Of a stretch of DNA of 43,514 nucleotides, positions 1 through 43,514 are shown one piece after another (position 1 is the first letter of the stretch; each line of letters opens with the position of its first letter). The DNA is taken from positions 74,261 through 117,774 of the IMG/VR virus record IMGVR_UViG_3300005660_000003; one strand, given 5' to 3'. Source of the stretch: a virus. Taxonomy: Duplodnaviria > Heunggongvirae > Uroviricota > Caudoviricetes. Under the pieces are notes generated by a model, which made no database searches, had not been told where the DNA came from, and saw nothing but the letters and a program-made list of their open reading frames with translations. Position numbers and translations under genes: made by a program.

Positions 1-857
1 TTTGCGAGAGACTGTCTGGGCATAATGGGCTGATTTGGCCCCTCAAAACCCACTACCTCAAAGTAGACGTGCATATGATCGTCAAGATAAGGGAAAATCT
101 TAGCAATAGCTTTATCTCGCAAATCCTGAGGATGGTAAGATTTATCGTTTTTCTTATTGTTCAGAACCACCCTACGTGTCCCATTTAAGATTACCAACTC
201 CCTATTGTCTACTTTTACCCATTTACTTACAATCTTCTCCCACCACTTAAGCGGGCGGAATTGGTAATTTTTGGCAACTCTTTGACTTGTTCCCTCCATC
301 TTATTTGTAATAATAATCTCATCACCAGCCTTGAAGCTTTTCAAATTGTACTTAAATTGTTCGGTATCTTTATGTTCAGGAAACAGGTAGACGAATTTCT
401 CGGACTTACGTAAAGCTTTTTTGCTTGAAGTTTTAGGCGGATTGCGAGCAGAAAAATACTTGTTACAAATTGAAATATTATTCCATATATCCAGAGTATC
501 ACCCTCTTTAAGCGTGGATACATCCCCACCCAACTTCTCTAGCGAAGCTACACTTATCCAAAATCCGTGAGATTTAACACCCCTAAAGGTTTGAAGTCTA
601 ACCCTGCGATTTATATCAAACATTCCTCCGGCAGGTTTACCCGACGCATCCTTGCGTCTAATTAAATCATTTGCCTCAGCAAATTCTTTTGATAACTGCA
701 ATTCACAAGGAAAGTATAAGCCGAGTGTACCACTCTGGATATTGATGCCGCAGATTACCGTTTCATTACATACGGTGCCCACAGCAAGGGAGTGTACTTC
801 CTTGTCAGGGTGTGGGGTTACAATTATACGAGACACTATTGCTTTGTGTATAGACAC
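1..857 (-). CDS. ATP-dependent RNA ligase (Rnl2/DRB0094-like), 3' end runs off the window
   Basis: Absent from the ORF track; translated by hand from GTG at 857 (AAAGGA upstream) with no stop down to base 1. MSIHKAIVSRIIVTPHPDKEVHSLAVGTV...RRVRLQTFRGVKSHGFW...FPEHKDTEQFKYN...EIIITNKMEGTSQR (nucleotidyltransferase motif I, KxxGTS)...NGTRRVVL...VYFEVVGF (motif III)...PIMP. Confidence 0.85.
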   Translation of the reverse strand, partial: MSIHKAIVSRIIVTPHPDKEVHSLAVGTVCNETVICGINIQSGTLGLYFPCELQLSKEFAEANDLIRRKDASGKPAGGMFDINRRVRLQTFRGVKSHGFWISVASLEKLGGDVSTLKEGDTLDIWNNISICNKYFSARNPPKTSSKKALRKSEKFVYLFPEHKDTEQFKYNLKSFKAGDEIIITNKMEGTSQRVAKNYQFRPLKWWEKIVSKWVKVDNRELVILNGTRRVVLNNKKNDKSYHPQDLRDKAIAKIFPYLDDHMHVYFEVVGFEGPNQPIMPRQSLA

Positions 858-870
858 GGGAAATCCTTTG

Positions 871-1101
871 TTAAAATATTCTCACCACTTGGTGAGTATT
901 ACCTGAGTCAATTGTCCGCCATTCAATAACTTTACCAAACCCATCTTTTTCTTCTATAACTGATTGAAGTTCACATGCAGCTGATTCAAATACGTCAATA
1001 TCAAGAGTTTGTACAACTACTGGAGTTGCCCCACCTAGAGTAGCTACACCCTTGAGTTCATTTAGTCTAGCAATAAGTTCGTCTATTGTAAACGTATACA
1101 A
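871..1101 (-). CDS. hypothetical protein (76 aa)
   Basis: ORF track; same strand and tight packing as its neighbours. Confidence 0.6.
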   Translation of the reverse strand: MYTFTIDELIARLNELKGVATLGGATPVVVQTLDIDVFESAACELQSVIEEKDGFGKVIEWRTIDSGNTHQVVRIF

Positions 1102-1103
1102 GC

Positions 1104-1256
1104 CTATTCCTCTACCTCTGGTGTATTATTTATTCTTTTCTCTCTTTTGTCTTTATGGAATCCTGAGCCCAAACCCCTAGGTTTTTTGGGCTTTCTGAGT
1201 TTAGCTCCCTCAATTACTATTTTAGTTTTGCCCTTCTTTTTCCGCCCCAAAGTCAA
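1104..1256 (-). CDS. small basic hypothetical protein (50 aa)
   Basis: Hand-read: AGGAGA then TTG at 1256, MTLGRKKKGKTKIVIEGAKLRKPKKPRGLGSGFHKDKREKRINNTPEVEE*; fills the gap between the tRNA-like element and the next gene. Confidence 0.5.
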   Translation of the reverse strand: MTLGRKKKGKTKIVIEGAKLRKPKKPRGLGSGFHKDKREKRINNTPEVEE

Positions 1257-1315
1257 TCTCCTGTGATTATTTTCTTTGACAATTTGGATAGAGATGCACT
1301 CATCTTCTTTTTAAA

Positions 1316-1382
1316 CGACCTAGACAGAATTCGAATCTGTATTTCCCCGCTAAGGGCGTTCTACCAATTGAACCACTAGGCC
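1316..1382 (-). tRNA. tRNA-like element with truncated anticodon arm (67 nt; pseudo-tRNA)
   Basis: GGCCTAG-TG-GTTC AATTGGTA GAAC-G-CCC TTAGC GGG-GAAAT-ACAGA TTCGAAT TCTGT-CTAGGTC-G. Acceptor, D and T arms are canonical; the anticodon arm is only 3 bp plus a 5-nt loop. Confidence 0.7.
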
Positions 1383-1390
1383 ACCATTGC

Positions 1391-2509
1391 TCACTTACCA
1401 AAAGTTGGCATTTTCCCACCATTCATCATCATCATCATAACAAGTGGATTCATGGTTCCGCCCTGCTGCGTCATCAGCATAAACGGCAGCATCTTCTCCA
1501 TATCTACACCGCCTTCTTTACCGCCGCCCATCATCATAAGCATCATTGGGTCCATTGGTGCCCCACCATTTTGACCCTGCATCATCATAAGCGGCAGTAA
1601 CATATTGTTATCTGCTCCTTCTCCGCTCATCATCATCATAGCCAATAATGCATTATTACCACCATTTTGGCCCTGACTCATCAACATCAAAGGCAATAGC
1701 ATGTTCTTCATGTTCTTCTTATCTCCCAAAAAGTTTTTAACCGAAAGTACTGAGTTTCCGCCCAACAATAGGCTATCTTGCACAGACAGAGCAACCTTTT
1801 TTCCACTATCTGTTTCAATTCCTGTAATTTCAACATTTTCTGTACTACCATCCTTATCCACTGATAAGAAGTATAGCCAATTTTCATCAGAGTTTGCGTC
1901 TTTGATGATAACAACATCGCCTTGTTTCAGGTCTGTTATTTCTGTACGTACAGCATACGCGGGAACCTTATGACCAAATTGGGCAATTTCACACAAGGAA
2001 ATACTTGGTTTGCTTTTTGCTGTTTTGGGCGGTTCAAATACTGAAAACTTGTCATTGTTTGAGTTTTTAACACCCAACAACCCCTTTGATAGATCATATA
2101 TACAACGATCTACTTGTCGAATAAAATCTTCTGGGTTAATAAGTGAATCTGAAGCAACTGTATTTTGTACCATACCTTTTCCTTCTTTCTGTTCTTCTAA
2201 AACAAGACAAGAACAGTCGAGAAATAGTGTAAATTCCTCCTGATTTTCGTTTAAAACATAATAAGTACCACCTTCTACAGAACAGGATCTGCCGCTATGT
2301 ATAAAGACTTCCCCATCTTCTACCTCAGATATCTTTTTACTTTGTAATCTGATAACTTTTTCATATCTCAGCTTTCTATCCGGTCCAAAGTGATTTTCGT
2401 AAGAGTCTGTGTCCCCAGATGAATTAGTGTAAGATCCATCACTGTTTCTATAGTATATAGAATGTTCGTACATAAATGCTGTACCACATGGAATTGTGCA
2501 AATTTTCAT
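1391..2509 (-). CDS. hypothetical protein with Met/Gly-rich repetitive C-terminus
   Basis: ORF track, 372 aa; C-terminal repeats of the type LLPLMMM-x-GQNGG and a MMMMM run. Confidence 0.8.
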   Translation of the reverse strand: MKICTIPCGTAFMYEHSIYYRNSDGSYTNSSGDTDSYENHFGPDRKLRYEKVIRLQSKKISEVEDGEVFIHSGRSCSVEGGTYYVLNENQEEFTLFLDCSCLVLEEQKEGKGMVQNTVASDSLINPEDFIRQVDRCIYDLSKGLLGVKNSNNDKFSVFEPPKTAKSKPSISLCEIAQFGHKVPAYAVRTEITDLKQGDVVIIKDANSDENWLYFLSVDKDGSTENVEITGIETDSGKKVALSVQDSLLLGGNSVLSVKNFLGDKKNMKNMLLPLMLMSQGQNGGNNALLAMMMMSGEGADNNMLLPLMMMQGQNGGAPMDPMMLMMMGGGKEGGVDMEKMLPFMLMTQQGGTMNPLVMMMMMNGGKMPTFGK

Positions 2510-3075
2510 ATTGTAATAACCTCCAACATTTTTTCAAAAGAAGAAAAAACCTTTTCTATTTCAAAAGTAGAATCAAAAACCCTACATTCCCAATGATCTT
2601 CGCATAGTTGACGTAAAGCTGAAGCCTTGGTGTTAAAAGTGGTAATACTTCCGCAGTGCTTTAACCTTTTGGGACTTGGGTTACCTAAGGTTAATAATTT
2701 GGCAGAAATTTCTCCCAACTTTCTATCATTTAGAAAACAAAGGTAAGAAAAGCTTGGCCCACTGAAATGGAAGTGCAGACCTGAGGTTTGTGTTATTACA
2801 CAAGGCACAGCCTTCAGCTGTGCAAGAAGGGAAGAGAGAATAAGTTGCGGAAATACGTCGAACTTGGGCGACCTTAACTCCATCCCAATAAATTTAGCGT
2901 CAGAGGCACTGAAGTCCTCGCTGATATTCCAACTATCCTGCGGGAAATAAATACTATCCGCACCTAATTCTACCTCTAATTGTTCACACAGAAATAGGTC
3001 GGGTTTCTTTGAACCAAACTCAAGCTCAATACCAAAGTGGTCTAACAAGAAGATCTCCTTAGTCAACCTCTTCAA
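2506..3075 (-). CDS. putative amidoligase-family protein
   Basis: Motifs FGIELEF, MELRSP and TSGLHFH match the COOH-NH2 ligase/amidoligase fold seen in phages. Confidence 0.65.
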   Translation of the reverse strand: MKRLTKEIFLLDHFGIELEFGSKKPDLFLCEQLEVELGADSIYFPQDSWNISEDFSASDAKFIGMELRSPKFDVFPQLILSSLLAQLKAVPCVITQTSGLHFHFSGPSFSYLCFLNDRKLGEISAKLLTLGNPSPKRLKHCGSITTFNTKASALRQLCEDHWECRVFDSTFEIEKVFSSFEKMLEVITI

Positions 3076-3259
3076 AAGAAGGTTTGTTGTTTCTCCTACC
3101 TTTTTGTGGCAACTTTATCCTTTTTTCAAGATCTCGATCAGGCCGCTTACGGGCAAACTTTTCTTTACGTTTACCCTTACGGTCTATCTCTGGCTTCTCT
3201 TCTTCTCTGTCTTCTCTAAACACTTGATCCAAATCCTTCCAAAATACATGTACCATCAA
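3059..3259 (-). CDS. hypothetical basic protein
   Basis: ORF track; overlaps both neighbours in operon fashion. Confidence 0.5.
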   Translation of the reverse strand: MMVHVFWKDLDQVFREDREEEKPEIDRKGKRKEKFARKRPDRDLEKRIKLPQKGRRNNKPSFEEVD

Positions 3260-3662
3260 GAGCTGCTTTTATAGCAAAATAAATGCCTCTGGATTTAAAA
3301 AAGTTCTCATTTTTTCCAAAGTTATACTTACCTTTGTAAGTATCTCCCGTTGCTGTAGTAAGTACTACTCTTGTAAATCCCGCATGTGCTAGGACAAATT
3401 CTCCGTAGCAAGAATCTTCTGTTAACCCCTCAGAGTAAATTATATCAATTTCGTGCTTAAGAACTTTTGTAAATTCTTTTCTTGAAAGTACGCTATCTTC
3501 TTCACCAGTATCTGGATCAATAACAACTAACCCGCCAACAGGTCTGCCGTGTGTTATATCCAGAGTTATTCCTCTAGAATTTAAGTATTCTTGCACCCCT
3601 TTTGCTACAGCACGTAGTGGGTGTGGATTTCTTCGAGTTTTTCGTTCTTCAACAAGACTCAT
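3216..3662 (-). CDS. hypothetical protein (148 aa)
   Basis: ORF track; overlaps the tilS stop region. Confidence 0.6.
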   Translation of the reverse strand: MSLVEERKTRRNPHPLRAVAKGVQEYLNSRGITLDITHGRPVGGLVVIDPDTGEEDSVLSRKEFTKVLKHEIDIIYSEGLTEDSCYGEFVLAHAGFTRVVLTTATGDTYKGKYNFGKNENFFKSRGIYFAIKAALDGTCILEGFGSSV

Positions 3663-4212
3663 GACTACTTCCTTTGGTTAAGTTATAAGGGTTTATTCCA
3701 CAAGCCCGCATAAGCGGGATTAATTCATTACGAATTTTACTTCGTCTATTGCTAGATGTTAAATTGGTAGGATCATCAAGCCATATCAATCTGTGTCTTT
3801 GGGCGTACTCAACAATTTCTGACTTCTTAGCGTTAATAAAAGGGCGTAGGATATTACCATTTATTAGGGCAATTTGGCTTCCTCTCATTAAATAAGATTC
3901 TAAAGAATCATCTTCGTGGTGGGCGGTTAATACCAGTGTACCTTGAGTCTGCATTATGTTGTTACGCCACTCTGCCCAAGCATACTCCGTGTGCTCACTA
4001 CCATTATAAGTATAGGTCTTAAACACAATTCCCGCCCGCAAACAGCACACTTCAACTAAGTTGCGTGCCCGTTTACCATATGGGGTTCCGTGATCAAAAT
4101 GAATAACCTTAACCTTCTTTTTCCCACAGCGGGCAAAGTTTAGTAGGCTCATAGAGTCTACACCACCAGATACTGCTACAATGCAATTATTCGGGATTTT
4201 GCAGACTAACAT
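3649..4212 (-). CDS. tilS: tRNA(Ile)-lysidine synthetase, catalytic N-terminal domain only (187 aa)
   Basis: PP-loop VAVSGGVDS, HFDHG, TAHHEDD, ILRPF, WLDDPTN and RSKIRNELIP in TilS order; the C-terminal tRNA-binding domains are absent. Confidence 0.85.
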   Translation of the reverse strand: MLVCKIPNNCIVAVSGGVDSMSLLNFARCGKKKVKVIHFDHGTPYGKRARNLVEVCCLRAGIVFKTYTYNGSEHTEYAWAEWRNNIMQTQGTLVLTAHHEDDSLESYLMRGSQIALINGNILRPFINAKKSEIVEYAQRHRLIWLDDPTNLTSSNRRSKIRNELIPLMRACGINPYNLTKGSSHESC

Positions 4213-4501
4213 TCATCTCTTCTGTCAAAAGAAAAGTGGAAAAAGCATTTCTATCCTTAGTGGCTTGATGGTAACCCTCAACATACTTTAGGTTGTGGGC
4301 ATTGTCATACCCATCTTTCAAGCCTTATTCGTAAGTCTTGTTGCTCATTTTCTCGGACAATTGGTTGGCATAATCTGCCAACTGGTCCTCTAAAATTTCT
4401 GCACGGATAGACAATATCCTATTTTCGTTGTGGTCCAAAACAATTACGTGGGCAATAACAGTAAAAGCCGCAACACATAACGCTACAACAAGATTCTTCA
4501 T
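4187..4501 (-). pseudogene. N-terminally hydrophobic phage protein interrupted by one in-frame TAA (4325-4327)
   Basis: MKNLVVALCVAAFTVIAHVIVLD...SNKTYE*GLKDGYDNAHNLKYVEGYHQATKD...; the same frame stays open to the TAA at 4187-4189. Confidence 0.5.
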
Positions 4502-4692
4502 ACAAGTACCTCAAAATAGGTTTCAGAAAGATACATCATTAGGTCTGCAAAATTATCAAAAGACGCTACAGCGTCATACACCTCTTTAAATTGCGTCAGC
4601 AACACTTCTTTTGCCCAAACAAAAGGCGTGGCATCAAATGGTCCACCATAATATATTAAATGAACAAAGTTAACATACTCTTCGTGCGTCAA
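4498..4692 (-). CDS. hypothetical protein (64 aa)
   Basis: ORF track; GGAGAA RBS; ATGA overlap with the next gene. Confidence 0.6.
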   Translation of the reverse strand: MTHEEYVNFVHLIYYGGPFDATPFVWAKEVLLTQFKEVYDAVASFDNFADLMMYLSETYFEVLV

Positions 4693-4701
4693 GGTATTCT
4701 C

Positions 4702-4863
4702 CTAAACTTTCTGTACATAAACAAGGGTTACGTCTTCCAAAACTCTATATTTCCCGTCCGTGCCCCACCTCATTTCATTAATTTTGTGGTAATACGGTGT
4801 AGTAAGTGTTAAAACTTGTCCTTGAAACTTTCCAATTATATATAACACTCTATACTTACGCAA
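4702..4863 (-). CDS. hypothetical protein (53 aa)
   Basis: Hand-read: AGGAGAAGG RBS, TTG start, MRKYRVLYIIGKFQGQVLTLTTPYYHKINEMRWGTDGKYRVLEDVTLVYVQKV*. Confidence 0.5.
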   Translation of the reverse strand: MRKYRVLYIIGKFQGQVLTLTTPYYHKINEMRWGTDGKYRVLEDVTLVYVQKV

Positions 4864-4874
4864 GGACCTTCTCC

Positions 4875-5357
4875 TTAACCATTCTCAGAAATAAATGCGG
4901 GATATATTTTCTTGCGAACATACTCCACTCTTTTTCCTACGGTTTGTCTAATTTCCCCTAACTGTTTGGCAATGTCCGTTTCACCCATCCCTTTAAATTT
5001 GAGCTCAAACACTTTTCTTTACACGGGTGAGAGCATTGATAATAATTTATCCCTAAGCTCTAATATTTCAAGAGTGTGTGAAGGATTAACTTCTTCACCA
5101 ACATCTCTATATTCATGTGAGGTTATCCTAATCCTTTTCTTTTCACTTAGCCTGCCCATCGCCCATTGACAATTTCTACCTATGTAGGTAGTGATTGATA
5201 AATTTAAGACTTTGTTGCTTTTCAAAATTAGCAGGGCAACTTCTTGTACGAAGTCTTCAGCCTCAATGAATTTACTATAACCAAACTTACTATGGAAATA
5301 GCAGACTAGTCGCTCAAAATCTTCGTGAGCTAAGACTTCTCGTGGTGTTACATTCAT
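4875..5357 (-). pseudogene. ECF-like sigma factor (regions 2 and 4) interrupted by in-frame TAA at 5019-5021
   Basis: Region 2-like AEDFVQEVALLILK...TYIGRNCQW. After the stop the same frame continues LSPV*RKVFELKFKGMGETDIAKQLGEIRQTVGKRVEYVRKKI (region 4 HTH) to the TAA at 4875. Confidence 0.75.
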
Positions 5358-5363
5358 GTGATC

Positions 5364-5984
5364 TTAGGTCCATAAACTATTGTAGTATTTTGCGAACAAC
5401 CTTCTGCCTTCGTCTATCCTTGCTTGATAAGCCTTAACACCTTCTTCATCTCTCTTGTATGTGTGAAGTGGGCCGATTTCAAGGGTTGAATAATTCGTTC
5501 CCTCTTGCTTTTTAAACTCCATGTCAAAATTGCCAGAGCAAAAGTTCTTCTCCCAATCAATAGTGTCTGATGTAAAAGCAAATATCATCTCATTAAGAAT
5601 GTAGTCCCATTTTGGACCTAAATCTTCATAAAGATTTTCGTGCTTTTCTACTTCTGGCGTTCTAAGCTCAATCGGAAGGTCTTCGTTGTATACATGTGGC
5701 CGCCCACTTTTATCTTCTTTCAATACAAGAAGCATCTTTAGGATAATGGGAGATAGGGTATTATCCATATTCCAAATATCCCACCCATCAATTTTAATGT
5801 AGTTTATGTTTGGGTGGATGAAATCCAGAACCTTTTGGAGGCCAGTTGAAAAGGGCTTTAGTAGATTATGCAACCTTTCGATCTTGGGTTCATCGTAATC
5901 TATTTCTCGCCAAAAGAAGGCTGCTTCCAGTAGTGTATATGGTGAAAAATAGTGATTACGCGGCTTGTTGATGTAAATCTTCAA
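5364..5984 (-). CDS. phage hypothetical protein (206 aa)
   Basis: ORF track; WDIWNMDNTL...WDYILNEMIFAF...LFAKYYNSLW resembles a common phage hypothetical family (recalled, not searched). Confidence 0.75.
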   Translation of the reverse strand: MKIYINKPRNHYFSPYTLLEAAFFWREIDYDEPKIERLHNLLKPFSTGLQKVLDFIHPNINYIKIDGWDIWNMDNTLSPIILKMLLVLKEDKSGRPHVYNEDLPIELRTPEVEKHENLYEDLGPKWDYILNEMIFAFTSDTIDWEKNFCSGNFDMEFKKQEGTNYSTLEIGPLHTYKRDEEGVKAYQARIDEGRRLFAKYYNSLWT

Positions 5985-6247
5985 GGGTTACCTCCGGTAA
6001 ACTTTTTTATCTTTTCTTTTGCTTTTTCGGCCATTTTCTCTCTTAGCTCTTCTATTGAGTCTCGCTTAAAATCAATAAAGGTAAAAGATGAACCGTCTTG
6101 CAACTCCCCATCATCCGTATACAAGCCAGCTCCGCTGTAAGCAAAAGCCAATAAGGCTCTTAAATTATAGTTTTCCTTAGCTATATCTGCCACTTCATCA
6201 CCATCTGACTTTGCACATGGACGATCACCTATATCGTATCTTTGCAA
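5981..6247 (-). CDS. hypothetical protein (88 aa)
   Basis: ORF track; AAGGAG RBS directly after a 7-bp hairpin. Confidence 0.7.
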   Translation of the reverse strand: MQRYDIGDRPCAKSDGDEVADIAKENYNLRALLAFAYSGAGLYTDDGELQDGSSFTFIDFKRDSIEELREKMAEKAKEKIKKFTGGNP

Positions 6248-6309
6248 AAGTGTGCTCCTTTTAGCAGCGTAGCTGCTACTCTTTCTCGGACAAAAGTACT
6301 AAGATTAAA

Positions 6310-6382
6310 TAGCCGCTACAGGGAATGATCCTGTCCTTACTTTTTAGAAGAAAGTCGTGCTCATCCTATACACTAAGCGGCC
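6310..6382 (-). tRNA. tRNA-Arg(UCU)
   Basis: GGCCGCT/AGCGGCT acceptor, D arm GTGT..GCAC, anticodon arm ACTTT-CT TCT AA-AAAGT, T stem ACAGG/CCTGT with atypical loop ATCATTC; no encoded CCA. Confidence 0.8.
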
Positions 6383-6499
6383 AATGATTACTACCTTTTC
6401 AAGGCTTCACAGAAGCTAATGTTATAGAGGTACATCTCTACAATAGAGGAAAGTGTAACACCAATTAAAAACCACAGAGGTGTTGATGTGCCAATTTAA

Positions 6500-6584
6500 T
6501 ACCGTAGAGAAGATTCGAACTTCCAGAAGGGTTTCCCCACAAACCGTCTTAAGCGGTTTCGCTCAGCCATTGGCGTACTACGGC
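6500..6584 (-). tRNA. tRNA-Leu(UAA), class II
   Basis: GCCGTAG/CTACGGT acceptor, AACCG-CT TAA GA-CGGTT, long variable arm (GGG GAAA CCC), TTCGAAT loop, discriminator A73. Confidence 0.9.
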
Positions 6585-6606
6585 AATTTACTACAGAAAG
6601 AAAAAG

Positions 6607-6972
6607 ATGTTTAGAAAAGAATACACTAACGAAGATATAATTAAATATGCGAAAGACTCATTAAGCTGTGCTCAACTATTAGAAAAATTAGGATTGCGAC
6701 CAGCTGGCGGCAATTATGCTACAATGAAACGAAAATTAGCAAAATTAAATATTGATTGTTCACATTGGAGTGGTCAAGCTTGGAATAGGGGTAAAAAGTT
6801 AAAAGGATGGGAAAATTACACAACCACGGGATCAATTAAAAAACATTTAATTAAACACCTAGGTCACAAATGTGAAGATTGCAAATTAACTCAGTGGAAA
6901 AACCAACCCATTTCTCTTGAAATACACCACGTTAATGGTGATCGCAAGAAGAACATCCCGGTCGGCCATTGA
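6607..6972 (+). pseudogene. HNH endonuclease, C-terminally truncated
   Basis: CEDC...LEIHHVNGDRKKN, then stop after IPVGH; the usual closing NL-x-x-LC-x-x-CH segment is missing. It is the only plausible plus-strand gene in this block. Confidence 0.7.
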
Positions 6973-6987
6973 GCTACTTCCCGGAAC

Positions 6988-7236
6988 CTAACCTCTTAAC
7001 TCTGCTTCCTTTGAAACTGATAAAGAGATAAGTGTCATATATTTTCGTTTTTCTTCAAGCTCTAATGTATTCCAAAAAGAATCTGGGTCATCATCAAATT
7101 CTTCTATTTTTTGGTGTAACCAAATCAGTTCATTATCGCTGGTTAATGCTAGAGGTCTATCACACACCATAACAATTGGATCTGGGTAACCTAATTCTAC
7201 AGCTTTATTTTGCTGTTCTTGTGTAAATTCTATCAT
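6988..7236 (-). CDS. hypothetical protein, paralog of 8543-8788
   Basis: Shared pattern KA-x-ELG(Y/F)-x-D...MV-x-DRPL...EL...N(T/S)L...(K/R)E-x-x-LR. Confidence 0.7.
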   Translation of the reverse strand: MIEFTQEQQNKAVELGYPDPIVMVCDRPLALTSDNELIWLHQKIEEFDDDPDSFWNTLELEEKRKYMTLISLSVSKEAELRG

Positions 7237-7667
7237 TGTATTTTCTCACTTATTCGTAAATGACTTTTAAGATGGGTTATTGGAAAATAATCATCAGCAT
7301 TTCTTGGATTAAGACATTCTGTGAAATCGGTCACAGACAAATTTAGGTATACAAAGAGACTAACCTGAAATAGTGTTACCACTATTATCACCACTCTATA
7401 TTTCGTATTGGCCAATATAGCTAAAATGCCCACCACAAGTATCGTTGTACAGGCTTTTAAAACTATAAAGCTATCCACGCCATAGGTGTGCATGATAAAA
7501 CCCGATAATGGATTTTCTTCACGCTCTAGGATTTGGTCACTGTATACAAGGGTCATATATACATCAAAAGTGCTGACTAATCCTGTGATTAGTATACAGA
7601 GAAGGTGTGCTCCCTTTAGTCGCATGATAATAACCATCCTATAAATAAAACACTGGGCCAAAACCAA
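7233..7667 (-). CDS. membrane protein (about three hydrophobic helices, EENPL motif, DUF5658-like); start uncertain
   Basis: Hydrophobic segments flank DVYMTL...EENPL...DSFIVLK. Confidence 0.55.
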   Translation of the reverse strand: MVLAQCFIYRMVIIMRLKGAHLLCILITGLVSTFDVYMTLVYSDQILEREENPLSGFIMHTYGVDSFIVLKACTTILVVGILAILANTKYRVVIIVVTLFQVSLFVYLNLSVTDFTECLNPRNADDYFPITHLKSHLRISEKIQ

Positions 7668-7942
7668 ACAAAAGTTTTTCCTAACTTAAATGTGGCCTCC
7701 ATTTTTTCATCCTCAGTTGCTCCCACTTGGACTGACAAGCCCTTAAAGCACCTAAAGACTAGTATTAGGGCAAATGCTTTTAGGTATGAAATTTCAATTA
7801 TACCAATAGTTGCTACATGCCAATTCCACAGTTTCATTAGCACAAAAGGTTGGAAAAAGATTCCGAACAAAATGAGTGGTAAGCACAATAGATACACAAG
7901 TCCTCGTGCTTGATCATCTGTTAATTCAACTTTGTTACTCAA
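7616..7942 (-). CDS. small membrane protein
   Basis: ORF track; hydrophobic helices LVYLLCLPLILFGIFF and FVWFWPSVLFIGWLL. Confidence 0.65.
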   Translation of the reverse strand: MSNKVELTDDQARGLVYLLCLPLILFGIFFQPFVLMKLWNWHVATIGIIEISYLKAFALILVFRCFKGLSVQVGATEDEKMEATFKLGKTFVWFWPSVLFIGWLLSCD

Positions 7943-8006
7943 AGTAAACTCCTGAAATGATTACAAGATTCACAATGAATCCTAGTTCTGTAGATTGTAC
8001 ATAATC

Positions 8007-8540
8007 CTAATCAAGATTAGGACTTTCTCGGACAAGTGTTGACCCTAATTCCACACCATCTAACCCGGTTGAAAACATTCTTGAGTATTTATTCTTGCCA
8101 AAGAGAGCCTTCCTTACACACAAACTAATTAGTATTGCGATGTATTTGTCTACATCACTAATTTCAGTGGGCAGTTTTGATGAAAGAGATAGAACAACAT
8201 TTTGTGCCACCTCTTCAATTTCTACATTTGAAGAAATCGGACTATATCTTTTAGAAGATGTTATTCTCCTAAATACTAATGAATAAATCTCTCTGTTTAA
8301 AGAGACGGAAATTGGATTTATAAATCCATTTTTTACCCATCTTGCTTTACAGTTTTGACGACTACCGTCACCTTCAGTTTTTAGACATTCATCACGAAAT
8401 TTAATTGCGGCCTGAAGCGATTTATCATATGATCCGTACGTGGAATCTGGAAAACTTTTTTGATATTTAGGCTTTTTATTCACATAGCAAACACGCACCA
8501 ACCAATCCGTTTTCCTTCTATTGATTCCACTAATCTTCAA
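8007..8540 (-). CDS. protein with N-terminal AP2-like DNA-binding domain
   Basis: GINRRKTDWLVRV...KSFPDSTYG...SLQAAIKFRD resembles phage AP2 domains. Confidence 0.55.
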   Translation of the reverse strand: MKISGINRRKTDWLVRVCYVNKKPKYQKSFPDSTYGSYDKSLQAAIKFRDECLKTEGDGSRQNCKARWVKNGFINPISVSLNREIYSLVFRRITSSKRYSPISSNVEIEEVAQNVVLSLSSKLPTEISDVDKYIAILISLCVRKALFGKNKYSRMFSTGLDGVELGSTLVRESPNLD

Positions 8541-8542
8541 GT

Positions 8543-8788
8543 TTATCTCCTTAATTTAAGTTCTCTTGCGATTGTCATGATCACCACACTAAATAGGGTG
8601 ACTTGATCAAGAGGGTGAAGAGAGTTAAAAACTTCTACTGGAAAGTGAGCTCCAATTTTACATTTTCTACCCATGTCTTCAAGTTCTGATTGCGGGAACA
8701 TGATTAATGGCCGGTCTTGCACCATTGCCGCTTGGTCTGTAAAGCCAAGTTCTTCGGCTTTTATTGCTGCTCTTTCGAATATGTTCAA
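8543..8788 (-). CDS. hypothetical protein, paralog of 6988-7236
   Basis: See paralog; AAGGAG RBS directly after a 7-bp hairpin. Confidence 0.7.
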   Translation of the reverse strand: MNIFERAAIKAEELGFTDQAAMVQDRPLIMFPQSELEDMGRKCKIGAHFPVEVFNSLHPLDQVTLFSVVIMTIARELKLRR

Positions 8789-8883
8789 GATGTGCTCCTT
8801 TTAGTCGCACAGCGACTACTTTTTGGACCTCTGGTATTTTTGTAATCTCCGCCGACATAACTTCCATCACACTTTGGGTTCAA

Positions 8884-8966
8884 TAGGAATGGCTGGGATC
8901 GAACCAGCAAGCCTTTCGGCACCAATTTATGAGATTGGCGAGTTTAACCAATTCCTCCACATTCCC
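8884..8966 (-). tRNA. class II (long variable arm) tRNA with CAU anticodon and Leu-type body
   Basis: GGGAATG-TG-GAG GAATTGGTTAAA CTC-G-CCAAT CT CAT AA ATTGG-T GCC GAAA GGC TT-GCTGG TTCGATC CCAGC-CATTCCT-A. Confidence 0.9.
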
Positions 8967-9183
8967 AGTCGTAACTTTGTTACGTTAAAACACAAACTCT
9001 TGCACCATCTGGATAAACAAGAGAATACCCACATCTGTGAAAATTACGGGTCTTGTCATAGGATTAAGCCAGATACTTGTGGTTGGCCAAAAGTTATGAA
9101 TATGTATTGAATAACCCTTTTACCAAAACCATTATCCTCACTTGTTAACCAATAAATGGTTGGAAGATCAGAAAATGTGTCAT

Positions 9184-9429
9184 TCATGTGTCTTTCCCCA
9201 TCTGTTCAATGGTGTCTGTTAGATCCAAAGATTTGGTTTTTAGTCGAAGTCTATCGGCTTCAAGTACACGCAACAGATTCTCAATAACTCTTGGAATTTC
9301 TTCCATACAAATCTGCACATTGAAATTGGTATCGGTTCCTTTCATTGAAATATGACACATCCCATCATCTATACCTTGAGCAAGAGCCCAAGATCCACGT
9401 TGTGCATTAGATTTAACCAAGGGTTTCAC
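9184..9429 (-). CDS. hypothetical protein (81 aa)
   Basis: ORF track. Confidence 0.6.
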   Translation of the reverse strand: MKPLVKSNAQRGSWALAQGIDDGMCHISMKGTDTNFNVQICMEEIPRVIENLLRVLEADRLRLKTKSLDLTDTIEQMGKDT

Positions 9430-9530
9430 CTACATAAAAGATTTAGAGTTGAATATCTCGCCAGATCCCTGTTGTTTAGCTGCGTCAACCTTCTCGGACA
9501 AGTGCAATCTACGATTGCAAAGTCGTAGCC

Positions 9531-9944
9531 CTATCTGTCAAACTTGTTATAGGCCCACCGGTAAGCGATGTAAATTGAAAAACTATGTCGTTTAAGTCGC
9601 CCAAGTGGTTTTCCTAAAGTCTTGGCGTACGCACCCATGATAGTTTTGCAAGCTAAGACTTTTTGGGGATCACCAAAGAAGACCCTCCCATTTAGGCCAT
9701 TTGCCTTTATGTATTCGTAGGCAGCTTTAATAGTCATACCCTGAGGCTTCTTCGTCGCCTCAGTTTTGGGTAATACGTGTGATGTATGCTTTAGGCATTT
9801 GGGGCAGGTGTAGCCCTTTGAACATTCGCAGACCTTATGGTCTGCAACTCTTTGTCCTTGCACAGGAGTAGACCTCTTGTCTTTCATGTAGCATTCATAA
9901 CACTTATACCCCGAATGACACAGGCAATTATTTTTTTGTTCCAT
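9531..9944 (-). CDS. hypothetical protein with two Cys-rich (CxC...CxxC) repeats
   Basis: CLCHSGYKCYEC and CECSKGYTCPKC. Confidence 0.65.
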   Translation of the reverse strand: MEQKNNCLCHSGYKCYECYMKDKRSTPVQGQRVADHKVCECSKGYTCPKCLKHTSHVLPKTEATKKPQGMTIKAAYEYIKANGLNGRVFFGDPQKVLACKTIMGAYAKTLGKPLGRLKRHSFSIYIAYRWAYNKFDR

Positions 9945-9966
9945 TGTTTCACCATTGTAGGTAAAA

Positions 9967-10000
9967 ATCCCCCACCCATAAAAGCATGAGTGGGGGATCG
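9967..10000 (-). terminator. intrinsic terminator-like hairpin
   Basis: Minus strand GATCCCCCACTCAT-GCTTTT-ATGGGTGGGGGAT-TTTT. Confidence 0.6.
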
Positions 10001-10355
10001 GTTGTCACAGGCGTTTTCGGATGGATAAACCACTCCTATTGCCCCACCATAAAGGATTGGGCTTTACCTACCCCATAAAGGACGCAGGCGTACCATTTTG
10101 CCAAGAGGGTACTTTAGTTTCTCATATTATAGGCTAATATGAAAGCCACATAGATATAAAGCGTCGCAAGTGGTAGAGTAAACTCTATTTTTATTCGAAG
10201 CTTACCAAACTACTACTTCCACTTGATCCCGGCTGCTAAAGCTACCGCAAGGTAGCTACTACGGGATTGGACCTAGCTTCGGATACCGTTGGTATCCTTC
10301 AATACTACAAGTAATCACTTTGTAGCGTTAGAGGCAAGTCGTCACAGGCCCAACC

Positions 10356-10691
10356 TTACTCTTCGTAATCTCCACGCAGAGTTGGAACACCAATCTCGTA
10401 ACGAATCTGGAGACTAGAAAGAATATCGGTGAAACCTTTTGGCGATTCAGCCGCCTCAAGCTTCTTAAACTCAGCCGCAAACTCATCCGCCGCCTTACGG
10501 AGAGCTTTCAGACGACGTTTACCGGCTTCAACCGTCTTCTGGCACGCAGCATAATCATCTGCGAATACAAGGGCTCTGGCCTCTTCTTCGCCAGCTTTAC
10601 GCTTTTCAACAGCGGCCTTGATTGCTTCAGCAGACACTGGTGCTTTGTCGAAATTAAACAAGGTGATTCTCCAAATTAAACAATACAGCAT
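10356..10691 (-). CDS. hypothetical coiled-coil protein; start probably near 10660
   Basis: ORF track; Ala/Glu/Lys-rich helical sequence. Confidence 0.6.
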   Translation of the reverse strand: MLYCLIWRITLFNFDKAPVSAEAIKAAVEKRKAGEEEARALVFADDYAACQKTVEAGKRRLKALRKAADEFAAEFKKLEAAESPKGFTDILSSLQIRYEIGVPTLRGDYEE

Positions 10692-10885
10692 AAAAAGAGG
10701 TTAGAACTTACCAACCTCACCGTTTCAATTCTCGGACAAATGAACAGTCCGAGATTACTTTTTGTGCTTTACTCCACACACAGTACAATAGTAGGTTTTG
10801 GAATCTTTCGACCCACCCACATTCATGACTCTTTTACCATGTCCATGTACAGCATTCTGATAAGAACTGTTACAAGTACAGGTTT

Positions 10886-11314
10886 TTACCTGAATCCTCT
10901 TGTTTCAATGTTCTCCGTAGATGTGAAAATCTCAAAGAACTCTGGGTCCATGTGGATGGTAATGAATTCGCCCGAGCAGACCGTAAAGTCCTCAGAGTTA
11001 GACAATGGGAAACTTGAAAACTCGACCACATCCCCAACTTTGATCACAGTTTTGTCATCTGCATTGAATTCATAGGACTGATAGTCAACTACGAACTCTT
11101 TAATACATCTTCCGTATGTTCTGCCAATCTTGAGTTGTTCGGTTATAATTAACCGCTCTATTTTGCTGTGCAATCTGGCAATTTCGGTACTTGCTTGCCC
11201 CAATTCAGCCCTGATCAACAAAAGATCTTCGATGATGTCTTTTGACATTTCAACGCTTCCCTGTCTGGCGGCCAACTTTGAAGAATCCGAACACAAAAGC
11301 ACTAACAATAACAA
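10886..11314 (-). CDS. hypothetical protein; start uncertain
   Basis: ORF track; probable start at MSKDIIEDL. Confidence 0.55.
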   Translation of the reverse strand: MLLLVLLCSDSSKLAARQGSVEMSKDIIEDLLLIRAELGQASTEIARLHSKIERLIITEQLKIGRTYGRCIKEFVVDYQSYEFNADDKTVIKVGDVVEFSSFPLSNSEDFTVCSGEFITIHMDPEFFEIFTSTENIETRGFR

Positions 11315-11510
11315 GGGCCACGAACACGATCTTGCTATCCATTTTGGTTTCTCCCTCCCGTAGATATGTTTAAAATTCGATTGTAGAATTAAGCTCCACC
11401 ATCATTGTCATCAAAATTGATGGTCGAATTATCATCTTACTCACCTTTAAAGCATTAAGTTGCGAACCTTGCACTCACTTTCTCGGACAAACGCTGGACG
11501 CAGTCCAGCT

Positions 11511-11780
11511 TTAGTCGGCAAACATCGGCCTTGCCCAATGCAAAGGGATATTCTTATCGATATACTCCAAAGCGGTACCCCGTACCGAATTCCACACTGC
11601 ATTATGTACTGCTAGTGGATATGCGTGCTGTTGCAAAGGAAGAATTCCCGGTATATTCGGGTTTATCTTTTCTCCATTGGTTGCTAATTCCAATGTGGCG
11701 TCTGCTTGATGTTCAGATAGCCCATGTGAAATTAGTAATTCTCTTACGTGATGACCTACTGAACCGGGTGAGTATTTCAA
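11511..11780 (-). CDS. hypothetical protein (89 aa)
   Basis: ORF track; GGAGA RBS. Confidence 0.65.
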   Translation of the reverse strand: MKYSPGSVGHHVRELLISHGLSEHQADATLELATNGEKINPNIPGILPLQQHAYPLAVHNAVWNSVRGTALEYIDKNIPLHWARPMFAD

Positions 11781-11828
11781 AAGTATCTCCTTGTGTGCAA
11801 AAGTCCGAAAAGCCCGCAGAAGAGGTGC

Positions 11829-12017
11829 TTACTCATTTGGGCCAAATAAGACCCTTGTTTCATAGGACCAATAACGCTTTCCATTAGAGGAATGTATTTT
11901 GTCCCATTCTTCTCTTTTTAAATCCACGTATTCTTCAGCTGCCGCATCAGAATCAAATGGGCCAATGATCTTATCTGGTCTTTCTCCAAGGCCTAAAACA
12001 AAATTAATAATGAACAT
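11829..12017 (-). CDS. hypothetical protein (62 aa)
   Basis: ORF track; AAGGAA RBS; IIGPFDS motif. Confidence 0.6.
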   Translation of the reverse strand: MFIINFVLGLGERPDKIIGPFDSDAAAEEYVDLKREEWDKIHSSNGKRYWSYETRVLFGPNE

Positions 12018-12690
12018 GTGATTCCTTTACGTTTGTCCGAATTCCCCGCAGAGAACCAGTCTCATTAAAAATGGGCCTGCGTGTTCTCAGTCTATTCTGT
12101 GTAGAGAACAGGAATCCACCTAAAAGGTGGCTTGAAAAGGGCTTCAGAGCAATCATCCATAAGAGAAAGCCTATTTAGGCACTCACTAATAGAAAAATGG
12201 TCTTATAAACCATAAACAAAAATACCAACAAACACATAGAAAGAAGCTTACAGACTATAAAGAAGATAGAAAAGAAAGGGTGGTTTTTTGCTTTTCTCCA
12301 GCCTTATACAAAAAAACCAGTGTTTTTCGCACATATTACCCAAAAACACAGCAAAAAACCCTCTTAAAGATCTTCTTTTTGGCCACGAAAAAGTTCTGCG
12401 AGAGGCATATTTGCCCTACCTTGTATATTTCATAGGGTAAAAAAGTGATGCGTGGCTACGCTTGTCCGCAATTTAACCACTCTTTGATTAAAAATGTGGC
12501 CACAAGTCTACTTTTGTCCGCAATTCTGGTGTAAAACACCAATGTTTTTGCAAAAAGGCATGTTTTGCCCCCACGAAAGTATCCACTTCTACGAAGCGAC
12601 CTGTGGCCATAGGGTTCCTACCATGTATCCGTTAGCCAAATGGATCATCATGCATTGATGTTTACCCATACTCCTAGGGTAAAAAAGGTA

Positions 12691-12900
12691 CTACGTAGTT
12701 TTAGTCAAACTGTTGATGATCTTCTCTACGTCTTTTTCAAGCTTTACCAGCAAGCCAAAGGTATGATTGTCGTAAGACTTTACAACAATGGCCATTAGAT
12801 AGTGCATATCACAAACATCTGAAGGACCCCAACACGGAATCGAACCGTGTATTACCCTGATAACCTCAGGTTTCCTAACCTTTAGAAGATGGGGTCTCAC
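12691..12900 (-). CDS. hypothetical protein (69 aa)
   Basis: ORF track. Confidence 0.5.
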   Translation of the reverse strand: MRPHLLKVRKPEVIRVIHGSIPCWGPSDVCDMHYLMAIVVKSYDNHTFGLLVKLEKDVEKIINSLTKTT

Positions 12901-12912
12901 TCTCGGGGCACT

Positions 12913-13209
12913 TTAGCTTTGGCCGAAAATCAGGCCACTGATTTCAAAAGGTCGGTCCAGAGATTTCTTGTCACGAAACGTGAAAGACCCGTCTTTGTGG
13001 GTTACTTTTTCCTGCGTAAAACGACGCAACTCAGTAAACAACTGGTCACGAATCTCTGTGGTGTGATGTTCCCATATTCTCCATGCGGCAGCCCGCAAGT
13101 TAGAAACAGAGGTAAAGCTCTGAATTACACGCCGTGGGTTTGTGATTGTAAATTTCAAGGTTTTCTCCGAAAAAGAGTAAGTGTCACCTAGCACATAGGC
13201 TAGATTCAA
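12913..13209 (-). CDS. hypothetical protein (98 aa)
   Basis: ORF track. Confidence 0.5.
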   Translation of the reverse strand: MNLAYVLGDTYSFSEKTLKFTITNPRRVIQSFTSVSNLRAAAWRIWEHHTTEIRDQLFTELRRFTQEKVTHKDGSFTFRDKKSLDRPFEISGLIFGQS

Positions 13210-13369
13210 TGCAGGCCATTATCAAGTGGTTTGTTCTGGATGGCTTAATCTGCACTGAATCAAGACTACGTCTTGCAAAACCCCATCGTAAATGGCGTCT
13301 GTGATTTTGGCACAAAGTGCTTTCTTTAACATATATCATGTGCGTAATATATGCACTATGTGCAAAAGA

Positions 13370-13398
13370 AAAGACGGGGAATAAATTCCCCGTCTCTC
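13370..13398 (-). terminator. intrinsic terminator
   Basis: Minus strand GAGACGGGGAA-TTTA-TTCCCCGTCT-TTTCTTTT, just downstream of 13430-14128. Confidence 0.7.
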
Positions 13399-13429
13399 GT
13401 TCCCGTTTACAATTTTCCGACGAAGTTGG

Positions 13430-14128
13430 CTAATTTCCGGTCGTAAGACCGGCCAACGCTGGTGGCAATGGTCGCTCAATTGGTCCAGCAGAACGATCCT
13501 TAGTACGGAATGTCCGTCCGTAGACTTCTTTCATACGGGCCTTTTCCTTCGGAACGTCAATATCGATGTCAGCCTCCATGAAGATATCTGAGAGCGTACT
13601 GGTAAACGGTGCCCCCTTCATTGCAGAGAACTTCACTTCATCTGATCCACTGAAGAATGCAGCGACCACAGCTTTCTTCAGTTTGTCTGTAACATCGACG
13701 GCATGTTCCGTAATACCATCACTATCAATTACAGGAATTACAACCCCTTCAAAGAGTTCAGTAAATTCTGCCGCAATCTCACTCTTTAACTGATTACGAG
13801 AATCAGTAAGTAGCGACATAAACTTGGGATCGTCAGAACGATAGCCCAAGAGTCCCGCGATCTGCTTTGGCTGGTATCCAGCTTGAGCCAAAGCACAAAC
13901 AGTCTTTTCAGGACTAACCGCCCAAGCTTTGGCAATCAGTACTTTGTCGTCCGGCGGATTTTCAACCCCTTCCAACTCATTTGCTTCGCGAACAAATGGC
14001 TGTGAAGAGATTCCACGTGCGGCAATAGGATTTGCCACCGTAGAAACTTTACGGGTTGAAACGGCCCGCGTAATTGGACCGAATCGAATTGTCAAGAATA
14101 GTCTCCTAAACAAAATTTTGAAACACAC
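13430..14128 (-). CDS. hypothetical protein; true start probably internal
   Basis: ORF track; followed by a terminator. Confidence 0.6.
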   Translation of the reverse strand: MCFKILFRRLFLTIRFGPITRAVSTRKVSTVANPIAARGISSQPFVREANELEGVENPPDDKVLIAKAWAVSPEKTVCALAQAGYQPKQIAGLLGYRSDDPKFMSLLTDSRNQLKSEIAAEFTELFEGVVIPVIDSDGITEHAVDVTDKLKKAVVAAFFSGSDEVKFSAMKGAPFTSTLSDIFMEADIDIDVPKEKARMKEVYGRTFRTKDRSAGPIERPLPPALAGLTTGN

Positions 14129-14371
14129 GAACTGAAGAAACAGAGAGAACTAGAACAATCCACTTCTCACTCAATAGGCTTCCGGGAGCGGGTTTGTCTC
14201 AAAAGCCCGCAAGAATTTTCCAAAATACTTTGGTACAGAATTTGCAAGTAGGCTCCGCCTATGAACATGTGTACACCCTGTTCACCCTCGCGGACATACG
14301 TATCCGCTCAACCGGACTCTTTCTAAGTCCGAAAAAGAGGGGCGTCTTTCGACACCCCTCGGAAACACAGT

Positions 14372-14602
14372 CTACACAACAATCATCCTTCCGTCTTCAT
14401 TTTCCTTATACTCGCCATGATGGCGAGCAAGCTTCCGGTCGCAGGCATTGCGTAGAGCTCGACAGAGAATATGCTCTGCTTCATTCATAGCCCTGCTGGG
14501 ATTTGTTGCCCAGTTTCTCCAGTACAAAAGGTTTTGAAGAGTTCCATTTTGGATCTCTTTAGTTGCTTGAATAATGCGAAGTTTAACTTCGGAAATGATC
14601 AT
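14372..14602 (-). CDS. hypothetical protein (76 aa)
   Basis: ORF track; AAGGAA RBS. Confidence 0.55.
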   Translation of the reverse strand: MIISEVKLRIIQATKEIQNGTLQNLLYWRNWATNPSRAMNEAEHILCRALRNACDRKLARHHGEYKENEDGRMIVV

Positions 14603-14788
14603 TAGAAAGTTCCTTTAAGGAGTTTCGCAAAGCGAAGTAAAAGAGGGACCGCACAACGCGGCCCCTAGAAAGGTGATGTTAGTAAAGTGCCGCACCCCCA
14701 GCGGCATATTGGGCGGTTTGCAAGAACATACACCTTGGCCGGTAGTTATCCGGCGAAGGAATATAATCTTAGAACCGATGCAGATCGG

Positions 14789-15265
14789 CTAGTAACCAGC
14801 TTTCTCAAGTTTGTCGGCAGACTTCATGAAGGTTGCAAGGATCTTATCCGTGTATCCCTGCTTGATTTCCCCGTGGACGAAGAACTTGTCAGCTTTCTCG
14901 GGTTCGATACCGAAGAAAACGAAAAGTCTTTCGTACATACCATAGCTGGCGTGGTCGATTGCATCCTCGAACAAGCGAATATCACTTGGTTCAAATTTGC
15001 ACAACTCGGCCCACTTCCGAGAACGGTACTCTTTCTGAGTCTCGCCGATTAGACCCAGTCTCGGCGGCATATCATCCAGAACAAAATTCCGTGACATAAG
15101 CTGTTGGATTGCGGCAGTTGATACACAGCCACAACATTCACCATCGATATTTTCACCGGCGGTAAATGTCTCGAATTTAAGAATACCGAGATTTTCCAAC
15201 CCCTTCACCATCATACGGATGGCGTTTGAAGGTTTGAGAACAATAGATCGAATTGTCATGAGCAT
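14789..15265 (-). CDS. hypothetical protein (158 aa)
   Basis: ORF track; GGAGA RBS; palindromic hairpin upstream. Confidence 0.7.
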   Translation of the reverse strand: MLMTIRSIVLKPSNAIRMMVKGLENLGILKFETFTAGENIDGECCGCVSTAAIQQLMSRNFVLDDMPPRLGLIGETQKEYRSRKWAELCKFEPSDIRLFEDAIDHASYGMYERLFVFFGIEPEKADKFFVHGEIKQGYTDKILATFMKSADKLEKAGY

Positions 15266-15334
15266 TTCTCCAAAACTTTCTAAGAAAAACGGAAGGGGCA
15301 GAACAGTCCACCCCTTCCCACGACCGCAGGTCGT

Positions 15335-16561
15335 CTAATCTTCGCCAATATTTTTGGCCATTTCAATAACCGGTGTCCAATGTCGCCAGAATGTTGCACG
15401 ACTAATCGGATTCACGCTTTCCTTGCAAAGCGTTTCCCACACTTCATCCGGAGTTTCCACCCATTCACGAAGCGAAATTTCTACCATTCGCTTCTGTAGC
15501 GGGCTACACTTTACTGCCACCTCATCCTCCCACATGATCGGCACCATAAGGTTTGGATCATCTGCCGAATCTACGTGTGTTTTCCTTCCATTGACGTAAG
15601 TGTGGGAAATTTCCGTCATACCCTTCGGCAATTCAGTATTATGGCCGAATTCCAGTTGCATGAACCGGAAAGCAGCAGCACCGAAAGCACCGATGACACA
15701 ATTATCCAGACCGGAACTCAGGGAGGACTTTACACGACGAATCGTGATAATGTTCTCATCCTGAAACAGATCACACACATGGTCTGCTGTTCGTGCCGGG
15801 AACAGGCAGAATTGCCATTCATTCGGCGAACAGGTTCCTTCGGTTCCTTGATTGTGGGAAACCACCTCCTCAAGTAAGTCGCTCTCAGTTTGATCCATGT
15901 ATGAAGCGAACCGTAGTTCCTCCCCAGACATTGAATCATAGGCTGAGAAACTACGCCAAACCCTTTCAGCCTTAAGGCTTCGAGAATCCAGCCTAATTTC
16001 CTCACCAATTCCCCACGGAACCATTAACCGAAGGTTGTCGGTCGCCCCATGAAGAATTGCAAGGGCGGTTTCCTGAATTACTTCAGCTTCCGCCCACATA
16101 CGTTGTGACGTATTGGTTTGCCACTTGGTACGAACGTGATCACCCTCCCTGAACTCTTTCTTGCGACGTTTCTTAGCTTTTCCCAAAGCTGAGATCATCA
16201 TTCCAGAGAGAATCTGCCCGAATGTTCCGCAGAGAATCAGGCCCAGCAAATCCGGAGCCACTCGAAAGCGGAGCAGTTGCTCCGCAATAGAGAGTACAGT
16301 ACCGCCGTGCAAGTTATCCCCGATTCTCGGATCTGAGAAATCCGCACTACGTGCGGGAGACCGTCCCAAATCCGCATTTGCATTGTCCAACAATTTCTGC
16401 GGAATGTGATCGTGAGAACAGAGCATTCTCACCGTATGCTGATCCAAAGTATTCGTCATTGACGAACCCTTTCCCAAAAGTGGGATTCCTTCCATTCCAA
16501 ACCGTAAGGAATGGAACTTATCCCGACAAACATACTCTAGCACAAACCCCGCACATTGCAA
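15335..16561 (-). CDS. 408-aa protein with sigma-factor-like features; start uncertain
   Basis: AEAEVIQETALAILHG (region 2-like) and C-terminal CSPLQKRMVEISLRE...ISRATFWRHW (region 4/HTH-like). Confidence 0.5.
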   Translation of the reverse strand: MQCAGFVLEYVCRDKFHSLRFGMEGIPLLGKGSSMTNTLDQHTVRMLCSHDHIPQKLLDNANADLGRSPARSADFSDPRIGDNLHGGTVLSIAEQLLRFRVAPDLLGLILCGTFGQILSGMMISALGKAKKRRKKEFREGDHVRTKWQTNTSQRMWAEAEVIQETALAILHGATDNLRLMVPWGIGEEIRLDSRSLKAERVWRSFSAYDSMSGEELRFASYMDQTESDLLEEVVSHNQGTEGTCSPNEWQFCLFPARTADHVCDLFQDENIITIRRVKSSLSSGLDNCVIGAFGAAAFRFMQLEFGHNTELPKGMTEISHTYVNGRKTHVDSADDPNLMVPIMWEDEVAVKCSPLQKRMVEISLREWVETPDEVWETLCKESVNPISRATFWRHWTPVIEMAKNIGED

Positions 16562-17030
16562 GGTTTCTTTCCTTACTGTTTCACTCTTTTCTTTTCCTTC
16601 CCATAGTGTAAACCCGCGAAGTCTGAATTCGTCTCAAAATTTCAGTCTAAAAATAATAAAAACGCCAAAACAAATAGGTGTCTATATGTTCAGTGTACAT
16701 ATGTTCACAGGTGCGGACTTACGTATCCTCACCAAAGAGCGCTTTAACGCCGCAAAAAGCGGGGAATGTCTTGCGATATCCCCCGTTCCACATTAGATAC
16801 AAAATCTATCGTGATGAATCACTTTAGTGACCCTGTCTGCAACACGACAGACGCGGGCAACACGGTTCCGTCGTCAAACGTGAACTCGTGTGGCGAACTA
16901 AAATTCGCAATCATGGTATCGTTACTGAGACGTACAATGGGACTAGACAAATTATCTCTCCGAGATAAGTAACCGTAAAGAAAGGAGGGTGACCACACTG
17001 GCCACCCTCGAAAGTCGCACGACGCAGTCG

Positions 17031-17297
17031 CTAGCGGTTGTGCTGCTCATCATGCCGAATGACGTAGAGCTCATTCAGGCAGGTGTGATAGAAGAGGTCA
17101 GTCTGCACATTCCGCTCATGGGTGAGTGACCACGTGGTCAACTTGCCAACAATTTCAGAGAACTCCCACCCTGCGGCCATCATGTGTTGGATCTCTTCGT
17201 CAATGAATTCCAGCATCCATTTTGGTTCATCGACACTATTGTTAAATCTTTCGAACATCGCATCAATGCGTTGCTCAACTGTTGTAGAGGGGTTCAA
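17031..17297 (-). CDS. hypothetical protein (88 aa), cassette gene
   Basis: ORF track; GGAGA RBS; flanked by repeats. Confidence 0.7.
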   Translation of the reverse strand: MNPSTTVEQRIDAMFERFNNSVDEPKWMLEFIDEEIQHMMAAGWEFSEIVGKLTTWSLTHERNVQTDLFYHTCLNELYVIRHDEQHNR

Positions 17298-17570
17298 GCT
17301 AATTCTCCGAATTAGATAATAGAAAAGAAAGCGGAGACCACCACATTGGTGACCTCCGGAAGTCGCAACACAGTGCTAAGAGAGTAGAATTTTCACCATC
17401 TCGACGACATACGCCAAGATAAGTATATACATCGCACACACGATGTACGGGAAACACTTGGGACCTGTAATAAACTCCAAGCTAATTCTCCCTGACCTAT
17501 GGTCAGCATAAACACGGGAAAGGCGGAGGCGGCCACAATGGCCACCTCCGGAAGTCGCACCACACAGTGG

Positions 17571-17819
17571 CTAGAATGACAAACAATGCTCGAAGTTTTC
17601 CACTGGAGGGAAGGCTTTGCGAGCAGTACACTCCAACCAAATGACTTCACGCAGGGCTGCGGTAAGTGCCCTGTAGTGGGCAGTTGATCCGCCGGTCTTA
17701 ATTTCCGCCATAATCTCGTAATGCAGGTAAGCATGAACCCTGCCCAAAATCACCGCACCCTCAAGGGTGAATGATTCCTCAGGTTGACAAGGTTCATCCA
17801 AAAACAGGTCTTCGCACAT
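17571..17819 (-). CDS. hypothetical protein (82 aa), cassette gene
   Basis: ORF track; AAGGAA RBS; repeat downstream. Confidence 0.65.
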   Translation of the reverse strand: MCEDLFLDEPCQPEESFTLEGAVILGRVHAYLHYEIMAEIKTGGSTAHYRALTAALREVIWLECTARKAFPPVENFEHCLSF

Positions 17820-18315
17820 ACAATTCCTTTCTTAAAGGGTTCTTTTCTTAGCAGGAGGTTTTCCTCCTGACACACTGTAAACCCGCGAAGCGGCAAATCG
17901 TCTCACGAATTCAGTATAAACAGAGAAGAAAGTCGGAAGTAATTCTGCGCCTGTGTACGTTAGTACACCTTGTTCACGCTCGCGGACATACGTATCCACG
18001 AGGCAGGGATTTTTCATCCCTACAATAGGCCGGAGCTGCCAAATTGGCAGACCCGAGCCACGCTGCACTAGTTGTGCCTTATCTGCCGCACGCAAAAACA
18101 CGGTCACAGCATTTGTAACCTGATTCCACAAGTATCGCTCTGTCTGAGTCTTTGGGCCAAAGGACAGGATGGATTTGCATCCAGAAAGAAACGCAGGGCA
18201 TTTTCAAGAATGTACTCATTCACGGGAAACCTCCTGACCTGTGGTCAGCATAAGAACGGGAAAAGCGGAGGCCACCACAATGGTGACCTCCGGAAGTCGC
18301 AACACGGAGAAACAC

Positions 18316-18483
18316 TTAGTGTGGCAAATTCGCTGGAATGGTATACGCAAATCCTTTGATTGTTCTAGGGTTATTACACACTTCCAATGGCATAGTTGGT
18401 CCTGTCCATTCCCAACGGACCAGATACTCGCCATAATTCCAACCACCGAACCTATTGATACTGAACGCAACGCAATAGACCAT
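18316..18483 (-). CDS. hypothetical protein (55 aa), cassette gene
   Basis: AGGAG RBS then ATG at 18483: MVYCVAFSINRFGGWNYGEYLVRWEW...; flanked by repeats. Confidence 0.6.
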   Translation of the reverse strand: MVYCVAFSINRFGGWNYGEYLVRWEWTGPTMPLEVCNNPRTIKGFAYTIPANLPH

Positions 18484-18557
18484 AACAACACTCCTAAACT
18501 TGAGACAGGGAAGGAGGGGTGGCAACACGCCACCCCTCGGGAACTCTACGTAGTACT

Positions 18558-18914
18558 TTACCCTACCAACCAACAGCCATCTTCCATTGCTACGATGTAG
18601 CGGTTGGAGTTCCGGTTGTAGGCTACGTCACCAAAATTCAGCACTACGTACTGGCCATTCTTCCACCAAACTGTGGTCTTGCCAGTAATCTCACAGAACG
18701 TGATATCCATGCCAGCAAAAGCGGTAATACCGGGATGAGTATTCTCAACGAACATGCGGGCAGAGTCAGAACAGAATAGCTCAGTGTAGACCTCCATCAG
18801 GAGACGCAGCCATCGTGTAAATCTCTGACTACGTCCATCAAACCAGATAGCATACATGTCCTCAATGCAGAAGTCTTCTGCTACGTTGGTTAGTAAAGCT
18901 TTCCATTGTCCCAT
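18558..18914 (-). CDS. hypothetical protein (118 aa), cassette gene
   Basis: GGAG RBS lies inside the duplicated leader; C-terminus resembles 18994-19317 (GKTT...V-x-Y...VA-x-ED). Confidence 0.7.
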   Translation of the reverse strand: MGQWKALLTNVAEDFCIEDMYAIWFDGRSQRFTRWLRLLMEVYTELFCSDSARMFVENTHPGITAFAGMDITFCEITGKTTVWWKNGQYVVLNFGDVAYNRNSNRYIVAMEDGCWLVG

Positions 18915-18993
18915 GATATAACTCCCATAAGGGGTAAAGACTGCCGATAGGGAGGGGTGACCACAGCGGCCACCCCTCGTAATTCTCATTTAC

Positions 18994-19317
18994 TCAGAAG
19001 CCTATTGTCAAGTAATCTTCCACAGCAACGCTGAACCATTTGCGTCGTGCATCGTACTCAACTTCAATACTCAACTCACCACTCATCGCTCCCGTATGGT
19101 AGTCCATTGCTGGACCACAGTAGTGTTCAGTAGTCTTTCCTTGGGAATGTGAACTGATGTGTAGTGTTCCATCATTATGAAGGAATATGTATACAGACAC
19201 CATAGGGTGGACGTCGAACGCAAGGCTGAGTGGATACACATACAGCATAGCGTTCAGTAGTTCAGTGTGATTGGCATACAGTAATAGGCGACTGACATAG
19301 ACTACTTGGCGACTCAT
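18994..19317 (-). CDS. hypothetical protein (107 aa), cassette gene
   Basis: Same leader as 18558-18914; GGAG RBS. Confidence 0.7.
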   Translation of the reverse strand: MSRQVVYVSRLLLYANHTELLNAMLYVYPLSLAFDVHPMVSVYIFLHNDGTLHISSHSQGKTTEHYCGPAMDYHTGAMSGELSIEVEYDARRKWFSVAVEDYLTIGF

Positions 19318-19390
19318 GGTATAACTCCAATAAGGGGTAAAGACTGCCGATAGGGAGGGGTGACCACACTGGCCACCCCCTCGGAACACA

Positions 19391-19855
19391 CTACGCAGTA
19401 GCTTCAGCGATATCCGTAATAACCTCGACCTCACGGTAGTAGGTTGCACGGCTGATGCCGAGGCGTTCTGTCAACTCGTCACGTCGAAGTCCGACGATCA
19501 AACCGCTGACAAGATTGGTCTGACGAGCATTAAGCTGTCCCATAACCTGTTCCATGTGCTCCTGCTCTTCCTGTAGGTCGTACTCCGCGATAGTCTGCTC
19601 GACTACGTCCAGTTCGATAGCTGCTGAAGCCTGAGATTCAAACTTGGCGTTATCACGGTGCATGTTCTTCAGCATGTTACCAACGGCAATGATGCCGATG
19701 GCAGTGTATTCGCTGACTGACAGGTCGGCCATCTGTGGCAGTAGTCGTAATACTACTGTGCTAACAATGTCCTCAGATACCGCATAGTTGCGGCACTTGC
19801 TGAATGCTACTGTGAGTAGCTTGACGTGGACACTAGGAAACTCGTGGTCTAACAT
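19391..19855 (-). CDS. ECF-type RNA polymerase sigma factor
   Basis: SEDIVSTVVLRLL...AVGNMLKNMHRD (region 2) and LNARQTNLV...DELTERLGISRATYYREV (region 4 HTH); GGAG RBS before the ATG at 19855. Confidence 0.75.
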   Translation of the reverse strand: MLDHEFPSVHVKLLTVAFSKCRNYAVSEDIVSTVVLRLLPQMADLSVSEYTAIGIIAVGNMLKNMHRDNAKFESQASAAIELDVVEQTIAEYDLQEEQEHMEQVMGQLNARQTNLVSGLIVGLRRDELTERLGISRATYYREVEVITDIAEATA

Positions 19856-19914
19856 GGTACTAAACTCCAAACTAAGGGGTTGTAGGCTGCCACACTGGCA
19901 GCCCACTGTAAGTA

Positions 19915-20259
19915 CTACTCTGCCACAATGGCATGTAGGTACTCGTACTGGAACATGCCACCAGTAGTGGCTTCAAAGTCATTGCCAGACACTAACTCTA
20001 CAGCAATGCACCGCATACCGTTGGCGTTGGTACGGTAACCAGTGAACATGAGGCCGTTGGGGCAACGGTTTGCCTTACCGACCTTGAGCCACCACCTACG
20101 GTTGATGCGTCGATTGTCTGGTGGTGCATTGCCATACTTACCATTACGGAAGTAGAACACTCGTATGGTGCCCTGCCACCAGTAACGGAAGCCCACTACG
20201 GCAGAGTGTCTACCGTCCTTCGTAGCGGGTAACTCTCTCAGCGTGACTACTGTGGCCAT
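19915..20259 (-). CDS. hypothetical protein (114 aa), first gene of the cassette block
   Basis: AGGAG RBS before the ATG at 20259. Confidence 0.65.
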   Translation of the reverse strand: MATVVTLRELPATKDGRHSAVVGFRYWWQGTIRVFYFRNGKYGNAPPDNRRINRRWWLKVGKANRCPNGLMFTGYRTNANGMRCIAVELVSGNDFEATTGGMFQYEYLHAIVAE

Positions 20260-20336
20260 TGCACAGCTCCTAGCACTAGGGTACACTACCGGGTCAACAC
20301 TGCCCGGTTCAGGTTCGCCGCGTTTGGCGAGATTGC

Positions 20337-20370
20337 ATTATACACATTCTTCGGCAGACTCGCCAGAAAT
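20337..20370 (-). promoter_or_regulatory. probable sigma70-type promoter driving the minus-strand cassette block
   Basis: Perfect TATAAT on the minus strand (20342-20337) about 80 nt upstream of the first gene; the -35 element is weak. Confidence 0.45.
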
Positions 20371-21147
20371 CTTTAAGAATTCTTTTTACCGCATGAAATG
20401 CGGGGTTTTTCGATTGGCGTAGGGGTGCCGTGCGGAACACCTTAGGGGCGGGGGGCGTGCATCCGAGAAACTAGTAGATAAAAGATACAATACGCAACGG
20501 ACTTTTGTATTTGTAGTGTTATCCTAATATACTTGTATAGGTATTCTTATTAACACTTATAATAATACATAATCCTGTAACTTTCGTAGAACCTGCCATT
20601 TTGGCAGCTTGTATTCCTCTATGGGGAACGCGGACAAGTGCATCTTTGATGTAAGCTGCCATTTTGGCAGGAGCTGCTAGCGCAGTAGTAGGCGTTAGCC
20701 TACATGGATCGTGCGCGCGTGTGTATAAGAGGTGCAAAGTTCTAAAATAGAGTTTGAATTTGGCGAAGGCCTCTAATTTACGTTTTAAGAGCCTCGGAGG
20801 TCTGGACGATCAAGTACTCGTCTTTTTAGTTTAAAGAGATCCTAGGGCCATCCTGTGAGATTCTAGCCGCATATATGCGTTGAGTTACCAACACAACTTG
20901 TGAGTGGGCCAACATTTGTCCGAAAAGCCACCAACTTTTGTGTTCATCTTTTTCATTTTGCAAAAACACTGGGGTTTATCTTTCTTTTCTTTCTCTTTTA
21001 TTTCTTTTCTTTTACCCCCTTTAGGGGGTTTTCTTTTCTTTGTATTTCTCTTTCTTTTCTTTCTTGTGATTTTCAATTACTACGTAATTAAAAATCGTCG
21101 CAGTAAAATTTGATTTCTCTACACGTCTGCCAAAATGGCAGGAAACG

Positions 21148-21176
21148 AAAAAGGCCCCTAAAGTTAGGAGCCTTTG
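21148..21176 (-). terminator. intrinsic terminator of the 22811-21261 operon
   Basis: Minus strand AAAGGCTCCTAA-CTT-TAGGGGCCTTTTTT. Confidence 0.65.
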
Positions 21177-21260
21177 AATCGCAGTACGGCCTGCGGCCTC
21201 TGATATGAAAAAAGCAAATGGGCAGAATATGTAGAGTGGATTCTCAATATTGAGAAAGCC

Positions 21261-21467
21261 CTAGAATGGTTTTAGATTAACAGTTTCTGACCATCCACCA
21301 TTACTAAAGACAACTGAAACAGTATCGGGATCTACGTAAATGGTTTGTCCACTTTTCCACTCATCTTTTTTATAAGTTTCACAACGTGAGAACCCCTGTT
21401 TACCAATATTAATTAAAACCTTTAATTTTCCTTTAGGTGAGGACTTAGGAATATTTATTGCTATCAA
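21261..21467 (-). CDS. hypothetical protein (68 aa)
   Basis: ORF track; 4-bp overlap with the upstream gene. Confidence 0.6.
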   Translation of the reverse strand: MIAINIPKSSPKGKLKVLINIGKQGFSRCETYKKDEWKSGQTIYVDPDTVSVVFSNGGWSETVNLKPF

Positions 21468-22387
21468 GAGTTGCTCCTTTTTGTTTCATTTAAAATAATA
21501 TCTTTCTTCTCAACATTTCCAATATACTCGGGGCTTTCACCATAAGATATTGCGACATCACTTGTTGACCATAATGGCTGGAGGTTTGTATAGTGAAAAC
21601 ACTTCTTTTGTTGAATGGGATCAGAAAGATCGAAAGAGTTACACGGAATTATGTGATCTATATGCCAACCATACAAACTGTGATTTTCCCAACTCATACC
21701 ATTAGTAAATTTATTTTCTATATAAGATTTGAAAAATTCTATAGAGCATCCTAAAAGTTCCATACTTTTATAAGCTTTTTTAGAACCCTGTTTTTTAATA
21801 GCGCATAATATTCTTCTACGTAGAATTTGTGAAATTCTTGTATTTAGTGGTAGAACATATGTTTTTCTGTATCTCCTTCTTCTCTGATTTATTTTATCTT
21901 TATTCTTTTTTAAATACACTCTGACTTTATCTTTATTCTTAATATACCTAATTTTACTCGATTCAGCAATTTTATTTCTATTGTTTTCATAGTATTCTTT
22001 CCTTAATTTTTTAATACTCTCTTTATTAATTATATTATATTCTTTTAAATATTCCTTCATCTTCTCTTTTGTTTTTGATCTATATATTTTGTCAGTAATT
22101 CTTTTCTGTTCTTTATTTCTTTCCCTGTATTCTTTTCGAGCTATTATATATTTATCTTTACCTTTATTATTTTCATAAAATTCTTTTTGTTTTAATTTTA
22201 TTACATCCTTATTCTTTTCGCGATATCTTTTGTCATCCGCAGATTTCTTTTCTTTATCTACATTGTTTCTTTTGTAAATATTCCTGCAGACTCTACAGGT
22301 TCCAGACCTCCCATCTTTATTATTTTTACTTTTAGTAAAGTCTTCAATTTCTTTTATTTCTTTACATTTTTTGCAAGTTTTATTCAC
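21464..22387 (-). CDS. HNH-family endonuclease with N-terminal CxxC...CxxC and Lys-rich linker
   Basis: GMSWENHSLYGWHIDHIIPCNSFDL...CFHYTNLQPLW. Confidence 0.8.
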   Translation of the reverse strand: MNKTCKKCKEIKEIEDFTKSKNNKDGRSGTCRVCRNIYKRNNVDKEKKSADDKRYREKNKDVIKLKQKEFYENNKGKDKYIIARKEYRERNKEQKRITDKIYRSKTKEKMKEYLKEYNIINKESIKKLRKEYYENNRNKIAESSKIRYIKNKDKVRVYLKKNKDKINQRRRRYRKTYVLPLNTRISQILRRRILCAIKKQGSKKAYKSMELLGCSIEFFKSYIENKFTNGMSWENHSLYGWHIDHIIPCNSFDLSDPIQQKKCFHYTNLQPLWSTSDVAISYGESPEYIGNVEKKDIILNETKRSNS

Positions 22388-22811
22388 TTAATAATCCCTT
22401 CTTTTTAATTTCATCCGTTATTTCCTTATATTCCTCTGGAACATTCATATTCTGCCAGTGGGCGTTATACCACTCATTTTTACTGATTATCTTTTCACAC
22501 TGTGACTTTGAAATTTGGTATCGTTTTTGTATTTCCGAATGTTCAACCCCCATATCACTTTTACGACGTACCTCTTGGGCCAAAAGGAACATCTTTACTC
22601 TATATGCTGTTTTTTCTTTCCTTGCTTTTATCCTTAGATTTGTGTCACCAGACTTAGCTTCTCCGCATACTGGTTTTGTAAGAGCCAGCTCCGGTATCTC
22701 ATGTCTTTTCAGTCTCTTAACCACACTGTCACGCGTAACTGACGGGTGTACCCTAAAATCATCTAGGAACTCTAAAAGTTCCTTAGTGTCACCCCATGCC
22801 GTAATCATCAT
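22380..22811 (-). CDS. putative DNA-binding protein
   Basis: ITAWGDTK...VVKRLKR...ALTKP and a C-terminal HTH-like SEIQKRYQISKSQCEKII. Confidence 0.5.
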   Translation of the reverse strand: MMITAWGDTKELLEFLDDFRVHPSVTRDSVVKRLKRHEIPELALTKPVCGEAKSGDTNLRIKARKEKTAYRVKMFLLAQEVRRKSDMGVEHSEIQKRYQISKSQCEKIISKNEWYNAHWQNMNVPEEYKEITDEIKKKGLLSE

Positions 22812-23046
22812 AACATTTCACCTTTCTCTAAAATTCGCCACCTTTTATAGGAAATATGCCCAAAAAGGAGTAGTATATAATAGGGGAATACATTTGTCCC
22901 CATAAGTTAATACTCTATAAATGATAAAAAAATTTAAAAAGGGGCATTTGCCTTGACAAAAATCCGCAAAGTAGACCTAAAAGTGGTCGCTTCTAAACAA
23001 ATTCAAACTAAAGCTCTTAAGGAGCTAGATACAGAGGATCCAGAAA

Positions 23047-23535
23047 ATGCAAGAGAAATTATTGAGTTATGTGGAAAGAATATCCGCGATACTCGCGAAG
23101 CGCTTGAAGTTCGGGGTATATGATGAAGATGATATTCATCAGGAGATCTTCTTATTGGTCCTAAGGGGCGAATCCTCTTATGATCCTTCTAAGGGTGATG
23201 AGTTTCTATTCTATTTAAACTTTGTTAAAAATCGTCTCATCACACTTAAGAGAGACACTTTTGTTAATATGACTATAAAAAACCCTAACCTTAAAATGGC
23301 TTTAAATAATGCTTCAAGTATTGTTGAGTCTGATAAACTTTACAATAATGAAGATGTAGAAACTATAGATGGGCTGGATTTATTAACTGCTGTTGTTGAT
23401 AATAAAATTCCTGCCAACATGCGTATAAATTACCTTAAGTTACTTGACGGTACCCATATAGATTGGCACGACAGACTTAAGCTTTCTAAACTTATAAAAA
23501 ATATAATAGAGGTTTATGATGAAAAAGAAGAGTAA
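23047..23535 (+). CDS. sigma-factor-like protein (region 2)
   Basis: LAKRLKFGVYDEDDIHQEIFLLVL...YDPSKG...FYLNFVKNRLITLKRD; first gene of the packaging operon. Confidence 0.65.
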   Translation: MQEKLLSYVERISAILAKRLKFGVYDEDDIHQEIFLLVLRGESSYDPSKGDEFLFYLNFVKNRLITLKRDTFVNMTIKNPNLKMALNNASSIVESDKLYNNEDVETIDGLDLLTAVVDNKIPANMRINYLKLLDGTHIDWHDRLKLSKLIKNIIEVYDEKEE

Positions 23536-24424
23536 AGCAGTAGGTCCCCCACTGAAGAAGGGGTGTCTATCAGATCAGGAAAAGAGAGACATTGAGACGA
23601 TGGTTGATACTTATAACTATGCGGAAATTGCTAGAAAATTAAATAGGGGCCCAGCAACCGTTAGAAAGTACTGTCAACGGAAAGGATTGAGTAATGATCT
23701 AGTCTCTAAAAGAAAGTATACAGAGAATCGGGCAAAAAACAACCACCACCTTTTAGAAATGAAAAATCAACTCTCAATAGGAGAGTATGACTTTGCCGTA
23801 CAAGTGTATAAAGGTATGATGGAGCAATTTGGCAATGATATTATTTACTCTGAAGAAGTTCAGATTATAGAATATTGTATGGTTACCTGTCTTTTGAATC
23901 GGGTTTTTAAAAGGGAAATGGAAATTGCCACAGAGGTGGATATCCAAAAGAGATATAGGGCAGAATTTGAAAAAAAGAAAGACGAGCTTAGTAAAAAAGA
24001 ACCCGACCCAGATGCAGACGAGGAAGATGAGGCAGATAAATATGACATGGAAGATTACTATACTGATAAAATAGACGTAGTAAACATAGCCATAGCAGAT
24101 CTACAGACTGAGCACAACCAAATAAAGAAAGAGCAGATCAGCTTCCTAGATAAGAAAGAAAGTATTACAAAAGCTCTTAATGTTTCTAGAAACCAAAGGG
24201 CAGACCAGATTAGTAAGGTTAATCAAAACTTTGGTGATTTACTTTTAGAACTTCGAAAGCGTGAAGAGTTTCGTAAGCAGGTTGGCTTAGAGATTGAGCG
24301 TATGCGTATAGGAATAAAAGAAGAGTATATTAGACTAACAGATATCCATCTATTTCAAGATAATATAGAGGATTATCCAATCCTAAATACAGAAGTATCA
24401 GGGAGAAAGGAAAATAAACCTTGA
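23516..24424 (+). CDS. probable terminase small subunit / HTH coiled-coil protein
   Basis: N-terminal HTH (YAEIARKLNRGPATVRKY), long coiled coil, position upstream of TerL. The TerS assignment is inferred. Confidence 0.45.
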   Translation: MMKKKSKAVGPPLKKGCLSDQEKRDIETMVDTYNYAEIARKLNRGPATVRKYCQRKGLSNDLVSKRKYTENRAKNNHHLLEMKNQLSIGEYDFAVQVYKGMMEQFGNDIIYSEEVQIIEYCMVTCLLNRVFKREMEIATEVDIQKRYRAEFEKKKDELSKKEPDPDADEEDEADKYDMEDYYTDKIDVVNIAIADLQTEHNQIKKEQISFLDKKESITKALNVSRNQRADQISKVNQNFGDLLLELRKREEFRKQVGLEIERMRIGIKEEYIRLTDIHLFQDNIEDYPILNTEVSGRKENKP

Positions 24425-25341
24425 CAACATATTTATTTACTGGAGCAACGGGGCAATTAGGACAAGCATTTATTAGGGCGATTCTCAAAGATGAGAAAAA
24501 CCACATCATAGGATTACACTCTACAGATACTGAAGTATCAGTAAGGCTATCTAGGACTTATGCTAACCTAAGTCTTGTTAAGGTCGAAGAGATGCAGGAG
24601 AGCTCTTTTAGAGCTCTACTGGATCTCTATAGACCTGACATAGTAGGACATTTATCTGCCCAAACAAGTGTTTGGGAATCAAAAGAAGAAGGATTAAAAA
24701 CATTTAATAAGAATGTAAAAGAAACATATGAAATATTAAGATCTCTTATAAGGTATAAGCCTGTCACTTTTTTCAATATGAGCTCTAGTGAAATCTTTGG
24801 ATCCTGCGGCGAAATTAATGAATCTTCTAAAATCGCCCCCAGTAATCCTTATGGTGTTTCAAAGGCATGTGCTCATCTTTATGTTGATTCATTTAGACAT
24901 GAATATGGAGTAAGTGCCTCCAATATAATTAGTGGTAATTTTATTAGTGAATTTCAATCTAGTAAATTTGTTATTGGAAAAACCTTAGAATACATTAAAA
25001 ACGGGCCAGATAAGAATAATAAATTGAAATTAGGTAACTTAGACTCAGTTAGAGACTGGATGTACGTAGACGATTTAGTTCATGGAATATTAAGAGCCTT
25101 AGAATTTCCAGCAAATAATTGGTGTGTTGCTGCTAATAATGTAAAATCCGTTGGCCAAGTCGTTAAATTAATATTTGATTATTCTGGTTTTAATTATAGA
25201 GACTATGTAGAAATAGAAGAATCATTGTTCAGAAAGAATGACACTGTATATGGGCATATAGACTCTTCTAGACTTAGATCACTTGGCTGGGAACCAAAGT
25301 ATGCAACCCTAGATATTATAAGGAAGCTTTTAAATGGCTAA
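24421..25341 (+). CDS. GDP-mannose 4,6-dehydratase-like NAD-dependent epimerase/dehydratase
   Basis: TGATGQLG, SSSEIFG, YGVSK (YxxxK) and LGNLDSVRDW; closest in motif to Gmd. Confidence 0.8.
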   Translation: MTTYLFTGATGQLGQAFIRAILKDEKNHIIGLHSTDTEVSVRLSRTYANLSLVKVEEMQESSFRALLDLYRPDIVGHLSAQTSVWESKEEGLKTFNKNVKETYEILRSLIRYKPVTFFNMSSSEIFGSCGEINESSKIAPSNPYGVSKACAHLYVDSFRHEYGVSASNIISGNFISEFQSSKFVIGKTLEYIKNGPDKNNKLKLGNLDSVRDWMYVDDLVHGILRALEFPANNWCVAANNVKSVGQVVKLIFDYSGFNYRDYVEIEESLFRKNDTVYGHIDSSRLRSLGWEPKYATLDIIRKLLNG

Positions 25342-26302
25342 GAAACCTGTAAGGCGTAGGGTTAAAAAAGTACTTAAATCTTCTACTAAAGCTAGCATTA
25401 AAAAGAATAGGAATAAGCGCAGATATACAAAGAAGTATCTACTCATGAGAAACCAAGTAATGTTAAGAGATAGATACGAGTGTCAAATGTGTAAAGCCAA
25501 TGGCGTTAAGCTAGAATGCCACCATGTTATTAGATGGGCAAAAGCTTCATCTGTTAGGCAAAATAAAAGAAATCTTATCTCTTTGTGTAAGAAGTGCCAC
25601 GCTTCTATAAAGAACAAGGAAGACAGATATATATCTGTATTTCGTGCTAAAATTGCGCGTAACACAGAAAGAGCCCGCAGAGAGAAGCTTACAATGGAGG
25701 ATATTATAGCCAAGAAAAAGCTTCAACAAGAACTAACTGGTGATGATATATGTTATGTCGCCCCAGAAGCTGGTGATGTAGTTAAATCCAAGAAGACAGA
25801 AGATTACCTAAGGGTAACTTGGCGAGGAATAAAACGCAGGACCACAAACGACAAGTGTAAGAGTTATCCCAGATACGGAGGAAGAGGCATTAAGATGTTT
25901 CCTACTTGGCTAGAGTCTTTTAAACTCTTTAAGAAATATATACTAGCCAACTTAGGAGATCGCCCAGAGGGGCACTCTTTGGATAGAATAGATAACGACA
26001 AAGGTTATGAGCCCGGTAACCTAAGGTGGGCAACAGCAGAAATACAAAAACAGAATAATAGTCAAACTAGACTAGACGACACAATAGCTGAAGTTATATT
26101 TATATTATTTCATAAGTTTAAAAAGAAGCAGATTGAAATAATGCGGGCATTTAATATGAACAACCCTACGGCAGTAAGAAATATAGTAAGAGGAAAAGCA
26201 TGGGTAAATATAACAAACAAATACAAATCTATAGTAAAACAAGAGGCTGTCCTTCTTAATATTAAGGACTGGGAAGATAAAAATGCTAAACATAATAGTT
26301 GA
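25334..26302 (+). CDS. double-HNH endonuclease
   Basis: N-terminal RDRYECQMC...LECHHVIRW...NLISLCKKCH; C-terminal YGGRGIKM...SLDRIDNDKGYEPGNLRWAT. Confidence 0.8.
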   Translation: MAKKPVRRRVKKVLKSSTKASIKKNRNKRRYTKKYLLMRNQVMLRDRYECQMCKANGVKLECHHVIRWAKASSVRQNKRNLISLCKKCHASIKNKEDRYISVFRAKIARNTERARREKLTMEDIIAKKKLQQELTGDDICYVAPEAGDVVKSKKTEDYLRVTWRGIKRRTTNDKCKSYPRYGGRGIKMFPTWLESFKLFKKYILANLGDRPEGHSLDRIDNDKGYEPGNLRWATAEIQKQNNSQTRLDDTIAEVIFILFHKFKKKQIEIMRAFNMNNPTAVRNIVRGKAWVNITNKYKSIVKQEAVLLNIKDWEDKNAKHNS

Positions 26303-26753
26303 TACCAGAGAAAAGAAGAATTTCTTTCTATTTAAATCTTATGAAGATGTAGAGACTACACGAAAACCACTTAAGACTGGAGACTACTCTTTAATTGGTT
26401 ACGAAAACAAGATAACAATAGATAGAAAAGAAACTACTGGTGAATTACAATTATGTTTTGGCGGAAGCTGGAAGAGATTTAGGCGAGAAATAGAAAGGAT
26501 GAGTGCTTTTGAGGAGGCATACATCCTTTGTTCTTTTCCATATGATTTTCTTACCATGTTTCCAGAGAATTCCCAAATTCCCAAGAGGAGATGGAAGTAC
26601 CTAAGAACTAATGGGAGTTTTCTTAAATGGCGATATAAAAGCATTGAAGAAGAATTCCCGAATATTAAATTTATTTTTTCCGAATCAAATCAAGAAGCAG
26701 AAAATACTGCTTATAATATACTGAGAGAATTTTATGACAAAGCTAATACTTAA
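26283..26753 (+). CDS. ERCC4-domain nuclease
   Basis: IIVDTREK, LKTGDYSL and IDRK motifs. Confidence 0.8.
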   Translation: MLNIIVDTREKKNFFLFKSYEDVETTRKPLKTGDYSLIGYENKITIDRKETTGELQLCFGGSWKRFRREIERMSAFEEAYILCSFPYDFLTMFPENSQIPKRRWKYLRTNGSFLKWRYKSIEEEFPNIKFIFSESNQEAENTAYNILREFYDKANT

Positions 26754-29700
26754 TAAAAAAGCAAACGAAATCATAGGGGATACATTTTTATCAGGTTTAT
26801 CTAAGGATGATTTTGATAAGAAAATCGCAGAAGCTTATCTAGGTGTACTTACTAACGATAGAACCCTATTTAATCCATTAGGGCAAATTACCCCATTGAT
26901 TAATGATAATTTTCCTCAGTACGTACTACACTTAATGAGTCAACCTGAATACTTTTACTTTATAATTAAATATATTTTTCAGATGGACAGCTTCCCTCAG
27001 CAATGTATGATGCTTAGGGAACTTTATAATCATAAGTTTCCTTTACTAATTGGTTCGCGTGGTGTTGGGAAAGCGCATACCTTAGAAACCCCAATATTAA
27101 CCGACAATGGTTGGTCTACTATGGGTGATATGAATATTGGAACAAAGATATACAGTAGAGACGGTAAGTTGTACAATGTTACCGCTATACACCCGCAAGG
27201 TAAAAAACAAGTTTGGAGAGTGTTTTTTGTAGACGGAAGAACCGTAGATTGTTGTGAAGATCATTTATGGACTGTAAAAAGACAAAAGAAAGAAGTGGTT
27301 TTATCAACTAAAAAGATGTACACGGACGGACTTATTTCACGTGGCCCAAGTGGAAAACATGCATATAAGTTTAAGGTTCCATTACCAGAGCCAATTGAGC
27401 TATCTAAAAACGAACTATCAATGGATCCATATATCCTTGGGTGTATGCTTGGAGATGGTTGTATGACTACCGCCACTCCGAAAATAGCATCAGATGATAT
27501 ATTTATTATAGATCAATTTAGGGAAAAATTAAAAGGATTTAAGATCGAAAAAGACCCTACTAATAATAATTATACAATAGTAGATATAGATAAGCAAGTA
27601 AATGAAAGATGTAGACTTGGTACAAAGCACTTTAGGAAAGATGGCAATAGATTTACAGATCTAATAAGAAGCTTATCCTTAAATGTTGGATGTTTGGGTA
27701 AATTTATTCCTAATGAATATAAAACTTCGTCCATTGAAGATAGAATGGAATTGGTTAGAGGGTTATTGGATACTGACGGGTCCATAAATAAGAATGGGTC
27801 TATAGAATTCACCAATACAAATGAAACCCTAATAAATGACTTGATGGATGTTTTAAGAAGTTTAGGTATAACATGTAGAAAATCTATAGACGATAGAACT
27901 GGACAACAGCATATATTGCCAAATGGTAAGATTGGTATTAGAGGTACTTATTTTAGAATTTTTATTAATACTTCTAAAAAAGTATTTAAGCTCCCTAGAA
28001 AACTAAGTAGATTAAAAATCAAGCGCACAGATAGAGAATCTTATAACCCTATTATTAAGATAGAGCCAATTACTGAATATAAAGAAATGCAATGCATATC
28101 AGTAGACTCTCCAGATCATACATATATTACCAAAGATTACGTAGTAACTCACAACAGTATTGGGCTTGCCATGTATATGATGATTAAGATGATTTTATTG
28201 CCCGGATCTAAGTGCATTATTACTTCAGCTGGCTTCAGACAGTCTAAAGTGGTTTTTGATTACATGGAGACAATTTGGAAGAAATCCTTAGTTCTTCAGA
28301 GCTGTTTTAAGGGTGGTAAAAATGGGCCAACTCACGGGACTGATGTTTGGACATTTAGACTTGGTGACAGCATTACATACGCTTTACCAGTAGGACCAGA
28401 CGGGTCTAAGGTTAGGGGGTATAGAGCTAACTGTGTTCATTCAACTACGTTAATCCAGACAGATAAAGGTTTAATTAAAATCAAAGATTTTAAAACTAAA
28501 TCTTGTGAATCTGTTATTAACATTAATAGAGAACTAGAAGAACCCAAAACTCATTACAATACTGAAGAGATAGATGTTTACGAACTCACAACTGAAAATG
28601 GTTATAAACTTAGATTTTCAGAAATTCACCAACTTAATGGGCCAACTGGATGGATAATCGGAACAGATCTAACTTATAAGGATGTCTATCTTGATAACAA
28701 TGAGTATTTCCCGCAAGAATACTGTAAACACAGTAGTTTAAAACTCGATGAAGAATCTATATTTTTAAGCGGTCTTTTAAATTTATCAACACTTGGAGCA
28801 GATGAAATACCTTGGTATATATTACAGTCTCCAAGAAAAATAGTGTATAAATTTTTAAACATATTATTTGGTCAATATTGGATTAATAAGAAGTATAACG
28901 CCTCTAGTAGGTATAAACTAGAACAACTTCAAATTCTTCTTCTTAAGTTTAATTTTATAGCCAATATAAAAGAAGTAGGTACCAAGTTTGAACTTACTGT
29001 TCTAAAACAACATTTAGAACCAGAAACTCGCCCAGTAGAAAAGGTGATTTCTGTTGTTAAATTAGATAAGCAAGAAAGTTTATATGATTTTGAGCTAATG
29101 GAGACAAACAGCTTTTCTGGAGGAGGGTTCATTAATCACAATTGTCTGGTTACGGACGAATTTTCATGCACTAGGAAATCTTTAGTAGCAACAGATATTG
29201 GTTTATTAAAGATAGAAGATATAGTAGAAAATAAAATTAAATGTAATGTTTACAATATAAATGGTGAACTGGAGCCAATCATTGGTTGGGTAAAAACCCC
29301 TGTAACAGACGTTTATAATCTTACAACAAAGTATGGTTATGAAATAGAATTTTCTGATAAACACAAATTTATGTTATCAACTGGAGAATGGAAAAAGGGT
29401 ATAGATCTAACTAAAGATGACTTTATCCTTTTTGACAATAATTACAAATTTCCTTTAAGTGAACTTAAATCTTATAAAAATATACCGAGTAATGACTTAG
29501 CTTATTTATACGGATTATTAATTTCTGAGGGGTATGTATGTAATAAAAATTTTGTTTCTATAATTAATACTGATAAAGAACTTATAGACGATCTACAAAA
29601 TAGATTTTCTTTATTAAATCCTAAGGTATATATTAAAAAAGCATTAACTGATAAACGTGGATGGAACTGTAAGGAAAGTTATGAAATTAGATTTTACAGT

Positions 29701-31779
29701 GTTGAATTTAGAGAGTTCCTTTTTTCTCAGGGCATTGAGTATAAAACAGCCATAAATAAAGTTATTCCGTGGAGCATATTGCAATGCTCAAGAGAAAATG
29801 TTTTAAATTTTCTTAAGGGCGCATTCATTGGTGACGGATCAGCTTTTATATGGAAAGACAGAGGAAATAAAAAGATTGGCGTAGCCTATTATTCATCCTC
29901 TAAGTTATTAGTAGACCAAATGCAGATTTTGTTAAAATCTTTAGGTTATTTATCATACAAAAATAAAAGAGACAGCTCTATATCTAAAAACAAACAATGG
30001 TTTATAAGATTGAATGGAACATATGCTTCTGATTTTATCACAGATATACAATATCCCAATTTAAATAAATTAATTAGTGAAATAACTCCATTTGTTGATA
30101 GATTAAGAAATAAAACTGGAACAGTTTACTATAGAAAAAAATACAATAATTATAGTGTTCATAGTTATAAAAACTGTAAATCTATATATCTTGGTTTAGT
30201 TAAAACAAAAGATGAAGGTTATTTAAAAATTAAGAATTTTAACGATAAGACAAAACTGTGTGTTCAAGTAAAATCTGTTAAAAAAATAAATGAAAGAAGT
30301 CATTTATATGATATATCTTTACCAAATACGCATAGTTATTATGCAAATGGCTTAGTTAGTCATAACTCAATTAACAGACAGGTTTTTGAAGAAGTTATGT
30401 CTGGATTCTTATCAGTCGCCTCTTCTCCAGTCGAGCAAATTAAGTTTAACGCCAAGAAGAATACTATGAAAATGTTTAATATTCCAATACCTAAATCAGA
30501 TCAGGGAGATGGTGATTTTATGCAAAACCAGCTTATTCTTTCTGGAACCGCATATTATCAAATGAATCATTTTTATGCATACTTTAATAAGTGGCACGAT
30601 ATAATAATGTCAAAGCAAAACCCAAAACTTTTAAAAGACATGTTTACAAAGGATGAAGACGCGAAACACATTAATCCAGATGATTACTCAATAATTAGAA
30701 TTCCTATTGAGCTGACAACTAGTGGATATATGGATATGGCGCAAATAAGTAGAATAAAAGCTAGTACAACAAAAGACGTCTATCTTCGTGAATATTGTGC
30801 CGTTTTTACGAATGATTCAGATGGTTTTTTTAGAATTAGTCTAATTGACTCATGTACATGTCAAGAAGGTGATCCTGAGATATTCCCTCCAGCGTTATAT
30901 GGAAATAGAAAAAAGAAATATGTCTTTGGTGTTGACCCGGCCTACGAAGGGGACAACTTTGCTGTTGTTGTAATAGAGCTTAATGGTAATCACCGTAGAG
31001 TGGTCCACGTTTGGACGACTCAAGCTAGTGATCACAAAGCAAGATTGTTAAGAAAAATAATAACTGAAAATGATTATTATCATTATTGCGTTAGAAAAAT
31101 CAGAGATCTTATGAAAAGGTTTCCGTGTGAGTATATAGCTATTGACTCTCAGGGCGGTGGAAAAGCAGTAATGGAAGCTTTTACAGATATAACAAAGCTA
31201 AAGGAAGGAGAAAGCATTATACTTCCTACTATTGAGATTGAAGAAAAAATAAAAGAAACAGACGTTATGTCTGGTTTACATATTATTAAAATAGTTAATT
31301 TTACTTCTGAGTGGATAGCTACAGCTAATTACGCTCTTAAGAAAGACATGGAAGATAAAACAATCAGATTTCCTTTTAGTGATGATGTTTCTTACGCAAT
31401 CGCTGAATATTATGACGAATCTCTTGGTAAAAATAAGGAGCTTTACGATACTTTGGATGACTGTATATTTGAAATAGAGGAACTTAAAAAAGAACTTACA
31501 ACTATTACAGTTAGCGAGACTGCTACAGGAAGAGAAAAATTTGACACACCGTCTGTTAAGGTTGGTATAAACAAAAAAGGCAGATTAAAGAAAGATAGGT
31601 ATTCTGCTTTGTTAATGGCTAACATAGTATCTAGAGAAATAGATAATGATGGAGATCGTCTTGAAAATCCCGATTTATTGGATCTTAGTAGCTTTTGTAC
31701 AAGAGTAGATACGGGCGTTTTATTTAAGGGTAATAGTAAGATTGCAAGCCAGTTGAACAAACTTTACGGTGGTTTATAG
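26734..31779 (+). CDS. terL: terminase large subunit with three inteins (precursor 1681 aa, spliced about 680 aa)
   Basis: Spliced Walker A GSRGVGK|S, Walker B AN|CLVTDEFS|SI, RNase H-like nuclease YVFGVDPA, C-terminal KDRYSALLMA; lies directly upstream of the portal. Confidence 0.93.
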   Translation: MTKLILNKKANEIIGDTFLSGLSKDDFDKKIAEAYLGVLTNDRTLFNPLGQITPLINDNFPQYVLHLMSQPEYFYFIIKYIFQMDSFPQQCMMLRELYNHKFPLLIGSRGVGKAHTLETPILTDNGWSTMGDMNIGTKIYSRDGKLYNVTAIHPQGKKQVWRVFFVDGRTVDCCEDHLWTVKRQKKEVVLSTKKMYTDGLISRGPSGKHAYKFKVPLPEPIELSKNELSMDPYILGCMLGDGCMTTATPKIASDDIFIIDQFREKLKGFKIEKDPTNNNYTIVDIDKQVNERCRLGTKHFRKDGNRFTDLIRSLSLNVGCLGKFIPNEYKTSSIEDRMELVRGLLDTDGSINKNGSIEFTNTNETLINDLMDVLRSLGITCRKSIDDRTGQQHILPNGKIGIRGTYFRIFINTSKKVFKLPRKLSRLKIKRTDRESYNPIIKIEPITEYKEMQCISVDSPDHTYITKDYVVTHNSIGLAMYMMIKMILLPGSKCIITSAGFRQSKVVFDYMETIWKKSLVLQSCFKGGKNGPTHGTDVWTFRLGDSITYALPVGPDGSKVRGYRANCVHSTTLIQTDKGLIKIKDFKTKSCESVININRELEEPKTHYNTEEIDVYELTTENGYKLRFSEIHQLNGPTGWIIGTDLTYKDVYLDNNEYFPQEYCKHSSLKLDEESIFLSGLLNLSTLGADEIPWYILQSPRKIVYKFLNILFGQYWINKKYNASSRYKLEQLQILLLKFNFIANIKEVGTKFELTVLKQHLEPETRPVEKVISVVKLDKQESLYDFELMETNSFSGGGFINHNCLVTDEFSCTRKSLVATDIGLLKIEDIVENKIKCNVYNINGELEPIIGWVKTPVTDVYNLTTKYGYEIEFSDKHKFMLSTGEWKKGIDLTKDDFILFDNNYKFPLSELKSYKNIPSNDLAYLYGLLISEGYVCNKNFVSIINTDKELIDDLQNRFSLLNPKVYIKKALTDKRGWNCKESYEIRFYSVEFREFLFSQGIEYKTAINKVIPWSILQCSRENVLNFLKGAFIGDGSAFIWKDRGNKKIGVAYYSSSKLLVDQMQILLKSLGYLSYKNKRDSSISKNKQWFIRLNGTYASDFITDIQYPNLNKLISEITPFVDRLRNKTGTVYYRKKYNNYSVHSYKNCKSIYLGLVKTKDEGYLKIKNFNDKTKLCVQVKSVKKINERSHLYDISLPNTHSYYANGLVSHNSINRQVFEEVMSGFLSVASSPVEQIKFNAKKNTMKMFNIPIPKSDQGDGDFMQNQLILSGTAYYQMNHFYAYFNKWHDIIMSKQNPKLLKDMFTKDEDAKHINPDDYSIIRIPIELTTSGYMDMAQISRIKASTTKDVYLREYCAVFTNDSDGFFRISLIDSCTCQEGDPEIFPPALYGNRKKKYVFGVDPAYEGDNFAVVVIELNGNHRRVVHVWTTQASDHKARLLRKIITENDYYHYCVRKIRDLMKRFPCEYIAIDSQGGGKAVMEAFTDITKLKEGESIILPTIEIEEKIKETDVMSGLHIIKIVNFTSEWIATANYALKKDMEDKTIRFPFSDDVSYAIAEYYDESLGKNKELYDTLDDCIFEIEELKKELTTITVSETATGREKFDTPSVKVGINKKGRLKKDRYSALLMANIVSREIDNDGDRLENPDLLDLSSFCTRVDTGVLFKGNSKIASQLNKLYGGL
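27073..28155 (+). mobile_element. intein 1 in TerL Walker A (361 aa), Ala1, class 3-like, with LAGLIDADG endonuclease
   Basis: Starts AHTLETPILTDNGW and ends YVVTHN|S; EDHLW (Trp), MQCISV (Cys) and VTHN (Thr); endonuclease motifs ILGCMLGDG and LVRGLLDTDG. Confidence 0.88.
28432..29142 (+). mobile_element. intein 2 (237 aa) with degenerate LAGLIDADG remnant
   Basis: Starts CVHSTTLIQTDKG and ends GFINHN|C; the endonuclease motifs are eroded (FLSGLLN, KFLNILFG). Confidence 0.85.
29167..30366 (+). mobile_element. intein 3 (about 400 aa) with LAGLIDADG endonuclease; start at 29164 (Ser) or 29167 (Cys)
   Basis: (S)CTRKSLVATDIG...YLYGLLISEG...FLKGAFIGDG...ANGLVSHN|S. Confidence 0.88.
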
Positions 31780-31848
31780 AAAAAAAGAAGAAAAAAGAGT
31801 AGTATCTAGTATAAGGTATTACAATTACTATTAACGTTAGGTACAATA

Positions 31849-33933
31849 ATGAGCGATATTAAGTTAGCCAAATTGCAAAAAAGTATAGCTGCATACTCCG
31901 AAGGATGCTCGGCTGTTAGCAGAACGTCTACCGGTATAGATAATACTTTTAGCGCTAAAGGTGGAATGCTTACTCGTGATGAATATAGTAAAAGTAATTA
32001 CGACTCAGCTCGTCCTAATGAAAGAGTCCCCACTGACTTCCTTAATTCTTTAATATTTTGTAATGACTCTTATTACAATGTGGCAATTGTCCGCAACGTG
32101 ATAGACATAATGTCGGACTTTTGCATTAAAGGGATTGACTGGTCCCACGCAAATAGGGCCACTCAAGCATTTTATAGAGAGTGGTTTAGAACAGTAGACG
32201 GAATTGATGTCTCTGAGAGATTTTGTAATTATCTTATTAGACTTGGGAATGTAGCAATCGCCCCAGAGAAATCAAAAATCCCAGAAGGAATAGCTAGCAA
32301 CTGGAAAAAGACAAGGGGTGATACCTTTAAAGACATAAAAGTTAATAATCTAGAAATTCCATCTAGTTATAATTTTATAGATATTACCGCTTTACAACCT
32401 GTTATTGACCAAAATACAGTCGGTCTTAAAAATAGAACCTATAGAATAGCGTCTTCCGGTGGGCTAATATCTAGCTTTACTAACTATAATCTTAGCTTTA
32501 GAACACAAGATAGTAATACTTCTAATTTCTCAGGAACACTTTTTCAATCGCTTCCTTATAGTATTAAAAAGAAGGTGGTTGACAACTCTGGAAATGTAAT
32601 TATTAAAGAAGGTAAAGATATACTTGTCTATCATTACCGAAAAGATCACTGGGATACTTGGGCCCGTCCAATTATTCTCTCAATAGCAGAACCATTAATA
32701 ATGTTAAAGAAAATGCACCTTGCAGACATGTCTGCTTTAGATGGTGTTATTTCTAATGTCAGGCTCTGGAGAATTGGATACATAGATCAAACAAATGTAC
32801 TAAACTCTATCATTCCATCTGCGGATATGTTAACACTGTTCTCTAATATGCTTAGAAACAATATAGCTGGGGGAGTTTTAGACATAGTCTGGGGCCCAGA
32901 TCTAGACTTTAAAGAATCCAGCAGTAACGCTCACCAGTTTCTTTTCCCAGAAAAATACACGCAGCTTATGTCTGAGATATATGACGGATTGGGAATAAAC
33001 CCCTCTCTTGCTGGCGGGGCTAATGGGGGAAATAGTGGGTTGACTAACAATGCTATATCCATGAAGGTACTTGTGGAAAGATTGGCTTACGTTAGAAATA
33101 AGCTTATCCATTTTTGGAATGGTCAGGCTGATATAGTTCAAAAAGCAATGGGATTTCCTTCTGCCGCCAGAGTAGAGTTTGATGACGCTATATTCTCTGA
33201 TGAAATTGCTTACAAAAAACTTCTTGTCGATATTTATGACAGAAATATAATCAGTGCAGAATCTGTGAGAGAAGAATTTAATCTAGTGGATAGAATTGAG
33301 TCTAGTCGAGTTAATAGAGAAGTAAAGAAAAGAGAAAAGGGGACAGTCCCAGCTAAATCTGGACAATTTCACGATCCAATGATTAAAGATAAGCTCAAGA
33401 GTGATCTTATTAAAACTGGAAATCTAGATGGTGATCATATGGATGTGGACGTAAATAAAGACGAGGTTTACTCTAAGAATCCGGGAGGAAGGCCGACTGG
33501 AGCTAAAGACACTGGAAAGAGAGCTACGAAACAAGGTGTTACCAAAAAGGTAGTTGCCTCCTCTTTCATAGAAACTCATGTTTGGGCTAGAGAATCACTT
33601 GATAAGATTTCTAGTATAATTGGAGATTCGTACTTACAGGAAAAAGCTAAAGCAAACTTTAGACAGCTTAGTGATGATGAATCAAATGAGTTTGAAGATC
33701 TTAAGCTTTCTGTTCTCATGGGAATAGAGCCATTCAGTCCAGTTGAAATAAATACAGTTAGTGCCTCTATATCTAATATTAAATCCACACATCAAGAACG
33801 AGTAATAAGAGATACATTATTAATGGAATTATCAGGTAAAATAAAGAGAATTTTAACAATTGATGACAAGCGAATAGCCTCTGCAGCAGCGTACGCTATA
33901 TCTAAAATATCTGAAAACAACGATGAAAATTAG
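31849..33933 (+). CDS. portal protein
   Basis: 694 aa between TerL and the protease; IVRNVIDIMSDF, VYHYRKDHWDTWARP and helical character. Assigned mainly by synteny. Confidence 0.75.
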   Translation: MSDIKLAKLQKSIAAYSEGCSAVSRTSTGIDNTFSAKGGMLTRDEYSKSNYDSARPNERVPTDFLNSLIFCNDSYYNVAIVRNVIDIMSDFCIKGIDWSHANRATQAFYREWFRTVDGIDVSERFCNYLIRLGNVAIAPEKSKIPEGIASNWKKTRGDTFKDIKVNNLEIPSSYNFIDITALQPVIDQNTVGLKNRTYRIASSGGLISSFTNYNLSFRTQDSNTSNFSGTLFQSLPYSIKKKVVDNSGNVIIKEGKDILVYHYRKDHWDTWARPIILSIAEPLIMLKKMHLADMSALDGVISNVRLWRIGYIDQTNVLNSIIPSADMLTLFSNMLRNNIAGGVLDIVWGPDLDFKESSSNAHQFLFPEKYTQLMSEIYDGLGINPSLAGGANGGNSGLTNNAISMKVLVERLAYVRNKLIHFWNGQADIVQKAMGFPSAARVEFDDAIFSDEIAYKKLLVDIYDRNIISAESVREEFNLVDRIESSRVNREVKKREKGTVPAKSGQFHDPMIKDKLKSDLIKTGNLDGDHMDVDVNKDEVYSKNPGGRPTGAKDTGKRATKQGVTKKVVASSFIETHVWARESLDKISSIIGDSYLQEKAKANFRQLSDDESNEFEDLKLSVLMGIEPFSPVEINTVSASISNIKSTHQERVIRDTLLMELSGKIKRILTIDDKRIASAAAYAISKISENNDEN

Positions 33934-33967
33934 AAAAATAAACTAATTTAGAGAAGTATATTATAGA

Positions 33968-35332
33968 ATGTTAATAAAAGCTTATCAAACCGAAATACTC
34001 GACGGATTAGAAAACAAACTAGAGAACAACACAGTTGCTTTTACTAGTTGTATAACGAAATCTATCGAACCAACAACAGAGACAATTAAAATAGTTGCCT
34101 CATTTGATAACTCACGTAATTTTGACTTGTACTACATTCAATCTATTTTGGCTAGCATAGGCCCTAATAAGAATGATGATTGGTTTTTACCAGAAGAGAT
34201 GTGGGGAGCTAGACTAACCCCAGTTCATAAACAGTTAAATTACATGCATGATGAGAAAAATATTATTGGTGTAATTACTGATAGTATTACTCTTGATGCA
34301 AATGGTTCTACAATACTTGAAGAGTCCGCAAACGGGCAAGTTAAAGATATAGCTACTCAGGCAGTTATTTGGACAAATTGGGATGACCAAGTTGTTTCTG
34401 ATAATGTTCAAAAGATTATAGCATCTATAGAAAAAGACGAACTATATGTCTCTATGGAAGCTTTATTCAAAAACTTTGATTACATGTTAGTAAATGGCAA
34501 TGAAACAAAAATTGTTGCCCGAAACGAACAGACGTCTTTTTTAACTAAGCACCTCAGGTGTTATGGATCTAAAACCGGAGAATTTGATGGTTATAGAGTT
34601 TATAGAGTTTTAAGAGATTTTACTTTTAGTGGAAAGGGCATAGTAGACGATCCAGCTAATCCACGATCAAAAATGATTAATAATATTTTCGAAGTTAATA
34701 AAATAATTTCTACCAAAGCGGAGAACATAATGGAAAGTGATAAAATTGAAAAAGAAATAGCTGAATTAAAATCAGCACTTGTGGAGGCAAATAAAACTAT
34801 TGCGTCCATTAAATCTGAAGAAGCAGCTAAGGTTGTAGCAGAAGTTGAAAATCTTAAAGCCCAAGTTACAGCTCTTAAAACCTTGGCTGAAGAAACTCAG
34901 AACAAGATGGACGAGGTAAAGGCTGAAAAAGATCAAGAAATTGATAAAATGAAGACTGAATGTGCGGTTAAGGTTGAAGAAGCCGAAGCCGAACTAAATA
35001 AAGTAAAGAGTGAAAAGATTGTTGCCGAACGAGTTGCTAAGCTTGTAGCTGCTAATCTAACTGAAGAAAAAGCAAAAGATGTTGTTAAAACCTTCGCATC
35101 TGTTTCTGATGAGCTCTTTAAAGAAGTCTCTGACCTTTACACAAAGTCTAATGCTAGTGTAAAAACAGAAACGGTAATTACTACGACCGTAGCGGACGCT
35201 GTTGAAACTGCAACAGCATCCAATAATGTAGAAAACGTTGAAGCAGAAGTAAAAGTGGAACAAAACCTACTTGATCTTTCTAAGGCTATCGCAAACAAAT
35301 TGAACATAACTAAAGATAAGGGAGATAAATAA
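33968..35332 (+). CDS. prohead protease / scaffold fusion
   Basis: N-terminal NKNDDWF...HKQLNYMHDE...VSME...FSGKGIVDDPANPRS; C-terminal Ala/Glu/Lys coiled-coil scaffold. Confidence 0.75.
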   Translation: MLIKAYQTEILDGLENKLENNTVAFTSCITKSIEPTTETIKIVASFDNSRNFDLYYIQSILASIGPNKNDDWFLPEEMWGARLTPVHKQLNYMHDEKNIIGVITDSITLDANGSTILEESANGQVKDIATQAVIWTNWDDQVVSDNVQKIIASIEKDELYVSMEALFKNFDYMLVNGNETKIVARNEQTSFLTKHLRCYGSKTGEFDGYRVYRVLRDFTFSGKGIVDDPANPRSKMINNIFEVNKIISTKAENIMESDKIEKEIAELKSALVEANKTIASIKSEEAAKVVAEVENLKAQVTALKTLAEETQNKMDEVKAEKDQEIDKMKTECAVKVEEAEAELNKVKSEKIVAERVAKLVAANLTEEKAKDVVKTFASVSDELFKEVSDLYTKSNASVKTETVITTTVADAVETATASNNVENVEAEVKVEQNLLDLSKAIANKLNITKDKGDK

Positions 35333-35333
35333 T

Positions 35334-35807
35334 ATGGCTATTCGAGGTCACCAAGTAGTTGATCCATACTCATACGATCTGTCATGCACAATGAACAGCG
35401 TTGGTGAGTATGGCGGGTGTGTTGTTCTTACGACTGGCACTTTTACTGCTGGAATGGATAATTCTAGTAAAACTGTAGACTATGCTTTAACAGCATCTGG
35501 TCGTAAACCAATGGGTGTATTGATGCACACCGTTGAGAATTATGACGTTTCAAGAGTTCCTACGAACTACCAAAACGCCAACCTAGTTCCACTTAATAGT
35601 AAGGTTACTCTTGTTCGTAAGTTCAGGGGTAAAGTAAATAACCTGCATCCTGCAACAACTGGAGCAGTTACTCCGGGTGCTACGATGTACGTTGGACCAA
35701 GTGGTAATTATACCACACTTAGCACTAGTGGCTACCCATCTGTAGGCAGGTTTGAATCTGCTGTTGATACTGATGGATTCTGTGAAATATCTGTTAATAT
35801 CGACTAA
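35334..35807 (+). CDS. head decoration / capsid cement protein
   Basis: 157-aa beta-rich protein between the protease and major capsid genes. Confidence 0.55.
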   Translation: MAIRGHQVVDPYSYDLSCTMNSVGEYGGCVVLTTGTFTAGMDNSSKTVDYALTASGRKPMGVLMHTVENYDVSRVPTNYQNANLVPLNSKVTLVRKFRGKVNNLHPATTGAVTPGATMYVGPSGNYTTLSTSGYPSVGRFESAVDTDGFCEISVNID

Positions 35808-35835
35808 TCTAACCTAAATACGGAGTATAAATTAT

Positions 35836-36873
35836 ATGAACCTTGACCTTTCCGATAAATCAACTGAGGTATTAAAAGCTACAGCTTCAGTTGACCCAGT
35901 AATTAGAGCAAAAGCTATAACTGATTTTTTCAGTGCTATTCAGCTACCAGTACGATCCGCTATCTTTGATGGCGATAATACCAGCAATATATTTAACGTA
36001 ACGCAGCTGGCTCCCGGAGTTTCTCCTGAAATTCCAACAGACGTAATTGCTCCCGGCCAAGAAGGCGACTATCGAGCATTTACAAACCCCGGCAAGGGAT
36101 ATATTCCTGCTGTGATGAGCTCTGGTGATAAGTTCACACTTGCAACGATTGGTGATGCCAACGCTGTTGAGTGGGATCTTGAGCATGCTCGTAATGCACG
36201 ATGGGATATCATCGGTCGTTATATGGAAGCTCTTATCGCTGGTTTCACCAAGAAGCAAAACGATAACTGCTGGCATACAATTCTGGCCGCCGTTGCTGAT
36301 AGAGGCTTGACCATCTATGACGCAGCTGCTCCAGTTGGAATGTTTACGAAGAAATTGTTCTCTCTGGCTCGTTGTAATATGGCCCGAGGCGGTGGCGGTA
36401 ATACAACGTCCATCAAGAAAAGCAAGATGACTGATGTTTATATGAGCTGTGAAGGTATCGAAGAAATCCTTAATTGGGATCTAACTCAAGTACCTGATTC
36501 AGTTCGTTCTCAGCTCTACAGTATGAGCGGCAAAGACAATACTACGCTTGATATCTTGGGGGTAAAACTTCATGAACTTCGTGAGCTTGGTGTTGGTCAG
36601 GAGTATCAGAACTATTACGTTAATACTCTTGGTGGCGCATTGGTTCCAATAATTGGCTCTACTCACGTAGCTGCTGACATTGAACTTGGTATTGCTTTGG
36701 ATCTATCTACTCGTGATTCATTCATAATGCTTGAAACACAAGCCCTACAACTCTTTGAAGATGGTCGCGAAGGCTCTCCTCTTCATAGAAGTCAGAAGGG
36801 TGGAGTTTATGGATGGAGGCGTTATGGGGTGGGAGTACTTGATTCAAGACGCTGCGCCGCCTTATCATATTGA
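35836..36873 (+). CDS. major capsid protein
   Basis: 345 aa; synteny, followed by a terminator; C-terminal GGVYGWRRYGVGVLDSRR. Confidence 0.8.
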   Translation: MNLDLSDKSTEVLKATASVDPVIRAKAITDFFSAIQLPVRSAIFDGDNTSNIFNVTQLAPGVSPEIPTDVIAPGQEGDYRAFTNPGKGYIPAVMSSGDKFTLATIGDANAVEWDLEHARNARWDIIGRYMEALIAGFTKKQNDNCWHTILAAVADRGLTIYDAAAPVGMFTKKLFSLARCNMARGGGGNTTSIKKSKMTDVYMSCEGIEEILNWDLTQVPDSVRSQLYSMSGKDNTTLDILGVKLHELRELGVGQEYQNYYVNTLGGALVPIIGSTHVAADIELGIALDLSTRDSFIMLETQALQLFEDGREGSPLHRSQKGGVYGWRRYGVGVLDSRRCAALSY

Positions 36874-36937
36874 TCCTTGTTGATAAGTATAAGCTATTTG
36901 ATTGTACATCTTACGTAGTATTTTGATAAAAAGACTT

Positions 36938-36980
36938 GGGGCGTGTGGTAAGTGATTATTCCGCCCCTTTTCTTATTTTT
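36938..36980 (+). terminator. terminator after the capsid gene
   Basis: GGGGCG...CGCCCC stem followed by TTTTCTTATTTTT. Confidence 0.6.
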
Positions 36981-37115
36981 GTAAAATTTTTGATACGTTT
37001 TCTAGAAAATTCACCTAAAAAAGAGAAGTACTCTATAGGTGGAGACGATATAGTATAAAATAGAAAACATATAAAAATCGCTTCGCTCTGATAACTGCAT
37101 GGGCCCTTCGGACAA

Positions 37116-38072
37116 ATGTACTTAAAAGAAAGAAGTGAAATGGATCAGAAAACTATGGAATTTGTAGCATCAGCTAAGTCAGTTCATGGTAATAGTTACA
37201 ATTACTCAAAAGTTGTTTACAAAAACAGCAAAACTAAAGTAGAGATTTATTGCCCGAAACATGATTTAGTCTTTTATCAAACTCCGGGTAATCATATTAA
37301 TAAGAAGTGTAGGTGTCCTAAGTGTGGTAGAGAGTCTGGAGCTAAATTACAAACAAAAGATGTAAACTCCTTTATAGAAGACGCTAAAGCACTACACTGC
37401 GATACGTATGATTATTCTAAAAGTGTTTACGTAAATAAGTACACAGATTTAATTATAACATGTCCAACACATGGGGATTTTACCCAAACACCATCTGCAC
37501 ATCTTAGAAATGGATCACCTTGCGGATGTCCTCAATGTGGTTTTGTTAAGATTGGAGATAGAAGTAGATCAACTACTGAAGATTTTATTAAAAAATCTAA
37601 AGAAATGTATGGTAATAAATTTAATTATTCTAAAACTGTCTACACGATAGATAAATCACCAGTAATAATACATTGTAATGATTGTAATGTGGATTTTAAA
37701 GTAATTGCTGCAAATCACCTACGTAGGGCTGGTGGGTGTAAATGTTGTATAAGCATTGGTGAGAAAAATATTAGATTATTTCTCGAAAAGAACAATATAT
37801 CATTTGAACAACAAAAACCTTTTGATGGATGTAAACTCCAAAGATCTTTAAAGTTTGATTTTTACTTGCCGGACTTTAATACCTGTATAGAATTTCAAGG
37901 TAGTCACCATTACTATCCTGAAAATTTTTTTGGTGGAGAAGAAGGTTTTAAAATTACTCAAAACAGAGATAAAATCAAATCAGATTACTGTTCCATTAAT
38001 AATATAAAACTAATTTACCTTACTAAAGATTCCGACATAAATAAAACTTTAGATTTCTTATGTTCAAAATAG
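37116..38072 (+). CDS. homing-endonuclease-like protein: repeated DUF723-like Zn motifs plus C-terminal PD-(D/E)xK/Vsr-like domain
   Basis: Three repeats of F-x(4)-K-x-x-(H/Y)...Y-x-YSK-x-VY...I-x-C-x-x-H...CP-x-C; KFDFYLPDFNTCIEFQGSHHY. Confidence 0.75.
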   Translation: MYLKERSEMDQKTMEFVASAKSVHGNSYNYSKVVYKNSKTKVEIYCPKHDLVFYQTPGNHINKKCRCPKCGRESGAKLQTKDVNSFIEDAKALHCDTYDYSKSVYVNKYTDLIITCPTHGDFTQTPSAHLRNGSPCGCPQCGFVKIGDRSRSTTEDFIKKSKEMYGNKFNYSKTVYTIDKSPVIIHCNDCNVDFKVIAANHLRRAGGCKCCISIGEKNIRLFLEKNNISFEQQKPFDGCKLQRSLKFDFYLPDFNTCIEFQGSHHYYPENFFGGEEGFKITQNRDKIKSDYCSINNIKLIYLTKDSDINKTLDFLCSK

Positions 38073-38096
38073 CCCATATAGCAAAAGGTTTCGTAG

Positions 38097-38615
38097 ATGG
38101 AACATGTTCATAAAGCTGTTGAAACAATAAGTAGATCTAACTTACAATACTGGATTAATGGAGGCGGTAGTTGGAGCGATAGAATAACTTATACTTCCAG
38201 TGATATGTTGCTCATGTTTTGTAGTACGTCTATTTGTTTGATAATGTTATGCATGTATGTATTTTATTCTTTTCAGGTTTACACATTTTCTAAGATTGTA
38301 AAAGAAAAACATTATATAAAGCACCATAAATATTTATGTGCTGCATTTTTAATATGTGGATTTATTCATTTTCTTAATACAGTTGTGGCTTGGTTTGTCC
38401 CACTCTATTGGTTTTCCATATCACTAATGTTAATTAACAGCATTGTGATGTATAAGTTAATATTGTCAAAGTCTCATTTATTATCTATGCAAAATTATAT
38501 AAATGGGGAAATTGCTGTTGAAAAGATCAACCACACTTTAGATTTAATAAGAAGTAAAGATTCAGAAAATATTAATGATATACTGACTAGGATAGAGGGT
38601 ATAATTAAAAGATGA
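38097..38615 (+). CDS. membrane protein resembling the ethylene-receptor (ETR1-type) N-terminal transmembrane domain
   Basis: Three hydrophobic helices; AAFLICGFIHFL...AWFVPLYWFS matches the AFI-x-x-CG-x-x-H...W-x-P-x-YW pattern. Confidence 0.6.
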   Translation: MEHVHKAVETISRSNLQYWINGGGSWSDRITYTSSDMLLMFCSTSICLIMLCMYVFYSFQVYTFSKIVKEKHYIKHHKYLCAAFLICGFIHFLNTVVAWFVPLYWFSISLMLINSIVMYKLILSKSHLLSMQNYINGEIAVEKINHTLDLIRSKDSENINDILTRIEGIIKR

Positions 38616-39295
38616 GTTTAAATATAGACCCATTATTTTTTAAATTACTTTGTGAGGATGCAGACCTTCCTTTCGCCGCAGTAGACGATGAATCTAAGTT
38701 TGTTTGGTTGAATGGGGCTTTTGAGAGGTTAGTTGGATACTCGATATTAGAGCTAATAGGTAAGTCTTGGATGTCAATAACGGTAAACGAGGATGTTGGG
38801 GCGGATTTAGCAAGCGTTAAGTCAGTAATTGACGGGAAAATACAATCTTATAGGATGGAAAAGAATTATATTCATAAAAGGGGACATAGGGTTCCGGTTG
38901 AGTTAACAGTTAGAAGATTTCCAATTGCTATGCACGAACCATTAATACTTTTTAGAGTAGAGGCTTGCCCAGCTAGAGCTACTCGCCCAGAACTTGAAGC
39001 TGTTCATGATGAATTGCTTCAGGAAATAATAAACTTGAAAAAGAGAATAGAAACTAATGAAATTATAGACAAGGATAGAATTAAAATAATTAATGGGGAT
39101 CAGTGGAGTAATGGCGATAAAAGCGGAAGAGATAAAATAACTAATAGTGATACGGCTATTCGATATTTAATTATCGCAGTTGTGATATTTTCAGTAGTAA
39201 TTTCTTGGTTAATTTATGATTTATCTGTTGTAAAATCTGGGGCCACTCCTAAAAAGCCCGATATACAAATTCCAATTAAAGGCTTAATAGAATGA
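38612..39295 (+). CDS. PAS domain - coiled coil - C-terminal transmembrane protein
   Basis: FAAVDDESKFVWLNGAFERLVGYSILELIGKSWMSIT...YRMEKNYIHKRGHRVPVELTV (PAS/PAC); TM YLIIAVVIFSVVISWLIY; no kinase or output domain. Confidence 0.85.
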   Translation: MSLNIDPLFFKLLCEDADLPFAAVDDESKFVWLNGAFERLVGYSILELIGKSWMSITVNEDVGADLASVKSVIDGKIQSYRMEKNYIHKRGHRVPVELTVRRFPIAMHEPLILFRVEACPARATRPELEAVHDELLQEIINLKKRIETNEIIDKDRIKIINGDQWSNGDKSGRDKITNSDTAIRYLIIAVVIFSVVISWLIYDLSVVKSGATPKKPDIQIPIKGLIE

Positions 39296-39702
39296 ATACA
39301 AGTGGATTATATAATCCCAGTGGTCTAGATAGAGTGTCTTCAGTGACTAGTAAAGACCATGCTGTTTATGTTGTAAATAGGTATAGTCGGCCTTCAGCCG
39401 CTTTAACCAATCGCAATATTACTGGGCAGACTCTATATAAGACTATAGCATCCACTGGGGGACTTACTGCTCTGGTGAGTGGCGTGTCAGATGCCCAATT
39501 AGAGGTTTTAAGTTACAATGTCTCTTCTAGCGGGGTTAACGCTGTAAGCTTCCTTTCTGGAACCGGTACTCTTCTTGAGACCACTTACTTAGCTGTAAAT
39601 TCTTCGGCTGATGGCGGGCCATTTAAAGCTGCTATCGCAGATTCACTTTATGTCTCTTCTTCTGGTCCAGTCGCTGGATCTATTGCGTATCGATTGGTTT
39701 AA
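39292..39702 (+). CDS. hypothetical (probably virion-associated) protein
   Basis: ORF track; Ser/Gly/Val-rich; coupled overlap with the upstream gene. Confidence 0.6.
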   Translation: MNTSGLYNPSGLDRVSSVTSKDHAVYVVNRYSRPSAALTNRNITGQTLYKTIASTGGLTALVSGVSDAQLEVLSYNVSSSGVNAVSFLSGTGTLLETTYLAVNSSADGGPFKAAIADSLYVSSSGPVAGSIAYRLV

Positions 39703-39703
39703 A

Positions 39704-40144
39704 ATGTCAGATCCAATATACGATACTTTAACTTTTGTAAGAGTATTAATAGATGATGTAGAGTCCCCGTATGAGTATTCTGATGACAGACTTATTACTC
39801 TTATAATGGTTGCTTCTAATTATGTAAACATGGACACTTCTTCTTCTTACACTATAAACTTGTGTGGGCAGACTATATCTCCTACACCAGATGCTAATTT
39901 TATAAACCTAACCGCCCTCAAGGCGGCCTGCATGCTACTTCGTAGTAATCATACTAGCTGGGCAAGAAATGATTTTAGAGTTAGTGATGGACCAACAACC
40001 GTAGATCTAAAGGGTATAGCAGATAAAACTAAGGTTGCGGCGGATTCAATTTGTAATTTGTATGAAAAAGCAAAATTAGATCAAATTATGGGCAGAAGTA
40101 TTTCTGGCTATATTATATCAACCCCTAGTTCGCAAGACTATTAA
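39704..40144 (+). CDS. head-tail adaptor/connector protein
   Basis: ATG at 39704; VRVLIDD...YSDDRL...AACMLL pattern and position after the capsid genes. Confidence 0.6.
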   Translation: MSDPIYDTLTFVRVLIDDVESPYEYSDDRLITLIMVASNYVNMDTSSSYTINLCGQTISPTPDANFINLTALKAACMLLRSNHTSWARNDFRVSDGPTTVDLKGIADKTKVAADSICNLYEKAKLDQIMGRSISGYIISTPSSQDY

Positions 40145-40229
40145 AGTATAATCAAGGTATTAAATGAGACCGGAAAATGAGCGTGAACTGATTGAATTAC
40201 ACCGGACAGAGACGCCGTAAGGAAAATAG

Positions 40230-42452
40230 ATGGACATTTTCGGAATAATCTGGAAGCGAATCAGAAACCTCACAGGTCCAACACTGCTCGGTAGACTCAC
40301 GTCAGGCGTTGGACCGGCGGAGCAGTTGAGCGATTCAGACGTACGGTCGTTTTTGGACGTGTACGATACATTTACGCTCGATACTGCATTAAATGACAAA
40401 GCAGCGACAAGTCATACCCACACGGCTTCGGGGATTACTGATTTTGACACGGCAGTGGCTGCCACACACTACGGAAGGTACAACGTACGTGATTACGGCG
40501 CTGTTGGTGACGGCACAACCGATGACACCATATCGTTGCAGGCGACGATCAATGCCGCAAATGCTGCTGGTGGTGGCGTAGTATTTATTCCGAAAGGAAC
40601 GTACCTAACGACTGGTATAATCGTTAGTAGTAATAACATCAAAATTGAGGGACAGGGTCGCACTAGCATAATCAAGCACTCGACGACGACTATCGCACTC
40701 ATGATTACGACATGCTCTGGAATCACTCTTTCAGATTTTGCAGTTGTCTGCACTGGCGGAAGCGGGACACAATCAGCAATCTATTGCAATGTACTTACTA
40801 ATTCGATCATCAACAGACTGTACATTGATTCGCCGGGCTACGATGGGATACAGCTTTTGTCGAACTGCGTCGGTGTAACAGTGACCGATAACGTAGTGAT
40901 TGGCTGTGGAGATGATGGAATCAATATAGGTGCTCAGCCGAGTAACCCAACCCGCAATTGCACTGTCTCTAATAATACGATTGCGAATTGCGGTAGTGAC
41001 GGCATCCATTTCTCGGAGGATTCCGAGGACAACGCAGCCGTAGGAAATACGATCCGAGATTGCAATGGAGGCATCAGCCTTTATAAATGCCGTCGTGTAT
41101 TGATTGCCGGAAATGCAATCGACAATTGCACCACCTACGGAATTTTAACCCCAGGTAGTGGCAATACTAATTTCACAATCGCCGGGAACATGATAAACGG
41201 AGGAACTCGCGGAATAGATATTCGAAACGCCTCCGTGAATTACGCGATCACCGGTAATATCATAGTTGCACCTGCAAACTATGGGATTGTAATCAGCGAG
41301 TACGCTCAATTATCCGTCAATGGAATTATCGATAATAATATAATCTCCGGAGGCTGTAGCGTAGCAGGGATTCTTGTCAGTGGATCGTCGGACGTAAACG
41401 TAAACAATAATACGATCTCTGGAGTGTCGGCTCTAGGTGTGAGCGTAGCTGCCGGAGGTACGTTGTATTGCCTGCGAATTAAAATTGACGGAAATCGGAT
41501 TGCTTCGGCTGGGCGATGCTTCGAGTTACTTGAGTCATCGGCTACTCAGCATATCAGCGTCACGAACAACGTTTTGAGTACGACATCGGCACGCGGAATT
41601 TTTTACTCTGGCGGAGCGTATTTTAGCATTTGCGGCAATCGCGTCATCGGTGCTAGCGACATTGGAATAGTAATCACAGCTAGTTCATCAAGATCAGGAT
41701 TTGGAGTTGTCACCAATAACTTAATAATTGGCGGATGCACTACAGCAGGGCTGTACTTCAACAATCATGATGATGTTCAGTCCGCCAATAACACGATCAC
41801 AGGGGTCTCAGGTGCGCCGACTCTAATAGTCTCGGGTGCGAGGGTCGGAAATGCGATTGGTACACCAATTAGTGGGGTGCTTACTAATTGCACCGGGCTT
41901 CCAGTTACCGGAATCGTCGCATCAACAAGTGCAGCAATTGGTGTTGGCTCAGTTGAGCTAGGGCACGCTAGTGACACAACTCTAACAAGAGTGTCGGCGG
42001 GCGTGGTAGCTGTTGAGGGTGTGAGGGTAGTTACCGCGTCCACTACAGTTGCTACCGCAACAACCAGTGGGTTAACACTAAAGACTTCCGACGATAATGT
42101 CGCCAATCCATTACTTAAAGTTCTATCAAGTGCGAATGCACTCATCGCAAGTATTGGAGCAACGGGAATAGGGGTACTCGCCAGCTTATCATTTCCAATA
42201 GTTGGTGGCGGTATCACGTATAAGTCCGGCACAGGTCAGCGGGCAGGCAACGCGACCTTAATTGCTGGCGCGGTCACGGTCACAAATACGTCAATTACCG
42301 CCAACAGCGTGATAACCATGACACGCAAAACAGCTGGCGGAACGCTCGGAAATCTAACCTATACGCTGTCCGCCGGAGCATCGTTCACAATAAATTCGGA
42401 CAGTGTCCTGGACACGTCAACTGTGTCATATTTAATAGTTGAGGTAGTCTAA
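40230..42452 (+). CDS. right-handed beta-helix (pectate lyase 3-like) tailspike / virion appendage protein
   Basis: YNVRDYGAVGDGTTDDTISLQATINAA...VFIPKGTY followed by many I-x-x-N-x-I repeats. Confidence 0.85.
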   Translation: MDIFGIIWKRIRNLTGPTLLGRLTSGVGPAEQLSDSDVRSFLDVYDTFTLDTALNDKAATSHTHTASGITDFDTAVAATHYGRYNVRDYGAVGDGTTDDTISLQATINAANAAGGGVVFIPKGTYLTTGIIVSSNNIKIEGQGRTSIIKHSTTTIALMITTCSGITLSDFAVVCTGGSGTQSAIYCNVLTNSIINRLYIDSPGYDGIQLLSNCVGVTVTDNVVIGCGDDGINIGAQPSNPTRNCTVSNNTIANCGSDGIHFSEDSEDNAAVGNTIRDCNGGISLYKCRRVLIAGNAIDNCTTYGILTPGSGNTNFTIAGNMINGGTRGIDIRNASVNYAITGNIIVAPANYGIVISEYAQLSVNGIIDNNIISGGCSVAGILVSGSSDVNVNNNTISGVSALGVSVAAGGTLYCLRIKIDGNRIASAGRCFELLESSATQHISVTNNVLSTTSARGIFYSGGAYFSICGNRVIGASDIGIVITASSSRSGFGVVTNNLIIGGCTTAGLYFNNHDDVQSANNTITGVSGAPTLIVSGARVGNAIGTPISGVLTNCTGLPVTGIVASTSAAIGVGSVELGHASDTTLTRVSAGVVAVEGVRVVTASTTVATATTSGLTLKTSDDNVANPLLKVLSSANALIASIGATGIGVLASLSFPIVGGGITYKSGTGQRAGNATLIAGAVTVTNTSITANSVITMTRKTAGGTLGNLTYTLSAGASFTINSDSVLDTSTVSYLIVEVV

Positions 42453-43514
42453 TGAGTGAAGTCATAAAAGTACGAATGCCAGCCGAAAAAGACGACGCTG
42501 GAACCTACACAGCCTTCCTGCGGTCACGTACTGCCGGGTTGCTGCTGAATTCCGGAGGTGATGCTCTTGTTCGCGTAGAGAATCCGCCGGGCACATACAC
42601 ACAGCTGAGAGAGTTCACGCTGGCAGAGACTCGCAGCGGTGACTATGACGTGATGATCTATTCCGGAACGGATGAAGACGACGATTTCTTGCTGTATAGG
42701 ATAACGCTGGTGGCAGGGCAGTCGGTTGCAGGAGATGTCGCATCACCAGCTACAGCGGTAGCATCAGGAACGGCGCAGAGCGGTAGTAGTATAGGCATCA
42801 CGATAGGAGCCGATAGTTCAGCCGTGACGGGGTTTTACCGTCGAAGTCGAATCACGCTAATTTCTGGGACAGGGGCAGGGCAGTCAAGAATTATAAACGA
42901 CTATGACGGGACGACGAAATTCGTGACAGTGTACCCGATGTGGCTGACATCGCCAGACGACACAACAGGTTACCAGATTGACGGGGACTATGCACCGGTC
43001 GTAAACACGGATGGCGAAATGGCGACGTATCGCATAAGCGAAAACGCAATATCAAGCGTATCGGTATCTGATGGCGCGGTCACAAAGATTCAGGTGGGGC
43101 TTGCAACATCAACAGCACTAGCAGCCGCTCAGGCAGATTTGGATATCATCACAGGTGCGGATGGAGTCAAGTTGCTGTCAGGCACTCAGGCGAGCATTGA
43201 CGAGATTAAGACTAACACAAATGAATTACAAACCAATCAGGGCGATTGGGCAACAGCCACTGGTTTTAGCACATTTGATCCAACAGTAGATACAGTTAAG
43301 GTGGGCGAGGTAAACGCAGCAGCGGTAGAAGATATTTTTTCTACCTATACCCTTGTTGAGTCTTACGCTGCTGTTAATACAATTGGGACCCCAGCACAAC
43401 TACTCTACTTTATACAGCAGGTGTTTTCTGAATTTACTATTAGTGGTACCACAATTTCTATTAAGGCCCTAAGTGGGTCAGATGAGATTGCCACCTTCAC
43501 TATGGATGATGCCA
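42452..43514 (+). CDS. virion structural protein, 3' partial
   Basis: Not in the ORF track. TAATG overlap at 42450-42454; the frame stays open to the window end (MSEVIKVRMP...GTGAGQSRIINDYDGTTKFVTV...). Confidence 0.75.
   Translation, partial: MSEVIKVRMPAEKDDAGTYTAFLRSRTAGLLLNSGGDALVRVENPPGTYTQLREFTLAETRSGDYDVMIYSGTDEDDDFLLYRITLVAGQSVAGDVASPATAVASGTAQSGSSIGITIGADSSAVTGFYRRSRITLISGTGAGQSRIINDYDGTTKFVTVYPMWLTSPDDTTGYQIDGDYAPVVNTDGEMATYRISENAISSVSVSDGAVTKIQVGLATSTALAAAQADLDIITGADGVKLLSGTQASIDEIKTNTNELQTNQGDWATATGFSTFDPTVDTVKVGEVNAAAVEDIFSTYTLVESYAAVNTIGTPAQLLYFIQQVFSEFTISGTTISIKALSGSDEIATFTMDDA

What the first reader, a model, noticed from the sequence alone, without database searches (positions are those of the whole stretch)
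3649..8966. Minimal TilS plus a leucine-bodied tRNA carrying a CAU anticodon: possible phage miscoding or decoy-tRNA system
Seen: the tRNA at 8884-8966 has anticodon CAU but a class II body with a long variable stem (GCC-GAAA-GGC), A15 and U48, one unpaired nucleotide 3' of the variable stem, a Leu-style D loop and A73. A separate normal tRNA-Leu(UAA) is also present, and 4.7 kb away is a 187-aa TilS holding only the catalytic domain. Established: bacterial Met and Ile2 tRNAs are class I; bacterial LeuRS reads A73 and the D/variable-arm architecture and largely ignores the anticodon; TilS converts C34 of CAU to lysidine so the tRNA reads AUA, and its C-terminal domains contact the acceptor arm. 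Inference: this tRNA could be charged with Leu and decode AUG, or AUA after modification by a less selective mini-TilS. That would mean mistranslation of host proteins, conditional recoding, or a decoy/replacement for host anticodon nucleases. Caveat: ATA codons here occupy expected Ile positions (ERCC4 IIVDTRE, HNH WHIDHI), which argues against full reassignment.
Basis: partly seen in the sequence, partly recalled or inferred. Interest (0 to 1): 0.82.

Follow-up and report, generated by a model that had tools for sequence, protein, structure and literature searches.

The report
Phage AUA-decoding kit: mini-TilS plus leucine-shaped tRNA
A large uncultured phage carries a one-domain version of the enzyme TilS together with a CAU-anticodon tRNA built on a leucine-type long-arm body; the pair most likely lets the phage read its very frequent isoleucine codon AUA, and the same odd pairing recurs in unrelated phages although I found no paper describing it.

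Summary
Window 8884-8966 (-) is a well-formed 83-nt class II tRNA with anticodon CAU, and 3649-4212 (-) encodes a 187-aa TilS with the catalytic N-domain only.

It is neither an error nor a private mutation. An independent assembly gives the same sequence. Eight other IMG/VR phage records carry Leu-type long-arm CAU tRNAs with compensatory stem changes. Six of these eight also encode an N-domain-only TilS, and where I placed both genes they lie 0.06-3.3 kb apart. None of 44 records with other long-arm CAU tRNAs has a TilS above cut-off (p about 1e-6).

Conversely, the 80 best of more than 411 IMG/VR TilS loci all have short frames. Where a CAU tRNA lies nearby it is usually an ordinary Ile2-like class I tRNA, often 26-106 bp away. 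The class II partner appeared at least four times on the TilS tree.

In this phage ATA is 39% of Ile codons, and ATA codons sit at Ile/Val-type positions, not Leu-type ones.

Best reading (about 0.6): a phage AUA-to-Ile decoding cassette whose tRNA-Ile2 was rebuilt on a Leu scaffold. Miscoding with Leu is not excluded (about 0.13).

This scan noted similar cases before on other DNA (e1-1608211, e1-1957129, e1-281815).

The parts
8884..8966 (-). Class II (Leu-type body) tRNA with anticodon CAU. It has G1.U72, A73, the variable hairpin GCC-GAAA-GGC and no encoded CCA. Proposed substrate of the phage TilS and reader of AUA.
   Evidence: structure; Leu-type body; identical in a second assembly; homologous family linked to mini-TilS.
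3649..4212 (-). N-domain-only TilS (tRNA-Ile lysidine synthetase catalytic PP-loop domain), 187 aa. An alternative start gives 167 aa.
   Evidence: PF01171 1e-24; TIGR02432 97.9 bits against a cut-off of 93.6; SGGxDS and TAHHxDD motifs invariant in 15 homologues; aligns only to the N-domain of 1wy5, 1ni5, 3a2k; family of 174-191 aa relatives, P0002-P0015.
6499..6585 (-). tRNA-Leu(UAA). Context: the normal Leu tRNA of the same tRNA island, also with G1.U72 and A73.
   Evidence: 49.1 bits with the phage Leu model.
6309..6383 (-). tRNA-Arg(UCU). Context: same island, G1.U72 and A73, with an atypical T loop AUCAUUC.
   Evidence: Not found by Rfam at E<=1.
6607..6972 (+). HNH homing-endonuclease-like gene lying between the tRNA genes (context).
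   Evidence: phrog_10822, HNH endonuclease, 9.2e-21.

Best explanation
The two genes form a phage AUA-decoding cassette.

Proposed mechanism:
1. The phage is AT-rich (37% G+C) and uses ATA for 39% of its isoleucine codons.
2. It makes its own CAU-anticodon tRNA and its own stripped-down TilS.
3. The TilS N-domain adenylates C34 and replaces the C2 oxygen with lysine, giving lysidine. This is the established TilS chemistry; that it happens on this tRNA is inferred.
4. The tRNA then pairs with AUA instead of AUG.
5. Isoleucyl-tRNA synthetase accepts it through k2C34-A35-U36-t6A37-A38 and A73. This step is also inferred.

The tRNA is not a canonical tRNA-Ile2. Its D arm and variable arm are of the class II leucine type. 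I read this as scaffold replacement. The one-domain TilS has lost the domains that inspect the tRNA body and acceptor stem, so it probably reads little beyond the anticodon arm. A CAU tRNA on almost any body can then serve as its partner.

Shown here: the anatomy of both genes, the recurrent linkage between them, the interchange of class I and class II partners, and the Ile-like placement of ATA codons.

Inferred: lysidine formation on this tRNA, charging by IleRS and not LeuRS, and the reason for the class II body.
For: 1. Linkage.
- Of 8 other IMG/VR records with a Leu-type long-arm CAU tRNA, 6 encode a TilS N-domain in a 206-229 aa frame. Where I placed both genes (G045, G047, G048, G050, G051) they lie 58 bp to 3.3 kb apart; the distance in G054 was not worked out.
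- The two records without a TilS are 2% and 28% fragments.
- Among 44 records with other long-arm CAU tRNAs, none has a TilS above cut-off. Fisher p = 1.4e-6.

2. The reverse test.
- The 80 best of more than 411 IMG/VR TilS loci all have short open frames of 190-298 aa.
- 24 of them have a CAU tRNA within 10 kb.
- Of the 21 distinct CAU tRNA sequences, 12 lie 26-106 bp from the gene. Most resemble canonical tRNA-Ile2 (GGGCCxxUAGCUCAAUAGGUUAGAGCA...CUCAUAA).

3. Partner swapping.
- On the TilS tree the class II partner needs at least 4 changes.
- Sister TilS genes have class I partners: L166 against L165/L167, and L240 against L176/L186/L228.
- L240 (class I) and L186 (class II) keep the same acceptor stem and T arm.

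4. A functional tRNA family. In 8 aligned members, 14 of 17 pairs show compensatory changes and A73 is invariant.

5. Codon evidence.
- ATA codons align in relatives to I 0.42, V 0.22, L 0.14. ATT gives 0.48, 0.17, 0.12. Leu codons give L 0.47-0.76.
- ATA occurs 30.9 times per 1000 codons against 19.3 for ATG.
- The other four phage tRNAs read UUA, CUA, AGA and GGA. UUA and AGA are the commonest codons of their families; GGA is a close second and CUA third.

6. Leu identity looks eroded.
- A at position 20a is an E. coli LeuRS determinant (PMC9976931).
- It is present in 33 of 38 phage Leu tRNAs but in only 1 of 6 class II CAU tRNAs.
- The exact D loop GGAAUUGGUUAAAC occurs in IMG/VR only with non-Leu anticodons: CAU, UUG and GUU. 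The GUU member has G73, which is an anti-determinant for E. coli LeuRS (PMC9976931) and, from my own knowledge, an Asn determinant.
Against:
- The body scores higher on a Leu model than the phage's own tRNA-Leu(UAA). It keeps A73, A15-U48 and G18G19. Bacterial LeuRS does not read the anticodon (PMC9976931), so LeuRS may charge it at least in part.
- The closest relatives of this phage (mini-TilS 55-60% identical) show no CAU tRNA in the roughly 29-31 kb read around their TilS. The enzyme therefore does not need this tRNA and may act on host tRNA-Ile2.
- The codon test shows where ATA codons sit in evolution, not what is inserted today.
- Published work reports that TilS enzymes carry at least one extra domain, and that a variant lacking CTD2 is much less active (PMC11947777). 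The activity of an N-domain-only enzyme is untested.
Confidence: 0.6

Rival explanations
1. Leu-charged missense tRNA. LeuRS ignores the anticodon and charges the Leu-type body. AUA (after lysidine) or AUG (unmodified) is then read, fully or partly, as leucine. This would be deliberate or tolerated statistical mistranslation during infection.
For: - The body is strongly Leu-type: 73.1 bits on the phage Leu model and all 8 nearest neighbours are Leu.
- A73, A15-U48 and G18G19 are retained. These are E. coli LeuRS determinants, and the anticodon is not one (PMC9976931).
- The same scaffold also carries UUG and GUU anticodons in other phages.
- From my own knowledge, nematode class II tRNAs with Ile or Gly anticodons are leucylated in vitro.
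Against: - ATA and ATG codons sit at Ile-type and Met-type positions, with no shift towards Leu.
- ATA is 3.1% of all codons, so the load of substitutions would be heavy.
- The tight link to TilS, and the interchange with ordinary Ile2-like tRNAs at the same locus, argue that the function is the same as theirs.
- A20a is not conserved.
- The GUU member has G73, an anti-determinant for LeuRS (PMC9976931).
Confidence: 0.13
2. Body swap as counter-defence. The tRNA still supplies AUA (or AUG) decoding, but its D and variable arms were replaced so that a host tRNA-targeting nuclease or modifier that recognises the normal tRNA-Ile2 or tRNA-Met body cannot touch it. This concerns why the body is class II and is compatible with the best explanation.
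For: - The class II form arose repeatedly next to near-identical TilS genes while the acceptor and T arms were kept.
- An RNA ligase gene (PF09414, 31.1 bits) lies about 3 kb beyond TilS.
- From my own knowledge, phage tRNAs are known to rescue translation from anticodon nucleases (phage T5; PARIS and retron systems).
Against: - No defence system that targets tRNA-Ile2 was identified here.
- The host is unknown; there is only an unchecked Planctomycetota lead from e1-5435156.
- Most mini-TilS phages keep a class I partner.
Confidence: 0.15
3. Plain elongator or initiator tRNA-Met on an odd scaffold. MetRS charges it through CAU and it reads AUG. The TilS acts only on host tRNA-Ile2.
For: - CAU is the dominant MetRS determinant, and unmodified tRNA-Ile2 accepts Met (PMC9976931, PMC12514573).
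- Close relatives have the TilS with no CAU tRNA in the stretches read.
- Long-arm CAU tRNAs with initiator-like C1xA72 ends are common in phages without TilS.
Against: - The Leu-type subfamily specifically co-occurs with and is linked to TilS (6 of 8 against 0 of 44).
- The phage's other tRNAs all supplement A-ending codons.
- ATG has a single codon and is rarer than ATA here.
- This tRNA has G1.U72, not the initiator mismatch.
Confidence: 0.08
4. Private CAA-to-CAU mutation, sequencing error or pseudogene of a tRNA-Leu(CAA).
For: CAU is one substitution from the Leu anticodon CAA. No close orthologue of this exact tRNA was found in IMG/VR or in GenBank phages.
Against: - The sequence is identical in an independent assembly.
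- A diverged family of Leu-type class II CAU tRNAs shows compensatory changes and TilS linkage.
- The D-loop variant it carries is never found with a Leu anticodon in IMG/VR.
Confidence: 0.02

Closest known systems
Bacterial tRNA-Ile2(CAU) with TilS, and phage-borne copies of tRNA-Ile(CAU) such as that of phage T4 (own knowledge; T4 relies on the host TilS)
   Same: CAU anticodon in a CUCAUAA loop with A37, A38 and A73. It would supplement the AUA codon in an AT-rich phage. It is paired with a lysidine synthetase.
   Different: The body is class II Leu-type instead of class I: 37.2 bits on the TilS-adjacent class I model against 73.1 bits on the Leu model. The acceptor stem has G1.U72. The phage brings its own TilS.
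TilS type I (NTD+CTD1+CTD2; E. coli, G. kaustophilus, B. cenocepacia) and type II (NTD+CTD1; A. aeolicus), as described in PMC11947777
   Same: The PP-loop N-domain has SGGxDS, TAHHxDD, RP, DPxN and RNxIR motifs. It scores above the TIGR02432 cut-off.
   Different: It ends about 20 residues after the N-domain, with no CTD1 or CTD2. [quoted passage not shown] The downstream 148-aa ORF shows no sign of being a detached CTD.
Pseudomonas jumbo phage PA5oct gp064, annotated as tRNA(Ile)-lysidine synthetase (NC_071039.1)
   Same: A 203-aa N-domain-only TilS, 33% identical to this one, in a cultured AT-rich jumbo phage with its own tRNA genes.
   Different: The CAU tRNA annotated within 8 kb of it is a 74-nt class I tRNA. 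I found no functional study of it in the papers searched.
Nematode nev-tRNAs: class II Leu-bodied tRNAs with Ile(UAU) or Gly(CCC) anticodons (own knowledge)
   Same: A leucine-type class II body carrying a non-leucine anticodon of the AUN box.
   Different: Those are eukaryotic, are leucylated in vitro and have no modifying enzyme linked to them. Here the tRNA is linked to TilS, and the codon evidence favours Ile.
Allo-tRNAs of Mukai et al. 2017
   Same: Non-standard long-arm tRNAs with unexpected anticodons, found in bacterial and phage metagenomes.
   Different: From my own knowledge, allo-tRNAs have 8/4 or 9/3 acceptor/T geometry and Ser identity. This tRNA has the standard 7/5 geometry and a Leu-type D arm.

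Membership tests
tRNA (Rfam RF00005) | Cloverleaf with a score above the gathering threshold | tested here: met
   53.5 bits against 29. ARAGORN calls it. The minimum-energy fold is a cloverleaf.
Bacterial class II tRNA-Leu | Long variable arm with its own stem, and a Leu-type D arm (3-bp stem, A14 A15, G18G19 placement) | tested here: met
   73.1 bits on a model of 39 phage Leu tRNAs. The 8 nearest neighbours are all Leu.
Bacterial class II tRNA-Leu | Leucine anticodon (NAG or NAA) | tested here: not met
   The anticodon is CAU in a 7-nt loop CUCAUAA on a perfect 5-bp stem.
Bacterial class II tRNA-Leu | E. coli LeuRS determinants: A73, A15-U48, G18G19 and A20a (PMC9976931) | tested here: inconclusive
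   A73, A15, U48 and G18G19 are present. Position 20a is U here. It is A in only 1 of 6 class II CAU tRNAs against 33 of 38 phage Leu tRNAs. The host LeuRS rules are unknown.
Bacterial class II tRNA-Leu | Charged with leucine by LeuRS | not testable with these tools
   Needs an aminoacylation assay.
tRNA-Ile2 (lysidine tRNA) | CAU anticodon with U33, A37, A38 and A73 | tested here: met
   Read from the sequence. The loop and A73 are the same as in all 14 TilS-adjacent class I CAU tRNAs.
tRNA-Ile2 (lysidine tRNA) | Class I body resembling canonical tRNA-Ile2 | tested here: not met
   83 nt with a 13-nt variable region. 37.2 bits on the class I TilS-adjacent model.
tRNA-Ile2 (lysidine tRNA) | Genetic association with tilS | tested here: met
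   4.7 kb from the mini-TilS in this window. 6 of 8 homologous tRNAs in other phage records come with a mini-TilS, against 0 of 44 controls.
tRNA-Ile2 (lysidine tRNA) | C34 converted to lysidine; reads AUA as Ile | not testable with these tools
   Indirect only: ATA codons behave as Ile codons and are very frequent.
TilS (tRNA-Ile lysidine synthetase) | PP-loop N-domain matching the TilS-specific model above its cut-off | tested here: met
   TIGR02432 97.9 bits against 93.6. SGGxDS is invariant. The best solved-structure matches are TilS N-domains.
TilS (tRNA-Ile lysidine synthetase) | At least one C-terminal tRNA-binding domain (CTD1, with or without CTD2), as in types I and II (PMC11947777) | tested here: not met
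   The protein ends at residue 187. The N-domain model covers residues 10-166. There is no Pfam hit beyond it. The neighbouring ORF gives no CTD signal. All 80 best IMG/VR relatives have frames of 190-298 aa.
TilS (tRNA-Ile lysidine synthetase) | Lysidine-forming activity | not testable with these tools
   Needs an enzyme assay.

The most novel reading that the evidence does not exclude
Phages maintain a family of leucine-scaffold class II tRNAs that carry non-leucine anticodons: CAU here, and UUG and GUU elsewhere. At least the CAU member would have dual identity. After lysidinylation by a body-blind one-domain TilS it would be charged by both IleRS and LeuRS, so that infected cells read AUA ambiguously as Ile or Leu. 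This would be a programmed change of decoding by the phage, not mere codon supplementation.
Probability: 0.12. Interest if true: 0.9.

Novelty: new variant of a known kind. Interest (0 to 1): 0.62.

Why it matters
In bacteria, long-arm (class II) bodies are held to be reserved for Leu, Ser, Tyr and Sec tRNAs. TilS is thought to need extra domains to tell tRNA-Ile2 from tRNA-Met.

Here a widespread phage enzyme has none of those domains. It is paired, in different phages, either with an ordinary Ile2-like tRNA or with a Leu-shaped one.

This gives a natural minimal system for three questions:
- How does lysidine synthetase recognise its substrate?
- How far can the anticodon loop alone set isoleucine identity?
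- Can a tRNA change amino-acid identity by changing its anticodon on a foreign scaffold?

It also matters for annotation. Such genes are currently called tRNA-Met.

Tried and rejected
- **No close relatives of the locus.** blastn of the region and of the tRNA against GenBank phages gave no match or only weak tRNA-Leu matches. There was no match in E. coli genomes. An exact 28-mer and a strict anticodon-free pattern found nothing in IMG/VR. A single-sequence TilS search of IMG/VR found nothing.
- **Relatives with 55-60% identical mini-TilS** (L002-L008, L137-L140). They show synteny downstream of TilS, but the tRNA island differs. It holds Tyr, Leu(UAA), Lys and a CUA suppressor, and no CAU tRNA in the roughly 29-31 kb read. 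An orthologue test of CAU against CAA at this locus was therefore not possible.
- **Reads.** Read-level variation and expression could not be checked, and read laying was not used.
- **Split-TilS idea.** I asked whether the 148-aa ORF downstream is a detached CTD. It has no Pfam family and no informative Atlas neighbour. The AlphaFold model has mean pLDDT 58, too poor to search with, so the idea was dropped for lack of support.
- **Recent duplication.** The CAU tRNA is not a recent copy of the co-resident tRNA-Leu(UAA): 50 of 83 bases are identical.
- **U(-1)-A73 extra pair.** ARAGORN draws this pair, but it is not conserved in the family.
- **Variable arm as a TilS recognition handle.** This is weakened, because closely related mini-TilS genes sit next to class I partners.
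- **Bacterial genomes.** A scan of 185,579 species with the Leu-type class II CAU pattern gave one real tRNA, on a phage-like 291-kb contig. The other three hits were not tRNAs.
- **Not used.** The metagenome-contig scan and complex prediction.

Full report
**What is there**

The window is the right-hand 43.5 kb of a 117.8-kb IMG/VR phage record, estimated 67% complete, with 37% G+C.

ARAGORN and Rfam both find a tRNA at 8884-8966 on the minus strand, at 53.5 bits against a gathering score of 29. The sequence, ARAGORN's drawing and an unconstrained minimum-energy fold agree on the structure:
- 7-bp acceptor stem with a G1.U72 wobble, A73, and no encoded CCA
- 3-bp D stem with loop GAAUUGGUUAAA
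- perfect 5-bp anticodon stem with loop CUCAUAA
- 13-nt variable region U-GCC-GAAA-GGC-UU
- normal T arm

**The body is leucine-type**

With the anticodon masked, its eight nearest neighbours among 569 phage tRNAs are all tRNA-Leu. Every near-full-length blastn hit in GenBank phages is annotated tRNA-Leu.

A covariance model built from 39 phage Leu tRNAs scores it 73.1 bits. That is above the window's own tRNA-Leu(UAA) at 49.1 bits. A model built from 14 TilS-adjacent class I CAU tRNAs gives 37.2 bits.

**The enzyme**

The ORF at 3649-4212(-) encodes 187 aa. It passes the curated cut-off of the TilS N-domain model (TIGR02432, 97.9 against 93.6 bits) and matches PF01171 at 1e-24.

A profile of 15 homologues keeps the SGGxDS PP-loop and the TAHHxDD, RP, DPxN and RNxIR motifs. 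It aligns only to the N-domains of the three solved TilS structures.

Nothing follows the N-domain, and the next ORF gives no sign of being a detached C-terminal domain.

[quoted passage not shown] Type II has CTD1 and type I has CTD1 plus CTD2. It also reports that deleting CTD2 lowers both activity and discrimination (PMC11947777). An N-domain-only form is therefore outside the described types.

Such genes are already annotated as TilS in cultured phages. An example is the 203-aa gp064 of Pseudomonas phage PA5oct. TilS has also been mentioned in passing in pelagimyophages (PMC7029224).

**Not an error or a private mutation**

An independently assembled ENA contig is 99.99% identical over 10.8 kb and carries the identical tRNA.

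A pattern for a Leu-type D loop, a CAU loop and a long arm found seven IMG/VR loci. An anticodon-free D-loop pattern added one more.

Eight aligned members, including this one, show compensatory changes in 14 of 17 stem pairs. A73 is invariant among them, and five have G1.U72.

The same pattern run over one genome for each of 185,579 prokaryote species gave a single real tRNA. It lies on a phage-like 291-kb contig. The type is therefore essentially viral.

**The pairing with TilS**

Of the eight other phage records with a Leu-type class II CAU tRNA, six encode a TilS N-domain in a 206-229 aa frame. The two without one are 2% and 28% fragments.

In the five records where I placed both genes, the distances are about 58 bp (G045), about 150 bp (G047, G048) and 2-3.3 kb (G050, G051). 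In this window the distance is 4.7 kb.

Of 44 such records with other body types, none has a TilS above cut-off. Fisher p = 1.4e-6.

**The reverse view**

A profile search found more than 411 TilS loci in IMG/VR. The best 80 all have short frames of 190-298 aa.

Twenty-four of them have a CAU tRNA within 10 kb. Of the 21 distinct CAU tRNA sequences, 12 lie 26-106 bp from the gene. Most look like ordinary tRNA-Ile2, and five of the 24 loci carry long-arm forms.

On a maximum-likelihood tree of the enzymes, the class II partner needs at least four changes. Well-supported sister enzymes have class I partners.

In one near-identical group of enzymes, the class I tRNA (L240) and a class II tRNA (L186) share the same acceptor stem and T arm. 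They differ in the D arm, anticodon stem and variable arm.

I conclude three things:
- The mini-TilS and a phage CAU tRNA form a cassette.
- The enzyme is not specialised for the long arm.
- The class II tRNA is a functional replacement for a tRNA-Ile2.

**What the codons say**

ATA makes up 39% of Ile codons, at 30.9 per 1000 codons. ATG occurs 19.3 times per 1000.

The other four phage tRNAs read UUA, CUA, AGA and GGA. UUA and AGA are the commonest codons of their families, GGA is a close second and CUA is third. From my own knowledge this resembles the T4 tRNA set, which includes Ile(CAU).

I compared 13 syntenic genes with three groups of relatives.

| Codon(s) in this phage | Aligned residue in relatives |
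|---|---|
| ATA | I 0.42, V 0.22, L 0.14 |
| ATT | I 0.48, V 0.17, L 0.12 |
| Leu codons | L 0.47-0.76 |
| ATG | M 0.45, L 0.25 |

There is no sign that ATA or ATG has drifted towards leucine positions.

**Which amino acid?**

This cannot be computed.

For Ile:
- the codon evidence above
- the locus equivalence with Ile2-like tRNAs
- the full set of anticodon-loop determinants plus A73 (PMC9976931)

Signs that Leu identity is eroding:
- A20a, an E. coli LeuRS determinant (PMC9976931), is present in 33 of 38 phage Leu tRNAs but in 1 of 6 class II CAU tRNAs.
- The exact D loop of this tRNA is found in IMG/VR only with non-Leu anticodons (CAU, UUG, GUU).
- The GUU member carries G73, which is an anti-determinant for LeuRS (PMC9976931) and, from my own knowledge, an Asn determinant.

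For Leu:
- The body remains strongly Leu-like.
- It keeps A73, A15-U48 and G18G19.
- LeuRS does not read anticodons (PMC9976931).

A15 and U48 are weaker evidence than they seem. The TilS-adjacent class I CAU tRNAs carry A15 in all 14 sequences and U48 in their consensus.

**Limits**

- The closest relatives of this phage have the mini-TilS but no CAU tRNA in the roughly 29-31 kb I could read. The enzyme may therefore also, or instead, act on host tRNA-Ile2.
- The host is unknown.
- I found no paper describing an N-domain-only TilS or a class II tRNA(CAU) in phages. The library searched is incomplete.

**Verdict**

Most likely this is a phage AUA-to-Ile decoding cassette. It has two unusual parts: a one-domain TilS and a tRNA-Ile2 rebuilt on a leucine scaffold.

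Earlier reports of this scan reached similar conclusions on other phages (e1-1608211, e1-1957129, e1-281815).
- the specific and significant link between the Leu-type subfamily and mini-TilS
- the repeated interchange of class I and class II partners
- the codon test

Noticed in passing
window 4325-4327 and 5019-5021 (minus strand): Two in-frame TAA codons interrupt genes that are intact in relatives. The first is ...NKTYE*GLKDG..., where a relative has ...RKTYEDGLRDG.... The second lies in a stretch that looks to me like sigma-70 region 4 (...LSPV*RKVFELKF...). Both are identical in independent assemblies. Relatives carry a tRNA with a CUA (amber suppressor) anticodon at L137:2995-3066. This was also flagged by another first-reader note (e1-5418095).
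   Followed up: partly
window 1315-1382 (-) and 12822-12895 (-): Two tRNA-like elements that ARAGORN and Rfam miss. They score 29.9 and 16-23 bits on my phage tRNA models. They fold as cloverleaves with normal acceptor, D and T arms, but the 'anticodon' loop has only 4-5 nt.
   Followed up: partly
window 6309-6383, 6499-6585 and 8884-8966 (-); also L010 and L014 (record G001), L149-L154 and L247: All three tRNAs of this island have a G1.U72 wobble pair at the top of the acceptor stem, together with A73. So do tRNAs of a distant mini-TilS phage (G001) and several members of the class II CAU family. It is a lineage trait of unknown meaning. The tRNA-Arg(UCU) here also has a non-canonical T loop, AUCAUUC.
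   Followed up: partly
L245:10507-10597; L246:6342-6427; L249:4154-4239; L013:1501-1585: Other phages carry class II bodies with further non-class-II anticodons. The same Leu-type D loop GGAAUUGGUUAAAC occurs with GUU (Asn, with G73) and with UUG (Gln). A D arm that looks Ser-type to me occurs with UGU (Thr) in G001. These suggest a broader phage habit of putting other anticodons on long-arm scaffolds.
   Followed up: partly
L018-L097 (IMG/VR loci): Long-arm CAU tRNAs of 80-93 nt are very common in phages: 61 in 80 loci. Many have an initiator-like C1xA72 end, and they are not associated with TilS. Several unrelated bodies share the variable hairpin UGCCGAAAGGC seen here (L030, L031, L034).
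   Followed up: partly
G000 just left of the window start (L143:5367-6647, about 3 kb beyond TilS): A 427-aa protein matches RNA ligase (PF09414, 31.1 bits, cut-off 27). It could be a tRNA-repair function in the same translation-support region.
   Followed up: partly
window 6607-6972 (+): An HNH homing-endonuclease-like gene sits between the tRNA genes on the opposite strand. In L045, a 227-aa ORF on the opposite strand that looked to me like a homing endonuclease (not scanned) lies about 0.7 kb upstream of the mini-TilS.
   Followed up: no
L002, L005 and L007 (relatives), directly downstream of TilS: Relatives have a 385-aa gene (weak AAA/nSTAND3 hits) between TilS and the 148-aa ORF homologue. 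That gene is absent from this phage. Upstream they carry PspA, an ion channel and a peptidase M50 that this phage lacks. The TilS therefore sits at the edge of a hypervariable region.
   Followed up: no

Follow-up and report, generated by a model that had tools for sequence, protein, structure and literature searches.

A 43,514-nucleotide stretch of viral DNA (the window, which lies at the right-hand end of a linear virus record of 117.8 kb with an estimated completeness of 67%) encodes two membrane proteins that combine a divergent relative of the ethylene-receptor membrane domain with a membrane-anchored PAS domain. The first, P0001 (172 aa; 38097..38615, + strand), carries an ETR1_N-like domain without an output domain, and family-level comparisons give good support for regarding it as a distant but real homologue of the ETR1 membrane domain; the second, P0002 (227 aa; 38612..39295, + strand), consists of a PAS/PAC domain (about residues 7-118), a coiled coil (125-156) and a C-terminal transmembrane (TM) helix. 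Comparison of gene order indicates that the pair is a mobile accessory module and not part of the head module, and it is tentatively proposed that it acts as an accessory membrane module for lysis timing, in which the state of the PAS domain would tune lysis within a heteromeric inner-membrane complex.

Genomic setting and architecture of the pair

The genes ahead of the pair run from a terminase gene with inteins through portal, scaffold-like and cement genes to a 345-aa presumed capsid gene, after which come an HNH-type endonuclease gene (37116..38072, + strand; phrog_559, E 4e-66), P0001, P0002, a 136-aa gene (39292..39702, + strand), a 146-aa presumed adaptor gene and a tail spike gene. 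The HNH and 136-aa genes flank the module, the former lying outside it and the latter overlapping the P0002 stop through an ATGA at 39292-39295; the 'adaptor' label of the 146-aa gene is positional only (phrog_2465, E 0.023). A preliminary description of this DNA had set the pair between the capsid gene and the head-tail adaptor, and it is indeed so placed, but with the HNH gene intervening before it and the 136-aa gene after it. The 243-nt gap between the capsid and HNH genes (36874-37115) can form several stems (about -46 kcal/mol, with no shuffle control). The pair region is identical in six further assemblies of the phage, and a pair-identical strain (L002:12068-16146, compared with window 40230-43514) carries other tail-spike/fibre genes (Laminin G, not beta-helix), a difference that represents a swap of the receptor-binding module. 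The host is probably a planctomycete, because the sole full-length chromosomal P0002 homologue among the GTDB matches lies in a Planctomycetaceae metagenome-assembled genome (MAG).

Both reading frames of the pair, and their translational coupling through an ATGA overlap at 38612-38615, were confirmed. A ribosome-binding-like motif, AAAGGTTT (38084..38091, + strand), lies 5 nt upstream of the P0001 ATG, and AAAGGTTT also precedes four other long ORFs of the genome; no promoter or terminator signal around the pair rose above chance. P0001 comprises a short outer N-terminus, three TM helices (about residues 37-58, 79-97 and 104-122) that are predicted by hydropathy, AlphaFold2 helices and charge distribution, and a cytoplasmic helical or coiled-coil tail; its AlphaFold2 model (pLDDT 91.6) displays three long helices and a C-terminal helical hairpin. 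Positive-inside counts found the loop between helices 1 and 2 and the segment after TM3 to be rich in K/R, and the loop between helices 2 and 3 to be free of charge, so that P0001 is predicted to lie N-out/C-in, as in ETR1. Comparison of the model with the PDB (Foldseek/VIA) returned generic helical bundles only (Z < 9), with no ETR1-type entry among the matches, and its best BFVD row was A0A8E4UZR7 (289 aa, E 0.11), equal in length to the phage protein Molly1_65 described below. Searches with the single P0001 sequence against Pfam, PHROG, the PDB and a word-index protein database gave no match.

The PAS/PAC domain of P0002 (38630..38965, + strand) contains many invariant residues across 19 homologues from unrelated phages. 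It matches PAS_9 (E 1.5e-7; 32.1 bits against a cut-off of 27) and, by Foldseek, the PAS domain of NifL (2gj3; E 3.6e-7, TM-score 0.78 by target), and in the protein model a helix at 125-156 is joined by a flexible linker to the C-terminal TM helix; the order of PAS domain, coiled coil and one C-terminal TM helix first read from the sequence is thereby confirmed. The single TM helix spans about residues 184-203 (in the model, within 174-209) and is followed by a short Pro-rich tail, and the juxtamembrane linker bears a conserved G-D-K-x-G-R-D-K-x-N-S motif. Since P0002 has no N-terminal hydrophobic segment, its PAS domain and coiled coil are predicted to be cytoplasmic. A LOV photoreceptor was considered and rejected: the G-x-N-C-R-F-L-Q motif is absent, and the aligned stretch reads G-K-S-W-M-S, with no Cys in the family. 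A Pfam search found no histidine kinase, GGDEF or receiver domain in either protein, as had been noted at the outset, and the sequenced genome (118 kb, 67% complete) gave no HATPase_c or receiver match. The layout of P0002 recalls that of XhlA, a coiled coil with a C-terminal TM helix, and residues 115-227 have no Pfam match to XhlA or any holin; neither protein matches the holin families of Pfam and PHROG, a weak negative given that holins are very diverse.

Relationship of P0001 to ethylene-receptor domains

The homology of P0001 to ETR1_N (PF25487) is argued from its family, because P0001 alone falls below the cut-off (no hmmscan match; E 0.22 and 8.7 bits in the genome search). An exhaustive search with P0001 gathered 51 other members, nearly all of them stand-alone proteins of 122-273 aa, among which PF25487 is the commonest Pfam family, with weak matches in 7 of the 51 aligned members. 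When 1,234 ORFs (87 multi-TM) were ranked by a P0001-family HMM, 15 of the 16 best non-family matches were ETR1_N proteins, in a set to which ETR1_N loci had been added on purpose and with L104 included after it had proved to be ETR1_N-type, and an hhalign comparison of the family with an ETR1_N profile gave E 2e-5 (probability 54-76%); the bona fide ETR1_N domains used for comparison were taken from bacterial genomes (alignment A4). A bridge is provided by the homologue P0074, which matches PF25487 at 56 bits (above cut-off) and the P0001-family profile at 40 bits, carries a W-x-x-R-W-x-C motif common to the phage P0001 family, and is encoded directly upstream of a P0002 homologue of the same PAS-coiled-coil-TM family. 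At the family level, therefore, the HMM ranking, hhalign and the P0074 bridge bear out the expected profile match to ETR1-type domains; ESM feature matches of P0001 to ETR1_N (0.87-0.88) served as a lead only. Most members of the family have E > 1e-4 to the A4 profile, and the family falls on a separate side of the tree from host ETR1_N; this tree had unsettled bootstraps and long branches and was used only to show that pairing with PAS extends beyond a single clade. Matches of the family profile to TAL effectors were rejected as summed weak repeat matches.

The residue register proposed in the preliminary description held: Y54, C87, H91 and C47 are present, and their spacing (7, 33 and 4) equals that of bacterial ETR1_N (D19, Y26, C59 and H63 in A4) and of published ETR1 (D25/Y32/C65/H69). 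Global hhalign reproduces this register, which was tested against bacterial ETR1_N domains, with Arabidopsis ETR1 entering by published numbering only. The Cys87-x3-His91 motif of TM2 (38355..38369, + strand), equivalent to C65/H69 of ETR1, is mostly conserved, both residues being kept in 40 of 52 P0001 homologues, and within the segment from Cys47 (at the Asp25 position) to Tyr54 (at the Tyr32 position; 38235..38258, + strand) the Tyr is found in 44 of 52. The Asp25 position itself is Asp in 0/52 and Asn in 3/52 members; Cys47 faces the site in 14/52. In ethylene-binding domains this position is Asp in 93.55% and Asn in 3.67%, the D25A change abolishes ethylene binding, and Asp25 pairs with Lys91 (PMC10266040). 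The Lys91 position is Met111 in P0001, in a TM3 that has no Lys, and Lys is never among the common residues there in the family; likewise Ile35, Pro36 and Ile62, also given as essential in ETR1 (PMC6586836), are replaced in P0001 by Tyr57, Ser58 and Phe84, and the same substitutions dominate the family.

Because the Asp25 and Lys91 positions are lost across the family, ETR1-type ethylene binding by P0001 appears unlikely, and that loss, together with the absence of the Cys/His residues from 2 of 8 PAS-paired copies (L009, L011), makes a working Cu/ethylene sensor doubtful. Of the ETR1-like Cys/His domain that had been described, the homology and the Cys/His register thus stand, while its likeness to ETR1 as a Cu/ethylene sensor is in doubt; a remodelled Cys/His metal or redox site is possible. 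P0001 shares with Arabidopsis ETR1, Synechocystis SynEtr1 and Azospirillum AzoEtr1 (PF25487) three TM helices in an N-out/C-in arrangement, and the equivalents of Tyr32, Cys65 and His69 at identical spacing, and the Cys of the bacterial ETR1_N N-terminal H-G-H-C motif is kept in 33 of 52 family members (it is Tyr in P0001). It differs from them in lacking (i) equivalents of Asp25, Lys91, Ile35, Pro36 and Ile62, and (ii) GAF domains and any covalently attached output domain (kinase, GGDEF or receiver), having instead a separate partner gene; it is also phage-encoded, scores below the Pfam cut-off, and belongs to a family with motifs of its own (Y-W-x-x-G-x-G-x-W and an invariant D36).

Linkage, mobility and neighbouring genes

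Surveys begun from each of the two genes demonstrated that both are linked elsewhere, as had been anticipated, being adjacent in seven other loci (L009, L010, L011, L014, L015, L049 and L213). Among P0002 homologues (42-52% identity), an ETR-like gene lies directly upstream in four of nine lineages (L009, L010, L011, L049), and the fetched flanks of the other five (L007, L008/L018, L012, L019/L152, L020) contain none. Starting from ETR-like genes, a PAS-coiled-coil-TM gene adjoins in L014, L015 and L213, in the last with the order reversed, at 30% identity and with the same juxtamembrane motif; in L016 and L151 an overlapping or abutting TM-coiled-coil gene occupies its place. A single-pass coiled-coil partner is accordingly present at 9 of 9 other ETR-like loci, whereas the PAS protein also occurs on its own. 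The C-terminal half of P0002 has no detectable homology to the other TM-coiled-coil partners, with which it has only the layout in common.

The genes surrounding the pair differ completely between loci, its sites including the capsid-adaptor interval, a position before a tail tube gene, one beside glycosyltransferases, and one before an RHS gene in the Planctomycetaceae MAG. The two nearest relatives by capsid (81% and 68% identity) have the order capsid, adaptor and 136-aa gene, with no HNH gene and no pair there, and the pair follows the capsid gene in 0 of 21 other capsid loci examined. Since the 136-aa homologue follows the adaptor in these relatives, the local order has been rearranged in the window; relative to L186 and L187, window 37116-39702 has gained the HNH gene and the pair, and the 136-aa gene stands before the adaptor and not after it. 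The P0001 and P0002 family profiles detect neither gene in a phage that is 99% complete and whose capsid is related (38%); the module is therefore dispensable. The flanks contain no attC-like core sites, so that the pair does not resemble the integron cassettes of this genome. INPHARED contained no close homologue of either protein, and most IMG/VR pattern scans gave nothing.

Several related arrangements were observed in the course of these surveys. P0039 (273 aa, on a 1.7-kb contig) is a fusion of an ETR-like domain to a PAS domain of a different type and a short coiled coil, with no kinase. The Planctomycetaceae MAG (L049:3766-9218) carries a chromosomal pair of a canonical-scoring ETR1_N gene (Asn at the Asp25 position) and a PAS-coiled-coil-TM gene, which is preceded by an IS-interrupted Ser/Thr kinase gene and overlaps the start of an RHS-repeat gene of >1,400 aa; this pair may serve to release a polymorphic toxin in the manner of a lysis module. 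On a viral contig (L210:3239-5691), an EAL-like gene is followed by an apparently frameshifted ETR1_N-PAS-GAF-GGDEF gene.

The role in lysis timing raised in the preliminary description gains support from independent synteny, which includes a cultured phage. In Maribacter phage Molly_1 (MT732451; L212:2989-4901), three genes follow in order between the tail genes and terminase: Molly1_64 (148 aa, a TM helix and coiled coil), which overlaps the next gene; Molly1_65 (289 aa), an ETR1_N protein (PF25487 at 61 bits, above cut-off) extended at its C-terminus by 160 aa of unknown nature; and, 3 nt after it, an Amidase_3 endolysin. The first two are unannotated, and no holin is annotated within this stretch. 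As a point against the lysis reading, however, Molly_1 is a phage of Bacteroidota, and its ETR1_N gene falls in a subfamily other than that of P0001. Comparable arrangements comprise a tail tip gene, ETR1_N and TM-coiled-coil gene in a Planctomycetota prophage (L183); a PF00112 papain peptidase, ETR1_N and a coiled coil with a C-terminal TM helix, the P0002 layout minus PAS (L211); and a further ETR1_N gene with a TM-coiled-coil partner (L214). In L208 and L209, ETR1_N stands alone with no evident partner.

A cassette that encodes a secreted protein, a peptidase of papain-like or subtilisin type and several small membrane proteins directly abuts the locus in L007, L010, L014, L015 and L016, the last including PF23987 Phage_holin_10; trypsin-like genes occur near the L151 and L213 loci, and holin-shaped genes near L019/L152. 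We read these peptidase cassettes as putative lysis cassettes. No such cassette adjoins in about half of the lineages (that of this phage, L008/L018, L009, L011, L012, L020 and L049), and the 5 of 13 in which one abuts give a binomial p of about 0.006 if the background is taken as 10% and of 0.1 if it is taken as 20%, so that enrichment of pair or partner loci beside peptidase cassettes is suggestive only. In the present genome, where no Amidase_3 was found (67% complete), some 65 kb separate the pair from the peptidase/holin-like cassette (G000 45-50 kb), so that the pair could be at most an accessory regulator there. That cassette (L017:1584-6719) combines an 82-aa holin-shaped gene with genes for secreted proteins, for a peptidase split by an intein and for a thioredoxin-like protein. 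Cassettes like it were also seen in L007, L014, L015, L016, L019 and L152, and may serve planctomycete phages as their lysis cassette. In L019 (5748-6287), a lone PAS-coiled-coil-TM gene is followed by a gene for a 179-aa membrane protein with His-box motifs, which by eye resembles a TMEM189/CarF-type desaturase.

Proposed role, competing explanations and significance

The tentative proposal of a lysis-timing module envisages that P0001 and P0002, in phages that probably infect Planctomycetota, would act like a holin/antiholin or a two-membrane-protein lysis pair. Both proteins would be inserted in the inner membrane so that their coiled coils face the cytoplasm, and would associate as a heteromeric complex; the conserved PAS domain would read an intracellular ligand or a redox or energy cue, the cue would shift the association of P0001 with P0002, and the shift would speed or delay membrane permeabilisation, whether by the pair itself or by a separate holin cassette. 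The PAS domain is the likelier live sensor of the two. The ETR1-like bundle has probably become a scaffold, rather than an ethylene receptor, in which any surviving Cys/His metal or redox site would be a remodelled one. A predicted complex of the two proteins scored 0.00 and carries no weight either way.

Elements of such a scheme have precedents. In T4, holin T and antiholin RI control lysis as a heterodimer anchored in the membrane (PMC11413866), and the P0001/P0002 pair resembles them in consisting of two membrane-anchored phage proteins that are proposed to form a heterodimer linking a signal to lysis timing; no similarity of sequence or fold to them was found, and the sensing domains of the T4 proteins are periplasmic, whereas the PAS domain of P0002 is predicted to be cytoplasmic. 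LysF1a and LysF1b of F1 mycobacteriophages, a multi-TM and a one-TM protein, are needed together (PMC13056207), and they, like XhlA/XhlB of PBSX (PMC5589764), match P0001/P0002 as multi-pass and single-pass proteins encoded together; the present pair adds sensor domains to this plan and has no adjacent endolysin in its genome. VqmA of vibriophage VP882 (PMC8284805) is, like P0002, a phage-encoded PAS sensor, and bears on a lysis decision, but it is a soluble transcription factor, whereas P0002 is membrane-anchored and lacks a DNA-binding domain.

The principal competing explanation, that the pair is a membrane module of the moron type which excludes superinfecting phages, counters defence or remodels the host envelope and has nothing to do with lysis, is rather unlikely. 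The mobility of the pair, its insertion at many different sites, its dispensability and its own strong ribosome-binding motif would all fit such a module; the pair nonetheless lies in a late or structural gene run at nearly every locus, lacks promoter or terminator signals above chance, and has relatives (ETR1_N and partner genes) that occupy a lysis position. The same location in a structural operon, with translational coupling to the conserved 136-aa gene, could suggest a virion or morphogenesis component, such as a membrane anchor for head assembly, but this is highly improbable: the pair is absent from the site in all 21 other capsid loci, including those of the 81% and 68% relatives, in which nothing stands between capsid and adaptor, and its position varies freely between phages. 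Its inclusion in the virion module, as first described, is therefore incidental.

Other explanations assign the pair to signalling. A kinase-free receptor, in which an ETR1-type Cys/His copper site (possibly Cys47-Cys87-His91) would operate with the PAS domain to gate lysis directly on a gas, copper or host redox state, is unlikely. It is distinctly unlikely, too, that the pair forms the input half of a phage signalling system that governs a lifestyle decision, with its kinase or receiver in the host or the unsequenced part of the genome: both domains are of sensor type, the PAS domain shows strong conservation, only an estimated 67% of the genome is represented, and phage PAS receptors exist (VqmA of VP882; PMC8284805), but the 118 kb of sequence contain no HATPase_c or receiver, and at none of the family loci was a kinase or receiver gene called next to the pair genes. 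Still less probable is the dominant-negative jammer that the preliminary description entertained, its target being a host two-component system of ETR1 type or with a PAS domain. ETR1 works as a dimer (PMC10266040), the P0039 fusion resembles the input half of such kinases, and ETR1_N sensors with long frames occur in 45 of 401 Planctomycetota genomes; the idea is nevertheless poorly supported. That frequency places a target in only about 11% of candidate hosts, and the P0001 family has diverged widely from the ETR1_N domains of hosts (for most members, E > 1e-4 against the A4 profile); a HisKA/DHp segment is missing from both proteins, and the TM helix of P0002 is C-terminal, unlike that of sensor kinases. 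A PAS-coiled-coil-TM gene was itself found in 1 of the 401 genomes searched.

A literature search of incomplete coverage found no paper describing phage ethylene-receptor-like genes of this kind; what is new is the kinase-free combination of an ETR-like domain with a PAS domain, the individual domains and two-protein lysis regulators being already known. Few signal-responsive controls of lysis are known, among them T4 lysis inhibition and VP882 quorum sensing, and a widespread module with sensor folds coupled directly to membrane proteins without a kinase would constitute a new route to phage lysis timing. Its probable hosts, the Planctomycetota, are a group in which phage lysis genes are all but uncharacterised; the cultured Maribacter phage Molly_1 makes the link to lysis testable now. 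The ethylene-receptor TM fold evolves here free of the Asp25-Lys91 bridge while mostly retaining Cys/His, and the P0001 family therefore offers natural variants for probing the ligand of that site and the role of the domain before, or apart from, ethylene sensing. If such a lysis-gating receptor exists, phages would have turned the ethylene-receptor fold into a ligand-gated holin system.
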